Shown: positions 1-64,000 of the stretch, in pieces
How the letters are laid out: each line of letters starts with the position of its first letter
Numbering within the stretch: position 1 is the stretch's first letter
Assembly: GCA_050298595.1 (NCBI GenBank)
Contig: JBNKUM010000062.1
Location: forward strand, 1-64,000
Direction: 5' to 3'
Source of the DNA: Gammaproteobacteria bacterium
GTDB lineage: Bacteria; Pseudomonadota; Gammaproteobacteria; GCA-001735895
Length of the DNA: 64,000 nt
The notes under the pieces: generated by a model
What the model was told of the DNA's origin: nothing
Seen by the model: the letters and a program-made list of their open reading frames with translations, nothing else
Databases searched by the model: none
Position numbers and translations under genes: made by a program

Positions 1-65
1 ATGCAGTACGAGAATCTATGTTTTGGCATGGTAAAAACCCAAATAACTATGAAGTTAATTAAAAC

Positions 66-144
66 TCATAACAAAAACCTCCACTGGAAAAACAAAAGCG
101 TCGCTACGCTATACTTTTGTTTCCCAGTGAGGTAAGCGTTATGC
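66..144 (+). repeat. attC site 1
   Basis: TCATAAC...CACTGG..ACAAAAG/CTTTTGT..CCAGTG...GTTATGC imperfect inverted repeat. Confidence 0.9.
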
Positions 145-162
145 ATACAAAGGATATTCGAA

Positions 163-864
163 ATGGCTGAGCTAGTTGCAGACTGCCCTCGATGCGGGTC
201 AACCAGAATTACCTTTGACCTTCTTAGTTCAATACACACGATCACTAAATACAATTGGCAGTATTGGTATGAGGTATTTGCTATTTGTCGGCAATGCCAC
301 CGATCTACTGTATTTGTGCTAGCCGATGACGTTGATGCTGACTACAAGGAAGTTCATAAGATAGGCCTTATAAAAATGGACCATGCCGTTAACCGATATG
401 TTCGAAACGAAGGATTTATTACATTAAAAGACAGGGCCGAGACAAAGCCACCAGATTACGTACCAGAAGAAATTGAAAAAGTATTTAGCGAGGGAGCGAC
501 TTGTTTAAAAGTATCCTGCTGGAACGCAGCGGGCACAATGTTCAGATTGTGTATCGATCTTGTAACTAGACAAATGCTTCCCGAACAAGATACAGAAGGC
601 CTTAATCAGCGAGTTAGAAGAAACCTAGGGCTTCGATTACCTTGGCTTTTTGACAACCAGCTTTTACCTGAAAGTTTGAGGGAGTTATCTACCTGTGTTC
701 GTGAAGATGGAAATGATGGTGCGCATGCAGGCACACTCGGAAAAGAAGATGCAGAGGATCTATTGGATTTTACGTACATACTTCTTGAACGTATCTATTC
801 CGAACCTGAAAGAATTCGTCTGGCCGCAGAGCGAAGAAGAGCTCGGAGAGATCAAGATGCATAA
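163..864 (+). CDS. Cassette protein: N-terminal Zn-ribbon plus DUF4145 (HEPN-like) domain
   Basis: CPRC...CRQC Zn ligands; 'VPEEIEKVFSEGATCL..NAAGTMFRLCID' and 'REDGNDGAH' are typical of DUF4145. Confidence 0.8.
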   Translation: MAELVADCPRCGSTRITFDLLSSIHTITKYNWQYWYEVFAICRQCHRSTVFVLADDVDADYKEVHKIGLIKMDHAVNRYVRNEGFITLKDRAETKPPDYVPEEIEKVFSEGATCLKVSCWNAAGTMFRLCIDLVTRQMLPEQDTEGLNQRVRRNLGLRLPWLFDNQLLPESLRELSTCVREDGNDGAHAGTLGKEDAEDLLDFTYILLERIYSEPERIRLAAERRRARRDQDA

Positions 865-924
865 CAATGGGCTTCACTGGATTCGCTCACTTCGTTCGCT
901 CTCCAGTGAGCCCGGGCGTTAGGG
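859..924 (+). repeat. attC site 2
   Basis: GCATAAC..CACTGGA..TCCAGTG..GTTAGGG; overlaps the stop codon of the upstream gene. Confidence 0.9.
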
Positions 925-939
925 CAATCAGGAAAAAAT

Positions 940-1473
940 ATGAGCAAACAATCACTGGAAGACAATATTTTTAGTCAGTTTCTGGCAATTGATTTGTGTA
1001 TAGAAAAGAATCTTTTATTACCATCTCTGATTCTAATTTATAGCGGTATTGATGCACTTGCATCTTTAAGTCTTCCAAAAGAACGAGAAAGAGTAAAGAA
1101 GGAAGACTTTTGTAAGTTTTGCGTTGACCATCTATTGCCGGACAGTAAGCTGAAATGTAGTGCTATAGATTTATACGCAGCAAGGTGCGCAACTTTGCAT
1201 AAAGGTACAGCAGTATCAGACCTTAGCCAAAGCGAAAAAGCTTCAGAAATTATTTACCATATTGGAATTGCCGCTGAACTCCAAGGTGATTATCAAAAAA
1301 TCATAGATGAGAAATACCCAAAAGATGTAATTATTGTTGATATTGATGATCTTAGGAAAGCATTTAATAAGTCTTACTTTTCTTTTATTAACGGTTTAGA
1401 GGGAAATATTGAAATGATGAATGTTGTTTATGAAAGAGCGAAATATTATTTTGTTAATAGCGCTCCACTCTAG
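940..1473 (+). CDS. Cassette protein, HEPN-like (Rx4H motif) hypothetical
   Basis: 'SLILIYSGIDALASL' helix and 'LYAARCATLH' Rx4H motif; GGA RBS upstream. Confidence 0.65.
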   Translation: MSKQSLEDNIFSQFLAIDLCIEKNLLLPSLILIYSGIDALASLSLPKERERVKKEDFCKFCVDHLLPDSKLKCSAIDLYAARCATLHKGTAVSDLSQSEKASEIIYHIGIAAELQGDYQKIIDEKYPKDVIIVDIDDLRKAFNKSYFSFINGLEGNIEMMNVVYERAKYYFVNSAPL

Positions 1474-1545
1474 CCCTAACAAGTCGCTTCTACGGAAAAT
1501 TTGTTCGCTGTCGCTCTCAAATTTCCGCAGAGCGTGGCGTTATGG
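1474..1545 (+). repeat. attC site 3
   Basis: CCCTAAC..CGGAAAATTTG..CAAATTTCCG..GTTATGG. Confidence 0.9.
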
Positions 1546-1564
1546 CTCAAAGAAAAGAAATGAA

Positions 1565-1903
1565 ATGAACCTACCAAGGAAAGATAAAATATTTATTGCT
1601 GCTTTGCTTGGTGCAATTACATCAACAATAATTAGTTTATGGTTAATGTATCAATCTGGATGCGCAGGAGATTTAAAGACAGGAACGTATGGTGATCCAA
1701 TAGAGGTATTACGCATTGAATCAATAGAAATGCAAGTTTTGTTTATAGCAATGAATTTATATGCCATGGCTTATTATTTGAAATCAAAAGAAAGCGTACC
1801 ATTGCGTATAATTGCAGCATTAGGAGTAATGGTTGCTGTATTTTTTATCTCATTTATTCCTGGCGTGTATTTTCAAGGCTTAGGGTTTGCATCATGTCAC
1901 TAG
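1565..1903 (+). CDS. Cassette membrane protein (about 3 TM), hypothetical
   Basis: Start re-called to ATG 1565 (MNLPRK) inside the cassette, because the ORF-track start at 1421 runs through attC 3; hydrophobic segments. Confidence 0.75.
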   Translation: MNLPRKDKIFIAALLGAITSTIISLWLMYQSGCAGDLKTGTYGDPIEVLRIESIEMQVLFIAMNLYAMAYYLKSKESVPLRIIAALGVMVAVFFISFIPGVYFQGLGFASCH

Positions 1904-1988
1904 CCATAACAATGCGCAGCACCCGAAGCTACAGTCGCTACTGCCGCTCACGTTACCAATGGCGGCGCGAGCCATTTAGCCGAGCGTT
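1904..1988 (+). repeat. attC site 4 (degenerate; its GTT is the insertion point of a MITE)
   Basis: CCATAAC core matches the cassette start GTTATGG; ends GCGTT at 1988; arms poorly complementary. Confidence 0.65.
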
Positions 1989-2154
1989 GAGGCTGTAGAA
2001 AAAGGTGTGGATAACTTTTTTATGTATAAAAGTGGAGCGGAGAGCTCCCTCAAATATTTTTAGCAGAGGTCGAGTAACTTGAAATTCACGTACGGACGCA
2101 TTTTTGAGGTCATTTTTTATTCAAAAATTAACGCTTACCTTTTTCTACAGTCTC
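1989..2154. mobile_element. 166-bp non-autonomous MITE-like element with 18-bp terminal inverted repeats, flanked by GTT direct repeats
   Basis: GAGGCTGTAGAAAAAGGT (1989-2006) versus ACCTTTTTCTACAGTCTC (2137-2154), 17/18 complementary; GTT at 1986-1988 and 2155-2157; no ORF. Confidence 0.8.
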
Positions 2155-2171
2155 GTTAGCTGGTTTAAAAC

Positions 2172-2606
2172 ATGAAGCAAATCTGGGACTTAACTGAAGA
2201 AGACTTTAATAAAAATCCAGTTTGGTATTTTCCAATGGAAGGTGAAGATACAGATGAAACAAGTGTACTCTCAGCATCAGAAAGAGAAGCAACAAATTTA
2301 AATAATATGCTTCTAGTACCCGCTACTTTCAAAGAATCTAATGGCGGAGAGCATAAAGGCTTCATCTATTGGGCTAAACCCGAAATAATTGAAAATCTTC
2401 AACCTTGTATGTTTTATGGTTCAGGTGCGGTTACTTTTTGGTTTGGTATAGTTGAGCCAGAGGCAGAAGATATGAAACAACTTAACTTTCCAATTACTGT
2501 AAGTTCCTATGTTGTGTATGGCTTAGAAAAAATTGAGAAAGAAATAGAAGGCTATTATTTTATTAATCAAGCTGGTGATGTAGAGGTAAAGCATGTCGCC
2601 AGCTAA
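2172..2606 (+). CDS. Cassette hypothetical protein (acidic, 144 aa)
   Basis: ORF fills the cassette between GTTAGCT and AGCTAAC. Confidence 0.8.
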   Translation: MKQIWDLTEEDFNKNPVWYFPMEGEDTDETSVLSASEREATNLNNMLLVPATFKESNGGEHKGFIYWAKPEIIENLQPCMFYGSGAVTFWFGIVEPEAEDMKQLNFPITVSSYVVYGLEKIEKEIEGYYFINQAGDVEVKHVAS

Positions 2607-2688
2607 CAAGGCAATTGCACACGGACGGCAAAAAGCGCCGCTCGTTCCTCGCTATGCTTTTTGCCTCCGGTGAATTGCGGCGTTAGCC
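2601..2688 (+). repeat. attC site 5
   Basis: AGCTAAC..GCAATT..GGCAAAAAGC/GCTTTTTGCC..AATTGC..GTTAGCC. Confidence 0.9.
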
Positions 2689-2704
2689 TCCAATAGGGAT
2701 TAAA

Positions 2705-3070
2705 ATGAAACGAACTACAATAATTATTTTATTATCTGCACTAAATTTCTTTGCATCAGCATGGGGAGCACAGGGGTTTGAGCGTGAAGCAGCTATTACA
2801 GAATTTTATACTTCTGAAATTGATGAACATACATGTAAGAGAGTTGCCCAATTTGGAAAAGGAGAAATTACTGAAGAACAATGCAGGTCAAAATTAATTT
2901 CCGTAAATTTGGAATGTAAAGATGTCATTCGCAATGAAGTACCTGGCTACATAGATGAGAAAAGCGGTATTTTACTTATGCAAATAATGATGACTTGCCC
3001 ATTTAGCAAAATATTGAATTATCCTTACGCAGTTGTAAATGGTAAACCACAAATTGATTTTCCAAAATGA
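2705..3070 (+). CDS. Cassette secreted hypothetical protein (signal peptide, 4 Cys)
   Basis: MKRTTIIILLSALNFFASAWG signal peptide; GGGA RBS. Confidence 0.8.
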   Translation: MKRTTIIILLSALNFFASAWGAQGFEREAAITEFYTSEIDEHTCKRVAQFGKGEITEEQCRSKLISVNLECKDVIRNEVPGYIDEKSGILLMQIMMTCPFSKILNYPYAVVNGKPQIDFPK

Positions 3071-3076
3071 ACAGTA

Positions 3077-3146
3077 GGCTAACAATCACAGTCAGCAGGA
3101 AAAACCTACGCTGTGCTCCGGTTTTCCTCTGCTGTGGACGTTATAT
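3077..3146 (+). repeat. attC site 6
   Basis: GGCTAAC..CACAG..AGGAAAA/TTTTCCT..CTGTG..GTTATAT. Confidence 0.9.
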
Positions 3147-3162
3147 TTATTAAGGAGAAAGA

Positions 3163-3558
3163 ATGGAGTCCCAGTTATTTGATGAGAGTACGGTTAAAGC
3201 TGAATGTAAAATACACAATGATTTTTTAAATTCAGTTTTAGGTTTAGTTGCTTTTACTGTTGGCTTAACTTGTGCCGGCATGCCTAACACACAGAAAGCA
3301 GCAGCGGTTTCATTGGGTGTAATAATCCCTCTCGTTATTCAGTCATTTTTTCATTTTCCGCCAACTATTACCGCATTAAGACAGCTCTATAATGAAACAA
3401 AAGATAACCATGTCAAAGAGGTTCTAAGTTATTTAGAAAACAAATATTTAGGGTATAAGTCAGTTCTTACAAAAAACATCTTGTACTGGTATGGTTTTAG
3501 CTTTTATTTAGCTGTGTTATTTTGGCCTGGCTTATCAACTTGGCTAAAACAAATATAA
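3163..3558 (+). CDS. Cassette membrane protein, hypothetical (about 3 TM)
   Basis: AAGGAG RBS; ORF ends at the ATATAAC core. Confidence 0.8.
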   Translation: MESQLFDESTVKAECKIHNDFLNSVLGLVAFTVGLTCAGMPNTQKAAAVSLGVIIPLVIQSFFHFPPTITALRQLYNETKDNHVKEVLSYLENKYLGYKSVLTKNILYWYGFSFYLAVLFWPGLSTWLKQI

Positions 3559-3569
3559 CAAGGCCAATG
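3553..3569 (+). repeat. Truncated attC site 7 (left core only)
   Basis: ATATAACAAGGCCAATG, then an abrupt switch to a tandem repeat; no matching right arm. Confidence 0.65.
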
Positions 3570-3601
3570 TAGAACTAGAGGGTCATAGAACTAGAGGGTC
3601 A
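3570..3601. repeat. 16-bp tandem duplication TAGAACTAGAGGGTCA x2, followed by GGTCT
   Basis: Exact copies at 3570-3585 and 3586-3601. Confidence 0.9.
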
Positions 3602-3891
3602 GGTCTAGCTTTTATATATATCTTATTTTCTCCTTAGCCCATGGACTAATTGGAGCTTATAGACTGCAAGGATTATAACAAACAAAAACCCCCTCCCATT
3701 TTTTTCACACTTCCGCAAAAATAAAAAAAGTTGTGCTGAAAAGAAGTTTTGAATATTGACATCTGAGGATGGGCTCTTTATATTTTTTAAACTTCGAAGG
3801 TAGGGCATTTATCGCTCCTCTACTCATCTCTATGTTCCGCTAAGGCGTTCGCAGAGATGTACAACCTGACCACAATAAAAAGAGATGTATT

Positions 3892-5319
3892 ATGAACGGA
3901 ATTTCACTCCCACTGATAGCGGCAGCCTGCCTTGCCATCCTGTTCTCTCAGACTAGCCTGGCCATGGGGCGGGCGCCTCAAGATATTGATGCCAGCCTTT
4001 CCCCGATACTCAGTACAGCGACAGAAGCGCAAGCCCCTCTGCATGTTGATGGCCGCTTTATCAAAGATACTCAAGGGCGTACGGTGCTACTGCGTGGCGT
4101 CAATATATCCGGTGACTCCAAGGTGCCCCCTTTTATGCCTATTACTGACGCTGCTATGCTCGATCCACTGCCGGGCTGGGGTATCAATACCTTGCGTCTG
4201 CTCTTCACCTGGGAAGCCTTTGAACCCACACGCGGCAACTACGACACAGCTTACATGCAATATTACGAACAGGTAACAGACTGGGCCGAAGAACGAGGTT
4301 TATATGTGATTGTCGACTTTCATCAGGATGCCTACTCACGCTACTCCAACGGAGGCTGTGGTGAAGGCTTCCCAAAATGGGCAATCTATTCAGGCATAGG
4401 GCTTAAAGAGCCGGACAATGGTTCAGCCTGTGAAGGCTGGGGCAGCAATATGATTTTTGACTTCAGCCATCACGATACCTGGCACCACTTCCATGCAGAT
4501 ACTGAAGGCGCCCGCACAGGCTACATCGATATGGTGCGTGCCGTCGCCGAGCGTATGTCCGACCATGCCAATGTGATTGGTTATGAATTGATTAACGAAC
4601 CCTGGGGTAACGATTCTGAACTGGCCGCACTCTACAACGACGTAGGTAGCGCCATTCGCGAGCGCCACTCATCGGCCATTTTATTTGTTCCACCCCATGC
4701 TCTGGTGTCATCCGGTATGAGCGATAACAATATCGCCAAACCTGAGTTCGATAACTTCGTCTATTCACCACACTTCTACGATGCTTTTGTCATCATGTTT
4801 AAAAACTGGCTAGGCTTCAACCCTGCCGGCGCACTGGATAAAATGGCTAAACATGCGGCAGGTTGGAATGTACCATTACTGTTGGGCGAATACGGCGCTC
4901 CAGCCGAAACTCAAAACGTTGAAGGCTATATGGATGCGCTTAATGACTGGCTGAACAATGGATTACATTCCGGCACCCAGTGGAATTACACACCTGGATG
5001 GCGCGCCGACACCAAAGACGGCTGGAATATGGAAGACCTTTCCATTTCCGACGACACTGGTTCGTTGCGTGCTAACTTCCTGCCACGGGCCTATCCCATT
5101 GCCATAGCAGGTACCGATGCCACATTCAGTGAAGACAGTCGCTCACTCAGTCTGAGCTGGACGAATAATAGAAAGCTGGGAGAAACAGCGGTGTTTTTGC
5201 CAAAGGGATTTATGCAGGGGAAAAAGCTAAATACCAAAGGTAACATTCGGTGTGAAATCAATGAACAGAAGCTGACATGCTCCGGAAGAAATGGCTTCTC
5301 TGCTATAGAAGTTCACTGA
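3892..5319 (+). CDS. Secreted glycoside hydrolase family 5, endoglycoceramidase-like
   Basis: Signal peptide; LRGVN, WEAFEP, VDFHQD, GYELINEP (acid/base), SPHFYD and LLGEYG (nucleophile) motifs. Confidence 0.85.
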   Translation: MNGISLPLIAAACLAILFSQTSLAMGRAPQDIDASLSPILSTATEAQAPLHVDGRFIKDTQGRTVLLRGVNISGDSKVPPFMPITDAAMLDPLPGWGINTLRLLFTWEAFEPTRGNYDTAYMQYYEQVTDWAEERGLYVIVDFHQDAYSRYSNGGCGEGFPKWAIYSGIGLKEPDNGSACEGWGSNMIFDFSHHDTWHHFHADTEGARTGYIDMVRAVAERMSDHANVIGYELINEPWGNDSELAALYNDVGSAIRERHSSAILFVPPHALVSSGMSDNNIAKPEFDNFVYSPHFYDAFVIMFKNWLGFNPAGALDKMAKHAAGWNVPLLLGEYGAPAETQNVEGYMDALNDWLNNGLHSGTQWNYTPGWRADTKDGWNMEDLSISDDTGSLRANFLPRAYPIAIAGTDATFSEDSRSLSLSWTNNRKLGETAVFLPKGFMQGKKLNTKGNIRCEINEQKLTCSGRNGFSAIEVH

Positions 5320-5448
5320 TCCAACAGGTGAGACGGGGAGGGTGAGCAGATGTCATTGCAGGGTTTGAGAAATATTCCCGGTTGTGCCATGTCGTTACTG
5401 GTGTGGATTTTTTATGTGTGCCTGCCCCACATTTATTTTAGATTTTAT

Positions 5449-5550
5449 GCTGCTGCGGCATTTTACTTAAAATAGGAAAACTTATGGTCTATGATCCTGG
5501 CTCATACCATAGTCGACATTTTTTTACTTTTGGTAGTTAGTATTTGTTCT
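5449..5550 (+). pseudogene. Remnant 3' end of a CPBP/CAAX-protease (Abi) family cassette gene
   Basis: Frame from 5461 reads FYLK*ENLWSMILAHTIVDIFLLLVV, resembling the CPBP C-terminal 'nLw..i.aH...d' motif with an in-frame stop; lies directly before an attC. Confidence 0.4.
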
Positions 5551-5625
5551 AACAAAAACTTCCACTGGGAAAGCAAAAGCGTCGCTGCGTTATACTTTTG
5601 TTTCCCAGTGAGATAGGCGTTTAGA
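5547..5625 (+). repeat. attC site 8, near-copy of attC 1
   Basis: 65/72 identical to 69-140 by manual alignment. Confidence 0.9.
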
Positions 5626-5643
5626 TTGTTTTTTAGCCACCGA

Positions 5644-5913
5644 ATGAAAGCAACTCAGGTAAAACCTTTACTTCTCGTACTATTAATAACTCCGGCTATT
5701 GCGTATGCAAATGCTGGGCTCTCCATAATTATTTTTTTAAATGCTTATGCATTTTTAGTAGGGATAATTTTTGTAATTGCAATTGAGTTTTTTTATCTAA
5801 GAAAACTTGGGGCATTGTTCAATCATATCGATGAAGTCTTTGGTAATGAAGGATGCGATCACTCTCTTAAAATTACAACTGCATTTTTTAAGGAGTTACA
5901 CTCTCCGCTTTAA
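5644..5913 (+). pseudogene. Chimeric/truncated cassette ORF (membrane-protein N-terminus fused to a DUF2695-like fragment)
   Basis: MKATQVK..ANAG..IEFFYLRK joined to LFNHIDEVFGNEGCDHSLKITTAF; no downstream attC. Confidence 0.45.
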
Positions 5914-5941
5914 GAAGAAAACTTTCATATCATTTGTGATT

Positions 5942-6691
5942 TTATAAGTTTTCTAACTCAGTCCCATCACTCAAAGCAAATTGCTCAACCCACATCACAG
6001 TAGCTCCGGCAGTTGCCATCGGCATGACTAGAAAGTTTATGATGGGAATACTGGTTAACACCATTACTCCTCCACCGAATCCGAGAGCCAGACCTCGGCG
6101 TTTTTTGAGCTGGTCTTTCTGTTGCTGGAAGGTGATGTCGTGGTTGCCCATTGGGTAGTCCATATATTCCAGTGCGAGTAGCCATGATCCGAAGATGATC
6201 CAGAGTACCGGTGAGATCAGGTTGATTACGGGGATGAAGCTGATCAGTAATAATCCAGCTGACCAGATCGCGATGTATAGCAGTTTTCTTAACTGCGACA
6301 TGATGCTGTCCTTGATAATGGTAATCAGGTCGACGCCGGAGTTGATGTCTTTGCCGGTGAGCATTTCTTCAATTTTTTCCGACATAACGGCATTGAAGGG
6401 GGCTGAAATGATATTGGCAACCGGGGTGAAGACAAAGAATACGAAGAATGCAGCGAATGAGGTGAAAAAAGTCCACAGGATCCATTCAAGGAACCCCAGC
6501 CAGTCAGGCAGGAAGGAGAGTAACCAGTTCACAAAGGGTGAGAATTGCGCATAGCCTGCATAGATCAGACCACCAAATAACAGTATGTTCATCAGCAACG
6601 GGGTGATGACATAACGTCTGATGCCCGGACGTTTAATTAATGCAAATCCTTTTGCCAGGTAGCCGGTGCCGCGTCCTATGTCTGTAATCAT
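5942..6691 (-). CDS. cysZ: Sulfate transporter CysZ (EI24 family)
   Basis: GFALIKRPGIRRYVITPL, ANIISAPFN, EYMDYPMGNH. Confidence 0.9.
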   Translation of the reverse strand: MITDIGRGTGYLAKGFALIKRPGIRRYVITPLLMNILLFGGLIYAGYAQFSPFVNWLLSFLPDWLGFLEWILWTFFTSFAAFFVFFVFTPVANIISAPFNAVMSEKIEEMLTGKDINSGVDLITIIKDSIMSQLRKLLYIAIWSAGLLLISFIPVINLISPVLWIIFGSWLLALEYMDYPMGNHDITFQQQKDQLKKRRGLALGFGGGVMVLTSIPIINFLVMPMATAGATVMWVEQFALSDGTELENL

Positions 6692-6760
6692 TTATCTGTT
6701 TCCTGTGTTGGTTTTTATATGGCGCCATAGAGTGCCATGAAGATTTTGGCGGTGCAATCA

Positions 6761-8047
6761 TCATGTCTGCCGTTGGTAGTGCGTTAATCCCTGTAGTGCA
6801 AGCAACGCACTGCCATAAGCCGCCTGATTGTGTCTGGCTCGGCTGATGGGTAAACCGATCATCTGGCTTCGTATGGCCTGCCATTGTGGGTTGGCTGCGC
6901 CGCCGCCCAGGGTCTGAATTCGCGTGATCTGGGCTGCGCCCAGGTCCTTAAGTTTTTGATATCCCTGTTGTTCTATGCGGCTTAAACCTTCCAGTATGCC
7001 TTGAAGAAATACAATATCTGAAGCTGGCCTGGGTGTGAGTATGGGTTGTTTGTGTGGGTCCATTTGCGGGAATCTTTCGCCCACTGCGGGCAGGGGGTAG
7101 TAATCGAGTTCTGATGGTTTTTTGATGTCTATCTGTTCAGATAGAGCGTTTAATTCGCTGTCACTGAAGTATTGCCTGAGCACGCTGCCACCGGCATTGG
7201 ATGCGCCGCCACATAGCCAGTAGTCGCCGAGTTTGTGGCTGTAAACCCCAGATTGCACATCCTGCACCGGGTTGTCGCTGAGTATTTTGAGCACTATCGT
7301 ACTACCGAGAGAGGTCACAGCATCACCTGCATGGCTGGATTCGGTGGCGATAAAAGCGGCATTGGCATCGGTTGTTCCAGTACAAATCTGTAAATTTTGG
7401 TTGAGCCCAAGCTTCGCGGCTATATTGGCATCGACTGTGGCAAATACCTGACCGGGTTGCAGTACCTGAGGCAGGGATGATTCTGGCAGTAGCTGATTTA
7501 TCCACTGCGGCCAGAGTAGTTGTTCCACGTCATAACCCATTTTTAATACATTGTGATAGTCACTAATCCCCCAATGCTGTGCTAGATAATTACTCAGATA
7601 ATCGGCCTGATTAAGAATGAGATATGGGGTGCCGGTTGGCAGAGTCTGTGCCAGTTGCAGGGCTTTGGCGAGCGCAGAGCTGGCGCTGATGACGATATGT
7701 TGCATATCTGGACAATGCTGCTGGATCTGTAACAGCTGGGCCTGACTGCTGCTGTCGTTATACATTAGCGCGGGTGTTAGTACCTTGCCCTCGGGACTGA
7801 CCAGTAACACGCTGCCAGAGGTGCCATCAATCGCTACTCGTTGTATGGCTGTTAAGTCGACCTGAGTTGAGAGTTGCCTGAATAAGGCATGCAGGCCTTC
7901 GATCCATACCGAGGCCTGCTGTTGAATGCTTTGCTGATGTCGAGTTGCTGCGGCTAGCGGATAACTGGATTCAGCGAGTGGCTGCTGCTTGTTATCCAGA
8001 ACAATGGCGCGGCAGCCGGAGGTACCAAAGTCTATGCCCAGGTACAC
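6761..8047 (-). CDS. FGGY-family carbohydrate kinase
   Basis: LGIDFGTSGCR, IDGTSGS, GTTD, GGASNAGG, GGGAAN. Confidence 0.9.
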   Translation of the reverse strand: MYLGIDFGTSGCRAIVLDNKQQPLAESSYPLAAATRHQQSIQQQASVWIEGLHALFRQLSTQVDLTAIQRVAIDGTSGSVLLVSPEGKVLTPALMYNDSSSQAQLLQIQQHCPDMQHIVISASSALAKALQLAQTLPTGTPYLILNQADYLSNYLAQHWGISDYHNVLKMGYDVEQLLWPQWINQLLPESSLPQVLQPGQVFATVDANIAAKLGLNQNLQICTGTTDANAAFIATESSHAGDAVTSLGSTIVLKILSDNPVQDVQSGVYSHKLGDYWLCGGASNAGGSVLRQYFSDSELNALSEQIDIKKPSELDYYPLPAVGERFPQMDPHKQPILTPRPASDIVFLQGILEGLSRIEQQGYQKLKDLGAAQITRIQTLGGGAANPQWQAIRSQMIGLPISRARHNQAAYGSALLALQGLTHYQRQT

Positions 8048-8061
8048 AATACGTTACTAAT

Positions 8062-8451
8062 CTAGGGCAGAATAACCGGTGTTGGTGGTACCCAGCCTTC
8101 AGCACGATGTTCGGCTACCACGGTAGTATAAATGCCGCCACGTACATTAAATTCAGCATTTAATCGCATGAATCTGGGTTGAATCGCTTTTACCAGGTCA
8201 TCCAGAATCTGGTTGGTGACTGCTTCGTGGAATGCGCCTTCTTCACGGAATGACCAGGTATACAGCTTGAGGGATTTCAGTTCGACACAGAGCTTGTCGG
8301 CGATATATTCAATGCTTAGTGTGGCGAAATCAGGCTGTCCGGTCATTGGGCACAGGCAGGTGAATTCAGGTACATCGATACGGATGGTGTAATCGCGCTC
8401 AGGCTGCGGGTTTTCGAAGGTATCAATCTGTTTACTAGGCTTGGTTGCCAT
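8062..8451 (-). CDS. queF: PreQ0 reductase QueF (short type)
   Basis: [33 protein letters not shown]. Confidence 0.95.
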
Positions 8452-8467
8452 AATGTTTTATCTCTTG

Positions 8468-8971
8468 CTAGTAGTGTTTAATTTTACGATGTCCCTGCAG
8501 CAGGGCGTCATCGACGTATTGTCCATAGAGTTCCAGCGTGTTTACCCCGAGGATGCGTTCACTGACCTCTTTACCACGTCCGTCTATAAACAGCAGGGTA
8601 GGCGTGAGTGAGGCATTCATCTTATAGGCATACTGCGCTGGAGAGGTTTTACTACCTTCAAAGTCTTTCATTGGGTAGTGGCTATCGATATCCAGTTTTC
8701 GTATCAGTACATTGTCATCGTAATCGCCGCTACGCAACATGGGCTTGATGATATTCTCTTCCAGTCTTTTGCAATAACCGCAATAACTGGCTGACATTTC
8801 TAGTAAAATAACCTTATGTTGATCCAGTGCCAGCTGTCCGAGTTGTTGCAGGTTACTGGCATATTTGATCTCCACATAGGGCATACCGTCTTCATCGATA
8901 CCATTAGTATATTCCACAGCCTGAAGGCTGCAGGTGAATAACATCAGGAATAATAGCAGGAGGGGTTTCAA
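8468..8971 (-). CDS. Periplasmic thioredoxin-fold protein, SoxW-like
   Basis: CGYC active site, TPTLLF cis-Pro; start re-called to TTG 8971, which gives a signal peptide (LKPLLLLFLMLFTCSLQA); start uncertain. Confidence 0.75.
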   Translation of the reverse strand: MKPLLLLFLMLFTCSLQAVEYTNGIDEDGMPYVEIKYASNLQQLGQLALDQHKVILLEMSASYCGYCKRLEENIIKPMLRSGDYDDNVLIRKLDIDSHYPMKDFEGSKTSPAQYAYKMNASLTPTLLFIDGRGKEVSERILGVNTLELYGQYVDDALLQGHRKIKHY

Positions 8972-9195
8972 GGTCTGGTTACCGAAATTCAGGTTGAAAG
9001 ACAGATAACCAGAAGCTATCCGCTTGCACGATGCGGCATCATACAATGTCGACAGTGCTTTTTCTAATTTTTCATGTGAAGTATTCGTTGTAATGCTCAT
9101 GACACTATTGATCCTTTTTTTACATTCAAACTGTTCTACTAGTAGTGATATAATCTGCCGTCTTTTTAATCCAGTTATTTTAATAATCACCCAAT

Positions 9196-12100
9196 ATGCG
9201 TCTCACCCAAATCAAGATTGCCGGTTTTAAATCCTTTGTCGATCCGACAAAAATCCAGTTCCCTGAAAACCTGACCGGTGTTGTTGGCCCTAATGGCTGT
9301 GGCAAATCGAATGTAATCGATGCGGTACGCTGGGTTATGGGAGAGTCTTCAGCCAAGCATTTACGCGGCGAATCTATGGAAGACGTTATCTTTAGTGGTT
9401 CATCTTCGCGCAAACCGGTAGGACAGGCTTCCGTTGAGTTAATATTTGATAACTCCGATGGCAAAATCACCGGTGAATACGCCAAATACAATGAAATCTC
9501 GGTTAAACGGCTGGCCACAAGGGCAGGGCAATCCAAATACTTTTTGAATAGCAGTCGTTGCCGTAGACGCGATATTGCCGATATCTTCCTTGGTACCGGC
9601 CTTGGACCACGTAGCTATGCGATTATTGAGCAGGGCATGGTGTCGCGCATTATCGATGCTAAACCAGAGGATCTACGGGTATATCTGGAAGAAGCGGCGG
9701 GAATTTCCAAATACAAGGAGCGTCGCCGTGAAACCGAAACGCGTATACGCCATACGCGTGAGAACCTGGATCGCCTGAATGACCTGCGCGAAGAAATTGA
9801 AAAACAGCTTTCCAAGCTCAAGCGTCAATCTAAAACCGCTGAAAAATATAAAATACTGAAAACTGAACAGCGCCGTTATGAAGCGGAATTACTGTTATTA
9901 CAACGTAATGCCTTCGATCTTGAGGTACAGCGCCAGCAGCAGAAACTGGAACAGATCGCTACCGGTTTACAGCAGGCTATCGCCGAGGTACGTAAGACGG
10001 AAAACCTGATAGAGCAGGGACATCAACTGCTCACCGCTGCGAATGACGAGCACAATAAGATTCAGGGTGAATTTTATTCAGTCGGTTCTGAAATATCCTC
10101 ACGTGAGCAGGAAATTACCCACCAGCAAAATCTGACCGAACGCAACCAGCAGGATTTGAATAAGGTTAATCAGGCTGCCGATGAATCACGCAATATCATT
10201 CAAAGTGATGAAGCGAAACTGAAGCAACTGGAAGAGGATCTGGAAAATCTTGCACCACAACTGGAAGGCTTAAGCGAAGTCTACGAGCAGGCGCAGCAGG
10301 TACAGATTGAAGCCGAAAATAAGATGAACCAGTGGCAGGGTCGCTGGGATGAATTTAATCAGCAATACCATAATGCCCACCAGGCTGTGCAGGTTGAGAA
10401 TAAGGGTATTGAGCATATAGAACGTCAGATCCTGCAGGCCGATCAACGCATTGCTCGTCTTAATTCAGAAAAAGAAAGCCTTGATGTATCGACCTACGAT
10501 GCACAAATTCAGGAGCTGGATGAAAAAATTCTGGAGCAGGAACAGGATTATAACGGCCTGCAGCAAAATCAGCAGTCGCAAAGTGAATCCATCACCACAC
10601 TGCGTGAACAGATCGAACTACAAAGCAGCCAGCTGGATGGCAAGCGTACCGAGGTACAGAACCTGCGCGGTCGTTTATCCTCACTGGAAGCGTTGCAACA
10701 GAATGTATTAGCCGAAACCAGTGATGAACTAAAAGGCTGGCTACAACAGCAACAGCTTGCCGATAGTCAACGTTTGACTGAGGTACTGAGGGTCGAGAAG
10801 GGTTACGAGCAGGCGGTTGAGGTGGTACTCAGTCCATTACTGGGCGCTTATTGTACCGATCAAATCTCAATCCATAGTTTGCAGGCGGTAGCGGGTAATG
10901 GCATTACACTGATTCATCAGTTAGCCGGTATTGAAGGTGTTCAAGCCCCGGCAGGCTGGCGCAAATTGACCGAGGTGGTTTCGGCACCGTTTAATCTGGA
11001 ATCCATAGCGGGTAATGTTTTTATCTGTGAAGATCGCGCAGAGCTGGAGCAGAAACGAAGCCAGTTAAGCTCAACGCAAAGATTGGTGAGCAAGGATGGC
11101 CTGTATTGCGGCAGCAACTGGGTCATTCAGTTGGGAGAAGAAAACGAGCATAGTGGTCTGATTCAACGCGAGCAGGAAATTAAGTCAATTAAGCAGGAAC
11201 TGGAAGAGATTACTGAAAAAGCCATGCTGCTTAAATCGCAGACCGATGCTGACCGTGAGCGCCTGCAACGTGAAGAAAAACAACGCGATGATAACCAGCG
11301 CCAGTTACAGCAGATTCAACGCCAGATAGCAGATTTAAATAATCAGCGTACCCAGAGAAAAGGGCGTGCGGAACAGATCCAGAACCGCCTGTCTACGCTG
11401 GATAAAGAGATCGAAGAACTGACCAACCAGCTAAAAGAATTACAGGAAGATTTACAGCAAACCACTTTGCGCAGAAATGAGTTTCTGGAACAGATAAACC
11501 TGTTAGAGGAACAGAAAGCAGAACTGGAGCTGGAACGTGATGCTTATCGCGAGGCACTACAACAGACTCGCGAGCAATTGCAAAACAGCCGTGACCAGCA
11601 GCATCAGGTGCAGATGAAACTGCAGAGCCTGAAATCTGAATCTAATTCAACGCGCTTTAATCTGGAACGTATCGAACAGCAATCGGCACAATATAAAACA
11701 CGTGTTGAAGAACTTAAACGTGCCATAGATGAAGCCAGGCAACCGCTGCAGGAACTGGAACTGGCGCTACAGCAGGCGCTTGCCAGAAAATCAACCATTG
11801 AACAGCGACTACGCGCATCGCAGGATAAGGTAACGGGTCTGGACACCGAGCAGCGCGCGCACGAATATGCTCGTAATGATCAGCAGCAACGGGTAGACCA
11901 GGTGCGTAGTGAACTGGAACAGCATAAGATGCAATGTCAGGAAGTTGAGATTCGTCGTTCGACGATTGATGAGCAACTGGCGAAAACCGAGTTTAATAGT
12001 GAGCAGTTAAAGCTGGAAATGGATGAGCAGGCAGATATCCAGCAATGGCAACAGCATCTTGATGAGCTGACGCGCCGCATTAATAATCTTGGGCCGATCA

Positions 12101-12705
12101 ACCTGGCGGCGATTGATGAATTTAAGGAGCAGTCAGAACGCAAGGAGTATCTGGATGCTCAGAATGAAGATCTAACCTCTGCCTTAACCACGCTGGAAAA
12201 TGCGATCAAAAAAATCGATAAGGAAACTCGTGAACGTTTTAAGGAAACCTTTGATCATGTGAATTCACGCATGCAGGAACGCTTCCCTAAATTATTTGGT
12301 GGCGGGCAGGCAAGCCTTGAATTAACTGAGGATGACCTGTTGAATACCGGTGTGACCATTATGGCGCGTCCTCCGGGCAAGCGAGTGACCAGTCTGCAAT
12401 TATTATCAGGTGGAGAAAAGGCGTTAACTGCTGTGGCACTTATATTTGCCATCTTCGAGCTGAATCCTTCGCCTTTCTGTATGCTGGATGAGGTTGATGC
12501 ACCGCTGGATGACGCCAATGTAGGCCGTTTCTGTGCTATGGTAGAAGAGATGTCTCAACAGGTTCAGTTTATTTTTATTACACATAATAAGGTAACTATG
12601 GAGCTGGCGCGCACACTGAATGGTGTCACCATGCATGAGCCGGGTGTATCTCGACTGGTATCGGTGGATATTGATGAGGCGGCAGCTCTGGTGGAAGCGG
12701 GGTAA
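9196..12705 (+). CDS. smc: Chromosome segregation protein SMC
   Basis: GPNGCGKSN Walker A, coiled coils, LSGGEKAL, LDEVDAPLD. Confidence 0.98.
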   Translation: MRLTQIKIAGFKSFVDPTKIQFPENLTGVVGPNGCGKSNVIDAVRWVMGESSAKHLRGESMEDVIFSGSSSRKPVGQASVELIFDNSDGKITGEYAKYNEISVKRLATRAGQSKYFLNSSRCRRRDIADIFLGTGLGPRSYAIIEQGMVSRIIDAKPEDLRVYLEEAAGISKYKERRRETETRIRHTRENLDRLNDLREEIEKQLSKLKRQSKTAEKYKILKTEQRRYEAELLLLQRNAFDLEVQRQQQKLEQIATGLQQAIAEVRKTENLIEQGHQLLTAANDEHNKIQGEFYSVGSEISSREQEITHQQNLTERNQQDLNKVNQAADESRNIIQSDEAKLKQLEEDLENLAPQLEGLSEVYEQAQQVQIEAENKMNQWQGRWDEFNQQYHNAHQAVQVENKGIEHIERQILQADQRIARLNSEKESLDVSTYDAQIQELDEKILEQEQDYNGLQQNQQSQSESITTLREQIELQSSQLDGKRTEVQNLRGRLSSLEALQQNVLAETSDELKGWLQQQQLADSQRLTEVLRVEKGYEQAVEVVLSPLLGAYCTDQISIHSLQAVAGNGITLIHQLAGIEGVQAPAGWRKLTEVVSAPFNLESIAGNVFICEDRAELEQKRSQLSSTQRLVSKDGLYCGSNWVIQLGEENEHSGLIQREQEIKSIKQELEEITEKAMLLKSQTDADRERLQREEKQRDDNQRQLQQIQRQIADLNNQRTQRKGRAEQIQNRLSTLDKEIEELTNQLKELQEDLQQTTLRRNEFLEQINLLEEQKAELELERDAYREALQQTREQLQNSRDQQHQVQMKLQSLKSESNSTRFNLERIEQQSAQYKTRVEELKRAIDEARQPLQELELALQQALARKSTIEQRLRASQDKVTGLDTEQRAHEYARNDQQQRVDQVRSELEQHKMQCQEVEIRRSTIDEQLAKTEFNSEQLKLEMDEQADIQQWQQHLDELTRRINNLGPINLAAIDEFKEQSERKEYLDAQNEDLTSALTTLENAIKKIDKETRERFKETFDHVNSRMQERFPKLFGGGQASLELTEDDLLNTGVTIMARPPGKRVTSLQLLSGGEKALTAVALIFAIFELNPSPFCMLDEVDAPLDDANVGRFCAMVEEMSQQVQFIFITHNKVTMELARTLNGVTMHEPGVSRLVSVDIDEAAALVEAG

Positions 12706-12764
12706 ATTTTCGATGATGCAAATTTACTATCAATTTGTACTTTATTTCAAAAGAGCCCTGTAAC

Positions 12765-13484
12765 ATGGATGCAACCTCACTGCGCTGGATTCTGGGTATC
12801 ATTGGGGTCGTAGTTATTCTGGCTGTTTACCTGTTTTCTATCTATCAAAGTAAACTACGTCGTCATGCCGCGATTAAAACCTTTACACAGGATGAGCTTG
12901 AAACAGGTGTCATTGAGGATGAATCGCTACGTGATGAGTTGTCTCATATCAATACCATGCTGGATCAGGATGTCGGTAAAGATGATATTGCTGACATCAA
13001 AATTACGCCTGCGCTTGACAGTCGGGTCGTGGTTGAAGAAACGCTCAGGCCTGAGCTTGTGCTGCCTTCTGGATTGCTGGATATTGCCAGGAGTCATCGG
13101 GTCGCTCATGTATTAAAACCCGATGATGACCATCTTTTAACCAGTGCAGAACTCATTTCAGCTATACAGCAAATGCAGCTCGATTTACAGGATGATGGCC
13201 TGGTGAAATCAGAGGCTGAACAAAATTCCAATTTCTATCTGGCCAGCCTGTCTGGCGACGGAACGTTGACAGGTATGAGTGATCCTCAATATTCCACGCC
13301 TGGCCTGGTATGTTTTTTTGACATATCGAATAGTGAGCAGCCCATGGGCTGTTACGAGTTTATGTTGAAAAAAATAGATGAGCTCGTAAGAGTACTTAAT
13401 CTCAAAGTCTATGATGAAGATTTAAACTTACTCACTTTACAGCACGTTACCGAAATACGCAGTCGAATAACTAATCAAAAATAA
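12765..13484 (+). CDS. zipA: Cell division protein ZipA-like
   Basis: N-terminal TM (LRWILGIIG), C-terminal TPGLVCFF domain; smc-zipA-ligA synteny. Confidence 0.75.
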   Translation: MDATSLRWILGIIGVVVILAVYLFSIYQSKLRRHAAIKTFTQDELETGVIEDESLRDELSHINTMLDQDVGKDDIADIKITPALDSRVVVEETLRPELVLPSGLLDIARSHRVAHVLKPDDDHLLTSAELISAIQQMQLDLQDDGLVKSEAEQNSNFYLASLSGDGTLTGMSDPQYSTPGLVCFFDISNSEQPMGCYEFMLKKIDELVRVLNLKVYDEDLNLLTLQHVTEIRSRITNQK

Positions 13485-15503
<2,019 letters not shown>

Positions 15504-15506
15504 ACT

Positions 15507-15842
15507 ATGCAACTGGATGTAGGCGATCAGGAGTTAAAAAAATACGTTTATGCCGTGTATATCCTGCAGGCGCTTTCATTCCTGCTTTTGATTACATCGG
15601 TAGCGGGTGTGATTGTTAATTATATTAAAGATGATGACATGCGTGGAAGCTGGCTGGAGTCGCATTTTATCTGGCAGAAACGTACTTTCTGGTACGGTCT
15701 TTTATGGATAATTCTCGGAACTTTAACCTCGGGTATCTTGATTGGCTGGCTGGTACTGATTGTCGCAACTTTCTGGTTGATCTATCGTATCGCCAAGGGC
15801 TGGATCTATCTGGTAGATGGTAAAGAACTTTATCTTGAGTAA
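15507..15842 (+). CDS. DUF4870-like membrane protein
   Basis: VYILQAL..GVIVNY..SHFIWQKRTFW..YRIAKGW. Confidence 0.8.
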   Translation: MQLDVGDQELKKYVYAVYILQALSFLLLITSVAGVIVNYIKDDDMRGSWLESHFIWQKRTFWYGLLWIILGTLTSGILIGWLVLIVATFWLIYRIAKGWIYLVDGKELYLE

Positions 15843-15879
15843 GGACTCTTATCGGCTGTCGTATAACGAGTAGAATTTT

Positions 15880-16266
15880 ATGAATGATGATAGAAAGTGG
15901 CGTGACCAGTTAAGCGAAGAAGAATATAGAGTCTGCCGGGAAAAGGGCACCGAGAGGGCATTTACTGGCGAATTCTGGGACAACAAGGATGAAGGTGTTT
16001 ATCTTTGTAAATGTTGTGGAGAACCCCTGTTTAGCTCACAGACAAAGTTCGACTCAGGGTCGGGATGGCCATCTTTCTTTAAGCCTCTGGATGATGAAAA
16101 TATCGAATATGAGTCTGATAAGACGTTGGGTATGGTGCGTACCGAGATTATGTGTAAGAAATGCGGCTGCCATCTGGGGCATGTGTTCGATGACGGACCT
16201 GCAGAAACCGGCAAAAGGTATTGCGTCAACTCAGCCTCATTGAATTTTAACCAGAGAAACAAGTAG
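15880..16266 (+). CDS. msrB: Peptide-methionine (R)-S-oxide reductase
   Basis: [29 protein letters not shown]. Confidence 0.97.
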
Positions 16267-16275
16267 AGCACTGCA

Positions 16276-16602
16276 ATGAATGAATCTGATTTTAACCAGC
16301 TGGCCGAGCAAACGATGATGGATATTGAACAGGCCATCGAAGATAGTGGTGCCGAGATCGACTACGATACCATCAGCGAAATACTGACGCTGGAATTTGA
16401 AAACGGTAGTCGTATCATCATCAATAAGCAGACCCCGGTATCCCAGCTATGGGTGGCGGCTAAATCAGGTGGATTTCATTTTGATTATGATGACGCAAGC
16501 CAGAGCTGGCGTCTGGATAGTAATCCCGATGAGGAGTTGTTTACCTGCCTGAGTCGTTACTGTAGTGAACAGGCAGGTGAGTCGGTTGAATTGACCCGCT
16601 AG
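16276..16602 (+). CDS. cyaY: Iron donor protein CyaY (frataxin)
   Basis: IIINKQTP..QLWVAAKSGGFHF. Confidence 0.95.
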   Translation: MNESDFNQLAEQTMMDIEQAIEDSGAEIDYDTISEILTLEFENGSRIIINKQTPVSQLWVAAKSGGFHFDYDDASQSWRLDSNPDEELFTCLSRYCSEQAGESVELTR

Positions 16603-18716
16603 AACTGGTAAGTGTAGCCAAGGAACAGACTATAAAACATCTGATCATTTCGATCAGGTAAATCAAAATTTGAATACTCGATACCTACACTTGCTTCCAG
16701 ATTTAGTTTTTTCATCGGTTTATAACTGACCTTAAAACTTGGATTGATTATGTACTGATCATCGTTGGTGATCTTACTGGAACGAAAATCTATCCTGATT
16801 CTGGGGTCATAGCGCAGGCTCTTGATACTGCTGCTCTGAATCCGGGTGCGGCCCCTGAAAGATGTGGTTTCTGACGAAGCAGTATCCGATATTCTAACAC
16901 CAACGGTGGTGTAGTCCTTTTCCGTAAAAAATCCACGAATCGTATAGTCGCCAGAGATATAGATGTTCTCAGTTGCTTCGATCGCATCAATGGCCGGTGT
17001 AGTCGCTGTTGCCGCCGACGCTTCAGTTGCCTCTATGGAGGATAAGGAAAGGCTCAGATAGATCTGACTGTTGTCGTCGATGACGTAAGTCGAGCCGGCA
17101 AATAAATTCGTGCTTTTGCTGGTACGATCTTCAGCCAGCTGATAGATCTGCTCGTCACTTAGGCCTGTTTTAGTTTTTAATTCATCTAATGTTTCTACAC
17201 CCTGAGCCTGAATGGCATTGGTGGTAGTGAGTAGCGGTGAGTTTCTGTGATCAAGAGTCAGGTTAAAAAATAATTTGTCACTGTGGCGGTAGTTGGTAAT
17301 TGCGGTGACATTGTTTAGATCATTATAGAATATGTCATAGTCGATGATTCCGTAGACAAACCCACGGTTTGTGCGGTACTGAAATTCGGTACCTATTGCC
17401 TGTCGGTCAGTGAGGCCTGCATTGCTTTGTTGAATCAGGTAATAGTCCATATCAAATTCTTTTGAAAACTTGAGATTAATGTTACCACCAAAAAAAACGC
17501 GTTCCGTATTCAGTGAATCATAGGATGATATAACAGGATAACCGGTAAACAGGCTGTATCCAAAGTCAGGATTTGAAATGTCTTTGTAGACTACCCCATC
17601 AAAACGTCCCAATACTCCTTTTGCAGTTAAACTCTGGCGTCCACCTATAATCTGGAACTCACCTTCATTACTGATGTAATTCACCATGGCTCGACTGATT
17701 CTGCCCTGGTTATCACTGTCCAGAAAATCAGTTATGATGCCTCCGTCAAATTTTATGACCAGAGAGTGTTTTTCAGTTTTTTTACGGGCAAATAGATTGA
17801 TATCACTGACAAGGGCATTATTCAATTCTTCTGAACTCAGCGTATCTATAGCCAGAATATCATTTCGATAGTATTGAGAAACAGAGCCTGATAGATGCCA
17901 GTCATCGGGGTTGCTTTTAGTCTTTTCCTCGCTCAGACGTTTTCTGGGTTCGACGTGCATGGTTTTAAGGCCTTCAAGCCGGCTTTTGATTTTAGGAGCA
18001 TTTTCACTGTCCGGGTAGCGCGCCAGAAACTGGCTGTATATGGCGATAGCCTGAGGAATTTTCTGTTGTCTTTCACGCGCAATACCTGAGTATTCAAGCG
18101 CTTGCTGTTGCTGTTCTAAATTTCCGATTTCACCAACTTTTCCCGCTATAGCGAGCACTCTGGCGTAATTTTGATCGAGGAACATCTGTTTTGCATCCTG
18201 CAGTAATTTGTCTGCAAGTGATTCATTTTTAGTGACTGGTGGACGTTGGATAGCCGGCTTAGCGATGCTCACAGCAGGAATGGGTGCTATGACGACAGGT
18301 GCAGACAGCTCAACTGGAGGTTTTGTTTTTAACAGGCGTGCCGACAGGGCTGAAATTTCAGCTTTGCTACGGAAGTTTATCCAGGCGCTTGGATAGGTGT
18401 GTTTCAGCTTTTGTAGTTGAGTATCTGCATCCTCTTGCGTTTCGTAGTTACCTATCGTAAGGCGGTAGTAGGTTTTATTATTTACATTGACCTTGTTTAA
18501 ATAAATAAGCTCATTACTGCTACTGGAAAGGATTTTAATATCACTTTCTGGGATTTTTTTTCCGGATGATGAAAGGTTTATTGAGTAGGGGTGGATAATC
18601 GTTATCTGCGCAGGCTGAGTATAAATAGTATCCACGCCTGAATATTCGCTCTTTGCTGCGAACAACAGGTTAGGAATCAACACCAGCAAATATAGGTAAT
18701 TCTTTAAATTTGGCAT
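16599..18716 (-). CDS. Outer-membrane beta-barrel with N-terminal SPOR-like and TPR domains (porin of a porin-cytochrome complex)
   Basis: Signal peptide; YYRLTIGNYET..SAWI SPOR-like; ALEYSGIARERQQK..YPDS TPR; amphipathic beta strands; C-terminal GYTYQF. Confidence 0.8.
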   Translation of the reverse strand: MPNLKNYLYLLVLIPNLLFAAKSEYSGVDTIYTQPAQITIIHPYSINLSSSGKKIPESDIKILSSSSNELIYLNKVNVNNKTYYRLTIGNYETQEDADTQLQKLKHTYPSAWINFRSKAEISALSARLLKTKPPVELSAPVVIAPIPAVSIAKPAIQRPPVTKNESLADKLLQDAKQMFLDQNYARVLAIAGKVGEIGNLEQQQQALEYSGIARERQQKIPQAIAIYSQFLARYPDSENAPKIKSRLEGLKTMHVEPRKRLSEEKTKSNPDDWHLSGSVSQYYRNDILAIDTLSSEELNNALVSDINLFARKKTEKHSLVIKFDGGIITDFLDSDNQGRISRAMVNYISNEGEFQIIGGRQSLTAKGVLGRFDGVVYKDISNPDFGYSLFTGYPVISSYDSLNTERVFFGGNINLKFSKEFDMDYYLIQQSNAGLTDRQAIGTEFQYRTNRGFVYGIIDYDIFYNDLNNVTAITNYRHSDKLFFNLTLDHRNSPLLTTTNAIQAQGVETLDELKTKTGLSDEQIYQLAEDRTSKSTNLFAGSTYVIDDNSQIYLSLSLSSIEATEASAATATTPAIDAIEATENIYISGDYTIRGFFTEKDYTTVGVRISDTASSETTSFRGRTRIQSSSIKSLRYDPRIRIDFRSSKITNDDQYIINPSFKVSYKPMKKLNLEASVGIEYSNFDLPDRNDQMFYSLFLGYTYQF

Positions 18717-18737
18717 AGAAAAAATTCAATATTATTA

Positions 18738-18772
18738 TAAAAACTCTGCAACTTACGCGCTAAGTTGCAGAG
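18738..18772 (-). terminator. Intrinsic terminator-like hairpin between the 14-heme cytochrome and beta-barrel genes
   Basis: CTCTGCAACTTA-CGCGC-TAAGTTGCAGAG perfect 12-bp stem, followed by a T-run on the minus strand. Confidence 0.65.
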
Positions 18773-18787
18773 GCAATCAAGTCTGGT

Positions 18788-19963
18788 TTATCTATCCCAA
18801 CTAGAGTCAGTAACTCTGTGATGAGAGCTATCCTGGTGACAGGCGCCACTACAATCTGCATTTTGTGCAACGGTCTCAAAACCACCGCCAGATGCTTCGT
18901 GTTTATCCTGCTCATAATCCCCGGCATGACAGGCTGCGCATTGTGGTGCATAAGCTGTGTTCCATGATGGTGTCTCATTATTAGTGCCGTGGCAGTCTAT
19001 GCAAGCTGCAGTATTATGACGACCCCCGTCAGGGAAATTGGTGCTGCTATGGCTGTATGTTTTTGGCGTCCAGTTGACGGTGGTATGACAGATTTCACAG
19101 GGTTCAGTTGTAACGAAATGATTGGCTGACTTCCCAGTCGCTGAGACACCATTGTGGCAACTTTCACAATTATCGGTTACAACATCATGAATCCAGGTGC
19201 TATTAGACCAGCTGATGGTGGTATGGCATTCCACACAATCCTTGCTGGTTTGCATATGAGTGGAGGATTTTCCTTCAGCGATAATGCCGTTATGACAGCT
19301 GGAGCAAAAACCAATGACCTGGCTATGATCAACTCTATAGACAGGATTAAAAGTAACAGTCGTGTGGCAATCTTCGCAGTTGTTTGTGCTCTGGATGTGA
19401 TTAGTACTCATGCCAGTGGCGATTACACCATTATGGCAGAGTTGACAGTTACCAGTAATCCCTTCGTGATCAAACACTGCATCCTGCCAGGAGTTTGTGC
19501 GATGACAATTATCGCAGACATCACTACTTTGGATGTGTCCCGGATGTTTGCCAATCGCGACTATTCCATTATGGCAGCTTTGGCATTCCCCGGTGACAGC
19601 AAAATGATCAACTCTGACAACGTTTTCCCAGTTCCCAGTCTGATGACAAAACTCGCAATCATCGGTGGTTCTCATATGCCTGGGTGAAGGAGCACTGGCC
19701 TGAATACGCCCTGAGTTTGAATGGCAGCCACTGCATTGAGTAGGAGTACCTCTAAACACGCCCTGAATATGGCAGGCATCACATTTTTGTCTGGCATGTA
19801 CGATATCTAATGAGAAGTGAGTTTCATCGTGATCAAATCTCTCAGCATTTGCATTATTTATAATGCCCGTTGTTAACAATAATGTGATCAGGATTAACGA
19901 TAAAGTATTCCGCAAGTTTTTTCGGTAATCAGTGATATAAGTGTTAGCAATATTAATTATCAT
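18788..19963 (-). CDS. Multiheme cytochrome c, 13 CxxCH + 1 Cx3CH (putative outer/extracellular component)
   Basis: Manual motif count; signal-like N-terminus; repeated CxxCHNG..A.GK...H..T...CxxCH unit. Confidence 0.92.
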   Translation of the reverse strand: MIINIANTYITDYRKNLRNTLSLILITLLLTTGIINNANAERFDHDETHFSLDIVHARQKCDACHIQGVFRGTPTQCSGCHSNSGRIQASAPSPRHMRTTDDCEFCHQTGNWENVVRVDHFAVTGECQSCHNGIVAIGKHPGHIQSSDVCDNCHRTNSWQDAVFDHEGITGNCQLCHNGVIATGMSTNHIQSTNNCEDCHTTVTFNPVYRVDHSQVIGFCSSCHNGIIAEGKSSTHMQTSKDCVECHTTISWSNSTWIHDVVTDNCESCHNGVSATGKSANHFVTTEPCEICHTTVNWTPKTYSHSSTNFPDGGRHNTAACIDCHGTNNETPSWNTAYAPQCAACHAGDYEQDKHEASGGGFETVAQNADCSGACHQDSSHHRVTDSSWDR

Positions 19964-19986
19964 TATCTGCTCCAGTCAGATGAGAC

Positions 19987-21567
19987 TTAACTTCCAATTC
20001 TTCGGCCATTCATATTGATGTCTTTAAAGTCATCAATGGAATGACACTCATCGCAATAAGGGCCAAAGCTACCTTCGTGGATATCGTCCCGGTAATGGCA
20101 GTCGATACAGCGGCTTTTCATTTTCTCATCTTTATCCAGCGGTTTGAAATGACAGGCGTGACAATGTAGATTTTTATGAGCACCTCTAATCTTGAAGTCG
20201 GTTTCGTCATGATCAAATTTCCAGATCAGCCAGTCGTTAGGGTTGTGGCACTGTTTACAATCATCGCCCAGGGCTTTTTCGTGTACATCGTCTTCCTGAT
20301 GGCAGTTTATACATTCAGACTTGGTATCCTTAAATTTAGAGGTTAAATGGCAGGATTCACAACCAACGACAGCGTGCTGGCCAATTAGAGGGAAGTCTGT
20401 CAGTTCGTGATCAAAGCGGACATCTTCCATCCACCATGATTTTTCATTATGACAGTCGTCACATTTCTTACCCTCCTGTTCCTTATGCGCATCTTGATGT
20501 TTATGGCAGCTGTGACAGGCTTTGTCAGTTTTTTTACCTTTCTGGTCGGACTGATGACAGGATTGGCAGCTGGCTTTTTTATGAGCACCTCTTAAAGGAA
20601 AATCGGTTTTTTCGTGATCAAAGCTGGAGTCAATCCAGCTGGTTTCATTGTGACATTTGTCACATTTTTTCTCATTTTTCCCTTTATGCACATCATCCAG
20701 TCGATGGCAGCTGTAACAGTCACGAGGCTTTTGTTTACCCTTAGACTTTTTCTTTTTACTGTCTTCGATGGTATGGCAGGTATGGCAGGTGGTCGCTTTA
20801 TGCTTACCCTTTAATTTGAAATCCGTATCCCGGTCGTGGTCAAATTTTGTCTTGTCCCACTTCTCTTCTGTATGACAATCCTGACACTTTTTTCCGAATC
20901 GATTTTGATGCACGTCTTTGATGGCGTGGCATGAAAAACATTCTTTAGGGGTGTCTTTATACTGGTTTTCTACATGGCATAAATCGCAGGCGACTTTTTT
21001 ATGGGCGTGTTTTAATTTAAAGTCAGTCTTGTCATGATCAAACTGTTCGCTACTCCAGCCTTTAGGATTGTGACAAGTTTCACATTTTTTCCCCAGCTTG
21101 GTTTTATGGGAGTCATCATCCTCATGACAGGAAAAGCACTTATCTGGTGCTTCACGATATTTTTTGTCTTCTTTATGACAGCCTGAGCAGTCTGCCTGTG
21201 CATGTTTGCCTTCTAGAGGATAATCGGTAGATTTATGATCAAAGCGGTCTTTATCCAGCCATATGACAACGGCATCCCTACCTTTATGCTCGGTATGGCA
21301 AACACGACATTCAACGCCAATAACCTGCTTATCTAAACCATGAAAACCCTGTTTGGCGTTTACATCGTCAGCAACCTTTTCATGGCAATCCAGGCAAAGT
21401 TTTCGCTGAGTCTTTCCATGTAATCGGACATGACAACTTTCACATTTTAACTCGTATTCTGCATGCCCCTCGATGACTTTTCCTGGCATGAACAGCTTTT
21501 CAAAGTCCATAGCCTGTGCCATCTGAGGCAGCAGGGCGAAAAAAAACAGCGTGAGTAATAACTTCAT
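19987..21567 (-). CDS. Multiheme cytochrome c, 21 CxxCH (periplasmic, triheme repeats)
   Basis: Manual motif count 21; signal peptide ..AQA; repeats FDH..T.F.L.G.H..CxxCH..CxxCH..DxH..CxxCH. Confidence 0.93.
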   Translation of the reverse strand: MKLLLTLFFFALLPQMAQAMDFEKLFMPGKVIEGHAEYELKCESCHVRLHGKTQRKLCLDCHEKVADDVNAKQGFHGLDKQVIGVECRVCHTEHKGRDAVVIWLDKDRFDHKSTDYPLEGKHAQADCSGCHKEDKKYREAPDKCFSCHEDDDSHKTKLGKKCETCHNPKGWSSEQFDHDKTDFKLKHAHKKVACDLCHVENQYKDTPKECFSCHAIKDVHQNRFGKKCQDCHTEEKWDKTKFDHDRDTDFKLKGKHKATTCHTCHTIEDSKKKKSKGKQKPRDCYSCHRLDDVHKGKNEKKCDKCHNETSWIDSSFDHEKTDFPLRGAHKKASCQSCHQSDQKGKKTDKACHSCHKHQDAHKEQEGKKCDDCHNEKSWWMEDVRFDHELTDFPLIGQHAVVGCESCHLTSKFKDTKSECINCHQEDDVHEKALGDDCKQCHNPNDWLIWKFDHDETDFKIRGAHKNLHCHACHFKPLDKDEKMKSRCIDCHYRDDIHEGSFGPYCDECHSIDDFKDINMNGRRIGS

Positions 21568-21570
21568 AGA

Positions 21571-22362
21571 TTAATAAAAATGGACGACGACAACGTGGGT
21601 TATACCAGATACTACTAGCAAAATGAAAAGTGGAAAATGCAGAATATGCCAGTAGGAGAACAGTATCTCATTAATACCCAGAGTGCAGATTGAGCGCAGT
21701 CCCCAGACTCGATCAAGAAAGTTTCTGCGATCATCAGAAGGCTTATATTGTTTCAGTACCCTGGATTTTAAATTTTTCAGTTTCCAGCGGTTTGAAAGGT
21801 AAAACCAGAGGGATCGGTTTATTCCTGTATGCTGAACCACAAGATTTTCTTCTATTTTTTTTAATTCTTCAGAGAGCTCTGGGGTCTGAAGAGATATAAT
21901 CTCGAATTCATGACTTTCATCGTCAAGATTACTGTATAGGTCTTTAAAGCGAATTTTCCCACCGTATAAACCGTAGTGAATTCTACGGTATAAGTAGCGA
22001 CCAATGAGCCCGCTGGAAGCTACAATCAGCATGCAGGTAAAGGCGACTGTGCCATTTATAGAAGCCAGTCGATAGCCAGAATGGAATATGATCAGTACAG
22101 GACCGAGGATGCCAAGAATCATGTGAAAGCGAAACCAGAACCTTATAGAACCGAGAAAGGTCCAGTTAGTTTTTTGCTTACGCAAGGGGTATACAAGCAG
22201 GAGCAGCATCATTGATCCACCGATAATGCCGAGCCAGTAACCAATGCCTGATTCAGCCACAATGTAACGGTGGTCGGAAACTGTCCAGCCTAAATAGATA
22301 ACTGCTACTACACTTGTGTACCAGAGTAGAGCAAGGGCATTAAGTGCGAATCGTATAACCAT
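21571..22362 (-). CDS. Inner-membrane protein with His-bearing TM helices (ferric-reductase/cytochrome b-like)
   Basis: About 5 TM; WFRFHMILG, IIFHSG, SGLIGRYLY, WHILHFP, THVVVVHFY. Confidence 0.75.
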   Translation of the reverse strand: MVIRFALNALALLWYTSVVAVIYLGWTVSDHRYIVAESGIGYWLGIIGGSMMLLLLVYPLRKQKTNWTFLGSIRFWFRFHMILGILGPVLIIFHSGYRLASINGTVAFTCMLIVASSGLIGRYLYRRIHYGLYGGKIRFKDLYSNLDDESHEFEIISLQTPELSEELKKIEENLVVQHTGINRSLWFYLSNRWKLKNLKSRVLKQYKPSDDRRNFLDRVWGLRSICTLGINEILFSYWHILHFPLFILLVVSGITHVVVVHFY

Positions 22363-22506
22363 GAGTTCTATAAAAAATGTTAAAATAAGTCTAGCTTATT
22401 GAATATATCAGATATATGAGTTTTATTGGGAATATATTACCATATATATGTTAAAATTCTCTTAAGCACATCACTAACTTTACCACGGATTAACCCATAT
22501 TTTCTC

Positions 22507-23808
22507 ATGGACACTGTCTATTATTTTGTCCCTTTTATTCTCTTCATGCTGGGATATGCATGGAGGGCGCATCGTCGTCAACGCCAGAGCGAAATAGTTC
22601 GGCAGGAAGCAATAGAAACTGGACTGGCCGAACCCGCATCGTTACACCCCATTATTGATCGAAATAAATGCATAGGCTGCAAGTCCTGTGTTTATGCCTG
22701 TCCGCAACAGATTGGACATAATGTGCTGGGTATTTTTCATGGCAAGGCTGAGTTACTTGAGCCAGCAAATTGTATCGGTCATGGTGCCTGTAAGACGGTT
22801 TGTCCTGAAAATGCGATTACTTTAGTTTTTGGTACCGAGAAGCGTGGTGTTGATATCCCCTTGATTGGAGAAGACTTTGAAACTAATGTCAAAGGTATTT
22901 ATATTGCCGGTGAGCTGGGCGGTATGGGATTGATCCGTAATGCTATCGAACAGGGTAAATCGGCAATGAAATCTATTCTGTCGTCCTTGCCCAAAAATAG
23001 TAGCCACCCATATCAGGTGATTATAGTTGGAGCTGGCCCTGCAGGGATTGCTTCTTCGCTGGCTGCACAGGAGGCGAAAATAAAATACCTGACACTCGAT
23101 CAGGACTCTCTAGGCGGGACAGTTTTTCAATACCCAAGGGGGAAGATCGTTATGACCCAGCCAGTGGATTTACCTCTGGTTGGCAAGATGCATTTCAAAG
23201 AAACAACCAAAGAGGAATTACTGGAGTTCTGGCAAGGAGTTGAACAAAAGACAGCGATTAAGGTCAATTACCAAGAAATTGTAGCTGGTATAGAAGTTTT
23301 GAGTGCAGGGTTTAAGGTTAAGACCAATAAGGGCGAATATGAAACAGATACTGTGTTGCTTGCCATAGGTCGGCGTGGTACTCCTCGAAAACTCGGTATT
23401 CCGGGTGAGGAGTTATCCAAGGTCGTTTATCGATTGATTGATCCCGCCCAGTATGAAAATCAAAAGGTCATGATAGTCGGTGGTGGAGACTCCGCCCTTG
23501 AAGCTGCATTAGCAATTGCGGATGAAAAAGGAACTGAGGTTTCCGTTTCTTACCGCAGTGAAAGCTTTTCGCGCGCCAAAGCTAAAAATCGTGAGCGGAT
23601 AGACAGCTATGCCAGTGAGGGAAAGATTAAACTTTATCTCAAATCAAGCCCTAAACAAATCAGCAAGAACAGTATCACCCTGAAAATAAATGATCAGGAT
23701 ATTGAAGTTCCAAACGATGCTGTGATTATTAACGCTGGCGGCATTTTGCCTACCGGGTTCCTGAAACAGATTGGTATAGAGGTTGAGACCAAATACGGAA
23801 CAGCTTAA
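22507..23808 (+). CDS. Membrane-anchored ferredoxin-domain FAD/NAD(P)H oxidoreductase (TrxR/YpdA-like)
   Basis: N-terminal TM; CIGCKSCVYACP and CIGHGACKTVCP; GIYIAGE, VGAGPAG, VGGGDSA..SYR; start re-called to ATG 22507. Confidence 0.85.
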   Translation: MDTVYYFVPFILFMLGYAWRAHRRQRQSEIVRQEAIETGLAEPASLHPIIDRNKCIGCKSCVYACPQQIGHNVLGIFHGKAELLEPANCIGHGACKTVCPENAITLVFGTEKRGVDIPLIGEDFETNVKGIYIAGELGGMGLIRNAIEQGKSAMKSILSSLPKNSSHPYQVIIVGAGPAGIASSLAAQEAKIKYLTLDQDSLGGTVFQYPRGKIVMTQPVDLPLVGKMHFKETTKEELLEFWQGVEQKTAIKVNYQEIVAGIEVLSAGFKVKTNKGEYETDTVLLAIGRRGTPRKLGIPGEELSKVVYRLIDPAQYENQKVMIVGGGDSALEAALAIADEKGTEVSVSYRSESFSRAKAKNRERIDSYASEGKIKLYLKSSPKQISKNSITLKINDQDIEVPNDAVIINAGGILPTGFLKQIGIEVETKYGTA

Positions 23809-25784
23809 TGACTAACTTAAAGATATTAATAATTGCTTTCACCCTGTTTTTTTTAATTACTCCAGAGTTGCAGGCAGATAGTAAACAGCAGCTACAGGAA
23901 ATCAGTAAATCGATTCGTGTCAGAGATTACAGCAAGGCTGTTAAGCAGCTAAAACCTCTGATCAGGTCAGGAGATTCGGAAGCTCAATTTTTGCTGGCAG
24001 GGCTGTATCGCTCAGGCAAGGGAGTAGAAAAGAACCTGGATAAAGCGATAGAACTCTATGAAAAAGCCTCTAATAATGGGCATGTAGATGCTCAATATAC
24101 GCTAGCTTCTTTACTGGAAAAAAGGGGAGATATTTCTCAGGCCTTATTCTGGTATCAACAGGCATCTGAACAGGGGCATAGAAAAGCCCTGAAAAAACTG
24201 AAAGCTGCGCAGAAGTCTCGCGAATCATTTAGCAATGAAGATATTAATGCGGATTCAGTTTTTAGCTCGATTGTTCATAATGATATCAATCTTATTCAAA
24301 CCTATGTTAAGAATGGTTATAACTTTAATATTCAGGACAGATCTTCGCGCTCACCTTTGATCGCAGCCCTGCTTGCGGAAAATAAAGAGATAGTTGATCT
24401 ATTACTGCCGGTCACGCAAAATTTAAATCACAGCGATCAAAATAAGAATCAGGCAATTCATATAGCTGTTTCAAATGGCTATGCGGATATTGTTAAAAAG
24501 TTACTCTATAAGAAAGTAGATATTAATGCGCAGGATAACCTGGGTAATACACCATTGCTAATTGCCGTGCGCCATGACGATGCGAAGATGACAGGTCTGC
24601 TTCTACAGAATAAGGCAGATTACAATTTACAAAATAAAAGCAAGGTTTCGGCTATAGAGCTGGCACAAACGAGAGCCGATTCTAATGTATTGAAAACTTT
24701 TGCCAGTCAGGGAATTATAATTGGAAAAAAACAGGATCAATATAACGATGTCAGTATTAAGGATTTCGAAAAATCTATAAGGCAGTCGTCATCATTATAT
24801 AAAGACTGGCCAATTTTGAGTATTGCCTGTTTGTTAGGTGAGAATGATATTGCCCGGCAATTGCTTAAACAGGGGGCTGATGTTAACGCTGTGGATAGTT
24901 CTGGGTACTCTGCCCTGCACAGAGCGAATTCCAAAGATCTGGAAAAAACTGTAAGCCTGTTGCTTGCTTCCGGTGCACAAATCAATATTCAAAATAACAA
25001 AAAAGAAACGCCTTTGTTTTTAGCTGCTGAAGCGGGTAGTTATAAAACGGTTAAACTTTTACTTGCTAAGGGAGCTGATCCGACAATATTGTCATCGAAT
25101 AAAACAAGTGCTTTAGCGGTTGCTATTTCTAATCAGCATAAGGATGTAGCAATGTTGCTGGCTGATAAAAAACTGGATAAGGTTTCTATACATGCTGCAC
25201 TTTTCCTGGCTATCCAAAAAGATATGGAAGAGGTTGCTGTCAAACTCGTGAAGCGCGATGTTTTAATCAATAGCGCGGATGAAAATAAGCGAAGTGTTCT
25301 CTGGTTTAGCGCTGACAAGGGATTTGAAAAAGCAACGGCTAGGATATTGCTAAATAAATCAGTAGATATCGATCAGAAAGATATTAAGGGTTATAGTCCG
25401 TTGGCACGTGCGATTTTAAAGGGGCATAGTGTAATAGCAAAACGATTGATTAATGCAGGTGCTGATGTAAACACTCAAACTAATGAAAAAAACACCTTGT
25501 TGATGCAATCGGTTTTATCTGGCAAACAGGAGATGACCCGGTTGCTGATCGATAGAAAAATTAATATAGATACCAAGAATAACTCGGGTGAAACGGCTCT
25601 GATGCTAGCGGCAGGGATGGGTAATAATGATCTGGTCGAGATGCTGATTGAGGCAGGTGCAGATATAATGACACGAAATCAGGATGAACTCGGCGCCTAT
25701 GATATAGCATTAAAAGCGGGCAAAAAAGATACTGCTGAGTTAATTCGTAATAAAAGCGGCAGGCTATTTAAATTGTTTAATTAG
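23808..25784 (+). CDS. Exported Sel1-repeat plus ankyrin-repeat protein
   Basis: Signal peptide; AQFLLAGLYRSGKGV Sel1 repeats; many GNTPL/GETALM ankyrin repeats; TAATG overlap with the upstream gene. Confidence 0.9.
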   Translation: MTNLKILIIAFTLFFLITPELQADSKQQLQEISKSIRVRDYSKAVKQLKPLIRSGDSEAQFLLAGLYRSGKGVEKNLDKAIELYEKASNNGHVDAQYTLASLLEKRGDISQALFWYQQASEQGHRKALKKLKAAQKSRESFSNEDINADSVFSSIVHNDINLIQTYVKNGYNFNIQDRSSRSPLIAALLAENKEIVDLLLPVTQNLNHSDQNKNQAIHIAVSNGYADIVKKLLYKKVDINAQDNLGNTPLLIAVRHDDAKMTGLLLQNKADYNLQNKSKVSAIELAQTRADSNVLKTFASQGIIIGKKQDQYNDVSIKDFEKSIRQSSSLYKDWPILSIACLLGENDIARQLLKQGADVNAVDSSGYSALHRANSKDLEKTVSLLLASGAQINIQNNKKETPLFLAAEAGSYKTVKLLLAKGADPTILSSNKTSALAVAISNQHKDVAMLLADKKLDKVSIHAALFLAIQKDMEEVAVKLVKRDVLINSADENKRSVLWFSADKGFEKATARILLNKSVDIDQKDIKGYSPLARAILKGHSVIAKRLINAGADVNTQTNEKNTLLMQSVLSGKQEMTRLLIDRKINIDTKNNSGETALMLAAGMGNNDLVEMLIEAGADIMTRNQDELGAYDIALKAGKKDTAELIRNKSGRLFKLFN

Positions 25785-25837
25785 GCCGATTTTTAACCAT
25801 TCCATGTTTTGTATCCATTTGATAATAATCTTTAACT

Positions 25838-26308
25838 GTGGGTAAAAATCGACGTCACCAACTGATCAGAGCTGTTAAGTTTTTAACTCTTCTAGCATTA
25901 ATATTCGTTGTTTTTGTATTTATTGATTATTCTTTTAATCAGGCGAAATTAGATAAGGAATATCGTTTTGAGGTCCCTGATCTAACAGATAATCGACCAG
26001 TAATACTGAATCAGGGATCTATGATTATTGTTATCGCTCATTATAATACCGATATGAACGATCAATTTTCTACAATATCTACGTCTGCATCACGCATCGA
26101 TTCTGAAGGGTATTTTGTGGCTCTGGCTTATGGCACAGATTTAGGTTGCCCGATTCAGCTGGTTAATGATTTTTTTAAAGAAAGTTGTAGTAATGCAATG
26201 TATGATTTACTGGGGCAATCGTTAGATCATGATTCTTATAAGAATCTTGAAATACCTCATTATCGTTGGAATAAAAATTTCACTGCTTTAACCATTTATC
26301 AGGAGTAA
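25838..26308 (+). CDS. Membrane-anchored degenerate Rieske-fold protein
   Basis: N-terminal TM; GTDLGCPI and FKESCSNAMYDLLG resemble the Rieske boxes but lack the cluster ligands. Confidence 0.6.
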   Translation: MGKNRRHQLIRAVKFLTLLALIFVVFVFIDYSFNQAKLDKEYRFEVPDLTDNRPVILNQGSMIIVIAHYNTDMNDQFSTISTSASRIDSEGYFVALAYGTDLGCPIQLVNDFFKESCSNAMYDLLGQSLDHDSYKNLEIPHYRWNKNFTALTIYQE

Positions 26309-26310
26309 CC

Positions 26311-26793
26311 ATGCCTTCATTTGATACTGTATCAGAAATTGATCATCACGAATTGAAGAATGCCATTGATCAGGCAAATCGTGAGATTGGAACACGTTAT
26401 GATTTTAAGGGTGCCAATGCAAAAATCGAGCTGAATGACAAGGAAATTATGTTTCATGCTGAATCACGCTTCCAGTTGCAACAGATGTTTCCCGTGCTGT
26501 TATCTAAAATGGGAAAACGTGGACTTGATATTGAATGTCTGAAAACTGGAGATGTTGTTGAAGCCGCTAAAACTGCGCGCCAACCTATCTTAATTCAGGA
26601 AGGTATAGATAAAGAGATTGGTAAAAAGATCGTCAAATTGATTAAAGAATCTAAATTGAAAGTACAGGCAGCCATTCAGGGAGAGCAGGTGCGCATTACC
26701 GGTAAAAGTCGCGATGATTTACAACAGGCTATGAAGCTCATGAAGGATGGTAATCTGGGTATTCCTCTGCAGTTTAATAATTTTCGCGATTAG
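26311..26793 (+). CDS. yajQ: YajQ nucleotide/c-di-GMP-binding protein
   Basis: MPSFDTVSE, RYDFKG, IQGEQVRITGKSRDDLQ, LQFNNFRD. Confidence 0.96.
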   Translation: MPSFDTVSEIDHHELKNAIDQANREIGTRYDFKGANAKIELNDKEIMFHAESRFQLQQMFPVLLSKMGKRGLDIECLKTGDVVEAAKTARQPILIQEGIDKEIGKKIVKLIKESKLKVQAAIQGEQVRITGKSRDDLQQAMKLMKDGNLGIPLQFNNFRD

Positions 26794-26801
26794 GCCAGTA
26801 G

Positions 26802-27524
26802 TTATCCCAGATAGACATCGAAACGTATTGTTTTCTCGCGATAACTGATATCTGGCTTCAGGTCGCCTAGAAAAGGCGCATGTAGAGGTCGTTTAACCAC
26901 TACACGCTGAGCAGCTTTTTTGAGTGCTAGCTGGAAGGTTTGCTCAATCGACTGATTTTGTGTAACGCGCTGTAACAGCTGTAAATCCTTGCCTGGCCTG
27001 GCACTGGATTTATGTGCCGGGAACATCGGGTCGAGATAAAAGCAATCGACTTCATCAATAGTGTCCTGCTTCAAATAGGAATAGCTGTCTAATAATTGCA
27101 ATGACATTTGCTGGAATACTGGCTGATTACTTTCATCCCTGGCCGTTTTAAGCAGGTAGTTAAGGCAATGGTAGATTAATGGGTTATGTTCCAGCATCTG
27201 GATATGCCGACCCTGGTAAGCGAGCAGGTAGCTATCCTTTCCCCATCCTGCAGTCAGATCGGTAATTTTTTGAATCGTATTTTTTTTGTTGCTGCATGCC
27301 TTAAGCAGCCCCTGTTTTTTTTGCTGTGCTCGTTTTTGCAAATTGGGGTCGAGGAATGAGTGTGTGAAACAGGCATTTTGATTGTTTAACTTACTGCATA
27401 GGGTAATTGCACAATCGTCAATCTGAACCTGATATTCCTGATCCAACTGTATCGACTTCAGGTTTTCTACCAGTTCCCTGGCATAGGTTTTGTAATAATG
27501 AGCCTGGTTAGCGATTTTTAACAT
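26802..27524 (-). CDS. rsmJ: 16S rRNA m2G1516 methyltransferase RsmJ family
   Basis: DLTAGWGKD, YLDPMFP, RVVVKRP, RFDVY. Confidence 0.88.
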   Translation of the reverse strand: MLKIANQAHYYKTYARELVENLKSIQLDQEYQVQIDDCAITLCSKLNNQNACFTHSFLDPNLQKRAQQKKQGLLKACSNKKNTIQKITDLTAGWGKDSYLLAYQGRHIQMLEHNPLIYHCLNYLLKTARDESNQPVFQQMSLQLLDSYSYLKQDTIDEVDCFYLDPMFPAHKSSARPGKDLQLLQRVTQNQSIEQTFQLALKKAAQRVVVKRPLHAPFLGDLKPDISYREKTIRFDVYLG

Positions 27525-27534
27525 GATTTCAAAT

Positions 27535-27756
27535 TTAATAATGCGGTGGCTTTTCGTCGGTTGGAGCTTCGTTCTCAGGCACTATTTTTTTAACCTCTCT
27601 GAGTTGTAGTTTCAGTAACTCAATCTGTTGCTGTAGTAAACCGATATCTTTATCCTGGCGAGTAATCACAGCATTGAGTGCTTCAATGGTATATTCCTGC
27701 TCCGAAAACATGATCTCTAGTTTACTGATGCGGGTGCTGTGATCGGTTGTGGTCAT
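27535..27756 (-). CDS. slyX: SlyX protein
   Basis: RISKLE..QEYTIEALN..EKPPHY. Confidence 0.93.
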   Translation of the reverse strand: MTTTDHSTRISKLEIMFSEQEYTIEALNAVITRQDKDIGLLQQQIELLKLQLREVKKIVPENEAPTDEKPPHY

Positions 27757-27853
27757 AAAGGGATCCATCTGAAATAATGATTGTTGCGGAGCATATCATC
27801 AGTACGGCCGCTAAATTTATATTCTAACAAATGAGGTTTGGGTTAGTCCCGTA

Positions 27854-28174
27854 GTGATGCAGGAACTACTATATATTTTTATTCTGTTTGGCGTGCTCTG
27901 GTTATGGCGAGATAGCAGCAACGCCCGCGAAAAAGCAACCTCTGCCGCTCGAGCAGCCTGTAAGCAGATAAACGCACAGTTTCTGGATGATACTGTCATG
28001 ATGGTAAAGCTTCGTTTATGTCGCAGGAACACAGGAACTGTGGCATTATGTAGATTGTATAACTTTGATTTCACGCTGGATGGGGAGCAACGTAGATCTG
28101 GTGTTATACGAATGAAAGCGCAGATTATTGAGGATATATTACTCAATATAGATCAGAATACCGCATTACAATAG
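27854..28174 (+). CDS. DUF3301-family membrane protein
   Basis: AREKA..ACKQ..QFLDDTV..YNFDFT.DGEQRRSG. Confidence 0.8.
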   Translation: MMQELLYIFILFGVLWLWRDSSNAREKATSAARAACKQINAQFLDDTVMMVKLRLCRRNTGTVALCRLYNFDFTLDGEQRRSGVIRMKAQIIEDILLNIDQNTALQ

Positions 28175-28195
28175 ACATAACTGTAGAGGGTTACA

Positions 28196-28699
28196 ATGTC
28201 AGAATCTCAGATTCATACTATTAAAGAAGTAGCACAAAAGCTCGCTAAAGAAAACGATCGCAGAGTTCGTGTATCGCATACCATAAATGAACTATTCTCC
28301 GAGCGTCAGGAGGTTCTTACCTGTTTTTGTGAGCTTGCCGCTTTAGATGCTTCCGGTTCCCCACTGGAGACAATACTGACTAAATTGAAAATATTTAACC
28401 AGATGCTGGTTGATTATGCAGCCCTGGGGCATTTTGAAATTTATCAGCGGATTATGGATGGCAAGGAACGTCGTGGTGCGATCAATGCCATCGCCAAGGA
28501 AATCTATCCGACCATAGTCAGGACCACGGATTATTTCGTTGAATTTAATGATAAATATGATGGAGCCGATGATGCAGATAGCATTATCCCTTTATCTGAT
28601 GATTTATCCCTGATTGGTGAAGCAATGGCTTCACGTATTGAGAAAGAGGATCAATTGCTCAGAGAAATGGGAAATCAGATTCTATTACGCAATAATTAG
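28196..28699 (+). CDS. rsd: Rsd/AlgQ family anti-sigma70 regulator
   Basis: ERQEVL, LVDYAALGHFEIY, FNDKY, LSLIGE..RIEKEDQL. Confidence 0.85.
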   Translation: MSESQIHTIKEVAQKLAKENDRRVRVSHTINELFSERQEVLTCFCELAALDASGSPLETILTKLKIFNQMLVDYAALGHFEIYQRIMDGKERRGAINAIAKEIYPTIVRTTDYFVEFNDKYDGADDADSIIPLSDDLSLIGEAMASRIEKEDQLLREMGNQILLRNN

Positions 28700-28716
28700 C
28701 CATCTATAGACGAGGC

Positions 28717-29091
28717 TTAGCTCTTAATCGCGGCTATCATCCAGCAGAGCCAGCCAGTAAGAAAGGCCAGGCCTCCAAATGGCGTTACGATCCCAAGCCA
28801 TGTTTGTCCAGAAAGGACCAGGGCATAGAGGCTTCCACAAAATAAAATAACCCCGATAATAAGACTGCCACCGGCAGTCTTTATCCATCCTGTAACTGGT
28901 TTTTTCTCTGTCCATAACCCCAGTCCGATCAGTCCAAGCGCATGATAGACCTGATATTGGGCTGCTGTTTTCCATGTCTGTAGTAGATGTTCTGATACTC
29001 TGGCTTCCAGGCCATGCGCGCCGAAAGCACCAAGACCCACAGCACACAGCATGAAAAACGAGCCAGAGATGAGAAACAGGCGAGAGTTCAT
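28717..29091 (-). CDS. DUF423 membrane protein
   Basis: GAFGAHGL, YQVYHAL, FCGSLY, TPFGG. Confidence 0.92.
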   Translation of the reverse strand: MNSRLFLISGSFFMLCAVGLGAFGAHGLEARVSEHLLQTWKTAAQYQVYHALGLIGLGLWTEKKPVTGWIKTAGGSLIIGVILFCGSLYALVLSGQTWLGIVTPFGGLAFLTGWLCWMIAAIKS

Positions 29092-30080
29092 AGATATATT
29101 GATTGAATCTGGCCTTCCTGATCGAGTGTGTTATCAAGGTAAGCACGGATGTTAGCAAAAGTATTATCGACCAGTCTTTGACGGGCTTCTACAGCACCCC
29201 AGGCGTTATGCGGCGTGATGATAAGATTAGGCAGCTGAGCCTGTATAATTGGGTTAGCCGGGGAGGGAGGTTCCTCTTCTATACTATCGACAGCAGCTCC
29301 AGCGATCTGGCCACTTTTTAACGCATCGATCAGATCAGCTTCATTCACAATGCCTCCACGTGCAGCATTAATCAGAATCGCAGAGCTTTTCATCCATTCA
29401 AATTGTTGAGCAGAAATCAGGTTTCTACTCAGGTCAGTCAATGGACAGTGCAAACTGACAATATCAGATTGCATTAATAGCTCTTTTAATGGAAGCCTGT
29501 CTGCGTGTTGATGCTGAGAGGTTGTCAAACTTTGAGCAATGATCACCTTCATATCAAAGGCTAAAGCAATCTTTTCAACGGCTTTTGCAATGTGACCATA
29601 TCCAATCAAACCTATAGTTTTGCCTTTCAACTCTCTAATAGGGTGGTTCAACAGACAGAATTGATCCTGTGACTGCCACTTACCCTGCCTGATGTCAGAC
29701 TGATAATCCAGAAATCGAGTGTATAAAGCCAGGGTTAGCATGAACACATGCTGGCTGACTGCTGCCGCAGAGTAATCCTTCACATTACATACCTTGATGC
29801 CCAGTCTATTGGCGACAGCGATATCAATATTATTCGTGCCGGTAGCGATTACGCAGATCAACTTCAATTTGGATAACTGGCTCAGAATGTCTTCATCCAG
29901 CCTGACCTTGTTAACAATGACAATTTCAGCATCTCTTAGTCGTTCAAGGATTTGATGCCGAGAACTTTGGTCGTAAGCTATGTATAAGGTTAAGCCCTCA
30001 ATCGCTGAAAAATCCAGATCACCCAGATCGATACTTAATCGATCAAGAAATATACAGCTGGCAAGTTGCCTTTCAGTCAT
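29088..30080 (-). CDS. D-2-hydroxyacid dehydrogenase (glycerate dehydrogenase-like)
   Basis: ATGTNNID, GYGHIA, SLHCPL, INAARGG, TPHNAW. Confidence 0.92.
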   Translation of the reverse strand: MTERQLASCIFLDRLSIDLGDLDFSAIEGLTLYIAYDQSSRHQILERLRDAEIVIVNKVRLDEDILSQLSKLKLICVIATGTNNIDIAVANRLGIKVCNVKDYSAAAVSQHVFMLTLALYTRFLDYQSDIRQGKWQSQDQFCLLNHPIRELKGKTIGLIGYGHIAKAVEKIALAFDMKVIIAQSLTTSQHQHADRLPLKELLMQSDIVSLHCPLTDLSRNLISAQQFEWMKSSAILINAARGGIVNEADLIDALKSGQIAGAAVDSIEEEPPSPANPIIQAQLPNLIITPHNAWGAVEARQRLVDNTFANIRAYLDNTLDQEGQIQSIYL

Positions 30081-30091
30081 ACTGGCCTGAC

Positions 30092-30895
30092 TTACTTGGG
30101 GTTGAACTCAACGTTAGATTTTTCATGCAAAGCCTTAATCATATCGCGGATACTTTCAGAGGCTACCTTAGTGCTAAGCTGCTTTTTAACCGCTTCAAAT
30201 GAGGGTGGTTCGATTTTACGGGTTTCATTTAAGAGAATGACGTGCCATCCAAACTGGGTTTGGACGGGGGCGCTTGAATGACTGCCGGGCTTTAATTTAG
30301 TGGTTGCTTCGAAAAAAGGAGCGACCATATCGCCAGACTTAAACCAGCCTAAAGAACCACCATTTTTACCACTAGGACCGGTAGATATTACTTTGGCCAG
30401 CGCTTCAAAATCGCCACCCTTATCCAGTTGTTTGATTATTTCTTTGGCTTCTTCTTCAGTTTTTAGCAGAATATGATTCGCGTTATATTCTAACTCCTGA
30501 GAATCTGATCCATATTCCTGCTTATAACGTTTGAGTAATTCATCATCTGTTATTTCAAGCTTATTAAGGTAATTGTTCAGGTAATGCGATGCAATCAGGC
30601 CCTGGGTGTTATGCTTTATATCCAGCGCAAGGGTTTCATCTTTCATCATGCCTTCATTCTTTGCTGCCTGTGCCAGTAACTCAACATTGACCATTTCCAT
30701 CAAGGCCTGTTGTGGTGTGACTTGCTTTTGTTGGCGCTCGATAAAGTGCTTTACCTCCAGCATTGATATATCAACACCGTTTACACGGGCTAGTACGGGG
30801 TTTTCAGGTTGTTCATCTGTTGCGGCGAAAGATGTGCCGTAGTAGCAGGTGGACAGGATGATTAAACAATGTAGGAGTCGTTTCATAAGGATCAC
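30092..30895 (-). CDS. Periplasmic PpiC-type peptidyl-prolyl isomerase
   Basis: NHILL, GGSLGWF, MVAPF, VQTQFGWHVI. Confidence 0.92.
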   Translation of the reverse strand: MILMKRLLHCLIILSTCYYGTSFAATDEQPENPVLARVNGVDISMLEVKHFIERQQKQVTPQQALMEMVNVELLAQAAKNEGMMKDETLALDIKHNTQGLIASHYLNNYLNKLEITDDELLKRYKQEYGSDSQELEYNANHILLKTEEEAKEIIKQLDKGGDFEALAKVISTGPSGKNGGSLGWFKSGDMVAPFFEATTKLKPGSHSSAPVQTQFGWHVILLNETRKIEPPSFEAVKKQLSTKVASESIRDMIKALHEKSNVEFNPK

Positions 30896-30928
30896 TTATT
30901 ATTAGGTTAATGGATAGGGGTTATGGTT

Positions 30929-31228
30929 TCAGGGTAAAACCTTAATATAAGGTTTCACTTCAACTGATTGATACACAGATGATTTTATATAAGGATCATC
31001 GTTTGCCCATTGCTGTGCCAGTTCAAGCGAATCAAATTCAGCAATAATGATGCTACCGCTAAAACCTGCTTCACCGGGATCTGCACTGTCTATAGTCGGG
31101 TTTGGTCCGGCTAAAATCAGGCGACCTTCTGCCTTGAGTGCCTGAAGGCGAGCCAGGTGCTCAGGGCGAGCCGCCATTCTGTTGTGCAGGCTATTGGGTA
31201 CATCAGTGCCAACAATACTGTATAACAT
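30929..31228 (-). CDS. yciI: YciI family protein
   Basis: RPEHLARL, LAGP, GFSGS, DDPY. Confidence 0.93.
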   Translation of the reverse strand: MLYSIVGTDVPNSLHNRMAARPEHLARLQALKAEGRLILAGPNPTIDSADPGEAGFSGSIIIAEFDSLELAQQWANDDPYIKSSVYQSVEVKPYIKVLP

Positions 31229-31232
31229 GGTA

Positions 31233-31880
31233 TCAGGAGTCCTCTTTATCTGTGGTTTTGCTTACAGGTTCACTGGGAATAAATCGAGCCAGGTAAAAAG
31301 CCTGACCGATAACAAATAAAATGGTTAAGCCCATCAATCCGAAGAGCTTGAAATCAACCCAGATCTCCTCGCTGAAATTAAAAGCGACAATCAGGTTGGC
31401 AATGCCGGAAAAGATAAAGAAGGTCACCCAGGCCATATTAAGTCGTTTCCACACAGAGCTATCATCTATTTCCAGTGCATGACTCATCATGCGCTGAACC
31501 AGTGGTTTCTCTCCGATAAATTGACTGCCCAGAAAAACGATAGCAAACAACCAGTTAATTGCAGTGGGTTTCCACTTAATAAACACAGGGTCTTTTAAAA
31601 GGAGAGTTGCTCCACCAAATACCACCAGCAAAACCAGGGTGATGATATGCATCTTTTCGACACGTTTGCTAATCAAGGCGGTGAATGCAACCTGTAGGGC
31701 ATTTGCGATTATTGCTGTGAGTGTAGCCAGGTAGATAGCATGCTTGGCCTCTCCGGGTTGAATCTGCATGAAAGGAAACAATGTATTCACCGATAGAATC
31801 AATTCATCAGGCAGATCCAGATAAAACTTATAAATAATAAAAAACAGCAGAATAGGGAAAAAATCGAAAAGTTGTTTCAT
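31233..31880 (-). CDS. yciB: Intracellular septation protein A / YciB
   Basis: MKQLFDFFP, FIKWKPT, WVDFKLFG; start re-called to 31880. Confidence 0.93.
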   Translation of the reverse strand: MKQLFDFFPILLFFIIYKFYLDLPDELILSVNTLFPFMQIQPGEAKHAIYLATLTAIIANALQVAFTALISKRVEKMHIITLVLLVVFGGATLLLKDPVFIKWKPTAINWLFAIVFLGSQFIGEKPLVQRMMSHALEIDDSSVWKRLNMAWVTFFIFSGIANLIVAFNFSEEIWVDFKLFGLMGLTILFVIGQAFYLARFIPSEPVSKTTDKEDS

Positions 31881-32060
31881 GCACGTCAAGGAGTCACTAA
31901 AGAGGGCGAAGCATATCACAAAATTTATGGGTGATAGATTACAGAGTGCTGGATGATACTTACTTCATTTATTTCTACCGCCATTGTGCATAAAAATTAC
32001 CGCCAGGGTGGGGTACTGGGCTATACATGCAGATTTTTTATCAATATGCAATCAATAAGG

Positions 32061-32237
32061 TGTTGCATAAAAGCATACAGCGCCAGTAGCGATATTTAGG
32101 AGAAATCGTGCTGTTTTCGCCTGTTGGTTGCAAATTTGCAACAAAAATGGCACTGAATTGGTGATGAAAGAAAATTAGAAAGATCCAGTTCACAAAAAAT
32201 GTTGTTTTTTTATACATTGGGTGTTGCAAAAAACAAA
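32061..32237. promoter_or_regulatory. Four related TGTTGC-(A/T)-rich-CA sites upstream of the porin gene
   Basis: 32061 TGTTGCATAAAAGCATA; 32127 GTTGCAAATTTGCAAC (perfect palindrome); 32200 TGTTGTTTTTTTATACA; 32222 TGTTGCAAAAAACAAA. Confidence 0.5.
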
Positions 32238-32329
32238 TCATTGTGTATCATTATGTCCGTCGATTGGTATTCGTACCAGCACAAAAAGTAAATTAATTTA
32301 TTTTTCAAACATAATATTGAGGGTATCTC

Positions 32330-33271
32330 ATGAAAAAATTAGTAATCGCTTCTGCTGTTGCAGCAGTAATGGCTTCTAGCACAGTAATGGCTGACACTAC
32401 TCTGGGTGGTGAAGTTCGCTTAAAGCTTCAAAATCAAGGTTCAATGGCCCTTAACTCTGGTAAATTGACTGTTAAAATCAATGGTTCTGAAGATCTGGGT
32501 AACGGCATGACTGGTCTGGCTTACCTGGAAATGGAAAATGATAATGCTGATAACGAAACAGATACTTTCCACAATGACAAATCATACGTTGGTATCAAAG
32601 GTGATTTCGGTCAGTTGACTTTAGGTGCTCAAGGCGATGCAGCAGGTTTTGCCTGTGGCGGAACTGATATCTTTACTGATAACTCTGGTAATGCTTGTAG
32701 TAAAGGTGCAGTTAACGGAACTCTAGATAACGCTGTTGTTTATGTTAAGGGTTTTGATGCCTTAACTTTAGTTCTTGGTGCTACTTTTGATGGTGACTTG
32801 GGTAAAAATGAAATGGTTGATACTGGTGATACTCAGCCTGACCGTGGTAACCACACAGTTATTGCATTAAATTATGCAGCTGATATGTTCTCTGTTGGTT
32901 TTCAGGTAACTTCTCCTGATAGCGATGCTCCTGTATTGGGAAGTAATGGCCTTGATATTTCTAGCCTGACGGTTATTGGTGGTACTGTTAAGTTGGGTGA
33001 AGGCACTTTGGGTTTGACCTTTGCTGATAACAGTCTTGACAATGATAACACAGCAATGGCGATTGCATATGCAATGCCTTTAGCAGGCGGCACTATTATG
33101 ATTGGTGTTGATCAGGGTGATGCTCTGAAAAATGCAGCTGGTGACGATACTATCACTAACCTGGAATTCAAAAAGAAACTGGGTAAATCAACCTACGCTG
33201 GTGTACAGTTAAGTGATGATTCTCGTCAAGCGGATTCACTGTTCCAGGCGTACATGGGCTACAACTTCTAA
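32330..33271 (+). CDS. Gram-negative general porin
   Basis: Signal peptide, GSEDLGNG, SYVGIKGDFGQLTLG, C-terminal MGYNF; strongly biased codons. Confidence 0.9.
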   Translation: MKKLVIASAVAAVMASSTVMADTTLGGEVRLKLQNQGSMALNSGKLTVKINGSEDLGNGMTGLAYLEMENDNADNETDTFHNDKSYVGIKGDFGQLTLGAQGDAAGFACGGTDIFTDNSGNACSKGAVNGTLDNAVVYVKGFDALTLVLGATFDGDLGKNEMVDTGDTQPDRGNHTVIALNYAADMFSVGFQVTSPDSDAPVLGSNGLDISSLTVIGGTVKLGEGTLGLTFADNSLDNDNTAMAIAYAMPLAGGTIMIGVDQGDALKNAAGDDTITNLEFKKKLGKSTYAGVQLSDDSRQADSLFQAYMGYNF

Positions 33272-33298
33272 TTTAGATTTTTCTAAAATAGATCAAAG

Positions 33299-33326
33299 AA
33301 AGGGCGTCTCTGGCGCCCTTTTTTTA
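33299..33326 (+). terminator. Intrinsic terminator of the porin gene
   Basis: AAAGGGCGTC-TCT-GGCGCCCTTT plus T-run. Confidence 0.85.
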
Positions 33327-33407
33327 TGTAAGCTTCGGTTTATTAACTTTTATCGGGCAGTGTTGATGTTGAATCACATATTTTACTTTGGTTCTAATTA
33401 ATTATTT

Positions 33408-34031
33408 ATGGCTCAATTTTTCGAAATCCACCCTGAAAACCCGCAAAAGCGCTTGATTCAGCAAGTTGTCAAGACTATTGATGATGGCGGTTTGATTATT
33501 TATCCGACTGATTCCAGTTATGCACTGGGCTGTCATATTGGTGATAAATCGGCCATGGAACGAATACAGCGCCTGCGCAAGCTGGATAATAAGCACCATT
33601 TCACGCTGGTTTGCAGCGATCTGTCCGAGATCGGTACCTATGCCAAGGTGGATAATTCATCCTATCGCTTGATGAAAACCCTGACACCAGGTCCTTATAC
33701 CTTTTTGCTCAAAGCAACCTCCGAGGTGCCGCGTCGCCTGATGAACCCGAAGCGTAAGACCATTGGCGTTCGTGTACCTGATAATGCCATAACACGAGCT
33801 ATGCTCGAAGAGCTCGGTCAACCTATCATGAGTAGTACCTTGATACTACCCGGTGGAAAAGATGCAATGGATGATGCCGAATCTATACGTGAGCATTTTA
33901 AAAACCATGTAGATTTGATTATTGATGGCGGTGCCTGCGGCATTGAGCCGACTACTGTCATCAATCTGGTCGATGGCAATCCCGAGGTTTTAAGATATGG
34001 CAAGGGCGATGCCGAATTCCTGGATTATTGA
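33408..34031 (+). CDS. yciO: Sua5/YciO/YrdC family protein
   Basis: IHPENPQKRL, YPTDSSYALGC, PGPYTF, TIGVRVP. Confidence 0.92.
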   Translation: MAQFFEIHPENPQKRLIQQVVKTIDDGGLIIYPTDSSYALGCHIGDKSAMERIQRLRKLDNKHHFTLVCSDLSEIGTYAKVDNSSYRLMKTLTPGPYTFLLKATSEVPRRLMNPKRKTIGVRVPDNAITRAMLEELGQPIMSSTLILPGGKDAMDDAESIREHFKNHVDLIIDGGACGIEPTTVINLVDGNPEVLRYGKGDAEFLDY

Positions 34032-34043
34032 TCCACTATGAAT

Positions 34044-34131
34044 TAAACCACACAGCACACAAAGTACACAGAGAAGGCAAAAATGAATGGCATGCTTTTA
34101 CCTCGGTGTGCTCTGTTCGCTCTGTGGTTTA
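34044..34131. repeat. Intergenic 30-bp imperfect inverted repeat built of CACAGAG-like subunits
   Basis: TAAACCACACAGCACACAAAGTACACAGAG versus CTCGGTGTGCTCTGTTCGCTCTGTGGTTTA, 24/30 complementary. Confidence 0.75.
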
Positions 34132-34222
34132 TGTTTTTTACATAAATCGCTTTCAGTTAAGTCGATATTTAGCACCTAGATGCTTATAATGCCGACTATT
34201 TATTGCCTTCAGGAAAATCTTT

Positions 34223-35440
34223 TTGAACACCTTAGTTAGTCAGAATCAACGCGTACTTTCTGGTATGCGTCCTACCGGTTTATTACATCTTGGTCATTAT
34301 CATGGTGTGCTCAAAAACTGGATCGAATTACAGCATAGCTATGAATGCTTCTTTTTTGTAGCCGACTGGCACGCTTTAACTACGCATTATGAGAATCCTT
34401 CCAATATTGCGCAAAGTAGCGTTGATCTAGTCATCGACTGGCTGGCGGCAGGGGTTAACCCTGGCAGTTCAACTATTTTTATCCAGTCTCGGGTGCCTGA
34501 GCATGCTGAGTTGCATACCTTGCTTTCCATGATTACCCCATTAGGCTGGCTGGAACGTGTCCCCAGTTATAAAGACCAGCAGGATAGACTCAAGGATCGC
34601 GACCTGAGTACTTATGGTTTCCTCGGTTATCCACTGCTGCAAAGTGCCGATATTCTGATGTATAAGGCTGGGCTCGTTCCCGTTGGCGAAGATCAGGTCG
34701 CTCATGTTGAATTAACACGAGAAGTGGCGCGTCGTTTCAACCATCTTTATGGCAAGGACGATGATTTTGAAGAAAAGGCGCATACTGCTATCAGGAAGAT
34801 GGGTAAAAAGAATGCAAAAATTTACAATGGTTTACTCAAACGCTATCAGGAGCAGGGTGATTCATCTGCACTGTCGGTAGGGCAGGCATTGCTGGATTCG
34901 CAACAGAATATCAGTATTGGTGACCGTGAACGGCTTTTGGGCTATCTGGAAGGTGGCGGTCGAATCATCCTCCCTGAGCCGCAGTCATTATTAACCCAGG
35001 CCTCTAAAATGCCCGGGCTGGATGGACAGAAAATGTCCAAGTCCTATAACAATACGATTGCGCTACGTGAACCACCGGAGCAGATTGAAAAAAAGGTCAA
35101 AACCATGCCTACCGATCCGGCACGTATACGTCGTACCGATGCGGGTAATCCGGAAAAGTGCCCAGTATGGGAGTTACATCAGATTTACTCTTCTGAAGAT
35201 TTAAAGGCGTCGATTGTAGAAGGTTGTACTACAGCGAATATTGGTTGTATTGACTGTAAACAGCATATTATCGATAGCATAAAGGCCGAGTTAATGCCTA
35301 TCCAGCGACGTGCGCAAGATTATCTGGAAGATATCACCAGTGTAGAAAATATCATCAACGAGGGCTGCGAAGCTGCTCGTGATGTGGCGCGTGATACGAT
35401 GGAAGAGGTTCGTAAATCAATGGGACTGACATTACGCTAA
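34223..35440 (+). CDS. trpS: Tryptophan--tRNA ligase
   Basis: SGMRPTG.LHLGH, VPVGEDQ, KMSKS; TTG start. Confidence 0.97.
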   Translation: MNTLVSQNQRVLSGMRPTGLLHLGHYHGVLKNWIELQHSYECFFFVADWHALTTHYENPSNIAQSSVDLVIDWLAAGVNPGSSTIFIQSRVPEHAELHTLLSMITPLGWLERVPSYKDQQDRLKDRDLSTYGFLGYPLLQSADILMYKAGLVPVGEDQVAHVELTREVARRFNHLYGKDDDFEEKAHTAIRKMGKKNAKIYNGLLKRYQEQGDSSALSVGQALLDSQQNISIGDRERLLGYLEGGGRIILPEPQSLLTQASKMPGLDGQKMSKSYNNTIALREPPEQIEKKVKTMPTDPARIRRTDAGNPEKCPVWELHQIYSSEDLKASIVEGCTTANIGCIDCKQHIIDSIKAELMPIQRRAQDYLEDITSVENIINEGCEAARDVARDTMEEVRKSMGLTLR

Positions 35441-35473
35441 AGGCGTAATCATCAAAATAGCCGACGGTAAAAT

Positions 35474-36280
35474 ATGAGCGATTTATTTCAGGAAAATCAG
35501 TCCAATCAATCCGAGATGCCTTTCGCTCTGATTCAGGGTGAGCCATTGACGATGATCCCGCAGGACCTGTATATCCCACCAGATGCCTTGCAGATTTTTC
35601 TGGAAGCCTTCGAGGGGCCGCTGGATTTGCTGTTGTACCTGATAAAGCGCCAGAATATCGATATCCTGAATATTCCAATTGCTGATATCACCCGGCAGTA
35701 TATGCAGTATATTGACTTGATGGAAAACCTGGAACTTGAGCTGGCGGCTGAATATCTGGTGATGGCTTCCATGCTGGCTGAGATAAAATCGCGTATGCTG
35801 TTGCCTCGGCCTCCCAGTGAAGATGATGAAGATGATCCGCGTGCTGAATTGATCCGTCGTTTACAGGAGTACGAACAATTTAAAAAAGCAGCAGAAGATC
35901 TGGATGCCTTACCACGTGAAGAACGTGATATCTTTATGCCACACCCGGAAAGGCCCGAGATGAGTAGTGAGATTCCTTTGCCCGATGTGTCGATCAAGGA
36001 TTTGCTGGCTGCATTTCGAGATGTGGTCAACCGTGCATCACAGTTTGCCAGTCACCATATAGAACGTGAGCCTTTATCCGTACGTGAGCGCATGACGATA
36101 GTTTTAAGTCGTTTAAAATCGAGTGGATATACAGAGTTTAAGGATTTCTTTGAGGTGGAAGAAGGACGTATGGGTGTAGTGGTTAGTTTTCTGGCTATTC
36201 TGGAGCTGGTTAAGGAATCAATGATCGATCTGGTTCAGAATGAGCCCTATGCACCTATCTATGTTAGAGCTAGAGCCTGA
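35474..36280 (+). CDS. scpA: Segregation/condensation protein A
   Basis: FEGPLDLLLYLI, IKSRMLLP, FLAILEL. Confidence 0.96.
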   Translation: MSDLFQENQSNQSEMPFALIQGEPLTMIPQDLYIPPDALQIFLEAFEGPLDLLLYLIKRQNIDILNIPIADITRQYMQYIDLMENLELELAAEYLVMASMLAEIKSRMLLPRPPSEDDEDDPRAELIRRLQEYEQFKKAAEDLDALPREERDIFMPHPERPEMSSEIPLPDVSIKDLLAAFRDVVNRASQFASHHIEREPLSVRERMTIVLSRLKSSGYTEFKDFFEVEEGRMGVVVSFLAILELVKESMIDLVQNEPYAPIYVRARA

Positions 36281-36311
36281 TAAATAACACATTGAAAAAT
36301 TAGACATAAGC

Positions 36312-37010
36312 ATGACCCCTGAAAAATTAAAACCCATCATTGAAGCGATCCTGAGTAGCGCTGATCATCCTTTAAGCGTTGACCAGCTGTTTAATCTGTT
36401 TCATGGTGATATAGAGCAACCGGGCAAGGATGAAATCCGTCAGGTTTTGAATGAACTGGTTGACGAGTATCAGACACGTGGCCTGCAAATTAAGCAGGTT
36501 GCCAGTGGTTTTCGCTTTCAGGCCAACGCGGATTATTCTGTGTGGATTTGTCGCCTTTTGGAGCAAAAGCCGCCTCGTTATTCCCGTGCTTTGCTAGAGA
36601 CTCTTGCTCTGATCGCTTATCGCCAGCCGATTACGCGTGGAGAGATTGAATCCATTCGTGGGGTGAGTGTGAGTTCGAATATCATAAAAACACTGCAGGA
36701 ACGCGAATGGGTCAAAACACTGGGGCATAAGGACGTACCCGGCAAGCCCAGCCTGTATGGCACTACCAATACCTTTCTTGATTACTTCAATCTGAAATCA
36801 TTAAATGAGTTGCCCACGCTTTCAGAATTGAAGGATCTGGATAGCTATCATCCAGAGCTGGCCTTTAACGAAGATAATCTGGCGTCAGACGAACAGAGCG
36901 AAGAAACCGAAACCGAAACCGAAACCGAAGTTGAGATTGATCAGATAGCGGATAGTGAAGATGAAAATGAAAACGACGCTATCCTGGAAGACGACCATAC
37001 AACCTTATGA
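36312..37010 (+). CDS. scpB: Segregation/condensation protein B
   Basis: SRALLETLALIAYRQPITRGEIE.IRGV, YGTT..FLDYF. Confidence 0.96.
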   Translation: MTPEKLKPIIEAILSSADHPLSVDQLFNLFHGDIEQPGKDEIRQVLNELVDEYQTRGLQIKQVASGFRFQANADYSVWICRLLEQKPPRYSRALLETLALIAYRQPITRGEIESIRGVSVSSNIIKTLQEREWVKTLGHKDVPGKPSLYGTTNTFLDYFNLKSLNELPTLSELKDLDSYHPELAFNEDNLASDEQSEETETETETEVEIDQIADSEDENENDAILEDDHTTL

Positions 37011-37990
37011 TCAAACTCTCACATCTTGTGTGGCTGTTTTTACTACTACCAATTGCCGCCTTAAGCGGCTGTAGCGATAAGGGTAAGGAGTTAAAACACT
37101 GGTTGCACGAAGATACAGGTTCATACGGTGCCGCCATTAGCGATGACAGTCGTTATCTATTAACCGGCTCTATTGGCGGTTATGGGCGCGTATGGGATGT
37201 GGATCAGGGTAAGGTGCTGTACAGCGTACAGCATGAAAGCAATGATGAAGGCGGCATCATCGCGGCTGATTTCTCTGCGGATAACCAATATCTGGTCACT
37301 ATTGAGCAGCAATCCATAGCGCGCTGGCGTGTATCTAACGGAAAGCTGGTGGGTTACTGGTCGTGGCCAGATCTACGAGATGTCGCCATATCGGCTAATG
37401 GTCGTTATGCACTGATCGGTATGAAAGCCAATCAGGCAATCTACTTCGATATGCAGGAAGGTAAGATGGTGTATGTATTTCCGCACCATGAAAAGATTAA
37501 CTCGGTTGCACTATCTCGCGATGGGCGTTTTGCATTGACTGGTTCAGACGACTGGCATGCCAGTTTGTGGGACCTGAAAACGGGTAAGTATATCTGGGCC
37601 AGGAATATGCAATACAAGATTGCCCATGTTGAGTTATCAGACGACGGTCAGCTCGCCTTTGCTAATGCTTCGGTGGGACAGGCCAGAATCTATTCAACGA
37701 ATAAAGAGGGGGATCTGGTCAGTGAGCTGGATATCAAATCACGTGGAATGACGGTTGTATCTGCTGACTTTTCAGATGATGGTAGTCTGCTCGCGACGGG
37801 TAGGGCATCCAGAGGTATCGATATCTGGGATATTAAAACCGGCAAGTGCCTTAAAACCTGGTTGCCTAAAGTTAAGCATCTGGTGCAGCCAGACTCCGCC
37901 ACAATACTTGATTTAAAGATCAGTGCCGATAATTCACAATTACTATCAGAATCGTCCGCCGGAATCGGTCAGCTCTGGTCTTTAAAATAA
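37007..37990 (+). CDS. WD40-repeat lipoprotein
   Basis: LSGC lipobox; repeated ..S.DG..LTGS..WD units. Confidence 0.85.
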   Translation: MIKLSHLVWLFLLLPIAALSGCSDKGKELKHWLHEDTGSYGAAISDDSRYLLTGSIGGYGRVWDVDQGKVLYSVQHESNDEGGIIAADFSADNQYLVTIEQQSIARWRVSNGKLVGYWSWPDLRDVAISANGRYALIGMKANQAIYFDMQEGKMVYVFPHHEKINSVALSRDGRFALTGSDDWHASLWDLKTGKYIWARNMQYKIAHVELSDDGQLAFANASVGQARIYSTNKEGDLVSELDIKSRGMTVVSADFSDDGSLLATGRASRGIDIWDIKTGKCLKTWLPKVKHLVQPDSATILDLKISADNSQLLSESSAGIGQLWSLK

Positions 37991-38003
37991 CCTCTGGAAA
38001 ACC

Positions 38004-38789
38004 ATGCAACGTATTCAAAAATTACTCGCCCATAATGGTATAGGCTCGCGCCGTGAAATAGATCGCTATCTGCAGGAGGGGCGTATCAAGGTCGATGGTA
38101 AGCAGGCAAAACCTGGCGATCAGATCAGTGGTGGAGAAAAGATTACTCTGGATGACAAACCTGTTCGTTTATCCCGGCATGAAATCAAGCCAAAGATATT
38201 GATGTACCATAAACCCATCGGATTAGTGTGCTCACGCTCGGACCCGGAAGGTCGGCCAGATGTCTACAGCGATCTACCCAGATTACAGCAGGGGCGCTGG
38301 ATTGGAATTGGTCGTTTGGATATCAATACCTCGGGGCTGTTACTGTTTACTAACCACGGTGAACTGGCTAATCGTCTTATGCATCCCTCATTTGAACTTG
38401 AGCGTGAATATGCCGCACGCGTGCGCGGTCAGGTGACCGAAGATGCGCTTAAACAACTTGTTAACGGTGTTGAACTGGAAGATGGGCCGGCGAAATTTGA
38501 TTCGGTTACCGATGGGGGTGGTCAGGGCACCAATCACTGGTATCACGTGGTGCTGCGTGAAGGACGTAACCGAGAGGTAAGGCGTTTGTGGGAAGCGGTG
38601 GGTGTAGAGGTCAGTCGTCTGGTTCGAGTGCGTTATCATGAGTTCACCCTGCCCAAGTGGTTGAAGCCAGGTAAGAGTCGATTTCTGGAAGATATGACAG
38701 TCAAGAAACTGTTTGAATCTCTGCAGTTGGATTACGATCACAAGGTTACTCAACACGACCTGAAGCGTCGACATGGTCGCCGGAAATAA
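38004..38789 (+). CDS. rluB: 23S rRNA pseudouridine synthase RluB
   Basis: S4 domain, GRLDINTSGLLL, EGRNREVRR. Confidence 0.92.
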   Translation: MQRIQKLLAHNGIGSRREIDRYLQEGRIKVDGKQAKPGDQISGGEKITLDDKPVRLSRHEIKPKILMYHKPIGLVCSRSDPEGRPDVYSDLPRLQQGRWIGIGRLDINTSGLLLFTNHGELANRLMHPSFELEREYAARVRGQVTEDALKQLVNGVELEDGPAKFDSVTDGGGQGTNHWYHVVLREGRNREVRRLWEAVGVEVSRLVRVRYHEFTLPKWLKPGKSRFLEDMTVKKLFESLQLDYDHKVTQHDLKRRHGRRK

Positions 38790-39435
38790 TTCTTTTCAAC
38801 AGGTTTATCTCAGGCTTCATGAGTACTACGGACATCAGGACTGGTGGCCTGCTGAGGATGAGTTTGAAATCATAATCGGTGCCATCCTCACGCAAAACAC
38901 CAGTTGGACCAACGTAGAAAAAGCGATAGATAATCTGAAACAGCAGGGTTTTTGCAACGCGCCTGCTCTGGTTGAGCTGGAACTGGAGCAACTCGCCCAG
39001 TTAATCCGTAGCTCTGGATATTTCAACCAGAAAGCCCTGCGCCTGAAAATTATTGCTGCCTGGTATCTGCAGCAGGGCGGTTTAAGCGGTTTAAGACAAT
39101 TTGACCAAAGTGAATTAAGACAGCAATTACTCAGTCTGAAAGGAGTGGGAGCAGAGACGGCGGATGATATCTGCCTGTATGCCTTCAATCATCCTCTGTT
39201 TGTGATTGATAGCTATACACGCAGAATTTTTTCACGCCTTTCTCTATTAAGCTCCGAGCACAGTTACAGCAAGTTACAGCAGATATTCCACCAGCATTTA
39301 CCGGCTGATGCAGCTCATTATCAACAGTTCCACGCCCTGATCGTCGCGCATGCGAAACAACATTGCCGCAAGAAGCCGGTATGCGCTCTTTGCCCACTAG
39401 AGGTATCATGCGAATATGGTCAGTCGTCACACTAA
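38773..39435 (+). CDS. Endonuclease III-like HhH-GPD protein
   Basis: WWPA, GAILTQNT.W.NV, GVGAETAD, Cx6Cx2Cx5C. Confidence 0.9.
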   Translation: MVAGNNSFQQVYLRLHEYYGHQDWWPAEDEFEIIIGAILTQNTSWTNVEKAIDNLKQQGFCNAPALVELELEQLAQLIRSSGYFNQKALRLKIIAAWYLQQGGLSGLRQFDQSELRQQLLSLKGVGAETADDICLYAFNHPLFVIDSYTRRIFSRLSLLSSEHSYSKLQQIFHQHLPADAAHYQQFHALIVAHAKQHCRKKPVCALCPLEVSCEYGQSSH

Positions 39436-39916
39436 AAAAACACCCGCTCAAGCGAGAAAAAAAGGCAAAAGCAGTCCGTTACAGGTATCCAGACTGTTTG
39501 GGAAAATTCTGCCCGATGGCTTCCAGGCCAAAACAGCCCTGATCAATCAATATCAGCATTTTTTCAATTCGCTGGATTCTGATGCGGTATTTCAAATGGT
39601 CAAGGTGGTGAGTGTTGAAGCTGATATGCTAACTGTTTCTCTGCCTTCAGCAGGGCTGGTCAATTATCTGCGCATGCATGCCCAACAGATAAGTAAAGAA
39701 ATCGAACATCAATTTGGGCAGGTGATGGCACTGAAGATCGTCACTAGTCCTATGGGTGCGCAGAATGAAATGCCGCGCTCTCGCTTAAAACCTGCCGCGC
39801 ATTTTTCTGCAGAAGTTAGCGACAAAATCAAAATATCAGCCAAAAATATTGAGGATGATGAATTAAAACAATCGTTGTTAAGACTGGCCGAAGCAATCAG
39901 GCAAAAAGAGAGTTAG
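39416..39916 (+). CDS. Hypothetical protein, DciA/DUF721-like
   Basis: 'LTVSLPSAGLVNYLRM' pattern and C-terminal 'IEDDELKQSLLRLA'. Confidence 0.55.
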   Translation: MVSRHTKKTPAQARKKGKSSPLQVSRLFGKILPDGFQAKTALINQYQHFFNSLDSDAVFQMVKVVSVEADMLTVSLPSAGLVNYLRMHAQQISKEIEHQFGQVMALKIVTSPMGAQNEMPRSRLKPAAHFSAEVSDKIKISAKNIEDDELKQSLLRLAEAIRQKES

Positions 39917-41001
39917 CTGCCGTTGCTTAGATAAGTTGTGCGACGATCATTATAAATATCAGAATACAGATTGTTCTGGATGATCTTGATCGCTGCCATG
40001 GCAGGGATGGCAAGGATGACGCCGATAGTACCAAACAGATTTCCAAAAATAATAATACCTACGATGGCGAGCACCGGATGTAAATCCACAGCATTGGCGA
40101 TCACCGAAGGTATGACCACAACGTTATCTACTACCTGTGCCACCACCACTACTGCTATTGCCATATAAATCAAACTGGGATCGAATGGTGTCACTGCAGC
40201 GGCTACTATGGTGGCCAGGAACATTGAGATTAATGGCCCGATATAGGGAATCAGATTGAGTAACCCCGTTAATGTGCCCAATAATATCGGCATATCCAGT
40301 CCGATTATAAAATAACCTGTAGTTGCTACCGCAGCCATGATGAAAGATTGAATCATGACACCACGGGTATACAGTATGAGCTGACGAGTCACTCGATGGT
40401 AGATCAGCCAGCCCAGCTCAAAACTTGAATTAGGTAACCAGTTGAGTGCTTTATTGCGTACCTGTTTAAAGTCCTTGAGGATGAAGTAAGTCAATAAAGG
40501 TACCAGAATCAGGCTAAGGGTGATGGCAAAAACCTGTTCTGATATTTTGAGTAGTAAATCATTGCCCAGTGATGATGACTGAGCTAGGATCGATACCACT
40601 ACATCTGAAACATTAAATTCAATGCCTGTGATATCAGCAAATTTCTGACTGTACACATTTAATAAGCCTTCAAGGTGGCTGAAAATACCCGGCATTTTAT
40701 TCTTCAGGAATGCTGCCTGTTCCAGTAATTGGGGCAGAGCGAAACTGATGGCTAAAATACTGGCGGTTAGCATGAGGATTAGCATGAAAATAATCGCAGC
40801 TGAATGATTAATATTTTTGCGGACCAGATAATTAGTGAATGGTTGCAGTAGTGCGTAAAGGGTAAAAGAGATAATAATGGGTAGTAATACTGACGAAAGT
40901 AGATAAAAGGCCGCTAGCACAATTCCACCAATAACCGATAAAACTTTGAAGCTATCCAGATACGCCGAGCTGGCCCGATTGGTTTCAACGTGATGTCCCA
41001 T
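39913..41001 (-). CDS. AI-2E family transporter
   Basis: LNLIPYIGP, DNVVVIP, LHP, GVILAIP. Confidence 0.92.
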   Translation of the reverse strand: MGHHVETNRASSAYLDSFKVLSVIGGIVLAAFYLLSSVLLPIIISFTLYALLQPFTNYLVRKNINHSAAIIFMLILMLTASILAISFALPQLLEQAAFLKNKMPGIFSHLEGLLNVYSQKFADITGIEFNVSDVVVSILAQSSSLGNDLLLKISEQVFAITLSLILVPLLTYFILKDFKQVRNKALNWLPNSSFELGWLIYHRVTRQLILYTRGVMIQSFIMAAVATTGYFIIGLDMPILLGTLTGLLNLIPYIGPLISMFLATIVAAAVTPFDPSLIYMAIAVVVVAQVVDNVVVIPSVIANAVDLHPVLAIVGIIIFGNLFGTIGVILAIPAMAAIKIIQNNLYSDIYNDRRTTYLSNGS

Positions 41002-41002
41002 G

Positions 41003-41491
41003 TCAGTGTCCAGCTTTATCGGCTAATAGCAGGTTAGCCTGATGTAGACGCTGTGCCAGAGTTGAGGCAAGGTTTTTCACAAAGACCAGTCCCAGATAAT
41101 GTTCCACCTCAATCCATTCCTCCAGATCCTGTTTCAGAAAAAAAACCAGTCGGCAATTTCTGGCGCAGACAGCATCAGCGGTCCGCTTATCGTTTTCAGC
41201 CAGTGCAATTTCACCAAAAAAGTCTCCCTGATCGAGTACCGAAATGGGGGTATCTAGCGCCATGATTTTTACCTGGCCTTCAAGAACCAGAATAACGCCA
41301 GCGCCCTGATCGCCTTCTCGGAACACGATCTCGTTCTGCTGATAGTTTCGAATATGCATGTTTTCGCTTAACGCGGTAATGTGACGAAGCGGGATATCCT
41401 TAAATAGAGGAGTATTGCTCCAGTATTCTGCGATGGTATTGATCTCATTGTCCTTATGTTTGAACAGGTTTGACCAGAAGAAATTGTTCAT
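41003..41491 (-). CDS. Cyclic-nucleotide-binding domain protein
   Basis: VFREGD, GDFFGEIAL...RTADA. Confidence 0.9.
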   Translation of the reverse strand: MNNFFWSNLFKHKDNEINTIAEYWSNTPLFKDIPLRHITALSENMHIRNYQQNEIVFREGDQGAGVILVLEGQVKIMALDTPISVLDQGDFFGEIALAENDKRTADAVCARNCRLVFFLKQDLEEWIEVEHYLGLVFVKNLASTLAQRLHQANLLLADKAGH

Positions 41492-41579
41492 CAATATTTG
41501 CCGGTTTTAAATAGCTAGCAGAATAGCAAAGCGTAAAACGGATTAACAATAAAGATAGGGTAACGGGAGAATATTTTTT

Positions 41580-41616
41580 AAAACTCATGAGTCACCGTTA
41601 GTGACTCATGAGTTTT
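41580..41616 (-). terminator. Perfect 16-bp hairpin downstream of tRNA-Asn
   Basis: AAAACTCATGAGTCAC-CGTTA-GTGACTCATGAGTTTT. Confidence 0.7.
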
Positions 41617-41620
41617 GAGA

Positions 41621-41696
41621 TGGCTCCCCGGCCCGGGCTCGAACCAGGGACCCAATGATTAACAGTCATTTGCTCTACCAACTGAGCTACCGGGGA
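41621..41696 (-). tRNA. tRNA-Asn(GTT)
   Basis: Reverse complement TCCCCGGTAGCTCAG...GACTGTTAATC...GGTTCGAGCCC..GGGGAGCCA; 76 nt. Confidence 0.97.
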
Positions 41697-41743
41697 ATTG
41701 CGGAGCGTATGGTAATGGAAAAGAAACTAATCAGCAATAGTAT

Positions 41744-42937
41744 TTAAATGTTTTTTTCAAAAACTTTTCCGATCCTTTGCAATGCCCTTTCAAGGTTCTG
41801 CATTGAGGTTGCAAACGATAATCTCATATAGCCAGGGGCTCCAAATGCTGAGCCCGGCACTACGGCTACTCCAGCGCTATCCAGTAGATGATTTGCTACT
41901 GCTACATCGTCCGTCAGATCAGGGCGGCTATCGATAAATGATTGAATATCAGGGAAGCTGTAAAAGGTACCATCTGAGGGAAGGCATCGAATATGAGTGA
42001 TAGAGTTGAGTGTTTGTACTACATAATCATGGCGCTTTTTGAACGCCGCGAGCATCTCTTGTATGCAAGTTTGATCACCATTTAAAGCAGCTACGGCAGC
42101 AGCCTGGGAGATAGAAGCTGGATTTGAGGTGCTTTGGGACTGTATTTTTTTCATCGCCCGGATGATATTGACGGGGCCTGCAGCATATCCAATTCGCCAC
42201 CCAGTCATGGAATAGGCTTTGGATACCCCATTCAGTACCAGGCAGCGATCATATAAATCTGCGTTCGCATTCAGAATATTGCTGAAGCCTTCGTCATTCC
42301 AGATGATGTGTTCGTACATGTCATCGGTAACCACCAGAATTTCGGGGTGCTGGATTAACACGTCGGCAATGTCCTTTAATTCCTTGTGGGAATAGGCTAT
42401 ACCAGTGGGATTAGAAGGACTGTTAATGACTACTATGCGAGTCTTCGGAGTAATCGATGCCAGCAGTTTTTCCGCTGTCATTTTAAAGTTTTCAGCCAGG
42501 GTGCTTTCAACCACCACGGGTACTGCATCAGCCAGAAGTACCATATCAGGATAAGAAACCCAGTAAGGCGCGGGGATGATGACTTCGTCACCTTTATTCA
42601 GGTATGCCTGACAAAGGTTGAAAAAGCTTTGCTTACCACCACTGGAAACCAGTATCTGGTCGGCTGCATAGTCGAGACCGTTGTCTCGTTTAAATTTATC
42701 AATAATCGCCTGTTTCAGTTCTGCTGTTCCATCAACGGCGGTATACTTGGTCTGGCCGTTGTTAATGGCTTGTATAGCAGCCTGTTTAATATGTTGCGGG
42801 GTATCGAAGTCGGGTTCGCCTGCGCCCAGCCCGATGACATCACGTCCCTGAGCACGAAGTTGACTGGCAAGATTGGTTACTGCCAGGGTTGGAGAAGGTT
42901 TGATAGCATTGACACGGTCAGATAGTCGGTATTTCAA
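41744..42937 (-). CDS. aspC: Aspartate aminotransferase (class I/II PLP enzyme)
   Basis: GEPDF, NSPSNPTG, SKAYSMTGWRIG. Confidence 0.9.
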   Translation of the reverse strand: MKYRLSDRVNAIKPSPTLAVTNLASQLRAQGRDVIGLGAGEPDFDTPQHIKQAAIQAINNGQTKYTAVDGTAELKQAIIDKFKRDNGLDYAADQILVSSGGKQSFFNLCQAYLNKGDEVIIPAPYWVSYPDMVLLADAVPVVVESTLAENFKMTAEKLLASITPKTRIVVINSPSNPTGIAYSHKELKDIADVLIQHPEILVVTDDMYEHIIWNDEGFSNILNANADLYDRCLVLNGVSKAYSMTGWRIGYAAGPVNIIRAMKKIQSQSTSNPASISQAAAVAALNGDQTCIQEMLAAFKKRHDYVVQTLNSITHIRCLPSDGTFYSFPDIQSFIDSRPDLTDDVAVANHLLDSAGVAVVPGSAFGAPGYMRLSFATSMQNLERALQRIGKVFEKNI

Positions 42938-43074
42938 GTCGATGGCCCTTACTTTGATTAATCGTGAAAAGCTTTAGCATACAGTCTGATTCAGGGCTGA
43001 TAAAGTGTTACCGCTAGCTTAAAAATTAAATTGTTATTCTGTTTGAATAAATAAAGTGTGGAAGTTATTTCTGT

Positions 43075-45081
43075 ATGTCAAAACCGTTCCAACTGGTAAC
43101 CAATTATCAGCCTGCTGGTGACCAGCCTCAGGCAATAGCTGGTCTGATTGAAGGGATCAATGATGGCTTGATGCATCAGACCCTGCTGGGTGTCACCGGC
43201 TCGGGTAAAACCTTTACCATGGCTAATGTGATTGCTGATTTACAACGTCCGGCTATCATTATGGCGCATAATAAAACCCTGGCTGCTCAGCTATATGGAG
43301 AGATGAAAGAGTTTTTCCCCAATAACTCTGTGCAATACTTTGTTTCCTATTACGACTATTACCAGCCCGAAGCTTATGTGGCTGCATCGGATACCTTCAT
43401 AGAAAAGGATGCATCGATTAATGAGCATATCGAACAGATGCGCCTGTCAGCTACCAAGTCTTTGTTCGAACGTAAAGATACGATTATTGTAGCGTCTGTC
43501 TCTGCTATCTATGGTTTAGGTGACCCTGAGTCCTATCTCAAGATGTTGTTGCATGTGGTGCAGGGCGATCTGATCGATCAGCGTAGAATACTGCGCAGGC
43601 TGGCCGAGTTGCAGTACACCCGCAACGATATTGAGCTCAAACGGGGTACCTATCGAGTACGCGGAGACGTTATCGAAATTCACCCGGCAGATAGTGAACG
43701 CGAAGCAGTGCGTATTGAATTGTTTGATAATGAGGTCGAGCAACTCAGTATGTTTGATCCCTTAACAGGAGAGATACTGGAGCGGGTTAAGCGTATTACT
43801 GTCTACCCTAAAACACACTATGTTACTCCTCGCGAAACCATTGTAGCAGCGCTGGAAGATATTAAGGTTGAATTGCAGCAGCGTCTGGCACAACTGACCG
43901 AATTGAACAAACTGGTTGAAGCGCAACGTCTGGAACAGCGCGTCAATTATGATATTGAGATGATGCTGGAGCTGGGCTATTGCAGTGGTATAGAAAACTA
44001 CTCGCGCTATCTATCGGGCAGACAACCTGGCGAGCCGCCACCGACTTTATTTGATTACTTACCAAAAGATTGCCTGTTGTTCATTGATGAAAGCCATGTC
44101 AGTGTGCCGCAGATCGGTGGTATGTATAAAGGTGATCGTTCGCGTAAGGAAACTCTGGTTGAGTATGGGTTTCGGCTACCATCTGCGCTGGATAATCGAC
44201 CACTACGTTTTGAGGAATTTGAGCGCCTGTCTCCGCAGACGATATTTGTTTCCGCTACACCTGGAAAATATGAAGATGAAAATGCTGCTGCAGTGGTCGA
44301 ACAGGTAGTGCGCCCCACCGGGCTGGTTGATCCGGTTATTGAGATTAAACCCGCCACCTCACAGGTAGATGATCTGCTTTCAGAAATCAATGTGCGGGTA
44401 AATTTATCTGAACGGGTGCTGGTTACTACGCTAACCAAGCGCATGGCTGAGGATTTGACCGACTACCTGGGTGAGCATGGGATTAAAGTCCGCTACCTTC
44501 ATTCGGATATAGATACGGTAGAACGCATGGAAATCATTCGTGATTTACGTCTGGGTGAATTCGACGTGCTAGTCGGAATCAATTTGCTCCGCGAAGGTCT
44601 GGATATGCCAGAGGTTTCACTGGTGGCCATACTGGATGCTGATAAGGAAGGTTTTTTGAGATCGGACCGGGCTCTGATACAGACTATAGGTCGAGCAGCA
44701 AGAAACCTCACTGGTAAAGCCATACTTTATGCTGACCGGATAACGGGGTCCATGCAGCGTGCTATCGATGAAACACAAAGACGTCGCGACAAGCAACTGG
44801 CCTTTAATAAGGAACATAACATTACACCTGTAGGTATCAGCAAGCAGATAACCGATGTGATGGATATGGGGCAGGGACGGGGTACACCAGGTCTCCGTAA
44901 AATAGCTGAAGCTGAGGGCCTGTATCATCATAAAATGTCACCCACAGAGTTGAAAAAGCGTCTATCTGTATTGGAAAAGAAGATGTATGAACATGCGAAT
45001 AACCTGGAGTTTGAACAGGCTGCACAGCTTAGAGATGAAATTGAAGCACTTAAAAATAAACATTATATTGCTGAAGCTTAA
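43075..45081 (+). CDS. uvrB: Excinuclease ABC subunit B
   Basis: [31 protein letters not shown]. Confidence 0.98.
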
Positions 45082-45357
45082 GCATATATATTGAAAGTTT
45101 AGACCTGGTTTAATGATTGGTAAGATTTCTCTATGTCAATTCTCAGTCTTAAAAACCTAAAGGCAATAAAAAGTTTCCATATTTCACACACTTATAAGCA
45201 GTGTATATATAGATAAAATTAAATAAATGGATTAGTATTCGTGTGGTTAAGCTAAGAAATCTCTGCATATTTTGATATGCACCAATTGTGTGATATGGAT
45301 CTATGCAAAGGTTTCTTGAGAAAACCAAAAACCAAAACTAAAAAATAATCAATTTAG

Positions 45358-46638
<1,281 letters not shown>

Positions 46639-46657
46639 TATCTACTGCAAGTAACTT

Positions 46658-46685
46658 AAAAAGCCCCATTTATGGGGCTTTTTTT
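46658..46685 (+). terminator. Intrinsic terminator of sqr
   Basis: AAAAAGCCCCAT-TT-ATGGGGCTTTTT. Confidence 0.88.
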
Positions 46686-46754
46686 ATTTTCTATTTCATG
46701 TAGTTGGAGATTGATTATTTAATTTTGTGATGTAGAATACCCGACCTGATTTGC

Positions 46755-46831
46755 AGGCGCGTAGCTCAGTTGGTTAGAGCACCACCTTGACATGGTGGGG
46801 GTCGGTGGTTCGAATCCACTCGCGCCTACCA
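46755..46831 (+). tRNA. tRNA-Val(GAC)
   Basis: AGGCGCGTAGCTCAG..CCACCTTGACATGGTGG..GGTTCGAATCC..CGCGCCTACCA. Confidence 0.97.
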
Positions 46832-46886
46832 GATTTATCTGGTAGTACTTTCCCGATTTTAATTAAACTATCTTTTTGATTAACAC

Positions 46887-46907
46887 GTGGCCTTTGGTAG
46901 GGGTCAC
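46887..46907 (+). promoter_or_regulatory. thrS translational operator (tRNA-Thr anticodon-arm mimic)
   Basis: Stem GTGGCCT/GGGTCAC with 7-nt loop TTGGTAG containing GGT, just upstream of the SD. Confidence 0.7.
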
Positions 46908-46925
46908 CACTGAAACAGGATCAAT

Positions 46926-48839
46926 ATGCCTCAAGTTACACTTCCCGATGGTTCTATTCGTTCGTTCGATCAAGCCGTATCAATCATAGAAATAGCTACT
47001 GATATTGGTCCAGGTCTAGCTAAAGCTACACTGGCTGGAAAGGTCAATGGTCAACTGGTCGATGCCTCTTTTATTATTAGAGATGATGCTGAAGTCTCAA
47101 TTATTACCAGTCGTGATGAAGAAGCGCTGGAGTTAATGAGACACGACGCAGCTCATGTTATGGCCCAGGCGGTTCAGGAATTATACCCAGGAACACAGGT
47201 CACGATAGGGCCTGCGATTGAAGATGGCTTCTATTACGATTTTTATCGTGACGAGGCATTTACTCCAGACGATTTAACCCTGATCGAACAGCGGATGCAT
47301 GAAATCGTCAAACGGAATCTACCTATTGTGCGAGAAGTCATGGATCGGGATCAGGCGGTTACTACTTTTGCTGATCTGGGTGAAGAATATAAGGTTGAGA
47401 TTATTAAAGACATCATTCCCGAGGGTGAAGAAGTATCCATCTATCGTCAGGGAGACTGGTTTGATGTTTGTCGCGGTCCACATTTGCCATCTACCGGTAA
47501 GCTCGGGCAGGGCTTTAAGTTGATGAAGCTGGCAGGCGCTTACTGGCGTGGTGATTCCAATAATGTAATGCTGCAACGTATCTATGGAACTGCCTGGAGT
47601 GATAAGAAGCAGCTAAAGGATTACCTACATCGACTGGAAGAAGCTGAAAAGCGCGACCATCGTCGTATAGGTAAGAAGCTTGATCTATTCCATATTCAGG
47701 AAGAAGCACCGGGTGAGGTTTTCTGGCATGAAAAGGGCTGGACTATCTATCAGGCCGTTCAGCAATACATGCGCAAGAAACAGCAGCAGTATAACTATAA
47801 GGAAATCAATACACCTCAGGTTGTGGATTTTTCTCTGTGGGAAAAATCAGGCCATGCGGCCAAGTTCAGTGCTGATATGTTCACGCTGGAAGCTGAAGGC
47901 AGGCAGTTTGCAATCAAGCCAATGAATTGTCCCTGTCATATTCAAGTGTTTAATCAGGGCTTGAAAAGCTACCGAGATTTACCATTAAGACTTGCTGAGT
48001 TTGGTTCCTGCCATCGAAATGAAATGTCAGGTGCGTTACATGGATTGATGCGGGTAAGAGCGTTTGTGCAGGATGATGCACATATCTTTTGTACCGAACA
48101 GCAGATTCAGTCCGAAGTGGCTGATTTCATCGATTTCCTGCATGAGGTTTATAGGGATTTTGGCTTTAATGAAGTGATCTATCGCTTATCCACTCGTCCT
48201 GAAAATCGTGTTGGTAGTGACGAGGTTTGGGATAAAGCTGAAAAGGCATTAGCCGAAGCAATGGATGCCAAACAGCTGGATTGGGATGAGTTACCTGGAG
48301 AAGGCGCTTTTTATGGACCAAAAATCGAATTTACTTTGAAAGATTGTATAGGACGTGAGTGGCAATGTGGTACGATCCAGGTCGACTTTTCTATGCCGGG
48401 TCGTCTGAACGCGCAATATGTTGATGAAGACGGTTCGCGTCAAACTCCAGTCATGCTGCACCGAGCGATTCTGGGATCATTTGAGCGATTTATTGGGATT
48501 CTTATAGAACAGCATGAAGGCAAGATGCCGCTCTGGTTATCCCCCGTACAGGCTGTTCTGATGAATATAACTGATAAACAGGCTGCTTATATTCAAGATG
48601 TTGAAAAAAGTCTTAAAAATCAGGGTTTCAGAGTAATTTCTGACTTGAGAAACGAGAAGATCGGCTTTAAAATTCGCGAGCACACAATGCAGCGCGTTCC
48701 TTACCTCCTTGTAGTCGGTGATCGGGAGATGGAGCAGGGTGAGATTGCTGTACGTAGTCAGGCAGGTGAAGATCTGGGAAGTATGAAGATCGACGCTTTT
48801 ATCTCTAGAGCTCAGGCTCAGATACAAAACTACGAATAG
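46926..48839 (+). CDS. thrS: Threonine--tRNA ligase
   Basis: TGS domain, CRGPH, KPMNCP, QDDAH, GAFYGPK, HRAILGS. Confidence 0.98.
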
Positions 48840-48876
48840 TAATTGAGTTATATGAATAATTGCGAGGAATAATCCA

Positions 48877-49395
48877 ATCGCTGATGATAAGCAAAGTCGT
48901 TTAAATGACGAAATTACGGTTCCTGAAGTTAGATTAATCGATCAGGATGGTGAACAAAAAGGTATTGTTTCAATACAGGAAGCTCTACAGGCCGCGGCAG
49001 ATGCCGAACTGGATCTGGTAGAAATTGTACCGAACAGTAAACCTCCAGTATGCCGCCTGATGGACTTTGGTAAGTTCAGGTTTCAGCAAAAGAAAAAATT
49101 ACATGACCAGCGCAAGAAACAGCGCCAGATACAGATTAAGGAAATTAAATTCCGACCTGGAACTGAATTGGGCGACTATCAGGTCAAGTTAAGAAAACTG
49201 ACTGAGTTCATAGAGGCAGGCGATCGAGCCAAGGTGACTGTACGTTTCCGTGGCCGAGAAATGGCTCATATGGAATTGGGAAGAAATTTACTCAAGCGTA
49301 TCGAAGAAGATATGAGTGAGGTAGCGACGGTGGATCAATATCCGCAGTCAGAAGGCCGTCAGATGACGATGTTACTGGTGCCTAAAAAGAAATAA
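48877..49395 (+). CDS. infC: Translation initiation factor IF-3 (non-canonical ATC start)
   Basis: GAGGA SD, then ATC GCT GAT.. in frame with [22 protein letters not shown]. Confidence 0.93.
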
Positions 49396-49513
49396 TCAGT
49401 AATACTGCCTGCGCAGTATTCGATTATTCAGTCGAAAGACTGGAAGTATACCCAAACACGCAGACTCCGGCGTGCAGGGTTTTTATTTACTATTTATCGA
49501 ACGGGAGTTTGAA

Positions 49514-49711
49514 ATGCCTAAAATCAAATCGAGCCGGGGCGCTGCCAAGCGCTTCAAACGTAATGCGGCAGGTAACTATAAACGTGGCCAGTCTCATTTA
49601 CGTCATATCCTCACCAAAAAGAGCAGCAAGCGTAAACGTCATCTGGGCGATATGCTTGAAGTTAATGCTAGTGATGTACGTCAGGTACGTCGTCTTTTAC
49701 CCTATACATAG
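49514..49711 (+). CDS. rpmI: 50S ribosomal protein L35
   Basis: [20 protein letters not shown]. Confidence 0.97.
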
Positions 49712-49722
49712 GAAGGTGAGAA

Positions 49723-50088
49723 ATGCCTAGAGTTAAACGCGGTGTAACCGCACACGCACGTCATAAAAAAATTCTGGATAAAGCCAAAGGTTATCGTGGT
49801 GCACGCAGTAAGGTGTTCCGGGTAGCCAAGCAGGCTGTTACTAAAGCTGGCCAATACGCATACCGTGACCGTAAACAGAGAAAACGTCAGTTTCGTGCCT
49901 TATGGATCGCGCGTATTAATGCTGCTGCACGTGAAAACGGCATGTCTTATAGCGTATTCATGAATGGTCTGAAAAAAGCTGCAATTGAAGTTGATCGTAA
50001 GGTTCTTGCTGATATCGCAGTTTTTGATAAGCCAGCCTTTACCACTCTGGTTGAAAAAGCCAAAGCTGGTCTACAAGCTACTGCTTAA
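49723..50088 (+). CDS. rplT: 50S ribosomal protein L20
   Basis: [24 protein letters not shown]. Confidence 0.98.
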
Positions 50089-51162
<1,074 letters not shown>

Positions 51163-51177
51163 TATCCGGTTGCTAAC

Positions 51178-53547
51178 ATGAAAATAAGTGAAAATTGGCT
51201 GAGAGAATGGGCTAATCCAGAATTAACCAGTGCACAGCTGGTCGCTCAATTGACTATGGCTGGGCTGGAAGTTGATTCAGTAGAAGCAGCGGCTCCAGAC
51301 CTTGATAAAGTGGTTGTCGCTGAAGTCCTAAGCTGTACCCAACATCCTGATGCAGATCGTTTAAATTTGTGCACCGTAAATGACGGTACAGGGGAGCCTG
51401 TGCAGGTTGTGTGTGGTGCGAAAAATGTTAAGCAAGGTTTGAAAGTTGTATTTGCACAGGTGGGCGCTGAACTACCTGGCTTTAAAATCAAGAAAGCTAA
51501 GCTACGTGGTGTCGAATCCAACGGCATGATTTGTTCTGAATCTGAATTGAAGCTAGCTGAGTCATCTGAAGGGATTCTGATACTGCCTGATGATGCTCCT
51601 GTCGGAACTTCTATCGTCAATTACCTTGGGCTTGATGATACGCTGATCGAAATCGATCTAACGCCTAATCGAGGTGATTGTTTAAGTGTCGCCGGTATTG
51701 CGAGGGAAGTGGTTGCAAATAATGGTGTACCTATAACGCCCCCTGAAGATCATAAGGTAGCCGATAGTATTCAGGACACTTTCTCTGTCGAGCTGATAAA
51801 TGCAGAAGCCTGTCCTCATTATGTTGGACGAATCATCCGTGGTGTAAAAGCTGATGCCGAATCACCCTTATGGATGAAAGAAAAGCTGAGACGTTGTGGA
51901 CTACGTTCTATTAGTCCAGTGGTCGATGTAACCAATTACGTGATGATGGAACTTGGTCAGCCGATGCATGGCTTTGACCTGAACAAGCTCAGTGGTGGTA
52001 TTCGAGTGCGTAATGCTCATGCCGGAGAAAAAATTGAGCTACTTGATGGTTCTGAAGTTGAATGTCGAGATGATACTCTGGTAATAGCGGATCATGAAAA
52101 AGCAGTTGCCCTGGCTGGAATCATGGGTGGGCAGGGTTCATCTGTTCAAGATGATACTACTGATATTTTGCTGGAAGCTGCATTTTTCACCCCCAGACAT
52201 ATTGCTGGAAAGGCGCGTAGTTACGGTCTTCATACTGATTCCTCTCACCGTTTTGAGCGTGGTGTTGATCCTGAGCTTCAAGTAACAGCAATCCACCGTG
52301 CGAGTAAACTTTTAATCGAGATTGTTGGCGGAGAGGCGGGCCCTGTTTTCGAAAAATTAGCATCAGAGAATTTACCCATTAAACCGGATATTCTATTGCG
52401 ACATGCGCGTATTGAGCGTCTGCTGGGTATAAAGGTTAGCCAGCAACAGGTTGAGAAAATTCTTACAGGTCTGAATATTGAATCTACCCAGCAAGCTGAT
52501 GACTGGTTGGTTAAAGCACCAAGCTATCGCTTTGATATTAATATCGAAGTGGACCTGATAGAGGAAATAGGCCGCATTATTGGTTATGACAATATTCCTG
52601 GCACTCAGGAGGCTGTACACGCGAGAATGAGTTCTTTCTCTGAATCCAGAGTTGATGTTGATCGCATGCGCAACTTATTGGTTGATCGAGGCTATTACGA
52701 AGCAATTACCTACTCATTCGTTTCACCGGAAATTCAGGAAATTCTGCATCCAGAACAGGAAACGCTTTCACTCAGTAATCCAATCTCTTCAGATATGTCT
52801 GAAATGCGTACCCGGCTGCTACCTGGCCTTATTCAGGTTGCCAGGCATAATCTTAATAGACAGCAATCACGTATTAGACTGTTTGAAACAGGGTTGTGCT
52901 TTATACCTGAGGGTGAAGAACTGATTCAAAAACCTCATATTTCTGCAATCATATCGGGTAATAGTGAGGCGGAAAGCTGGACAGCCGAAAACAAAGCAGT
53001 TGATTTTTATGATATTAAAGGTGATTTGCAGTCTCTGATGCAAATGGCCAATGCACAGGAATTTGAGTTTAGGAAAACTCAAAATCAAATCATGCATCCT
53101 GGTCAGGCGGCGGATATCTATTTTCAGGATGAGTTAGTTGGATTTGTTGGCGCCTTGCATCCAGCTGTATTGAAAGCACTGGATATAGATCAAAAACTGT
53201 TTGTGTTTGAAATTGAATTAGAGGTGTTGCTGTCTCGTCGTGTGACTGAGTTCAAAGGTTTATCTAAATTCCCTTCTATCAGGCGTGATTTAGCTCTGAT
53301 GGTAGACGAAAACGTGACGGCTCAAGAGTTGATTGATACGATATATTCTTTAAAGTCCAAAATAATCCATGACGTTTTTGTATTTGATGTCTATACTGGT
53401 AACGAATTCATAAGTTTTCGAAAAAGTGTCGCTTTAGGCTTGATTTTACAGGACTTTTCACGCACTCTAATGGATCAGGATGTCGAGAAAACTGTTTCAG
53501 ATGTTCTGCATATTCTCGAAAAACAACATAATGCAGTCTTGAGGTAA
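51178..53547 (+). CDS. pheT: Phenylalanine--tRNA ligase beta
   Basis: HPDADRL, LTPNRGDCLS, RFERGVD, SKFPSIRRD. Confidence 0.98.
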   Translation: MKISENWLREWANPELTSAQLVAQLTMAGLEVDSVEAAAPDLDKVVVAEVLSCTQHPDADRLNLCTVNDGTGEPVQVVCGAKNVKQGLKVVFAQVGAELPGFKIKKAKLRGVESNGMICSESELKLAESSEGILILPDDAPVGTSIVNYLGLDDTLIEIDLTPNRGDCLSVAGIAREVVANNGVPITPPEDHKVADSIQDTFSVELINAEACPHYVGRIIRGVKADAESPLWMKEKLRRCGLRSISPVVDVTNYVMMELGQPMHGFDLNKLSGGIRVRNAHAGEKIELLDGSEVECRDDTLVIADHEKAVALAGIMGGQGSSVQDDTTDILLEAAFFTPRHIAGKARSYGLHTDSSHRFERGVDPELQVTAIHRASKLLIEIVGGEAGPVFEKLASENLPIKPDILLRHARIERLLGIKVSQQQVEKILTGLNIESTQQADDWLVKAPSYRFDINIEVDLIEEIGRIIGYDNIPGTQEAVHARMSSFSESRVDVDRMRNLLVDRGYYEAITYSFVSPEIQEILHPEQETLSLSNPISSDMSEMRTRLLPGLIQVARHNLNRQQSRIRLFETGLCFIPEGEELIQKPHISAIISGNSEAESWTAENKAVDFYDIKGDLQSLMQMANAQEFEFRKTQNQIMHPGQAADIYFQDELVGFVGALHPAVLKALDIDQKLFVFEIELEVLLSRRVTEFKGLSKFPSIRRDLALMVDENVTAQELIDTIYSLKSKIIHDVFVFDVYTGNEFISFRKSVALGLILQDFSRTLMDQDVEKTVSDVLHILEKQHNAVLR

Positions 53548-53554
53548 ATAATTC

Positions 53555-53851
53555 ATGTCTTTGACCAAAGCTGATATGGCCGAAATGCTGTTTGATGAAC
53601 TTGGTCTCAATAAACGCGAAGCCAAAGAGATCGTTGAACATTTTTTCGAAGAAGTTAAAGTGGCGCTGGAGACTGGGCATCAGGTAAAGCTTTCGGGGTT
53701 TGGAAATTTTCTAACTCGATCCAAAGCTGAACGACCAGGACGTAATCCAAAAACAGGCGAAGAGATTCCAATCTCAGCCCGTAAAGTTGTCACATTTCGG
53801 CCTGGACAAAAATTAAAAATCAGAGTTGAAGCATATGCTGGAAGCGAGTAA
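53555..53851 (+). CDS. ihfA: Integration host factor alpha
   Basis: [26 protein letters not shown]. Confidence 0.97.
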
Positions 53852-54191
53852 CAATGATGAATTACCAGTTATCCCTGGTAAGCGTTACTTCACCATTGGT
53901 GAGGTCGCAGAACTATGTGATGTTAAACCACATGTTCTTCGTTATTGGGAGCAGGAATTTCCGCAACTTAAACCCGTAAAACGTCGAGGTAATCGCCGTT
54001 ATTATCAACGCCATGATGTATTGTTGATCCGTCAGATACGTTCTTTATTATACGATGAAGGATTTACTATAGGCGGAGCACGACAAAGGCTTGAAGGTGT
54101 TGATGCAAAAGAAGATAATAACCAAAGTCAGCAAATCATTAAACAAACTCTGATTGAACTGGAAGAATTACTCCACATTCTTAAGCGGTAG
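53826..54191 (+). CDS. MerR-family regulator (ihfA-linked)
   Basis: [19 protein letters not shown]; conserved position after ihfA. Confidence 0.92.
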
Positions 54192-54216
54192 TTCGGTTAA
54201 AAACCAATCATATATT

Positions 54217-54293
<77 letters not shown>

Positions 54294-54503
54294 TTTTCAA
54301 ACTCTCGCTATTGCAGAGTTCTCTTTGGGGACCGAAGCATAGGCGAGAGGTTTTGAACCGAAAGAGGTTCATAAAATCGCCGCCTGAACATACTGATAAT
54401 CAATCATGATAAGACTAATAGATTTGAGTCCGTGGCTTCATTGTAAACTTCAAACCCATTCTGTCCACCTTGATAAACCATTTTGTGTGAAGAGGCAGCC
54501 CTG

Positions 54504-56321
54504 ATGTGTGGAATTGCGGGCGCTTTTCTGCGTGAAGGTATGGTATCTCCTGACTCGATAAAGCGAGCGACACAATCGCTGAATCATCGTGGTCCAGATG
54601 GATCTGGAACATTCCACGAGAATGGATTGGCACTATTGCATACGCGTCTTTCTATTATTGATCTGGAAGGAGGTAGCCAGCCGCTATTCTCGGAAGATGA
54701 AGCTCTATGTCTTGTCGCTAATGGTGAAGTTTATAACTATCTTGAGTTACGCCAGCAACTGCAAAGCCTGGGCTACTGTTTCACAACTCATTCGGATTGT
54801 GAGCCTATCATAGCTGCTTATCAGCAGTATGGTGAAGCATGCCTGGCTAGACTTCAGGGAATGTATGCTTTCGCATTATATGATCGAAAAAAGAAACAAT
54901 TGCTAATAGTTAGAGATCGTTTGGGTATTAAGCCTTTATTTCTGCAACAAGATGCAAAAGGTGTATTTTTTGCCTCAGAGATTAAGGCATTACTGGCTAT
55001 TAATGAACAATCAGCACAGGTCAACCCTGCCGGCCTGGTTCAATTTATGCAAAATAATTTTACTACTCAGGAAACAACACTTTACCAGGGTATACAGAGA
55101 GTGTTACCTGGTGAAGCGGTTTTGATTGAAAAAGGTCGTATCGTAAAACGATATCGTTACTGGAAACCAGATCATGTTGCTCCTGTTAGATCTAGTGAAT
55201 TTGATTTACAGCAACAGTTTAGTGAACTGATGGAGCAGGTGATGAAAATTCATCTACGTTCCGATGTGCCTTTTGGCCTGTTCCTCTCAGGTGGCGTTGA
55301 TTCCGCAGTTTTACTGGCGATGCTGGATAAATATGTAGATGGACCTGTTTCTACTTACTCAGTTGGTTTTCCAGGAGCAAGCGTGACCAATGAGTTGACT
55401 GCAGCCAACGCGATAGCCAAACGATACAATACTCAACATACCGTACTCGAACTTCATGAGAATGAGCTTCTGCAATCTCTACCGCATGCAATCTGGTCAG
55501 CAGATGAGCTGATGGGGGATTATGCCAATCTACCGGTTTCCTTGTTGGCACAGCGAGCCTCACAGGATTTGAAAGTAGTCTTTTCTGGAGAAGGGGGTGA
55601 TGAAGTTTTCGCAGGATATGCACGCTACCGTATGCCAGCAATCAAGCGTTTACTGAAACAGTTGCGCTATCCAGGCTCTGGCGGCTTTCGCATGAGCAAA
55701 ACCCTGAAATCGGGTTGGGAAAACCAGCTTTATACTAAACCCTTACTGGAAAAACATGCTGCCTGGTCAGAGCCATTTATATCCTGTTGGCAAGAGTTAC
55801 CGAAAGATTGGCCTGTTATGTCGCGTATGCAAGCTGTTGATATGCAGACATGGCTAGTAGATGATTTACTGGTCAAGGCAGATAGAATGCTAATGGCATG
55901 GGGAATGGAGGGGAGAGTGCCATTTCTGGATCATCGCATCGTTGAGTTTGGTTTGAGTTTACCTGCAGATATGAAGATGCAGGGTAAAAATGGTAAAGCC
56001 TTTCTAAAACATTGGGCACTACAATATCTGCCTAAAGAACATTTGTGGGGTAAAAAGCGTGGGTTCACTGTACCAGTGCATGACTGGTTATCTGGACCTT
56101 TGCTTCATGATCTTGCCAGGGTGCTGCCAGACAATACGGGTATAAAATCCTGGTTTAATCCTAAAGCACTGGACGCATTAATAAAGCGTCAGCAGATAAA
56201 AGGGGATATGACACAACCAATCTGGCGACTATGGCAATTTGCTATCTGGCATAACATTTTTATCGAAGGTGATGGAAGTATGCCAGCAACGAATACCGAC
56301 CCAATAGAAATCATTCAATAG
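54504..56321 (+). CDS. asnB: Asparagine synthase (glutamine-hydrolysing) family amidotransferase
   Basis: MCGIAG start, HRGPD, RDRLGIKPL, LSGGVDS, SGEGGDE, RVPFLDH. Confidence 0.92.
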   Translation: MCGIAGAFLREGMVSPDSIKRATQSLNHRGPDGSGTFHENGLALLHTRLSIIDLEGGSQPLFSEDEALCLVANGEVYNYLELRQQLQSLGYCFTTHSDCEPIIAAYQQYGEACLARLQGMYAFALYDRKKKQLLIVRDRLGIKPLFLQQDAKGVFFASEIKALLAINEQSAQVNPAGLVQFMQNNFTTQETTLYQGIQRVLPGEAVLIEKGRIVKRYRYWKPDHVAPVRSSEFDLQQQFSELMEQVMKIHLRSDVPFGLFLSGGVDSAVLLAMLDKYVDGPVSTYSVGFPGASVTNELTAANAIAKRYNTQHTVLELHENELLQSLPHAIWSADELMGDYANLPVSLLAQRASQDLKVVFSGEGGDEVFAGYARYRMPAIKRLLKQLRYPGSGGFRMSKTLKSGWENQLYTKPLLEKHAAWSEPFISCWQELPKDWPVMSRMQAVDMQTWLVDDLLVKADRMLMAWGMEGRVPFLDHRIVEFGLSLPADMKMQGKNGKAFLKHWALQYLPKEHLWGKKRGFTVPVHDWLSGPLLHDLARVLPDNTGIKSWFNPKALDALIKRQQIKGDMTQPIWRLWQFAIWHNIFIEGDGSMPATNTDPIEIIQ

Positions 56322-56328
56322 AATAACT

Positions 56329-57393
56329 ATGACGAAATCCATACATATTATTGGTAGTCGGACGCTGGGGGGAGCTGAAAGTTTTTATATGCGTCTGATC
56401 AAAGCGTTACAACAATCAGGTGACCAAAGCCTCGCAATTAATCGACCAAATAGCCTGGTTGCGAAAGAGCTTTCAGGCAGTGTTCCTCAATATCATTGCA
56501 AGATGAGAAGCCAGTGGGATTTTTTATCACGCATGGCAATCAGCAGGGTCATCAAGCAGGAGAAGCCAGACATCGTACAAACCTATATGACTCGGGCAAC
56601 CGTACTCACTCATGTCCCGCAAGGTAAAGGCCCTGTGCATATCGCTAGACTGGGTGGCTATTACAATATTAAAAGGTTTCAACACGCTCATGCCTGGGTT
56701 GGCAATACCAAAGGGATTTGTGATTATCTTGTTGAGCATGGATTGCCTTCGAGTAAGGTTTTTTATATTGGAAATTTTGTGGGTGAAATACAACCAGAGG
56801 ATCAGAGTAAAATCCTCTCGAAGCGTCAACAATTTGGCATTGAAACTGATGCTCTGGTAATTTTTACGTTGGGAAGATTGGTATATAAAAAAGGTTTTGA
56901 TACGCTGATTCATGCTTTCGACCAATTACCCAGCGAGATTAATGCTCGCCCATTACATTTGATCATTGCTGGTGATGGACCTGTGTCTGAAGATTTACAC
57001 TCAAATGTCCAAAAATTGACGAGTCGAAACAGAATTCACTGGACTGGATGGCAAACTGATGCGAGTGATTATTTTCATATGGCAGATTTGTTTGTCTGTC
57101 CTTCACGTGAAGAGCCATTAGGCAATGTTATTCTCGAAGGCTGGGCTTATGGTAAGGCTGTAGTCTCAACCAGGAGTATGGGTGGAATAGAATTAATTAC
57201 CGATAATCAGGATGGATTATTAGTCCCCATTGATCAACCGGATGAGATGGCAAAAGCAATAAAAAGAGTGCTGGAGGATGATTCTTTTCGAGAGTCTATC
57301 GCCCAGCAAGGAACGGCTAGAGTAAACAGCCAATTTACTCAGCAAGTCATCGTATCGCAATATCAGGATTTGTATCAGCAGTTACTGAGTTAA
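56329..57393 (+). CDS. Glycosyltransferase family 4
   Basis: GGAE, GRLVYKKGFD, PSREEPLGNVILE. Confidence 0.92.
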   Translation: MTKSIHIIGSRTLGGAESFYMRLIKALQQSGDQSLAINRPNSLVAKELSGSVPQYHCKMRSQWDFLSRMAISRVIKQEKPDIVQTYMTRATVLTHVPQGKGPVHIARLGGYYNIKRFQHAHAWVGNTKGICDYLVEHGLPSSKVFYIGNFVGEIQPEDQSKILSKRQQFGIETDALVIFTLGRLVYKKGFDTLIHAFDQLPSEINARPLHLIIAGDGPVSEDLHSNVQKLTSRNRIHWTGWQTDASDYFHMADLFVCPSREEPLGNVILEGWAYGKAVVSTRSMGGIELITDNQDGLLVPIDQPDEMAKAIKRVLEDDSFRESIAQQGTARVNSQFTQQVIVSQYQDLYQQLLS

Positions 57394-57593
57394 TTCATTA
57401 GTGTTTCAGAAGCCGATCAACTAGAAGATAAACAGCTAAAGATTTACCTGTTTCTGGTAAACGTTGGATCGTCGTCTGGTATCAATGATGAGGGTATCGG
57501 CACTAAGAAGTAAATTATTTCAACTTGATTAATTAACCTATGTTAATTATTATTTACTGGCTTAATCTACTTAAGTTGATGGATTTGTTTTTT

Positions 57594-57621
57594 ACCGTAG
57601 TGCTTGCACTACGGTTTTTTT
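57594..57621 (+). terminator. Intrinsic terminator
   Basis: ACCGTAGTGC-TT-GCACTACGGT plus T-run. Confidence 0.75.
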
Positions 57622-57904
57622 ATCCGTAAAGGATAAAAGCAAGTGCAATGGATGCTAGTAAGCCCAGAATTATGATGATCCAGTCCGAGGAAGAGTAGGA
57701 GTTATTGGTGGTTACTTCTCCAGTATCCTGATGGATTTTCATAAAATTGCTTAGTTCCTCATGTGTCACACTTCCCTGTGAAGCAAGTTTTTTTAATATC
57801 TGAGACCTTACTTCCAGATATTGGGCTCGGGTTAATAAGCCATTGCTGTAATTTTTGACAAGCAGACGTAATGGGCTGGTTGTGTTTTCAGGTTCCTGAT
57901 CCAT
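57620..57904 (-). CDS. Small protein with SHOCT-like helix pair and C-terminal TM
   Basis: LRLLVKNYSNGLLTRAQYLEVR; C-terminal hydrophobic helix; 1 bp from the kinase stop. Confidence 0.75.
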   Translation of the reverse strand: MDQEPENTTSPLRLLVKNYSNGLLTRAQYLEVRSQILKKLASQGSVTHEELSNFMKIHQDTGEVTTNNSYSSSDWIIIILGLLASIALAFILYG

Positions 57905-57905
57905 A

Positions 57906-59927
57906 TCAATTGCTGTTCTGTGCGTTGATCTGCTTGTTCAGGCTCTGCAGGCGTGGATGATCAGGGAAGAATCTAAGACCTGTCTGTATGTACTCGGTTG
58001 CCTTGATAAAATCACTTTTTGCCAGACTTCTTTCGGCTTCTGACAGGTATAGCTCCGCAAGTTTCGGGTCTTTCAGTAGATAATGTTTGGGGTCTACTCG
58101 TTTCAGCAAAAGCAGTACCGTGGTCAAATCCTCACCGCTTTCAGATTTGATTAATTGTTTATTCTTAACATAAAGGTTATACAGGGAAATCAGGCTGCTC
58201 ATCAGACGGTCTTTCTGTTCCTTGATATTGTCCTCAATAGTCGATAGAGCAACCGAGTCGGGATAATGATGTTTTGCCTGGGAAAGCAAGTTGAGTGCCT
58301 GAGGATAATCGTACAAACCTTCCTTAGGTCTAAATACAGTATTTATTCTATCCCGATAAAAGGTAATGATCTCGCGTCTGAGGCCTACTGATAAAATCTG
58401 TTGATGCTCTGGGCTCATCTGCTCAAGGCCCCAGATAGTTTCTATCATTAATGCTTTGTCACCATTTTGGATGCGTTCAATCTTTTCGTAAATAGATTGT
58501 TCATCGCGAAATGCCATAATTGGTTCGTATCCAGCACCCGCACCGATGATAGCGAGAAATAATGCACCCAGTATGATTTGTGTGCTATGTGACTTTCTTT
58601 GGCGAATACCTTCCTGAAATTTCGCTACTGAAGGGGTTCTATCTTCTCTATTCACGGATAGAGCTTTCACCAGAGTGCGCTGCTGGCGTCGATCCAGACC
58701 TTTAACCGGTTTAGGCTTTATACCAAGCTCCTTAATCTTGGGGGATGCGACTTTATTGTAAGGGTGCTTTCCTCCTGCAAGTAATTGATAGGCAACACAG
58801 GCTAAACCATAGATATCATCGCGCGGATCGGGACTCATACCGGCAAACATTTCAGGTGTTGCGTAGGCTGGGGTTACTGCACTCAGTTTGCCGGGGTCAA
58901 ACATGGTTTGCTCTTTTTCTTCTCCGGCAATAGTGCCAGCGCGTGCGATACCAAAATCTAGTAATTTGACACTACCATCATTGAGTAAAAAGCAGTTACC
59001 AGGTTTGAAATCTGAATGGATCAGGTTTTTCTCGTGTGCATAAGCCAGGCCCAGGCAAAGCTGGTCAATAATATGTAGTGCCTGTTCTGTTTTCAGGGGT
59101 TTCTTGGTGAGATCCTTAATCAGCCGATTTAAGGGCTTACCCTGCAAATATTCCATCGTCATAAAGACGGTATCACCATCACGGTCAAAATCATAAACTG
59201 TAGCAATATTGGGGTGCGCAAGACGTTGTGCCTTACTTGCTTCACGTTGTAGCGCTATAAACGAACCTGAGTACTTTTTAAATGCATCGGTTAATACCTT
59301 TATTGCTACATAGGGATCCTTGTCTTTGGCTTCTACTTTGAGCAGATCTTTAGCCTTGAAGACGACACCCATACCACCCTGACCAAGTCTTTCGAGTAAA
59401 ACGAAACGATTTTTTAAAGTGACCCCTGGCCCCAGGTTTTCATGTTTGACAGATGTTTGAGGGTAAGTTGGAGATGTATTCGTTGGGTGACTATTCGATA
59501 TGTCTGTATCGATACTGAAATCGCCACTGATATCCAGGGTTTCCGCATGGGGAGTTCGGCTCACGGGCATTGCGGTATCGGTCCGTATTATCACGGTTTG
59601 ATCAGCTCTAGCGTCACTTTCTACATAGGCATCTGGAACATCGGTTAGATGCAGTGTTTTATCTTCGTTAAAGTAGGATAAGTCGGTAGATGCCTGACTG
59701 CTGGTTAATGTAGCCTGTATACTTAACTGCGATACGGTTTCTGACAGAAACTTGAATTGTTCATCATTAATTCTATTCTGGGTGTAAAGCTGCTTGAGAT
59801 AGATAAGAGTTTGGGGACTACTACTATGAGAAGCATGGAAAATGGATGTCAGACCTTCTTCCATGTCTTTACGACTCAATGTACCTGACAGAAAGTCACT
59901 AATGATTGATTCACAAATTTCAGACAT
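57906..59927 (-). CDS. Membrane Hanks-type Ser/Thr protein kinase
   Basis: LGQGGMGVV, VAIK, HSDFKPGN, DFGIA, YATPE; TM then a C-terminal TPR-like region. Confidence 0.93.
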   Translation of the reverse strand: MSEICESIISDFLSGTLSRKDMEEGLTSIFHASHSSSPQTLIYLKQLYTQNRINDEQFKFLSETVSQLSIQATLTSSQASTDLSYFNEDKTLHLTDVPDAYVESDARADQTVIIRTDTAMPVSRTPHAETLDISGDFSIDTDISNSHPTNTSPTYPQTSVKHENLGPGVTLKNRFVLLERLGQGGMGVVFKAKDLLKVEAKDKDPYVAIKVLTDAFKKYSGSFIALQREASKAQRLAHPNIATVYDFDRDGDTVFMTMEYLQGKPLNRLIKDLTKKPLKTEQALHIIDQLCLGLAYAHEKNLIHSDFKPGNCFLLNDGSVKLLDFGIARAGTIAGEEKEQTMFDPGKLSAVTPAYATPEMFAGMSPDPRDDIYGLACVAYQLLAGGKHPYNKVASPKIKELGIKPKPVKGLDRRQQRTLVKALSVNREDRTPSVAKFQEGIRQRKSHSTQIILGALFLAIIGAGAGYEPIMAFRDEQSIYEKIERIQNGDKALMIETIWGLEQMSPEHQQILSVGLRREIITFYRDRINTVFRPKEGLYDYPQALNLLSQAKHHYPDSVALSTIEDNIKEQKDRLMSSLISLYNLYVKNKQLIKSESGEDLTTVLLLLKRVDPKHYLLKDPKLAELYLSEAERSLAKSDFIKATEYIQTGLRFFPDHPRLQSLNKQINAQNSN

Positions 59928-60741
59928 CTTTTTCTTCGATCTTCGCTTTTACCAGCACTACCGTGCAATTATCACTGCCACCCATCTCCAGCGCAGCATC
60001 TATCAATTGTTGATTAGTTTGTTCAAGAGTTGATTCTTCATTATCCAGAATCTGAATAATTTTTTCATCGCTTAAATCTTTATAAAGGCCATCTGAACAC
60101 AGCAAAAATAGATCATTGTCGTAAATTTCATAATAATCCATATCGACGATAAGCTCAGCTGCGATTCCTACAGCATTTAAAACCACATTTGCTGCAGGGT
60201 GAGATTCCGCCTGCGAAGCATCAATCTTACCCATCCTGACCAGTTCTTCAACAAAACTATGATCTTCTGTTAAACGTTGAAGCTTTTTATCACGATATCG
60301 ATAAACTCTACTATCACCTGCCCAAAGTACAAATACCAGGTTTTTCCAGTTGAACATACAGGCAACTGTGCTACCAATGGTGGACTGTTTGCCGAGCTTG
60401 AGTGCTTTTTGCTGAACCAGTTCATTACTGTGTATCAGATTTTCTTCCAGTAGCAGGATTGAAGCAGCTAGCGTGGGTTGTTTAATAAATTTATTTGCTT
60501 GCTGGGTAATAGTTGAACTGGCGAAGTCACCAGAGTCATGACCGCCCATACCATCAGCAACAATCCACAGGTTCTGTTCGGGAAGGCAGGTAAAGCTATC
60601 CTCGTTACGCGTTCTGACTAACCCGGTGTGAGTTAGGCCAGAATACGAAAAGTTAAAAAATGCTCGTTCTGGTGATTTGGTATTATAGAGTGACAAATTT
60701 CGCCCGGATTTTTTTAGAGTATTCTGTGCAGATGTTATCAT
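59920..60741 (-). CDS. PP2C-family Ser/Thr phosphatase
   Basis: RNED, VADGMGGH, GDSRVY, LCSDGL, DNCT. Confidence 0.95.
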   Translation of the reverse strand: MITSAQNTLKKSGRNLSLYNTKSPERAFFNFSYSGLTHTGLVRTRNEDSFTCLPEQNLWIVADGMGGHDSGDFASSTITQQANKFIKQPTLAASILLLEENLIHSNELVQQKALKLGKQSTIGSTVACMFNWKNLVFVLWAGDSRVYRYRDKKLQRLTEDHSFVEELVRMGKIDASQAESHPAANVVLNAVGIAAELIVDMDYYEIYDNDLFLLCSDGLYKDLSDEKIIQILDNEESTLEQTNQQLIDAALEMGGSDNCTVVLVKAKIEEKDV

Positions 60742-60844
60742 GCCTGATCTGAAAACGAGTTAAAAAATAGTGAGATTTTTTAAATGAATGTAATGTTGGT
60801 GCTAACTATAATCAGCAAAAAAACCTATCAATCTCGGAGGCCTT

Positions 60845-61543
60845 ATGAAATCTGTAGTATCTATTGCCGGGCTGGCATTGATAGCAACTACGTCTGCGCA
60901 AGCTTTTGATATTGGTGTTGGAGTGAAAGCGGGTACGCTTGGGGGAGGGGGTGAGTTGAGATTGACGCTTACGCAAACCATTAATTCACGTCTATCCTTG
61001 ACCAGTGGGAATGCTGGCTATAATGTAACTTTAGGAATCGATGATGGTGATACTGTTGCAACAATAGATGCAACTTTAGATCTGGATTTTGGTACAAGCG
61101 CACTGTTTATTGACTGGCATGTTTTCGATGGAGTGTTCTATGTTACGACCGGATTGATAAAAAATAGTAACACAATTAATTTAGTGGGAAGCTTAACCGA
61201 TTCGTCAATTACTCTAAATGGTCACCCCTATTCTGTTACCGACTTTGTTGACCCAACTATATCAGGAAAAATCAGTATGGGATCTTCATTTCAAACTTAT
61301 CTTGGCATAGGTTGGGGTAGAAATGCTGATGATGATCCTGGACTGTCCGTGTCACTGGATCTGGGAATCGTGCTGATGGATCCCAGCATCGATTTAACGG
61401 CCCCAACAGTTACGAAAAGATCTGGACTTGATCAGGCCGTTATCGATCAAGATGTTAATGCGGCCGAGTCATCTGCAAACAAACACCTTTCTGTTCTGGA
61501 TACCTGGCCAGTAGTTTTTGTCGGAATAAATTACGCATTCTGA
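60845..61543 (+). CDS. Outer-membrane beta-barrel protein
   Basis: Signal peptide, GTLGGG.E, YLGIGW, C-terminal GINYAF. Confidence 0.8.
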   Translation: MKSVVSIAGLALIATTSAQAFDIGVGVKAGTLGGGGELRLTLTQTINSRLSLTSGNAGYNVTLGIDDGDTVATIDATLDLDFGTSALFIDWHVFDGVFYVTTGLIKNSNTINLVGSLTDSSITLNGHPYSVTDFVDPTISGKISMGSSFQTYLGIGWGRNADDDPGLSVSLDLGIVLMDPSIDLTAPTVTKRSGLDQAVIDQDVNAAESSANKHLSVLDTWPVVFVGINYAF

Positions 61544-61606
61544 TTTATTTAAAAAAATGCTAATATTGCAGCTATTTTAATCAGCCGCTTTTTTTGAGTT
61601 TAAGAT

Positions 61607-61885
61607 ATGTCTAGATTGGTAATGTGTAGTGTTTTAAAGCGTGAAGCCCCAGCGCTGGATCGAGTTCCTTATCCTGGTGATTTAGGGCAGAGAATCTTTA
61701 ATTCCGTTTCTGCAGAAGGCTGGCAGCAATGGATAACACAGCAAACCATGATCATCAATGAAAATGGACTGTCGACCATGGATCCTACCAGTCTTCAATT
61801 ACTGGAAAAGCACATGCTCAGTTTTCTGTTTGAGGAAGGTGAACTGGCAAACCAACCTTTCAAACCACCTGCAGCGAAAAAGTAG
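61607..61885 (+). CDS. yggX: YggX-family Fe(II)-trafficking / oxidative damage protection protein
   Basis: VMCSVLK, PYPGDLGQRI, WQQW..QTMIINE. Confidence 0.88.
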   Translation: MSRLVMCSVLKREAPALDRVPYPGDLGQRIFNSVSAEGWQQWITQQTMIINENGLSTMDPTSLQLLEKHMLSFLFEEGELANQPFKPPAAKK

Positions 61886-61900
61886 TAAAAATACCCCGTT

Positions 61901-63160
61901 TTATCTGGAGGTTAGATCCCATTTCTCGCTGGTGATGAATTTAAGTGCCTGGTGGGATTGTTTGAGTGCGTTAAAAGTGGCATCAAAATCAGGTGACTGA
62001 GCAAAGATAAAACCCAGGTAACTAGATCCTCTGGGTAGCGGAATCAATTCGTACCCTGGCTGGATATGAATTTCTACATTACTGATATATTTGATCTGTT
62101 GCGCTTTAGTCATGCCTTCAACGCGTTTTAGTACACCATTATTTTGAATGGGTATCATCAGCACACCGGCATAAAGGTCTGTACGCTTGAGCTTCACAAG
62201 CGGCTCGCAAGCTAATTTTATAATGATTTCTTCAAGTTTTACCCCCAGGACATATTCTATGGTTTGTGCGCATTGTCCACCGATCGTCCTGGAAGCTATT
62301 TCAATCAAATAAGGTCCCTTCTCAGTGATTCTTACCTCAGCATGAATCGGCCCGTGAATCAGTCCATAGGCATGACAGCACTTTTCAATTTCACCAATAA
62401 TCTGTTGTTGTGTGTGATCAGGCAGATTACTGGGCGTTATATAGTAACTCTCTTCAAAGTAGGGGCCATTCAGGGGCTCAGGTTTGTCAAACATTGCCAA
62501 CGGGATTATGCGACCCTCCTTAACAAAACCGTCAAAAGCAATTTCTTTCCCGGCAAGAAATGACTCAACTAGGAAATGACTCTTCTCGAACTCAGACCCA
62601 TTTTCATTTTGTAAAATGTCCCTGATGGTTTCGGCGGCTCGGGTAAACTCAATGACGCTATTAGCTCTAATCACACCGCGACTTCCTGACAGCATTAATG
62701 GTTTAAGGACTACCGGGTAGATCAGGTTTTGCGCAACTGTCGCGACATTTGAAAACCGGCAAACCTGGAACTCCGGTACATTGCAACCTTGTCGTTTGAG
62801 ACATTCTCTAGCGAGATCCTTACGGTAGGTAAGTAGGGATGACTGGGGGTCGTTGTGCGGAAGCTTGAGAGCATTCGCGATGCGACTGGTAATGGGAGCA
62901 ACTGAGTCATCGGTAGCTATCACCGTTTTAATATTGAGGGTTTTGGCAGCGTTTAGGACGGTTTGAATCGCTGACTCGGGCTGTGAAAAATCAACAGTAA
63001 TGCCACTGGCGATATGAGAAACTAAGGAGTGTTTACTATTAGAAACTACCAGTAATTGGTAATTTAACTGTTGTACTGCATTGATATAGCTAGCTACGCG
63101 GTAGCTTAATGCAGGTGCAATTAGTAAAACAAACCCTGAGTGTAAGTCAGGGTCTGTCAT
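61901..63160 (-). CDS. ATP-grasp domain protein
   Basis: SYR, YPVVLKPL.LSGSRGV, FDKPEPL.GPYFEE, HAE, IEIASRTIGG, YLGFIFA; start re-called to 63160. Confidence 0.88.
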   Translation of the reverse strand: MTDPDLHSGFVLLIAPALSYRVASYINAVQQLNYQLLVVSNSKHSLVSHIASGITVDFSQPESAIQTVLNAAKTLNIKTVIATDDSVAPITSRIANALKLPHNDPQSSLLTYRKDLARECLKRQGCNVPEFQVCRFSNVATVAQNLIYPVVLKPLMLSGSRGVIRANSVIEFTRAAETIRDILQNENGSEFEKSHFLVESFLAGKEIAFDGFVKEGRIIPLAMFDKPEPLNGPYFEESYYITPSNLPDHTQQQIIGEIEKCCHAYGLIHGPIHAEVRITEKGPYLIEIASRTIGGQCAQTIEYVLGVKLEEIIIKLACEPLVKLKRTDLYAGVLMIPIQNNGVLKRVEGMTKAQQIKYISNVEIHIQPGYELIPLPRGSSYLGFIFAQSPDFDATFNALKQSHQALKFITSEKWDLTSR

Positions 63161-63200
63161 TGAAGAGTTTATTGGTGAAAAACCTGGGAGGTATTCGTAA

Positions 63201-63638
63201 TCAGGCGCAACCGCCACCAGCAGAACCACAGGATCCACAGGTGCCCGAGCCACCTGTTTCGGCGAAAACATTATTGAATACAAATCGCTCGCGTCCAATT
63301 TCTTCGATATAGTCGATCTGAGCACCACGCAGATAATTTAGTGCAACTACATCAACCATCACTTTGAAACCATCAAATTCCTGAACGGTATCAAATTCGG
63401 TAATCTGGTCAGTAAAGGTCATACCATAAGACATGCCGCCACAACCGCCGCCACCGACGTAAATACGGATGCCTTCGACATCATCTTCAGATTGACTCAC
63501 GATTTCAGCCAGTTTGGATTGAGCCGATGCTGTCACTTCAAGATCACTTTCGGTCAGTTTAGTACTGAATATATCCGAAATAGAGGCTTCGGATGCATTG
63601 TTTGCTGCAGGTGGGGTATAGATTCCAACTTCGGACAT
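63201..63638 (-). CDS. HesB/IscA-family (A-type) Fe-S carrier-like protein
   Basis: GIRIYVGGGGCGGMSY, LRGAQIDY, FVFNN, atypical C-terminal CGSCG..GGGC. Confidence 0.85.
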   Translation of the reverse strand: MSEVGIYTPPAANNASEASISDIFSTKLTESDLEVTASAQSKLAEIVSQSEDDVEGIRIYVGGGGCGGMSYGMTFTDQITEFDTVQEFDGFKVMVDVVALNYLRGAQIDYIEEIGRERFVFNNVFAETGGSGTCGSCGSAGGGCA

Positions 63639-63941
63639 AATAATTTACCTAACTCTATGTGTTTGAACGGATATTAGCATATCAAGGGACCTGGATGACA
63701 ATGCTATTAGCATCTTTACAAAGGCATATTATATACAAATATGCTTTTAATATTCCCTGAAAAACGTAGTGATAGTCTATGTTGGGCTTGATTTGGTTAT
63801 TTCAAGCATTGTCTAAGGTTCGCGCTATAGTGCTATTGCCTGATCTGTTTTACAATACGCCGCTTTCTCATTCGCGGTCGTAACTGTTTTTAATAGCATT
63901 GTTATGGTCACCTGCTTACCAGAATTAATTGATACGATAAT

Positions 63942-64000
63942 ATGAAATGCCCTTTTTGCGGCACACCGGATACCCGTGTAGTCGACTCGCGCCTGGCGCA
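63942..64000 (+). CDS. nrdR: Transcriptional repressor NrdR, N-terminus (runs off window)
   Basis: MKCPFCGTPDTRVVDSRLA. Confidence 0.88.
   Translation, partial: MKCPFCGTPDTRVVDSRLA

Follow-up and report, generated by a model that had tools for sequence, protein, structure and literature searches.

Conserved linkage of a membrane-anchored flavoprotein to PCC3 porin-cytochrome genes suggests an electron conduit fed from the cell interior

Is the flavoprotein gene that stands beside a PCC3 porin-cytochrome cluster a partner of that cluster or its neighbor by chance, and, if a partner, in which direction would electrons pass between them? The question is raised by a window of 64,000 nucleotides from a gammaproteobacterium (contig JBNKUM010000062.1, positions 1 to 64,000). 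The portions of the 2023-2026 literature consulted present PCC3 components as still predicted or untested, and the flavoprotein partner goes unmentioned in the portions that concern PCC3. Our verdict is that the locus is an ordinary PCC3 member that carries an under-described, testable input module.

RESULTS

Organization of the locus

All six open reading frames are present with the coordinates, strands, and divergent arrangement that the initial annotation claimed, the minus-strand PCC3 operon spanning 16599-22362 and the plus-strand operon 22507-25784, divergent across 144 bp. The features, with the basis of each assignment, are as follows.

16276-16602, flank: cyaY (Pfam)
16599..18716, minus: outer-membrane barrel, the PCC3 "porin," 705 aa (Pfam, AlphaFold model, Foldseek)
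18744..18772, minus: hairpin with a 12-bp stem, then a T-run (consensus scan)
18788..19963, minus: multiheme cytochrome c, 391 aa (motif count, Pfam)
19987..21567, minus: periplasmic 21-heme cytochrome c, 526 aa (motif count)
21571..22362, minus: PCC3 inner-membrane protein (IMP), His-rich, 263 aa (motifs, alignment, model)
22363..22506: AT-rich divergent intergenic region, 144 bp, common to both operons
22507..23808, plus: membrane-anchored Fe-S/FAD/NAD(P) flavoprotein, 433 aa (Pfam, NCBIfam, structure match)
23808..25784, plus: exported Sel1 and ankyrin-repeat protein, 658 aa (Pfam, signal peptide)
25838-26308: orf156, an extra ORF before yajQ
26311-26793, flank: DUF520/yajQ (Pfam)

Judged from sequence and comparison, the region is one six-gene module comprising four PCC3 genes, the flavoprotein gene, and the Sel1/ankyrin gene. 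Its placement between cyaY and yajQ holds for both flanks, with orf156 additionally lying between the block and yajQ. A consensus scan of the 144-bp intergenic region found no promoter-like consensus site inside it, and the best match to the Fur consensus there was only 11/19.

The PCC3 components

The assignment to PCC3 proposed earlier is borne out by gene content and order and by the IMP, in which both WX3HX13H motifs and SGXXG match the published definition (He et al. 2017, PMC5566968, in the part consulted). The window's IMP has WX3HX13H at W76 and W238 and SGLIG at 117, a pattern matched by 27 of 29 homologues, and six histidines (H80, H94, H129, H242, H256, and H261) are invariant across the 29 sequences. 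It contains 10 His and no CXXCH, and its model (pLDDT 82.5) has five transmembrane helices with a helical insert of ~100 aa between TM4 and TM5. Searches for a Pfam family, an NCBIfam family, and a fold match to this IMP gave nothing significant; among the 29 homologues, at E values up to 1, Pfam assigned Ni_hydr_CYTB to one and DUF4405 to one. The conserved bis-His geometry, the sole basis for b-heme, points to a putative di-heme-b transmembrane electron carrier. A DsbD-like thiol relay was also considered for the IMP and is ruled out because conserved cysteines are absent.

The 526-aa cytochrome contains 21 CXXCH motifs, as the initial annotation counted. A homologue adjoins the IMP at every one of 29 loci, and in 20 chosen loci the homologues have 21 CXXCH (16 loci) or 24 (4 loci); the median for the PCC3 periplasmic cytochrome is 21 hemes in the part of He et al. 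2017 consulted (PMC5566968). The 391-aa cytochrome, which stands where PCC3 clusters encode the "extracellular" cytochrome and matches Pfam Cytochrome_C7 and c3, has 13 CXXCH and one CX3CH, such that its description as a 14-heme protein stands when the CX3CH is counted and falls to 13 on CXXCH alone. Homologues in the 20 chosen loci range from 9 to 84 CXXCH, most with one CX3-4CH.

The barrel protein begins with a signal peptide and a SPOR-like domain, which are followed by TPR helices and, at the C terminus, a 22-strand beta-barrel (residues 26-130, 163-251, and 273-704 for the last three in the AlphaFold model, pLDDT 83.4), and Pfam detects SPOR (E 4.8e-07) and TPR_6. Foldseek matches it to outer-membrane barrels at E values of about 1e-10 to 1e-11, including 5ldt (2.6e-11), FimD, OccK, and AlgE, and homologues occur in 18 of the 20 chosen loci. 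The hairpin at 18744..18772, in the 71-bp gap from the 14-heme cytochrome gene to the barrel gene, is possibly an attenuator or partial terminator.

The flavoprotein and the Sel1/ankyrin protein

The longest flavoprotein ORF starts at TTG 22426 and encodes 460 aa, but the start is placed at ATG 22507 (433 aa) because this fits the lengths of homologues, mostly 433-436 aa (range 394-448) among the best 120 listed. Given that start, the 144-bp gap reported earlier is correct. From the N terminus, the protein has a transmembrane helix, a conserved linker, a ferredoxin domain with two [Fe-S] clusters, and a YpdA/TrxR-like FAD and NAD(P) domain; basic residues follow the helix, so the body is predicted to face the cytoplasm. 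Pfam matches are to a Fer4 dicluster and Pyr_redox_3 (E 4.9e-46), the nearest solved structure is 7a7b (E 8e-42), and the score against NCBIfam YpdA is 170.6 bits, below the cut-off of 339.9. Invariant residues include GxGxxG at 175-180, GGGD at 325-328, Y349, R350, and R356. All seven cysteines lie within the Fer4 domain, and in one of the two cluster motifs a cysteine is replaced by an almost invariant histidine. The candidate role of disulfide reductase is excluded, since the FAD/NAD(P) domain has no redox cysteine.

The start codon of the Sel1/ankyrin gene shares 1 nt with the stop codon of the flavoprotein gene, and the Sel1/ankyrin product matches Ank_2 (3.8e-64) and Sel1 (5.9e-15) in Pfam. 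Export, as claimed at the outset, is indicated by a Sec-type signal peptide, found here and in the 19 homologues listed. The gene lies downstream of the flavoprotein gene in 18 of the 20 chosen loci and is present at 65 of 80 flavoprotein loci (the best 80 of at least 600), counts by which it belongs to the module. Its most likely role is that of a scaffold or an assembly factor in the periplasm.

Linkage across genomes

Among 400 genomes of the same class, strong matches to the IMP occur in 46, to the flavoprotein in 46, and to both in 42. At 41 of 49 IMP loci, the flavoprotein gene is on the same contig within 20 kb: it is divergent and adjacent (1.5 kb or less) at 32, co-directional and adjacent at 2, and 1.5-20 kb away at 7. 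It is on another contig at 4 loci, one of which (G120) is the same locus split by contig ends, and was not found at the remaining 4. The reciprocal search, restricted to the best 80 of at least 600 flavoprotein loci, placed an IMP at 67, 63 of them divergent, whereas the flank controls cyaY, yajQ, and orf156 each appeared at 1 of these 80 loci and at none of the 20 chosen loci. The synteny with PCC3 homologs on which the proposed pairing depended thus occurs elsewhere, although these linkage counts exaggerate how many independent events there were, because related genomes are not independent. Dozens of families share the arrangement but not the flanking genes, a recurrence that is more than chance.

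The linkage also survives rearrangement, with a far-side convergent layout in L052, L067, G120, and G730 and single-operon layouts holding both genes in L101, L105, and L180. In each of the three genomes with two IMPs there are two flavoprotein copies, one beside each IMP. Across 23 triples, the distance-matrix correlation was 0.71 for the IMP and the flavoprotein, a value reached in 0 of 2,000 permutations, versus 0.42 for the IMP and its 21-heme neighbor. In a genome of the same family (G319), ligA-orf111-msrB-cyaY-orf156-yajQ is collinear with the window and the module is absent between cyaY and orf156; the six genes therefore behave as one insertable block. By these comparisons, the flavoprotein is a conserved PCC3 partner, inherited with the cluster, and not a chance neighbor.

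Loci with a missing or broken flavoprotein also occur. It was not found in four IMP-bearing genomes (G338, G238, G099, and G266), of which G338 has a complete PCC3 without it (L046) and G238 only an IMP and Sel1/Ank (L106). In G319, the nearest family member, it is N-terminally truncated (218 aa), and in G044 (one contig) a single TGA splits it in two; in both genomes the other genes of the cluster look intact. Fusion of the flavoprotein to the IMP, another sign of partnership that had been suggested, was seen neither among the best 120 flavoprotein homologues listed nor in a search for longer IMPs, whose three matches had no flavoprotein domain.

DISCUSSION

A proposed path for electrons

Functional coupling of the flavoprotein to PCC3 is probable. 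Its co-travel with the cluster, as a membrane-anchored protein of the NAD(P)H type, suggests that the PCC3 wire is fed from the cell interior and not from quinones, and we infer direct NAD(P)H-to-heme transfer, outward flow, and a bypass of quinones. NAD(P)H would reduce the FAD, and electrons would then cross the two Fe-S clusters, one of which has the nearly invariant His ligand of a kind found at electron exit sites, to the b-heme on the cytoplasmic side of the IMP (H80/H242). From there they would traverse the membrane to the periplasm-side b-heme (H94/H256) and continue along the 21-heme and 14-heme cytochromes and through the barrel to an extracellular acceptor. Flow would be outward, aided by the membrane potential, and energy would not be conserved.

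Inward passage across an inside-negative membrane, from potentials in the Fe(II) range to NAD(P)+, would be strongly uphill, which on bioenergetic grounds speaks for the outward direction. An NAD(P)H-fed outward conduit is the best overall explanation of the module, though we hold it to be only as probable as not. Direct transfer from Fe-S to heme b is slightly favored, and outward flow as the main mode is tentative, falling just short of an even chance. As proposed, the module would resemble an NADPH oxidase or ferric reductase that is split into parts and spans the envelope, and not a quinone-linked Fe(II) oxidase. An outward, energy-dissipating role would be odd for a machine needing about 37 hemes.

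Alternative explanations

The published model has PCC3 as an inward conduit from extracellular Fe(II), Mn(II), or minerals, with the IMP a quinone-reactive cytochrome b and the flavoprotein and Sel1/ankyrin protein accessory (regulation or repair). He et al. (PMC5566968, in the part consulted) cite cytochrome-b-like HX13H pairs and occurrence in Fe(II) oxidizers; one of 29 IMPs weakly matches Ni_hydr_CYTB (E 0.0013), and some PCC3 loci have a missing or broken flavoprotein. Published expression, as far as the consulted parts of the reports extend, is divided. In Sideroxydans sp. CL21, iron-oxidizing cells show significantly higher expression of the IMP gene from PCC3 copy 2, a rise that fits the inward model and counts against the outward one. 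In S. lithotrophicus ES-1, both PCC3 clusters are down on Fe(II), and the authors conclude that, in the conditions they used, neither cluster takes part in Fe(II) oxidation (PMC8788666). Moreover, most named holders among the best 80 of at least 600 loci are not known Fe(II) oxidizers (Steroidobacteraceae, Woeseiaceae, Thiodiazotropha, Bradyrhizobium, and Methylococcaceae), and the model leaves unexplained why the flavoprotein is kept beside the IMP through rearrangements with copy number matched. We regard it as unlikely.

Still less probable is that the flavoprotein-IMP pair serves in maturation or maintenance, drawing on reducing power from the cytoplasm to hold the very long heme chains, or the precursors of heme and apoprotein, in the reduced state while they are assembled or following oxidative damage; the working flux would then take another route. 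The probable periplasmic scaffold in the module and the dispensability of the flavoprotein in some lineages agree with this, as do ccm-like genes (CcmF, CcmG, CcmH, CcmE, and CcmC, judged from N-terminal sequence only) between or beside the two genes in L048, L057, and L051. That association was seen in only these three inspected loci, however, and an IMP devoid of conserved cysteines offers no thiol relay. Such a device would also require the same NAD(P)H-to-heme path, differing in purpose with identical wiring.

Uptake, in which electrons from outside would run inward to NAD(P)+ itself and so supply autotrophs with reducing power while sparing them reverse electron transport, is very unlikely. 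The chain is formally reversible, and many holders are sulfur- or iron-oxidizing autotrophs or symbionts, according to record titles and the consulted part of He et al. (PMC5566968). Inward movement would nevertheless oppose the membrane potential, and Fe(II), sulfide, and mineral donors should have potentials well above that of the NAD(P)+/NAD(P)H couple. A coupling site, such as a proton channel or a bifurcating second flavin, is not evident, and the flavoprotein has a single FAD motif set and no second substrate domain. The uptake option of the initial annotation is thus disfavored on general bioenergetic grounds, and its "sqr-bearing" link is weak: the sqr-like ORF (45367-46638) lies at a distance of 20 kb, and its score of 123 bits is far below the family cut-off of 525. 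The earlier interpretation holds in part, in the PCC3 identity and in the partnership of the flavoprotein and Sel1/ankyrin protein.

That the flavoprotein-Sel1/ankyrin operon is an unrelated neighbor, as separate transcription of the two operons in the window might imply, is highly improbable and already contradicted by the linkage counts in both directions, as well as by the single-operon layouts and the insertion of the block as a unit relative to G319, and protein identities of 35-60% exclude one recent clone.

Related loci

A design parallel to that of PCC3 with its flavoprotein is seen at a PCC4-like locus, which has genes of the Pyr_redox_3, cNMP/Fer4, and IMP-like types. Elsewhere in the genome of the window, a gene for a TM-anchored FNR-type FAD/NAD/[2Fe-2S] reductase is followed by one for a 197-aa IMP-like protein, with two HX13H and SGXXG, and then by an octaheme cytochrome gene. 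Inspection of the best 5 of 29 loci showed these three genes to be conserved together.

A PCC3 cluster with an under-described input module

The locus is an ordinary member of PCC3, a predicted class of porin-cytochrome clusters, and it comes with an under-described input module. All six open reading frames (ORFs) of the initial annotation were recovered at their coordinates:

16599-25784, both strands, the six-gene module, between cyaY (16276-16602) and orf156 (25838-26308), the latter followed by yajQ (26311-26793)
Minus strand, barrel protein, 705 aa; Pfam SPOR and TPR; its model (pLDDT 83.4) combines a SPOR-like domain and TPR helices with a 22-strand barrel at the C terminus
Minus strand, cytochrome, 391 aa; 13 CXXCH motifs and one CX3CH
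Minus strand, cytochrome, 526 aa; 21 CXXCH motifs
21571-22362, minus strand, His-rich inner-membrane protein (IMP), 263 aa; 10 His, no heme-c motif, no Pfam or NCBIfam family
Plus strand, flavoprotein; Fer4 dicluster domain and Pyr_redox_3 domain (Pfam)
Plus strand, Sel1 and ankyrin protein, 658 aa

The longest ORF for the flavoprotein starts at a TTG codon at 22426. Because lengths of 433 to 436 aa are typical among its 120 best listed homologues, the start is placed at the ATG at 22507, and with this start the divergent gap is the 144 bp originally reported. The stop codon of the flavoprotein gene shares 1 base with the start codon of the Sel1/ankyrin gene.

He, Barco, Emerson & Roden (2017, PMC5566968) defined PCC3 as a cluster in which a porin is accompanied by two multiheme cytochromes, one extracellular and one periplasmic, and by a conserved IMP. 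According to the text of that paper, the periplasmic cytochrome has a median of 21 hemes (published values of 21, 24 and 27), the extracellular cytochrome has 10 to 35, and the IMP, of ~300 aa, has five transmembrane (TM) helices, of which TM4 bears SGXXG and TM3 and TM5 each bear WX3HX13H (PMC5566968). The four minus-strand genes, which had been likened to PCC3 by their layout, agree with this definition in gene content, heme motifs, and barrel model and fold matches. The same four genes stand in the same order (porin, extracellular cytochrome, 21-heme periplasmic cytochrome, IMP) as in PCC3, of which Slit_0867-0870 and Slit_1446-1449 of Sideroxydans lithotrophicus ES-1, compared here by description, are examples (the Gallionellaceae pangenome is PMC9900912). 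Heme numbers in the window lie inside the published ranges, and the IMP motifs (two WX3HX13H and one SGXXG) are identical. The periplasmic cytochrome has 21 CXXCH motifs in the window, and its homologues have 21 in 16 loci and 24 in 4. The 391-aa cytochrome is the putative extracellular subunit, judging by its signal-peptide-like N terminus and its gene adjoining the barrel gene. Foldseek matched the barrel model to outer-membrane barrels at E values of about 1e-10 to 1e-11; its 22 modelled strands compare with the "up to 42" predicted transmembrane regions of the PCC3 paper. A locus from a Gallionella sp. metagenome-assembled genome (MAG) has the same layout, including the divergent flavoprotein, with identities to the window's proteins of 44% for the 21-heme cytochrome, 35% for the IMP, 25% for the barrel and 54% for the flavoprotein. 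PCC3 as published has four genes, with the IMP wired to the quinone pool, and the published text examined leaves the flavoprotein and the Sel1/ankyrin protein unmentioned.

Several minor features accompany these genes. A hairpin with a T-run (18744-18772, minus strand; 12-bp stem with 5 G-C pairs) lies between the 14-heme cytochrome and barrel genes and might set the cytochrome:barrel ratio. In a promoter and terminator scan, promoter-like sites were no commoner than in shuffled sequence (19 versus a mean of 24), and none lay in the 144-bp gap. The idea of a Fur box, as expected of an iron-regulated assimilatory reductase, was rejected as evidence; the 100 related loci scanned have no consistent site. 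Against the E. coli Fur consensus, the best match in the 64-kb window is 16/19, at 19949-19967, where the 14-heme cytochrome gene has its start codon; a near relative (locus L107) has 14/19 at the corresponding site, and the window's divergent intergenic region reaches 11/19. Elsewhere, the PCC3 "extracellular" cytochrome can be very large: in locus L048 (12328-20000; G302:C17) the ORF exceeds 2,557 aa, has at least 84 CXXCH motifs and extends past the fetched stretch, and in locus L049 it has 67 CXXCH motifs. Both match giant forms noted in the text of He et al. (PMC5566968).

The flavoprotein travels with the IMP across genomes

Linkage was counted in three ways, each with its own starting point: from the IMP, by co-occurrence, and from the flavoprotein. 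PCC3 is widespread, with a strong IMP match (E <=1e-20) in 46 of the 400 same-class genomes sampled and scored, the window's own genome excluded. Within 1.5 kb on either side of the 29 best IMP loci, a flavoprotein homologue (50 to 72% identity) adjoins the IMP in 23, and a 21-heme-type cytochrome stands on its other side in all 29. Co-occurrence, which the initial annotation had put forward as a check, bears out the association: strong flavoprotein matches (E <=1e-85) also number 46 genomes, 42 of them shared with the IMP set. Four genomes have the IMP only (G099, G238, G266 and G338) and four the flavoprotein only (G072, G181, G204 and G251), although G072 has a partial IMP match adjacent on the same contig. 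Among 49 IMP loci, the flavoprotein is adjacent (<=1.5 kb) and divergent in 32, adjacent and co-directional in 2, at 1.5 to 5 kb in 3, at 5 to 20 kb in 4, on another contig in 4, and not found in 4; one of the "other contig" cases (G120) is a single locus split at contig ends.

The reciprocal search started from the flavoprotein, whose relatives in named species-representative genomes number at least 600 and come from symbionts, sediment heterotrophs, methanotrophs and iron oxidisers, among others. In the best 80 of these loci, the IMP is present in 67 (63 divergent), the 21-heme-type cytochrome in 67, the Sel1/ankyrin gene in 65 and the barrel in 41; several of the 13 loci lacking the IMP end close to the flavoprotein gene. 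The flanking genes cyaY, orf156 and yajQ served as a control and were found at 0 of 20 chosen loci and at 1 of the 80 reciprocal loci, the lone case being a near relative with 88 to 90% identity. Those 20 loci, of 20 kb each, were picked from the 46 genomes for long contigs, with apparent exceptions included on purpose, and contain the flavoprotein in 19 and the Sel1/ankyrin gene in 18. Relatedness among the genomes inflates all these counts as a measure of independent events, yet the holders span many families, with protein identities of 35 to 60%. By record titles they include Gamma- and Alphaproteobacteria, Gallionella, and MAGs of Myxococcota and Thermodesulfobacteriota. A phylum-level IMP search matched 5 of 401 genomes, too few for a count, and these loci served as examples only.

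The association also withstands rearrangement. The flavoprotein-Sel1/ankyrin pair is intact where it is displaced (17 kb off in L047 and 4.7 kb off in L048) and where it lies convergently downstream of the barrel (loci L052 and L067, genomes G120 and G730), and in three loci (L101, L105 and L180) the whole gene set forms one co-directional operon. In all three genomes with two IMP copies there are two flavoprotein copies, one beside each IMP. In a genome of the same family (G319), the genes ligA-orf111-msrB-cyaY-orf156-yajQ-methyltransferase are collinear with the window, with 57 bp between cyaY and orf156, and that genome's own module sits on a different contig. Because cyaY is there followed directly by orf156, the block at 16599-25784 corresponds to exactly one insertable unit. 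The gene orf156 (25838-26308, plus strand) has a single family match, a weak Rieske-type one (E 0.0011); it is probably a backbone gene and not part of the module, since it is kept beside yajQ in G319 (32% identity) and in L107 (80%).

Over 23 triples, the IMP and flavoprotein distance matrices have a correlation of 0.71, a value that 0 of 2,000 label permutations reach; for the IMP and its operon neighbour, the 21-heme cytochrome, the correlation is 0.42, all such correlations being raised by shared phylogeny. When paralogues were swapped in the three two-copy genomes, the true IMP-flavoprotein pairing was favoured in only 4 of 6 rows, a result that is no more than suggestive. No fusion of the two proteins, another sign for which a search had been proposed, occurs among the best 120 flavoprotein homologues (394 to 448 aa). 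A search for longer IMP homologues listed three matches of 469 to 650 aa, all free of flavoprotein domains; one of them, of 650 aa, bears a SPOR domain and may be an IMP-SPOR fusion or a mis-call. As both searches cover top-ranking matches, they are weak evidence against fusions. Prediction of an IMP-flavoprotein complex, run without controls, scored 0.29 against a mark of 0.32, which counts neither for nor against binding; physical contact between the two is a proposal.

Loci with a missing or broken flavoprotein

A complete PCC3 locus in G338 (L046) has neither the flavoprotein nor the Sel1/ankyrin gene, and G238 has the IMP and the Sel1/ankyrin gene with the flavoprotein absent. The nearest family member, G319, has a flavoprotein ORF (L033, contig C13, 10687-11343) reduced to the C-terminal 218 aa, without the TM, Fe-S and FAD-binding parts, and in the one-contig genome G044 (L040, C1, 10837-12400) the gene is split into two pieces and has an in-frame TGA. 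The PCC3 clusters beside these two degraded genes are otherwise intact. Given these exceptions, the flavoprotein is frequent yet dispensable. At some loci, genes resembling those for cytochrome c maturation (CcmF, G, H, E, C, B and A, recognised from N-terminal sequence only) lie between or beside the flavoprotein and IMP genes:

L048, 5424-9462: Ccm-like genes (N-terminal sequence only)
L057, 6489-9516: Ccm-like genes (N-terminal sequence only)
L051, 12129-15326: Ccm-like genes (N-terminal sequence only)

The IMP as a candidate di-heme-b protein

The IMP of the window carries the motifs W76-x3-H80-x13-H94, S117-G-x-x-G121 and W238-x3-H242-x13-H256. This pattern recurs in 27 of 29 homologues, and in the remaining 2, which gave no match, the wrong ORF was probably taken. 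H80, H94, H129, H242, H256 and H261 are invariant in the 29 aligned IMPs. The model has five long TM helices and a helical insert at about residues 139 to 205. Basic residues in the window's IMP concentrate after TM2 and within this insert, between TM4 and TM5, which suggests a topology with the N terminus inside and the C terminus outside. On that topology, H80 and H242 would lie near the cytoplasmic face and H94 and H256 near the periplasmic one, an arrangement suited to two stacked b-hemes, and further His residues (invariant H129 and H261 and nearly invariant H239) would lie at the membrane surfaces.

No Pfam model exists for the IMP family. Among its 29 homologues, Pfam contacts are limited to one with Ni_hydr_CYTB (E 0.0013) and one with DUF4405. 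A Foldseek search of the model against the PDB returned nothing at E <=0.001, the best match being cytochrome b561 (4o7g) at E 1.4; a VIA-align wide search returned generic helical bundles only, with Z <10; and a sequence profile search of the PDB returned nothing below E 0.2. Among the 120 homologues listed of 2,019, Pfam domains are absent, and the entries are nameless or called "hypothetical protein," bar three apparent misnomers. Public names that seem wrong ("pyridine nucleotide-disulfide oxidoreductase" and "transcriptional regulator") occur among the homologues P0186, P0166, P0212 and P0121.

Anatomy of the flavoprotein

The flavoprotein begins with a conserved hydrophobic helix followed by a run of Arg and Lys, which by the positive-inside rule places its body in the cytoplasm. 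In the linker after the helix, G39, P43, S45, H47 and P48 are invariant. The ferredoxin domain (Pfam Fer4_10, Fer4_7 and Fer4_21) has two motifs of the CxxCxxCxxxCP type, as expected of a 2x[4Fe-4S] ferredoxin. Motif 1 has four Cys, the second of which is substituted in 2 of 18 sequences; in motif 2 the second Cys is replaced by His, which all 18 of these sequences share and which is conserved to at least 90% in a set of 38. Two Fe-S clusters, of 4Fe or 3Fe type, are predicted from these motifs. The dinucleotide-binding motifs, G175-x-G-x-x-G180 for FAD and G325-G-G-D328 for NAD(P), are invariant, as are Y349, R350 and R356.

All seven Cys fall at residues 55 to 99, and the FAD motif has Ala where a Cys would be expected. 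The confinement of the Cys to the Fe-S domain indicates that the flavoprotein is not a disulfide reductase; its chemistry is plausibly electron transfer between NAD(P)H and the Fe-S clusters. It scores under the cut-off of every curated family (TIGR04018, 170.6 versus 339.9 bits; TIGR01292, 80.1 versus 343 bits). The nearest solved relatives of its FAD/NAD(P) part are YpdA/Bdr (7a7b, 8e-42), low-Mr thioredoxin reductase (TrxR; about 1e-25) and TrxR-like ferredoxin-NADP+ reductases (1e-18 to 1e-20). Between the Fe-S domain and the GxGxxG of the FAD site lies a segment with weak similarity to the "GD" motif for FAD found C-terminally in TrxR and glutathione reductase (E 0.1 to 0.15), a resemblance that is not significant by itself and that suggests a circularly permuted FAD domain.

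Other reductases beside IMP-like proteins

A second module in the window's own genome (contig C85, 12943-15582; L064, 6944-9583) comprises three genes in one operon and no barrel gene. They encode a TM-anchored FNR-type reductase of 420 aa (FAD_binding_6, NAD_binding_1, a weak NOX-type NAD_binding_6 and a C-terminal [2Fe-2S] domain), an IMP-like protein of 197 aa with two HX13H and SGXXG, and an octaheme cytochrome c of 266 aa. This trio is kept in the 5 best of 29 loci examined; the sixth is interrupted by a contig end, and weaker paralogues stand without the trio. A third design is seen in the PCC4-like locus L065 (G176:C4:132000-150000) and in L062 and L063, which have genes for Pyr_redox_3, cNMP-binding/Fer4, IMP-like and multiheme cytochrome proteins. 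In L065 the genes form a single minus-strand run, the IMP-like protein has a weak DUF4405 match, and the multiheme cytochrome has an FHA domain. That flavoproteins of three unrelated architectures occur next to membrane proteins of one kind argues that these IMPs are fed by cytoplasmic NAD(P)H-type reductases. The text of He et al. notes "another redox protein" in PCC4 and "other MHC + short IMP" clusters, not in PCC3 (PMC5566968); in those clusters the IMP subfamilies differ (23 to 33% identity to the window's IMP), as do the flavoprotein folds. In PCC4-like relatives elsewhere, the flavoprotein part lies within ORFs of about 800 aa.

Proposed electron path and comparison with known systems

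Electrons would pass from NAD(P)H to FAD, to the two Fe-S clusters, to a cytoplasm-side heme b and a periplasm-side heme b of the IMP, and then through the 21 c-hemes of the periplasmic cytochrome and 13 to 14 c-hemes within the barrel to an external acceptor. Outward flow would be downhill, and the inside-negative membrane potential would aid it, as it does for NOX, FRE and Dcytb. In the reverse direction, electrons from Fe(II), sulfide or mineral donors would have to reach NAD(P)+ against both the chemical and the electrical gradient, and no coupling device is evident. Because the path would conserve no energy, the expected roles are assimilatory or protective extracellular reduction, superoxide formation, or reductant disposal; respiration is unlikely.

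The proposed electron order follows the logic of NOX and FRE enzymes (ferric reductase domain PF01794), in which cytoplasmic NAD(P)H reduces a flavin and, through it, a stacked pair of b-hemes whose ligands are HX13H pairs from two TM helices, and then an acceptor on the outer side. SpNOX is a bacterial example, and MsrQ with Fre is a two-component one, which is a precedent for dividing the membrane part and the flavin reductase between two polypeptides. The IMP has the His arrangement typical of NOX/FRE, with two invariant HX13H pairs (H80/H94 and H242/H256) and putative heme binding. Unlike those enzymes, it is not a member of PF01794 (0 of 29 homologues at E values up to 1) and has 5 TM helices rather than 6; the reductase of NOX/FRE has an FNR-type fold, whereas the flavoprotein has a YpdA/TrxR-type fold and two predicted Fe-S clusters; and the acceptors of NOX, FRE and MsrQ are O2, Fe(III) chelate and MsrP, whereas here the acceptor would be a 35-c-heme chain through an outer-membrane barrel. 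With YpdA and TrxR the flavoprotein shares the conserved GxGxxG and GGGD motifs. TrxR has a redox CxxC, and YpdA a single Cys inside GxGxxG; the flavoprotein lacks a redox Cys in the flavin domain and adds an N-terminal TM anchor and a 2x[Fe-S] domain. Like MtrCAB, MtoAB and PioAB, the module has a barrel sheathing multiheme cytochromes across the outer membrane and an extracellular cytochrome as in MtrC, but it shows no sequence membership in these families (DmsE/MtrA, 39 versus 192 bits; MtrC, 17 versus 209 bits), and its periplasmic cytochrome has 21 hemes rather than 10. Those systems connect to quinol via CymA or ImoA.

We tentatively advance a joint reading, to which we give somewhat less than an even chance: PCC3 would be not an Fe(II)-oxidising, quinone-linked conduit but the output cable of a split, envelope-spanning analogue of NADPH oxidase and ferric reductase (NAD(P)H, FAD, 2x[Fe-S], di-heme-b IMP and at least 35 c-hemes), with Fe(III), Mn(IV), humics or O2 outside the cell as its acceptors and the quinone pool left out. 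Under the same reading, 5-TM HX13H IMPs in general would be transmembrane electron gates, each supplied with electrons by an NAD(P)H flavo-Fe-S reductase anchored in the membrane, with at least three unrelated architectures recruited independently: permuted TrxR-like with 2x[4Fe-4S], FNR-like with [2Fe-2S], and Pyr_redox_3 with cNMP and Fer4. If true, this would be the first known bacterial route from the pyridine nucleotide pool to the surface that bypasses quinones in a Gram-negative envelope.

Consequences for the interpretation of PCC3

PCC3 routinely counts as a putative marker of iron oxidation, and we know of no experimental test of its function. If the inner end is an NAD(P)H-driven flavoprotein, the system would export electrons outward instead of oxidising Fe(II) for energy, a change in both direction and purpose, and PCC3-based genomic calls of "iron oxidiser" become unsafe. 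Statements in papers of 2023-2026 still term PCC3 "predicted" or "functionally unverified." The PCC3 literature examined, including the main text and supplementary text of He et al., names no flavoprotein, ferredoxin, FAD or ankyrin partner in its text, and figures or preprint supplements might show neighbours. A full-text literature search found no work joining a multiheme cytochrome, ankyrin, a porin and an extracellular electron theme, and none of the matches listed in a search for PCC3 with flavoprotein-type partners contains "PCC3."

Published studies of PCC3 expression give a mixed picture. The two clusters of S. lithotrophicus ES-1 were reported as lower on Fe(II), and the authors assigned them no part in Fe(II) oxidation under their conditions (PMC8788666). 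The PCC3 protein values reported in a magnetite study are low or flat (PMC11429942), and according to the text of a preprint on Sideroxydans CL21, the copy-2 IMP gene is significantly up with iron-oxidising activity.

The initial annotation also described the organism as sqr-bearing. An sqr-like ORF (45367-46638, plus strand) is indeed present, but its membership in SQR is weak (123 versus 525 bits). The single model matched is the selenoprotein subtype of type III SQR, and the ORF lies 20 kb from the module, amid the housekeeping genes uvrB and thrS-infC-rplT-pheST.
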